Virus record (IMG/VR): IMGVR_UViG_2684622620_000016
Coordinates: 1 to 5,020 of that record
DNA: 5,020 nucleotides
DNA from: a virus
Lineage: Duplodnaviria > Heunggongvirae > Uroviricota > Caudoviricetes
Strand: one strand, 5' to 3'
Positions 1 through 5,020 of this stretch are shown here, one piece after another. The notes beneath the pieces are model-generated. The model was not told the origin of the DNA. It made no database searches and saw only the letters and a program-made list of their open reading frames with translations. The first letter of the stretch is position 1. Each line of letters begins with the position of its first letter. Position numbers and translations under genes: made by a program.

Positions 1-1
1 G

Positions 2-421
2 TCAGCTTGCCGCTTTCACGATAAACGTCACAACACCAAAGATATCCAGTGTATCTTCGCTATTTATCGTAATGGGTGCATAAGAGCTATTTTCAGGAAC
101 AAGCATAAGTATTGGATGTAACTGCAGACGTTTAACTGTGAACTCGCCATCAATGGCAGCGATAACAATATCTCCATGTGCAGGTTTTCTGGAACGGTCG
201 ACGACCAGCAAATCCCCATTACCGATCCCCGCTCCAGTCATAGAATCACCAGATGATTTCACGAAGTATGTCGCATTTGGATGCTGAACTAATATTTCAT
301 TGAGATCAATGCGTTGTTCAATGTAATCCTGCGCTGGCGAGGGAAAGCCGCATGGGACAAGATCACTAAATAAGGGAAGCGCAACTATCTGGCGCAACTC
401 AGCTGGCGAATAAAACTTCAT
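2..421 (-). CDS. umuD: UmuD-like SOS mutagenesis protein (LexA-like S24 self-cleaving peptidase fold), 139 aa
   Basis: Translation from the internal Met ([30 protein letters not shown]...GDSM...FTVKRL...) matches UmuD in length and motifs: a Cys-Gly cleavage-site-like CGF, the catalytic Ser in GDSM and the Lys in VKRL. ATG is read as cat at 419-421 and stop TGA as tca at 2-4. The ORF-track extension to 553 would run over the operator and the dinI-like start and is rejected. Any umuC partner would lie beyond the window start. Confidence 0.85.
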
Positions 422-438
422 AATAAACTCACTCACAC

Positions 439-467
439 TTACACTGTATATAAATACAGTATATACT
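439..467 (+). promoter_or_regulatory. Putative sigma70 promoter for the dinI-like gene
   Basis: -35 ttacac (439-444), 17-bp spacer, -10 tatact (462-467). LexA box 1 lies in the spacer and box 2 overlaps the -10 and +1. RBS aaagaggag at 483-491 precedes the ATG at 499. Confidence 0.4.
442..461. promoter_or_regulatory. LexA box 1 (SOS box)
   Basis: cACTGTATATAAATACAGTa: CTGT at 444-447, 8-nt AT-rich spacer, ACAG at 456-459. This is a near-perfect match to the E. coli LexA consensus TACTGTATATATATACAGTA. Confidence 0.75.
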
Positions 468-483
468 GGTATTAAACACAGTA
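464..483. promoter_or_regulatory. LexA box 2 (imperfect, CTGG-N8-ACAG)
   Basis: tACTGGTATTAAACACAGTa: CTGG at 466-469 and ACAG at 478-481. As recalled, the chromosomal dinI operator uses the same CTGT/CCAG half-site variant. It overlaps the putative -10 of the dinI-like promoter. Confidence 0.5.
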
Positions 484-498
484 AAGAGGAGTTAAAGC

Positions 499-741
499 AT
501 GTTCGTGGAACTCGTTTATGACAAAAGGAATTTTGATGGTCTGCCCGGTGCAAAAGATATCATTTTGGGCGAGTTAACCAAGAGGGTTCACCGGATCTTT
601 CCCGATGCTGATGTTCGGGTTAAACCGATGATGACACTGCCGGCGATCAACACTGATGCCAGCAAGCATGAGAAGGAACAGATAAGCCGTACTGTTCAGG
701 AAATGTTTGAAGAGGCTGATATGTGGCTGGTTGAAAACTAA
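499..741 (+). CDS. dinI: DinI-like DNA-damage-inducible protein, 80 aa
   Basis: An 80-aa product of the same size as DinI with a recognisable DinI-like pattern ([17 protein letters not shown]...[23 protein letters not shown]). Strong SD (AAAGAGGAG) 8 nt upstream of the ATG, with LexA boxes immediately upstream. Confidence 0.8.
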
Positions 742-770
742 GCGACCAAAAACCCTGATAAAAATCCAGG

Positions 771-791
771 TTACTCGGGTGAGTAATTTCG
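771..791 (+). terminator. Weak hairpin downstream of the dinI-like gene (possible terminator)
   Basis: ttactc-gggt-gagtaa inverted repeat (6-bp AT-rich stem) followed by tttcg. Weak; listed with low confidence. Confidence 0.25.
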
Positions 792-841
792 ACTAATATC
801 CATTATAAAAATGTGAAAAGAAAAGAATATTCGTCAACTCC

Positions 842-1582
842 ATGCCCATTGAATCATTGCGTGTAATCGAAATTATCAGGCGAATACCTGACTGTGCAAC
901 TGAGCCATTTCTCTGCAAATGTGACGATGGTGAGCTTTATGTTGTAAAGGGTATGCCTAGCGTTCCTCGGGTACAACTCATTGCAGAATGGGTATCAGCA
1001 CACCTTGGTTTGAAACTGGGTCTCTCATTGCCTGATTTTAGTACGGCATATGTAGACCGAGCTTTAACTCAGTATGTGCCTGAATGGCGAAATGCCTTAA
1101 ACGAGGGTTATGCGTTTGCAACAAAATTTATCCCGGGCGTAGCCCCTATAACTTTTACCCAAGCCCATACTAACGTTGACGAACAAGACCAAAAGAAAAT
1201 CTATCTCTTTGATAGATGGATAAATAACTCAGATCGTACCCTGTCACCACAGGGTGGCAACGTGAATATTATTTTTGATTACCGTAACAATAGATATTAC
1301 CTGATTGATCATAATCTCGCCTTCGACCAAAATGATGATGAGGAAGCTTTTGACTACCATGTCTATGCTCCGCGGCATCGTAAGTGGTGGTTTGACATCG
1401 TCGACAGACCGCTCTCTGAAGATGAACTAATCCGCACTAAGGAAATCCTACCTTTATGTGTAGAGAGCATCCCTGATGAATGGTTGCCAGAGACTCAAGA
1501 AGAACGAGAAGTGTGTTTGTCTCGAATTGAAACGCTATTGAATCGTAACGAAACAGATGTATTTTGGAGTAAAATCAAATGA
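842..1582 (+). CDS. Hypothetical protein, 246 aa; small HipA-like / PI3-4-kinase-like atypical kinase domain (putative)
   Basis: Long ORF. Motif FDRWINNSDRTLSPQGGN resembles the HipA catalytic loop as I recall it (FNLLIGNTDDHLKN), and YYLIDHNLAFD resembles a Mg-binding DFG-equivalent about 25 residues downstream. N-terminal YVVKG may be a beta3-Lys-like element. The SD before the ATG at 842 is poor. Spot GC counts on 60-nt lines give about 35-43%, lower than flanking genes. The family call rests on motif memory only. Confidence 0.6.
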   Translation: MPIESLRVIEIIRRIPDCATEPFLCKCDDGELYVVKGMPSVPRVQLIAEWVSAHLGLKLGLSLPDFSTAYVDRALTQYVPEWRNALNEGYAFATKFIPGVAPITFTQAHTNVDEQDQKKIYLFDRWINNSDRTLSPQGGNVNIIFDYRNNRYYLIDHNLAFDQNDDEEAFDYHVYAPRHRKWWFDIVDRPLSEDELIRTKEILPLCVESIPDEWLPETQEEREVCLSRIETLLNRNETDVFWSKIK

Positions 1583-2397
1583 CTACGCCATGTCTATACA
1601 GCATTGTAAGATATGCGCCGTTTGCTGAAACTGAAGAGTTTGCAAACATCGGCGTAGTCGTCTGCGCACCTCAAAAACACATATTCCTCTTCCGACTAAC
1701 TCAAAGTAATGACGCCAGGGTTACGTCTTTCTTCAAAGATGACACTATCTTTCCCTTGGCTAAAGATGCTGTTGCTAGGGAGCTGGCCTTTGCTCAAGAG
1801 CAGACAAAAAACGTTAAAACGGCCGATGATGTCGCCAATTTCTTCAGCTATTTGACGGCTAAAAGGGAATCAATCTTTCACTTCAGCTCAACACGTGTAG
1901 TTCTGGCTGAAAACCCAGAGCAAGAGCTACAAAGGTTGTATGCAAAATTTGTAAACCATACAGATTATAACAAAGAGCGTAGAGAAGAGATTCTTACCAG
2001 AGAGCTAAAAGGACGGCTGAATTCTTATGCAGAACTGCAGAATATTTTCCGTAAGGAAACAATCGGCGGGGATTTGATAAGGTTTTCAATGCCGTTCGTT
2101 GCCAAGCAGGAAGATGAAGTACTTTGCGCTATCAAGCCACTCGCGTTCGTCCAGCAGGAACCTGGTAAGATGATGGAACACTGCGACTCATGGGTATCAA
2201 GAGTTAAGCGAGCTGCTGATGAGAAATTGCTGAATCTAGCCAATGTTCTTTTTACCATTGATGGTCATAAAAATCCGAGCACCTCTGAAGCGAAAGCTAT
2301 GGATGAGATTAGGAGAACGTTTGACCGTAACAACCTTGCACACTTTAGACACAATGATGAAAAGTCTATAATCGATTTTGCAAAAGCATCTATCTAA
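1579..2397 (+). CDS. Hypothetical protein, 272 aa, translationally coupled partner of the kinase-like gene
   Basis: The start overlaps the upstream stop by 4 bp (ATGA at 1579-1582). GGAG SD at 1567-1570. No catalytic motif that I can recognise. The N-terminal motif YSIVRYAPFAETEEFANIGVV is faintly reminiscent of a DUF-type family (possibly DUF3037), but I cannot confirm this from memory. Confidence 0.65.
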   Translation: MTTPCLYSIVRYAPFAETEEFANIGVVVCAPQKHIFLFRLTQSNDARVTSFFKDDTIFPLAKDAVARELAFAQEQTKNVKTADDVANFFSYLTAKRESIFHFSSTRVVLAENPEQELQRLYAKFVNHTDYNKERREEILTRELKGRLNSYAELQNIFRKETIGGDLIRFSMPFVAKQEDEVLCAIKPLAFVQQEPGKMMEHCDSWVSRVKRAADEKLLNLANVLFTIDGHKNPSTSEAKAMDEIRRTFDRNNLAHFRHNDEKSIIDFAKASI

Positions 2398-2400
2398 TCG

Positions 2401-2428
2401 ACCCGGCCTATGCGCCGGGTTTTTATTT
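2401..2428 (+). terminator. Rho-independent terminator of the two-gene operon
   Basis: acccggc (2401-2407), 6-nt loop ctatgc, gccgggt (2414-2420), followed by tttttattt. This is a 7-bp GC-rich stem plus a U-tract, 3 nt after the stop at 2395-2397. Confidence 0.85.
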
Positions 2429-2571
2429 CATATTTCAGATTAGACGCCTTGAAACGTCACATTGCTTAAGTACAATCCGCTGCGACTGCCAATCATTCAG
2501 TAAACCACTACAACTATCGAACGTTCGCCAGTTCGCCGATGCCCGTTCTTGCATACGACGAGCCTGCGGTT

Positions 2572-3126
2572 TCATTTATCTCCGGCCGGAAACTTCTTAT
2601 ATAGTGTCGATACACCAACATCATAGATGATCGCCACCTTCTGGCGAGGAACTCCTGATGCAATTAATCGCCCGGCCTGCGCCCATTGTTCTGTTGTAAG
2701 TTTGGGACGACGTCCACCAATTCGTCCCTGTACACGAGCAGCTTCCAGCCCGGCTTTTGTTCTTTCAACAATCAGTTCACGCTCCATTTCAGCCAGGGCA
2801 CCCATCACATGAAAGAAAAAGCGCCCCATTGGTGTGCTGGTATCAATAGCATCCGTCAGGCTGCGAAAATTAACGCCACGTTCGCGCAACTCTTCCACCA
2901 GCACGACAAGATGCCGCATACTGCGCCCCAGTCGGTCCAGTTTCCAGACCACCAGCGTGTCACCTGCCGATAATGTCCTGAGCAGCTTTTTCAGTCCTGG
3001 TCTGTCGGACTTTGTACCGCTTATCTTGTCTTCAAAAATCAGCTCACATCCTGCACAGTTCAACGCATTACGTTGTAGATCGGTGTTCTGGTCATTTGTT
3101 GATACGCGAACATAGCCAATAAGCAT
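2572..3126 (-). CDS. pin: Serine DNA invertase, Pin/Gin/Hin/Cin family, 184 aa
   Basis: Translation from MLIGYVRVSTNDQNTDLQRNALN... (catalytic Ser in the VRVSTxxQ motif) through a C-terminal helix-turn-helix (GVPRQKVAIIYDVGVSTLYKKFPAGDK). From memory it is nearly identical to Pin of E. coli e14. Start ATG at 3124-3126 with SD AGGAGGAG just upstream on the minus strand. The 12 extra N-terminal residues in the ORF track are rejected. Confidence 0.95.
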   Translation of the reverse strand: MLIGYVRVSTNDQNTDLQRNALNCAGCELIFEDKISGTKSDRPGLKKLLRTLSAGDTLVVWKLDRLGRSMRHLVVLVEELRERGVNFRSLTDAIDTSTPMGRFFFHVMGALAEMERELIVERTKAGLEAARVQGRIGGRRPKLTTEQWAQAGRLIASGVPRQKVAIIYDVGVSTLYKKFPAGDK

Positions 3127-3180
3127 GATAGCTCCTCCTGACAAAAACAGGAACGATGCCATTTGCGCGCTATTTCTGCA

Positions 3181-3264
3181 TTTTCATAAACGTTGGTTTG
3201 NNNNNNNNNNNNNNNNNNNNNNNNNNNNNNNNNNNNNNNNNNNNNNNNNNTTGGTTTGAGAGAA
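3181..3264. other. Putative invertase crossover site (gix/pix/hix-like), interrupted by the N gap
   Basis: Left flank ttttcataaacg|tt|ggtttg (3181-3200) and right flank ttggtttgagagaa (3251-3264) resemble the 12-2-12 Gin-family site architecture (TTnnnnnAAACC NN GGTTTnnnnnAA). It is located between the invertase 5' end and the start-less fibre cassette, as at Mu gixR and e14. Confidence 0.45.
3201..3250. other. Run of 50 N (assembly gap or masked sequence)
   Basis: Directly visible in the sequence. The same octamer ttggtttg sits on both sides of the gap (3193-3200 and 3251-3258). Confidence 1.
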
Positions 3265-3885
3265 GGTTCATTTGGGTTCAGAAATCTGGTTACCTTCACA
3301 ACGGCTGGAGTAACAAGCTGGACTGTTCCTGAAGAGTTGCGCAAAGGAAGAAAATGTTACGTCAAAGTTATTGGTGGCGGTGCGTCAGGAGGGATAGGTT
3401 CAACAACCGCTTCAGCCGTTACATGTGGCGGAGGAGGTGGTGGGGGCGGAGTTGCTGAGGGACTGGTAGATTTAACTGGTATAAACAGTGTTTCGATTAC
3501 GGTTGGTGCCGGTGGTGCGCCTGTGTCTGGTATTTCTGTAAACGGTAAAAATGGTGGCTCGAGCAGTTTCGGGACTTACATGTCAGCTTCCGGAGGCTAT
3601 AGCGGAGGCCAGCCTTCCGGAGGGTTAGGCGCAGTTGGTGTCGGGGGAACAATTAATACATCGCTTGGGCCAGGTTCTCCAGGTTCCATTGCTTCTGCCG
3701 CATCGGGGGCTGGTAATGGTGGTTCTGGTGGTGGCCCCGGAGGAGCAGGTTCATTCAGAGATACAGCTAACGGAAAAGCGGTATCAGCAGTTGGGCCTGG
3801 AGGTGGCGGTGCTGGATTATGTCCTAATTCATCAACGGGTCAGTCGGGTGCCGGAGCAGATGGCGCAGTTTATATTTACTGGTGA
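3253..3885 (+). CDS. Tail-fibre C-terminal variable segment (Sv'-type), glycine-rich, start-less (5' end undefined because of the gap)
   Basis: Open frame from the gap to TGA at 3883-3885 with no plausible start or SD. The product is extremely Gly/Ser-rich with repeated poly-Gly blocks (GGGASGG, GGGGGGGG, GAGGAP, GGYSGGQPSGG, GNGGSGGGPGGAG, GPGGGGAG). Its position next to the invertase site matches the silent alternative fibre tip of Mu, P1 and e14 inversion systems (stfE-like). Confidence 0.7.
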   Translation, partial: GLREGSFGFRNLVTFTTAGVTSWTVPEELRKGRKCYVKVIGGGASGGIGSTTASAVTCGGGGGGGGVAEGLVDLTGINSVSITVGAGGAPVSGISVNGKNGGSSSFGTYMSASGGYSGGQPSGGLGAVGVGGTINTSLGPGSPGSIASAASGAGNGGSGGGPGGAGSFRDTANGKAVSAVGPGGGGAGLCPNSSTGQSGAGADGAVYIYW

Positions 3886-3892
3886 GGTTCAT

Positions 3893-4063
3893 ATGTGGGC
3901 AAGAATTGAAGAAAATAAAGTAGAAGAGATAACGGAAATTAATCCTGAAGGAAGATTCCATCCATCATTAATATGGAAAGAATGCCCTGCTGACACACAG
4001 CAGGGGGATTTATATATTGATGGTGAGTTTATTGCGCAGTCTCCGGCAGTTCAGGCCAGATAA
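3893..4063 (+). CDS. Short ORF, 56 aa, immediately downstream of the Gly-rich fibre segment; possible small cognate chaperone or truncated tail-fibre assembly protein
   Basis: ATG at 3893 preceded by GAGG (3884-3887). Product MWARIEENKVEEITEINPEGRFHPSLIWKECPADTQQGDLYIDGEFIAQSPAVQAR. It lacks the conserved tail-fibre assembly C-terminal motif. Its 3' end overlaps the convergent tail-fibre assembly gene by about 35 nt. Confidence 0.4.
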   Translation: MWARIEENKVEEITEINPEGRFHPSLIWKECPADTQQGDLYIDGEFIAQSPAVQAR

Positions 4064-4637
4064 CATCCGGCGCGGTGCTGGTATCTGTTGCCGTCACCGC
4101 GTCAATGTAATCCAACACCGTGTTAAGTCGGCTGGTTTCTGACTGCGTCAGATTCCGTCCGGCCTGTAATTTCAGCTGAATCAGACTGATGGAAGCCATT
4201 GCAGCATCAATCAGTGACTGACGCTGTGCTTCTGCCGCGTCTACTGCGGCGCTATGCTGTGCCTCAGTATCGGTCACCCATTTCTCACCATCCCATTTAT
4301 CGTATGGCGTTAATGGGGCGATAGTGGTTGTATTTTCAGGATAATCACCCGGTGCTGTGATTTCTTTCGATTCTCCTGTTTCGGTGCTATAGACGATTTC
4401 ACTGCGATGGTCTGGCACATATTCCCACGAGTTATAATCTGCAGAACGGCAAATTGCATAACCAGCTTTATATGAGCCGGGAGCATCTAAACAGGAACAT
4501 GCCGGAATGCCGACACCCACAGCAAGATATTCAGTTGATGTGAAAATATATTCCCGTGTTTCACCATCATAGTTATAAACAGTAATATTTCCTGCCTGGG
4601 TGGCGATAAATTCGTTATTTAATACGGCGTAATCCAT
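4029..4637 (-). CDS. tfa: Tail fibre assembly protein (lambda Tfa / Mu U family), 202 aa
   Basis: The C-terminus (LNTVLDYIDAVTATDTSTAPDVIWPELPE) matches the conserved tail-fibre assembly motif (lambda ...RVDTSTAPDIEWPAVP). The central PENTTTIAPLTPYDKWDGEKWVTDTEAQ matches lambda [28 protein letters not shown]. The start ATG overlaps the upstream stop in a TAATG arrangement (4635-4639), with SD GAGGG upstream. Confidence 0.9.
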   Translation of the reverse strand: MDYAVLNNEFIATQAGNITVYNYDGETREYIFTSTEYLAVGVGIPACSCLDAPGSYKAGYAICRSADYNSWEYVPDHRSEIVYSTETGESKEITAPGDYPENTTTIAPLTPYDKWDGEKWVTDTEAQHSAAVDAAEAQRQSLIDAAMASISLIQLKLQAGRNLTQSETSRLNTVLDYIDAVTATDTSTAPDVIWPELPETAQ

Positions 4638-5020
4638 TATGCAGCCCTCACGATATACGCAAATGCCAGGTTCCGTGGTCTGGTTTCTTTAATTAAAGAG
4701 GAGGCATCAGGTGAACTCACTGATTCAGCACCATTTCTTCCACCAGTGGTATAAGTAAAAACTCTTTCACTGTTAGACCAGTAATCCACACCAACTGTTT
4801 TTGCTGATGAAAAAATGGTTTCATCAGATATAACCTGTTCTATTCCATACGGGATATTAGTAACTGACCCCACTTTTGTAGGTATTCCATGATTATGAGA
4901 AATTACTGCATGCTCTTGATTCGTTAATAAAGTACGACCGCTATCCACTCCACGCCCGTCATCCCAGCCACGAATAAACTCACCACGTAAATCAGGCAAT
5001 TTATTTGTCGGGTAAGCCTT
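4637..5020 (-). CDS. Tail fibre protein, C-terminal part (phage tail-collar-like domain); partial, 5' end beyond the window
   Basis: The frame is open from the window edge (...KAYPTNKLPDLRGEFIRGWDDGRG...ETRPRNLAFAYIVRAA, then stop). The LPDLRGxFxRG and ETRPRN..YIVR motifs are typical of phage tail collar / fibre C-terminal domains. The TTG start in the ORF track at 4999 is an artefact. The stop is coupled to the tail-fibre assembly start. Confidence 0.85.
   Translation of the reverse strand, partial: KAYPTNKLPDLRGEFIRGWDDGRGVDSGRTLLTNQEHAVISHNHGIPTKVGSVTNIPYGIEQVISDETIFSSAKTVGVDYWSNSERVFTYTTGGRNGAESVSSPDASSLIKETRPRNLAFAYIVRAA

Follow-up and report, generated by a model that had tools for sequence, protein, structure and literature searches.

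A coupled HipA_2 kinase/DUF3037 gene pair in the dinI-pinE slot of an Escherichia coli prophage, a probable diverged allele of the HipAD anti-phage system

The locus and its two products

The window analysed here is a stretch of 5,020 nucleotides of a tailed-phage genome (IMG/VR record IMGVR_UViG_2684622620_000016, positions 1 to 5,020), and its features are collected in Table 1. At its centre lie two genes of the same strand, coding for a HipA_2-family kinase-like protein (gene 1) and a DUF3037 protein (gene 2). A first-pass annotation, made from the letters alone, had described two open reading frames sharing an ATGA stop/start overlap and closed by a strong terminator, and all three elements are present in the sequence. 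The terminator hairpin has a stem of 8 bp with 6 GC pairs and a folding energy of -15 kcal/mol (z = -3.4); none of 200 shuffled sequences folded as well. The genes are real and not chance reading frames, given the E-values of their Pfam matches, 5e-80 for gene 1 and 2e-24 for gene 2. The same annotation saw the pair as wedged between an SOS module and the 3′ end of an invertase gene. This is indeed the arrangement found, with a umuD-like gene, LexA boxes and dinI on the left, and pinE on the right.

Table 1. Features of the window (positions are those of the whole stretch)
Feature	Position	Strand	Basis or remark
umuD-like S24 peptidase gene	1-421	-	Left neighbour
Two LexA (SOS) boxes, divergent umuD/dinI promoter region	444-481	.	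CTGTATATAAATACAG at 444-459, perfect CTGT-N8-ACAG; CTGGTATTAAACACAG at 466-481, one mismatch
dinI	499-741	+	Pfam DinI, E 4e-21; last two codons and stop supplied by the cassette (junction alignment)
Inserted cargo cassette, ~1.7 kb (leader, two genes, terminator)	~734-2435	.	Comparison with sister prophages that have an empty site
Leader upstream of the kinase gene, 100 bp	742-841	+	Conserved with two Enterobacter loci
Gene 1, HipA_2-family Ser/Thr-kinase-like protein, 246 aa (putative toxin, HipA of HipAD)	842-1582	+	Pfam, PADLOC, PHROG, DS-6A identity, AF2/Foldseek, RefSeq
Key codons of gene 1	K36, 947-949; D131, 1232-1234; D156, 1307-1309		
ATGA stop/start overlap, translational coupling	1579-1582	+	Direct sequence reading
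Gene 2, DUF3037 protein, 272 aa (putative antitoxin/sensor, HipD)	1579-2397	+	
Domains of gene 2	N-terminal DUF3037, 1597-1953 (residues 7-125); C-terminal alpha-beta-beta-beta-alpha-beta, 1972-2394 (residues 132-272)		
Rho-independent terminator of the pair	2400-2431 (hairpin 2400-2421 and T-run)	+	Folding
pinE invertase, convergent with the pair	2572-3126	-	Pfam Resolvase and HTH_7; RefSeq pinE

In the leader we only infer, from the sequence, a promoter and an operator: a -10-like TAATAT (794-799) is possibly part of a promoter belonging to the pair, and inverted half-sites of the ATATCC/GGATAT type are found at 796-801 (ATATCC) and 826-831 (GAATAT). A simple consensus scan detected no strong sigma-70 site in the leader. 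Since no RNA family of Rfam was matched over the window, it holds no retron ncRNA.

The product of gene 1 matched the Pfam family HipA_2 (PF20613) over profile positions 1-240 out of 240, with an E-value of 4.8e-80 and a score of 268.7 bits for a cut-off of 27. It also matched the PADLOC model PDC-M66A (E 3.4e-12, a match that spans kinase residues 7-162 only) and PHROG 3162, a phage protein family without known function, and is named ‘HipA family kinase’ in RefSeq (WP_021578623.1). An alignment of 61 kinase homologues revealed a set of invariant positions, namely K36, E49, N129, D131, R132, G139, N140, N142 and the triplet D156-H157-N158, so that gene 1 keeps a complete active site. The HipA-like catalytic and Mg-binding motifs pointed out at first reading are therefore real, and the protein fits its initial description as a short HipA-like kinase, with 246 aa and intact catalytic residues. 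Profile searches and structure prediction had been proposed as checks of this assignment, and they returned, besides the HipA_2 match, a model with a kinase fold (AF2, pLDDT 92, pTM 0.90). In Foldseek, the nearest solved fold was that of PI4K type II alpha (PI4KIIalpha, E 9e-6, TMq 0.53). Further neighbours were Fam20C and CtkA of H. pylori (TMq up to 0.56), then HipA of Shewanella (E 6e-4) and HipT of Legionella (E 0.013), the match to the HipA fold being weak (TMq 0.43). Based on these neighbours of the predicted structure, we place gene 1 in the PI3/4K-HipA-CtkA superfamily as a minimal kinase, and not as a canonical HipA. No PDB relative of either protein was retrieved by single-protein or profile sequence searches, and NCBIfam holds no specific model for either one.

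The small size of gene 1 had also raised the idea of a split kinase. This was not borne out: HipA_2 is a complete family of 240 residues that gene 1 matches end to end, and the partner protein shows neither a HipS nor a HipA-N fold, so that a split on the HipBST model was rejected.

Gene 2 matched Pfam DUF3037 (PF11236) over residues 7-125 (E 2e-24), the PADLOC model PDC-M66B (E 8e-16) and PHROG 5137, again a phage protein family without known function; RefSeq names its product ‘DUF3037 domain-containing protein’. Its AF2 model contains a second domain, spanning residues 132-272, with an alpha-beta-beta-beta-alpha-beta topology. HMMER found no DUF1829 or other Pfam domain in this C-terminal half in any of 65 family members. 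In the family alignment, residues E136 and K186 of this domain are invariant, but both canonical acidic positions of the PD-(D/E)xK motif are not conserved, the consensus reading MPLVA and CAIKP. For lack of these acidic positions the domain is read as degenerate, and it is probably a restriction-endonuclease-like, non-catalytic domain, as judged from its model. Searches for HipB-, HipS- or HTH-like features in gene 2 found none, and the 65 members included none with an HTH match in Pfam, in agreement with the first-pass view that the partner lies downstream and is not a HipB-type antitoxin.

The restriction-endonuclease-like appearance of this domain allows an alternative in which the two proteins exchange or share their roles: the DUF3037 protein would be a nuclease effector, or a catalytic nucleic-acid sensor, and the kinase would regulate it. 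The missing acidic residues make an active nuclease unlikely, and we consider this distribution of roles very improbable.

Homologues of the pair and their distribution

Two homologous pairs have been characterised by others. DS-6 is a two-gene E. coli system validated against phages, which was obtained with DefensePredictor (DeWeirdt, Mahoney & Laub, Science 2026, PMC13092281). DS-6A belongs to the HipA family of kinases, and DS-6B carries DUF3037 together with a weak DUF1829 match; a catalytic mutation of DS-6A abolishes defence, and mutant D139A appears in the supplementary strain table (PMC13092281). According to the same paper, DS-6 was independently found in Brenes & Laub 2025 (Cell Host Microbe) and renamed HipAD, and its authors hypothesise that it is a HipAB-like toxin-antitoxin acting via abortive infection. 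AlphaFold3 predictions made by others for the DS-6 complex gave ipTM values of 0.76-0.79. The second pair, a HipA-like/DUF3037 pair recognised as PADLOC PDC-M66, is a neighbour of retron Sda1 and defends on its own: deletion of its kinase abolishes defence, and deletion of its DUF3037 gene is toxic (PMC12548924).

For comparison with the window, the DS-6A and DS-6B sequences were taken from Table S8 of PMC13092281 (WP_000389051.1 and WP_000210934.1). In BLASTP, the alignment of gene 1 with DS-6A had 47% identity over 241 residues (E 1e-80), and that of gene 2 with DS-6B had 56% over 269 residues (E 3e-119). Residue D139 of DS-6A (WILNADR) aligns with D131 of the window kinase (WINNSDR).

The synteny survey that had been suggested for the homologues was done with one locus for each of 80 species, from Enterobacterales through to Pseudomonas, Shewanella and Betaproteobacteria. 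The order, kinase then DUF3037, was kept: a HipA_2-type reading frame stood immediately upstream of the DUF3037 gene, on the same strand, at 76 of the 80 loci, and at 72 of the 80 the stop codon of the kinase gene overlapped the in-frame ATG or GTG of its partner as ATGA or GTGA. Gene order and overlap make the two genes an obligate unit with translational coupling.

Close relatives of the window pair, with DUF3037 proteins 72-96% identical to that of gene 2, were found in Atlantibacter, Enterobacter, Cronobacter, Yersinia and Serratia. Within E. coli the allele of the window is rare, being present in 3 of 5426 complete genomes. The sequence of E. coli UTAK-5, in which RefSeq gives the two products the names cited above, is 100% identical to positions 1-3190 of the window. 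Distant blastn detected a more remote HipA_2/DUF3037 pair in about 286 further genomes. Of these, two were looked at: one has the DS-6 allele and the other a third allele, which comes after a LexA-family repressor in a prophage of lambdoid type whose replication genes are lambda-type.

The prophage slot and the inserted cassette

Sister E. coli prophages, among them Ecol_545 and SC476, have an empty site in place of the pair, with the stop codons of dinI and pin 128 bp apart. Homology of the window with these two prophages breaks off at 732/733, within the two final codons of dinI, and starts again at 2433/2436 (TCAGATTAGACGCCTTGAA). At the left junction, TGGCTGGTT is followed by TCAGATTAA in the empty site and by GAAAACTAA in the window; the relic TCAGATTAG is back at 2436, just past the terminator. 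Homology of the window with the Enterobacter copy ends at 2424. We found no direct or inverted repeats flanking the cassette, nor a target-site duplication around it. Given the empty site in the sister prophages, the alignments show that the pair is a discrete insertion, that is, horizontally acquired cargo.

Acquisition of the pair had first been proposed on the ground of its GC content, with flanking genes put at 57-62%. These figures were wrong: the umuD-like gene has 44.5% GC, dinI 45.7% and pin 50.1%, so that no flank reaches the values given, against 42.6% for the pair and 45.4% for the whole window. The pair is only mildly AT-rich, barely beyond its left neighbours. GC content was therefore rejected as evidence for horizontal acquisition in the form proposed, and the empty site takes its place.

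The position of the pair next to pin had been likened to that of mcrA in e14, and correctly so, as mcrA lies directly 3′ of pinE in the e14 prophage of MG1655. Other relatives carry other genes 3′ of pinE: Avs2 in strain 2014EL-1346-6, an AAA-ATPase pair in F467 and an LPO_1073-family pair in E600003. The slot is empty in PK8241, as it is in Ecol_545 and SC476. With such changing cargo and empty sites among relatives, the proposal of a moron position holds, and these comparisons show a variable prophage hotspot 3′ of pinE, whose cargo includes known defence genes. What is shared with e14 is the slot itself, on the 3′ side of pinE where the tail-fibre module ends. The cargo differs, and so does its orientation, the HipAD-like pair being convergent with pin, whereas mcrA is co-directional with pinE.

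On the left side, the gene immediately before the pair is dinI in the window, in two Enterobacter species, in Yersinia enterocolitica, where the pair is in a P4-like satellite, and in Rahnella. There is no dinI beside the pair in Yersinia massiliensis, in Brenneria and at every distant locus. The dinI genes of the window and of both Enterobacter loci have LexA boxes in front of them; none was found upstream of dinI at the Yersinia and Rahnella loci.

A terminator scan of the plus strand gave no convincing candidate from dinI to the kinase gene and, as LexA boxes lie upstream, SOS-dependent read-through from dinI into the pair may occur. The pair might then be an accessory of dinI, co-transcribed from its LexA-controlled promoter and serving the physiology of DNA damage or prophage induction instead of immunity. 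The recurrence of dinI next to the pair, the LexA boxes in front of it in the window and in Enterobacter, and the lack of a convincing terminator ahead of the kinase gene are all consistent with such a role. However, the empty-site prophages retain dinI without the pair, and E600003 has other cargo between its DinI-like gene and pinE, so that the space 3′ of dinI is a general cargo slot. Moreover, the validated alleles and all distant homologues do without dinI, and LexA boxes are missing from the Yersinia and Rahnella loci. We hold a purely SOS-related role to be extremely improbable.

A related proposal keeps the defence function and adds the SOS response to it. The subclade of the window would be an SOS-coupled HipAD variant, in which dinI and the pair form a three-gene unit, read-through from the LexA-controlled dinI promoter boosts the kinase on DNA damage or prophage induction, and the degenerate nuclease-like domain serves as a nucleic-acid sensor that releases the kinase. 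We regard this as rather unlikely; if true, the window allele would show how HipAD senses infection.

Proposed function and comparison with known systems

We think it highly likely that the two genes are a diverged form of HipAD (DS-6/PDC-M66), an anti-phage toxin-antitoxin-like system, carried as a self-contained cassette of ~1.7 kb in the dinI-pinE slot of an e14/SfV-like E. coli prophage. A kinase-based toxin-antitoxin or abortive-infection role had been offered from the outset, and it is still the best reading, by family membership and by the published behaviour of the homologues. The 246-aa HipA_2 kinase would be the toxic effector, with a proposed active site in which K36 binds ATP, D131 belongs to the catalytic loop and D156 binds Mg. 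In uninfected lysogens, the coupled 272-aa DUF3037 protein would bind the kinase and hold it inactive, acting as neutraliser and possibly as sensor. Phage infection would release or activate the kinase, which would then phosphorylate an essential target of the host or of the phage, and the infection would be aborted. For the window allele we infer toxicity, neutralisation by direct binding, trigger, substrate and abortive infection, and direct binding rests on the AlphaFold3 predictions for DS-6. At 47% and 56% identity, the phage specificity of the window allele, and even its activity, could differ from those of DS-6.

A pair of this type could also be maintained as an addiction module, stabilising the prophage or the cassette by toxin-antitoxin action without a phage-defence role for the window allele. 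This agrees with the toxin-antitoxin-like architecture of two coupled genes, with the mobility of the pair, which is present in several element types, and with the toxicity that follows deletion of the DUF3037 gene in a homologue (PMC12548924). Yet the two independent homologous pairs give kinase-dependent protection against phages (PMC13092281, PMC12548924), and in sister prophages the slot carries mcrA and Avs2, which are bona fide defence genes. Addiction on its own is thus a distinctly unlikely explanation.

With the window pair, the HipAD family gains a third E. coli allele, rare and strongly diverged. It also gains a prophage slot of a second type, namely the dinI-pinE site of e14-like prophages, where relatives carry mcrA or Avs2. 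The exact limits of the mobile cassette, set by comparison with the empty sites, provide a ready-made clone for comparing the phage specificities of the alleles. The degenerate PD-(D/E)xK-like domain of the partner and the recurring linkage to dinI are testable leads on infection sensing.

The closest known system is HipAD/DS-6. Its proteins measure 249 and 275 aa, against 246 and 272 aa in the window, and in both cases the kinase gene comes first and overlaps the DUF3037 gene by 4 bp (DS-6 gene coordinates 2415-3164 and 1591-2418). Both pairs are cargo of E. coli prophages, but about half of the residues differ between the alleles, and so do the slots: the window allele is found in an e14/SfV-like myovirus between dinI and pinE, whereas DS-6 is found in lambdoid prophages directly after cI, in a rexAB-like slot. 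A pair of the validated type is annotated ‘HipA toxin’ and ‘HipD antitoxin’ in the GenBank phage PhiR5_1. Both models of PADLOC PDC-M66 (PADLOC-DB v2.0.0) match the window proteins, PDC-M66 being a bioinformatic candidate definition. With the pair linked to Sda1, the likeness is at the level of domains, and the window pair has no adjacent retron reverse transcriptase or ncRNA.

Classical HipBA and HipBST share with the window pair the kinase superfamily and the logic of a kinase toxin with its cognate neutraliser. The differences are nevertheless numerous. At E ≤ 1 the window kinase matched HipA_2 only, and none of the Pfam families HipA_C, HipA_N and Couple_hipA; it is ~200 residues shorter than HipA (about 440 aa), and its best structural neighbours are PI4K type II, Fam20C and CtkA rather than HipA. 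In HipBA the HTH (Xre-type) protein HipB is encoded upstream; in the window, dinI is upstream and the partner, unrelated to HipB or HipS, is downstream. The module had initially been thought possibly undescribed, but it is already represented by PADLOC PDC-M66, by DS-6/HipAD (PMC13092281), by the Sda1-linked pair (PMC12548924) and by the annotation of PhiR5_1. Since this family has been described and shown to block phages, we conclude from the sequence comparisons that the window pair is a diverged new copy of a described system, and not a new kind of system.

Association of dinI with the kinase pair

Of the 7 members of the subclade to which the window belongs, 5 have dinI directly upstream of the HipA_2/DUF3037 pair, and none of the distant homologues of the pair does (positions are listed in the table). 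The combination of dinI and the pair occurs in three kinds of mobile elements: an e14-like prophage, a P4-like satellite and the remnant of a prophage next to smpB. Either the stretch 3′ of dinI serves cargo as an anchor for recombination or, alternatively, the dinI, kinase and DUF3037 genes move as a unit. Among E. coli alleles (window 842-2397 compared to L006 and L007, two other alleles of the pair), identity was 47-48% for the kinase and 56-58% for the DUF3037 partner; the kinase is the more diverged of the two.

On the SOS side, the umuD-like gene (window 1-421, minus strand) can be read within the window as an uninterrupted ORF of 139 codons. In strain UTAK-5, its RefSeq annotation is that of a pseudogene with a frameshift; farther left, this genome has umuC and a gene for an SOS-response-associated peptidase (SRAP). 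At its umuDC-dinI end, the e14-like prophage of this strain is directly abutted by a P4-like satellite encoding an integrase, an Icd-like protein, a primase, a capsid-protease fusion and a small terminase subunit; these two are tandem mobile elements.

Features of the window and of related loci
Feature	Locus	Position	Remarks
Two tandem LexA boxes	window	444-481	CTGTATATAAATACAG and CTGGTATTAAACACAG; divergent promoter region between umuD-like gene and dinI
dinI-pair junction	window	499-841	
dinI-pair junction	L008 (relative)	4930-5263	
dinI-pair junction	L012 (relative)	4807-5263	
dinI-pair junction	L015 (relative)	3921-4263	
dinI-pair junction	L016 (relative)	3613-4263	
Short hairpin	window	754-770	CCTGATAAAAATCCAGG; just 3′ of the dinI stop
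Inverted half-sites, kinase-gene leader	window	796-801 and 826-831	ATATCC ... GAATAT
Glycine-rich ORF	window	3251-3885	adjoins pin; GC 52.8%
P4-like satellite	L001 (E. coli UTAK-5)	5879-17000	at tRNA-Pro
Avs2	L098 (E. coli 2014EL-1346-6)		slot 3′ of pinE, where the window carries the pair
AAA-family ATPase + hypothetical protein	L096 (E. coli F467)		slot 3′ of pinE
LPO_1073/Vpar_1526-family protein + hypothetical protein	L095 (E. coli E600003)		slot 3′ of pinE

Surroundings of pinE

Two of the alternative cargoes found 3′ of pinE, the AAA-ATPase pair and the LPO_1073/Vpar_1526 pair, may be candidate uncharacterised defence systems. On the other side of pinE, a run of 50 N (window 3201-3250) occupies the exact position of the Pin crossover repeat (AACGTTGGTTTG / N50 / TTGGTTTGAGAGAAGG), and is probably an assembly gap. 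UTAK-5 is continuous at this repeat (AACGTTGGTTTGGGAGAAGG) and, beyond it, encodes a tail-fibre C-terminus unlike that of the window, so that the window must come from a different assembly, or carry the invertible segment in a different orientation. The glycine-rich ORF next to pin is followed by short, tail-fibre-assembly-like ORFs on both strands, which is the typical make-up of the invertible host-range module in e14/Mu-type tails.

Leader of the kinase gene

The short hairpin is kept in the Enterobacter loci, with a longer stem of 9 bp (CCCTGATAA/TTATCAGGG). It is no clear terminator for dinI, because it lacks a plus-strand T-run behind it. The inverted half-sites located further downstream may constitute an operator, or else be a coincidence. 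In two Enterobacter loci the second one reads GGATAT, compared to GAATAT in the window. The half-sites are those of the classical HipB operator, TATCC-N8-GGATA; however, the 8 nt separating them in that operator are replaced here by 20-27 nt.

Follow-up and report, generated by a model that had tools for sequence, protein, structure and literature searches.

A run of 50 N, located exactly at positions 3201 to 3250, interrupts the DNA analyzed here (the window, meaning the whole stretch of 5,020 nt), and the same octamer, TTGGTTTG, abuts the run on both sides, at positions 3193 to 3200 and 3251 to 3258. The locus raises the question of whether real sequence is concealed by the N run and why the assembly was interrupted at this place, between an invertase gene and a tail fibre segment without a start of its own. 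The same 8-mer is expected on two arbitrary gap edges with a probability of approximately 1.5e-5 (about 1 in 65,000); a third copy of the octamer was found at position 1005, and there were no further copies in the 5,020 bases. A sequence-only reading had placed the gap on the crossover site of an invertible segment and had offered two explanations for it, an assembly break caused by inversion heterogeneity in the sequenced population and a gap or mask inside a duplicated junction.

An exact match to the DUF3037 protein of the window led to GenBank LECG01000089.1 (GCA_001309675.1, E. coli O103:H2 strain PARC445), which contains the whole window unchanged, N run included; the run lies at 9623 to 9672 of locus L059. 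The scaffold has 277,655 bp, extends a single base beyond the window and ends within the collar-type fibre part.

An invertible tail fibre segment in an e14-like prophage

The window covers the invertase-proximal end of a Pin-controlled invertible tail fibre segment, in a prophage that is e14-like and has a baseplate of the Mu type (Table 1). The invertase shares 95% identity with PinE of the e14 prophage of E. coli K-12 and matched the structure of phage Mu Gin (3UJ3) at 1.9e-94; it is built as a small serine recombinase, with the catalytic domain at the N terminus and a helix-turn-helix at the C terminus, and its N terminus, MLIGYVRVSTNDQ, contains the conserved serine. Beyond the gap, the gene arrangement is that of a phage tail fibre switch, with a Gly_rich_2 part and a 56-aa open reading frame (ORF) on the plus strand and a collar part with a Caudo_TAP chaperone on the minus strand. 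The 56-aa ORF gave no Pfam or PHROG match. It follows the glycine-rich part in the position expected for a fibre assembly gene, it shares 35 nt at its 3' end with the convergent tfa gene, and the gene callers of other records pick longer, out-of-frame ORFs of 67 or 115 aa at this locus.

Table 1. Features of the window, with the supporting match or observation for each
Feature	Positions	Strand	Basis
umuD-like gene, 139 aa	5-421	-	Peptidase_S24 2e-29
dinI-like gene	499-741	+	
HipA_2 kinase gene	842-1582	+	Domain search
DUF3037 gene	1579-2397	+	Domain search
pin-type serine DNA invertase, 184 aa	2572-3126 (stop included)	-	Pfam Resolvase 7e-51, HTH_7 2e-14
ATG in the spacer between pin and pix	3156-3158	+	In frame with the invertase-proximal fibre segment after removal of the artefact
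pixR outer half-site, TTTTCATAAACG	3181-3192		Identical to the published pixR outer half (other strand CGTTTATGAAAA) and to the K-12 e14 locus (L053)
TTGGTTTG, copy 1: crossover core TT (2 bp) and 6 nt of the inner half-site; 3' end of contig A	3193-3200		Simulated mixed-orientation unitig stops at the same base
50-N scaffold gap, no real sequence behind the N	3201-3250		Present in LECG01000089.1; complete genomes contiguous
TTGGTTTG, copy 2 (3251-3258, 5' end of contig B): core TT and full inner half-site GGTTTGAGAGAA (3253-3264, with AGAGAA at 3259-3264)	3251-3264		Start of simulated unitig B identical
Alternative fibre C-terminal part, glycine-rich, without own start	3253-3885	+	Pfam Gly_rich_2 1.8e-11; PHROG tail families
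Small ORF, 56 aa	3893-4063	+	ORF list; annotated "hypothetical protein" in relatives
Tail fibre assembly protein, TfaE type, serves the collar-type part	4029-4637	-	Pfam Caudo_TAP 4.8e-32; PHROG 105 2e-96
Alternative fibre C-terminal part, collar type, running off the window edge	4637-5020	-	PHROG 523 tail collar fibre protein 2.7e-37

The layout of the window prophage is that of e14 in K-12, with ymfQ, the stfP constant part, the invertible segment and pin, and in both prophages the segment carries two fibre C termini and their chaperones on opposite strands. However, the variable part of K-12 StfP/TfaP is replaced by the glycine-rich domain and the 56-aa ORF, the cargo by pin consists of HipA_2 and DUF3037, dinI and umuDC rather than of mcrA as in K-12 e14, and the window-type prophage is complete in relatives, whereas e14 is a remnant. 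The switches of phages Mu and P1 also swap the C-terminal part of a tail fibre.

The same prophage is present in the complete genome of UTAK-5, which matched positions 1 to 3200 of the window at 100% and positions 3251 to 5020 (1,770 nt) at 99.5%, the latter stretch lying on the other strand with respect to pin. In this genome, the stfP constant part, of 97 codons, continues in frame into the glycine-rich part, and it is the collar part that adjoins pin. Four further assemblies (L054, L057, L060, and L061) have the UTAK-5 orientation, and in these as in UTAK-5 the in-frame fusion of the glycine-rich part to the StfP constant part gives a 307-aa product; in the window orientation the glycine-rich part is cut off from the fibre constant part and is in the OFF position. 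Both orientations are thereby represented across strains, one in the window and the other in the UTAK-5 set, and a P2-like prophage with the same segment is also known both ways (L043 versus L044). The two sites of UTAK-5 are inverted, have the same core and read TTTTCATAAACG TT GGTTTGGGAGAA and CTCTCGAAAACC TT GGTTTGAGAGAA, with 1,894 nt between the cores. The second pix site lies approximately 120 nt beyond the scaffold end, as read from the continuation in UTAK-5.

The 1,770-nt segment matched one place only in the UTAK-5 genome. Of the 147 index blocks for the Tfa protein encoded by the segment, 67 were without a carrying contig longer than 2 kb, which fits a segment of approximately 1.9 kb that is often assembled alone, the contigs of that collection being short generally.

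The HipA_2 and DUF3037 genes overlap by 4 nt and match both components of PDC-M66, a PADLOC candidate defence system (3e-12 and 8e-16). The pair occupies a variable cargo slot between dinI and pin, in which DUF4145 (HH107), a GIY-YIG LEM-3-like gene (ECCHD184), mcrA (K-12 e14), or an AAA_15/AAA_21 ATPase together with a 177-aa protein (L051) was found in related prophages. Between the divergent umuD-like (minus strand) and dinI-like (plus strand) genes, positions 453 to 468 read CTGTATATAAATACAG, a match to the LexA-box pattern CTGT-N8-ACAG; in view of this predicted LexA box, the umuD-like/dinI-like prophage cargo is probably under SOS regulation. The umuD-like gene is intact in the window and is annotated as frameshifted in UTAK-5 (L042, 8670 to 9090), where the matching stretch has 3,201 nt versus 3,200 nt in the window.

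The crossover site and the sequence behind the N run

When the flanks were collapsed onto one octamer, they gave TTTTCATAAACG-TT-GGTTTGAGAGAA, which reads TTCTCTCAAACC AA CGTTTATGAAAA on the other strand. This sequence has two imperfect 12-bp inverted half-sites around a 2-bp core and fits the dix consensus, and 8 of 12 positions are complementary between its two arms. Compared with the Din-family sites tabulated in Table 3 of PMC3241671, the collapsed site was identical to the published e14 pixR at 25 of 26 positions, while hix, gix, cix, mix, bix, and pixL shared 15 to 20 of 26. Thus, pixR was the closest of the pix, gix, hix, and cix sites with which a comparison had been suggested. The window coordinates and the pixR match confirm that the gap falls on the crossover site between identical octamers, and the 12-2-12 imperfect palindrome that had been read from the letters as resembling Gin-family sites holds as well.

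In K-12 e14, the sites are TTTTCATAAACG TT GGTTTGGGAGAA on the pin side and CTCTCGAAAACC TT GGTTTGGGAGAA on the stfP side. The outer half and the core of the window site are identical to those of the pin-side K-12 site of the Pin/pixL-pixR P-segment, and A replaces G in one inner half-site, GGTTTGAGAGAA, which is one base off the published pix. The enzyme belongs to the same Din family of Fis-dependent serine invertases as those of the Gin/gix (Mu), Cin/cix (P1), and Hin/hix (Salmonella) systems, whose sites have the same 12-2-12 architecture with strand exchange at the 2-bp core (PMC3241671); in sequence, however, the window site shares just 15 to 20 of 26 positions with them. The window core, TT/AA, is as in hix, cix, and pix, whereas the gix core is GA (PMC3241671). 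In the Hin system, a Fis-bound recombinational enhancer is located in cis approximately 100 bp from one site (PMC3798978), and, going by position, a putative Fis enhancer of the window would lie in the 5' part of pin, at around 2960 to 3090.

To see what finished genomes contain at this place, positions 2950 to 3500 of the window were searched by megablast against 5,426 complete E. coli genomes. Eleven complete genomes spanned the junction, and in all 11 the matched stretch was approximately 58 nt shorter than the query. The alignments of ECCHD184 and HH107 read ...TTTTCATAAACGTTGGTTTG[A/G]GAGAAGG..., with a single octamer and zero bases between the flanks, and the collapsed 26-mer was found exact and uninterrupted in the complete genome of ECCHD184. 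Because the complete genomes read through with one octamer, the true distance between the flanks is -8 bp and not +50 bp, and 50 is therefore not a measured length. There is likewise no real duplicated junction, since the complete genomes have one octamer and nothing between; with the N run present in the public scaffold as well, the suggestion of a gap or mask inside a duplicated junction is not supported. Almost certainly, no sequence is missing from the window at this position and the site is pixR.

If both copies of TTGGTTTG were instead genuine, with approximately 50 real bases concealed by the N run between them, the hidden stretch could be, for example, a second pix half-site in tandem or a small insertion that had duplicated an 8-bp target. 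The sole support for such an insert is that the record formally declares 50 unknown bases, whereas none of the related genomes has anything between the flanks and the near-identical prophage of UTAK-5 has a single uninterrupted site at each end. Hidden bases would also leave unexplained that the octamer edges are the exact limits of identity between the two sites, and we consider their presence very improbable. A mask applied by the preparer of the window or of the collection is less credible still, to the point of being hardly conceivable. The description of genome_contigs does mention stretches masked as N, but a mask would overwrite bases and would not create a second copy of an octamer of which every relative has just one. 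The same 50 N were present in the NCBI WGS record, which was fetched independently, and the mask is refuted on this basis: the N run is part of a public GenBank scaffold and is therefore not a mask.

Removal of the artefact changes the reading of the neighboring sequence. The gap does lie between the invertase and the fibre segment, as had been proposed, but 58 bases of the 126-bp spacer described there are artefactual (50 N plus the second octamer), and after their removal the site center lies approximately 67 bp upstream of the pin ATG. The caution that the reading frame across the gap could not be trusted was justified, as deletion of the 58 artefactual bases puts the ATG at 3156 in frame with the fibre segment. 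From this ATG, the corrected sequence contains a 223-aa ORF that begins MPFARYFCIFINVGLREGS..., and the same start is the one that annotators choose for the invertase-proximal copy in K-12 (stfE), UTAK-5, and HH107. The record is best read with positions 3201 to 3258 deleted, which yields an intact pixR and a changed frame of the adjacent gene call.

Origin of the assembly break

The PARC445 genome (LECG00000000) was obtained from DNA of an overnight LB culture, which was sequenced as HiSeq 100-bp pairs with 300-bp inserts at 585x, with Quake used for read filtering and ABySS 1.3.4 for assembly (PMC4563881). ABySS builds its contigs from a de Bruijn graph and has a scaffolding stage that uses paired ends (PMC5596377). 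The locus has the properties of a scaffolding artefact: the N run is in the deposited scaffold, the assembler was a k-mer assembler with paired-end scaffolding, the flanks overlap in finished genomes, and the contigs end at branch points of the graph.

In UTAK-5, the pin-side junction reads ...AAACG-TTGGTTTG-GGAGAAGGCTC (next base G) and the fibre-side junction reads ...AAACC-TTGGTTTG-AGAGAAGGTTC (next base A). The stretch that the two sites share is exactly TTGGTTTG, with G or C as the bounding base on the left and A or G on the right. The comparison of the window with UTAK-5 therefore confines the natural crossover to 8 bp that include the canonical TT core. An inverted UTAK-5 locus that was built in silico reproduced the flanks of the window joined without a gap. 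We then walked unitigs in the k-mer graph at k values of 25, 31, 48, 64, 80, and 96. With mixed orientations, the pin (A) unitig ended ...AAACGTTGGTTTG / ...CATAAACGTTGGTTTG and the segment (B) unitig started TTGGTTTGAGAGAA / TTGGTTTGAGAGAAGG at all six k values; either clonal orientation simulated alone gave no break.

These results are consistent with the following mechanism. Pin cuts both pix sites at the central TT/AA dinucleotide and turns the segment of approximately 1.9 kb, and the inversion puts either the collar-type or the glycine-rich part, each with its own downstream gene, behind the fibre constant part. An overnight culture with both orientations would contribute all four junctions to the reads, and these would share only TTGGTTTG because the outer half-sites differ on the left (G versus C) and the inner half-sites on the right (A versus G). 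In the de Bruijn graph, the long contigs would end or begin exactly with the octamer, while the short junction paths, with a length of approximately 2k-10 nt, would probably be too short to be kept or to serve as scaffolding seeds and would be dropped. The paired-end scaffolder of ABySS would then have joined the pin contig to the segment contig with both octamers retained, and we propose that the 50-N placeholder was written because the estimated distance was below the scaffolder floor. We take the source of the placeholder to be the default minimum gap of abyss-scaffold, presumably 50; no confirmation of this default was found in the literature searched. If both orientations were present, another LECG01 contig is predicted to end ...CTCTCGAAAACCTTGGTTTG, and a piece of approximately 130 nt starting TTGGTTTGGGAGAAGGCTCTGC would be expected if short contigs were kept.

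The inversion heterogeneity that had been suggested as the cause of the break is supported by the identity of the site as pixR, by the use of ABySS, by the octamer being exactly the shared stretch, and by the simulation. We therefore consider it very probable that the contigs broke at pixR owing to the presence of both segment orientations in the sequenced PARC445 culture. Short-read contig breaks at invertible segments have the same form as the one described here, with ends at the limits of the shared site sequence and an N run of fixed length. However, the 8-bp overlap is peculiar to the two single-base site differences of the window prophage, and the K-12 sites would share a longer stretch. 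Two independent drafts of the same prophage (L062 and L063) have contigs that come within 9 and 17 nt of the window's break point before ending. Five other assemblies of this prophage cross the site unbroken, and thus assembly-breaking heterogeneity is not general.

A break of the same kind could also be induced by repeats in a clonal culture, if further related prophages of PARC445 supplied both alternative continuations. Up to six to seven places per E. coli genome match the region, the scaffold end at 5021 lies within a widely conserved fibre core (the last 53 nt of the window were exact in 39 IMG/VR contigs and had no exact match in genome_contigs), and a contig of another genome, L052, ends inside a pix site, which fits a two-prophage repeat. 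In simulations of this situation, the A end was reproduced by adding a prophage of the HH107 type and the B start by adding one of the L044, L045, or L047 type. However, when each of 54 fetched loci was added singly to a clonal genome in the window orientation, none (0/54) reproduced both ends as a single second prophage at any of the four k values used. Additional prophages would have to contribute two specific junctions, one of them with a pin-upstream flank identical over at least k-9 nt. The segment is present in a single copy in UTAK-5, which carries the same prophage. Furthermore, the paired-end link at the true distance of -8 shows that the junction between pin and the glycine-rich part is real in PARC445. 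On balance, a purely repeat-induced break at pixR is unlikely, and the mixture of orientations remains the preferred explanation.

The other interruption of the record, at 5021 where the scaffold ends, has the look of a contig break induced by a repeat, namely another fibre gene in the same genome. Because this end lies in the widely conserved fibre core, its position suggests that PARC445 carries at least one more related fibre gene. In the genome CP099129, two P2-like prophages have the same invertible segment at two loci (L048 and L049). The L052 contig, from another assembly (GCA_022885065.1), ends ...GAACCTTCTC, immediately in front of the base that is polymorphic in the inner half-site, which shows that prophage repeats also break assemblies at pix sites, at a different base than that of the window.

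The invertase-proximal fibre copy and inversion switches in draft genomes

The tail fibre switch based on Pin and pixR is already known and adds nothing new biologically, with descriptions of the Pin/pix system and its relatives going back to the 1980s. An ATG in the spacer, in frame with whichever fibre segment adjoins the invertase, was present in all distinct pin-side junctions compared (27/27, from e14-like and P2-like prophages, L001 to L053), and this leads gene callers to predict a protein of 182 to 223 aa from the copy that is assumed to be silent. These in-frame ATGs would predict that the invertase-proximal copy of the fibre C terminus is not silent, a prediction to which we assign only a slim chance, and the conservation of the ATG may reflect just the regulatory sequence of pin or shared ancestry. 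If the prediction were true, the switch would alternate a full-length fibre of one kind with an anchorless receptor-binding fragment of the other, which would depart from the usual picture of one expressed and one silent copy. For draft genomes, the orientation of the segment in a scaffold is not a fixed property of the strain, and a placeholder gap with a short exact duplication by a serine invertase gene is a usable signature of an active inversion switch.
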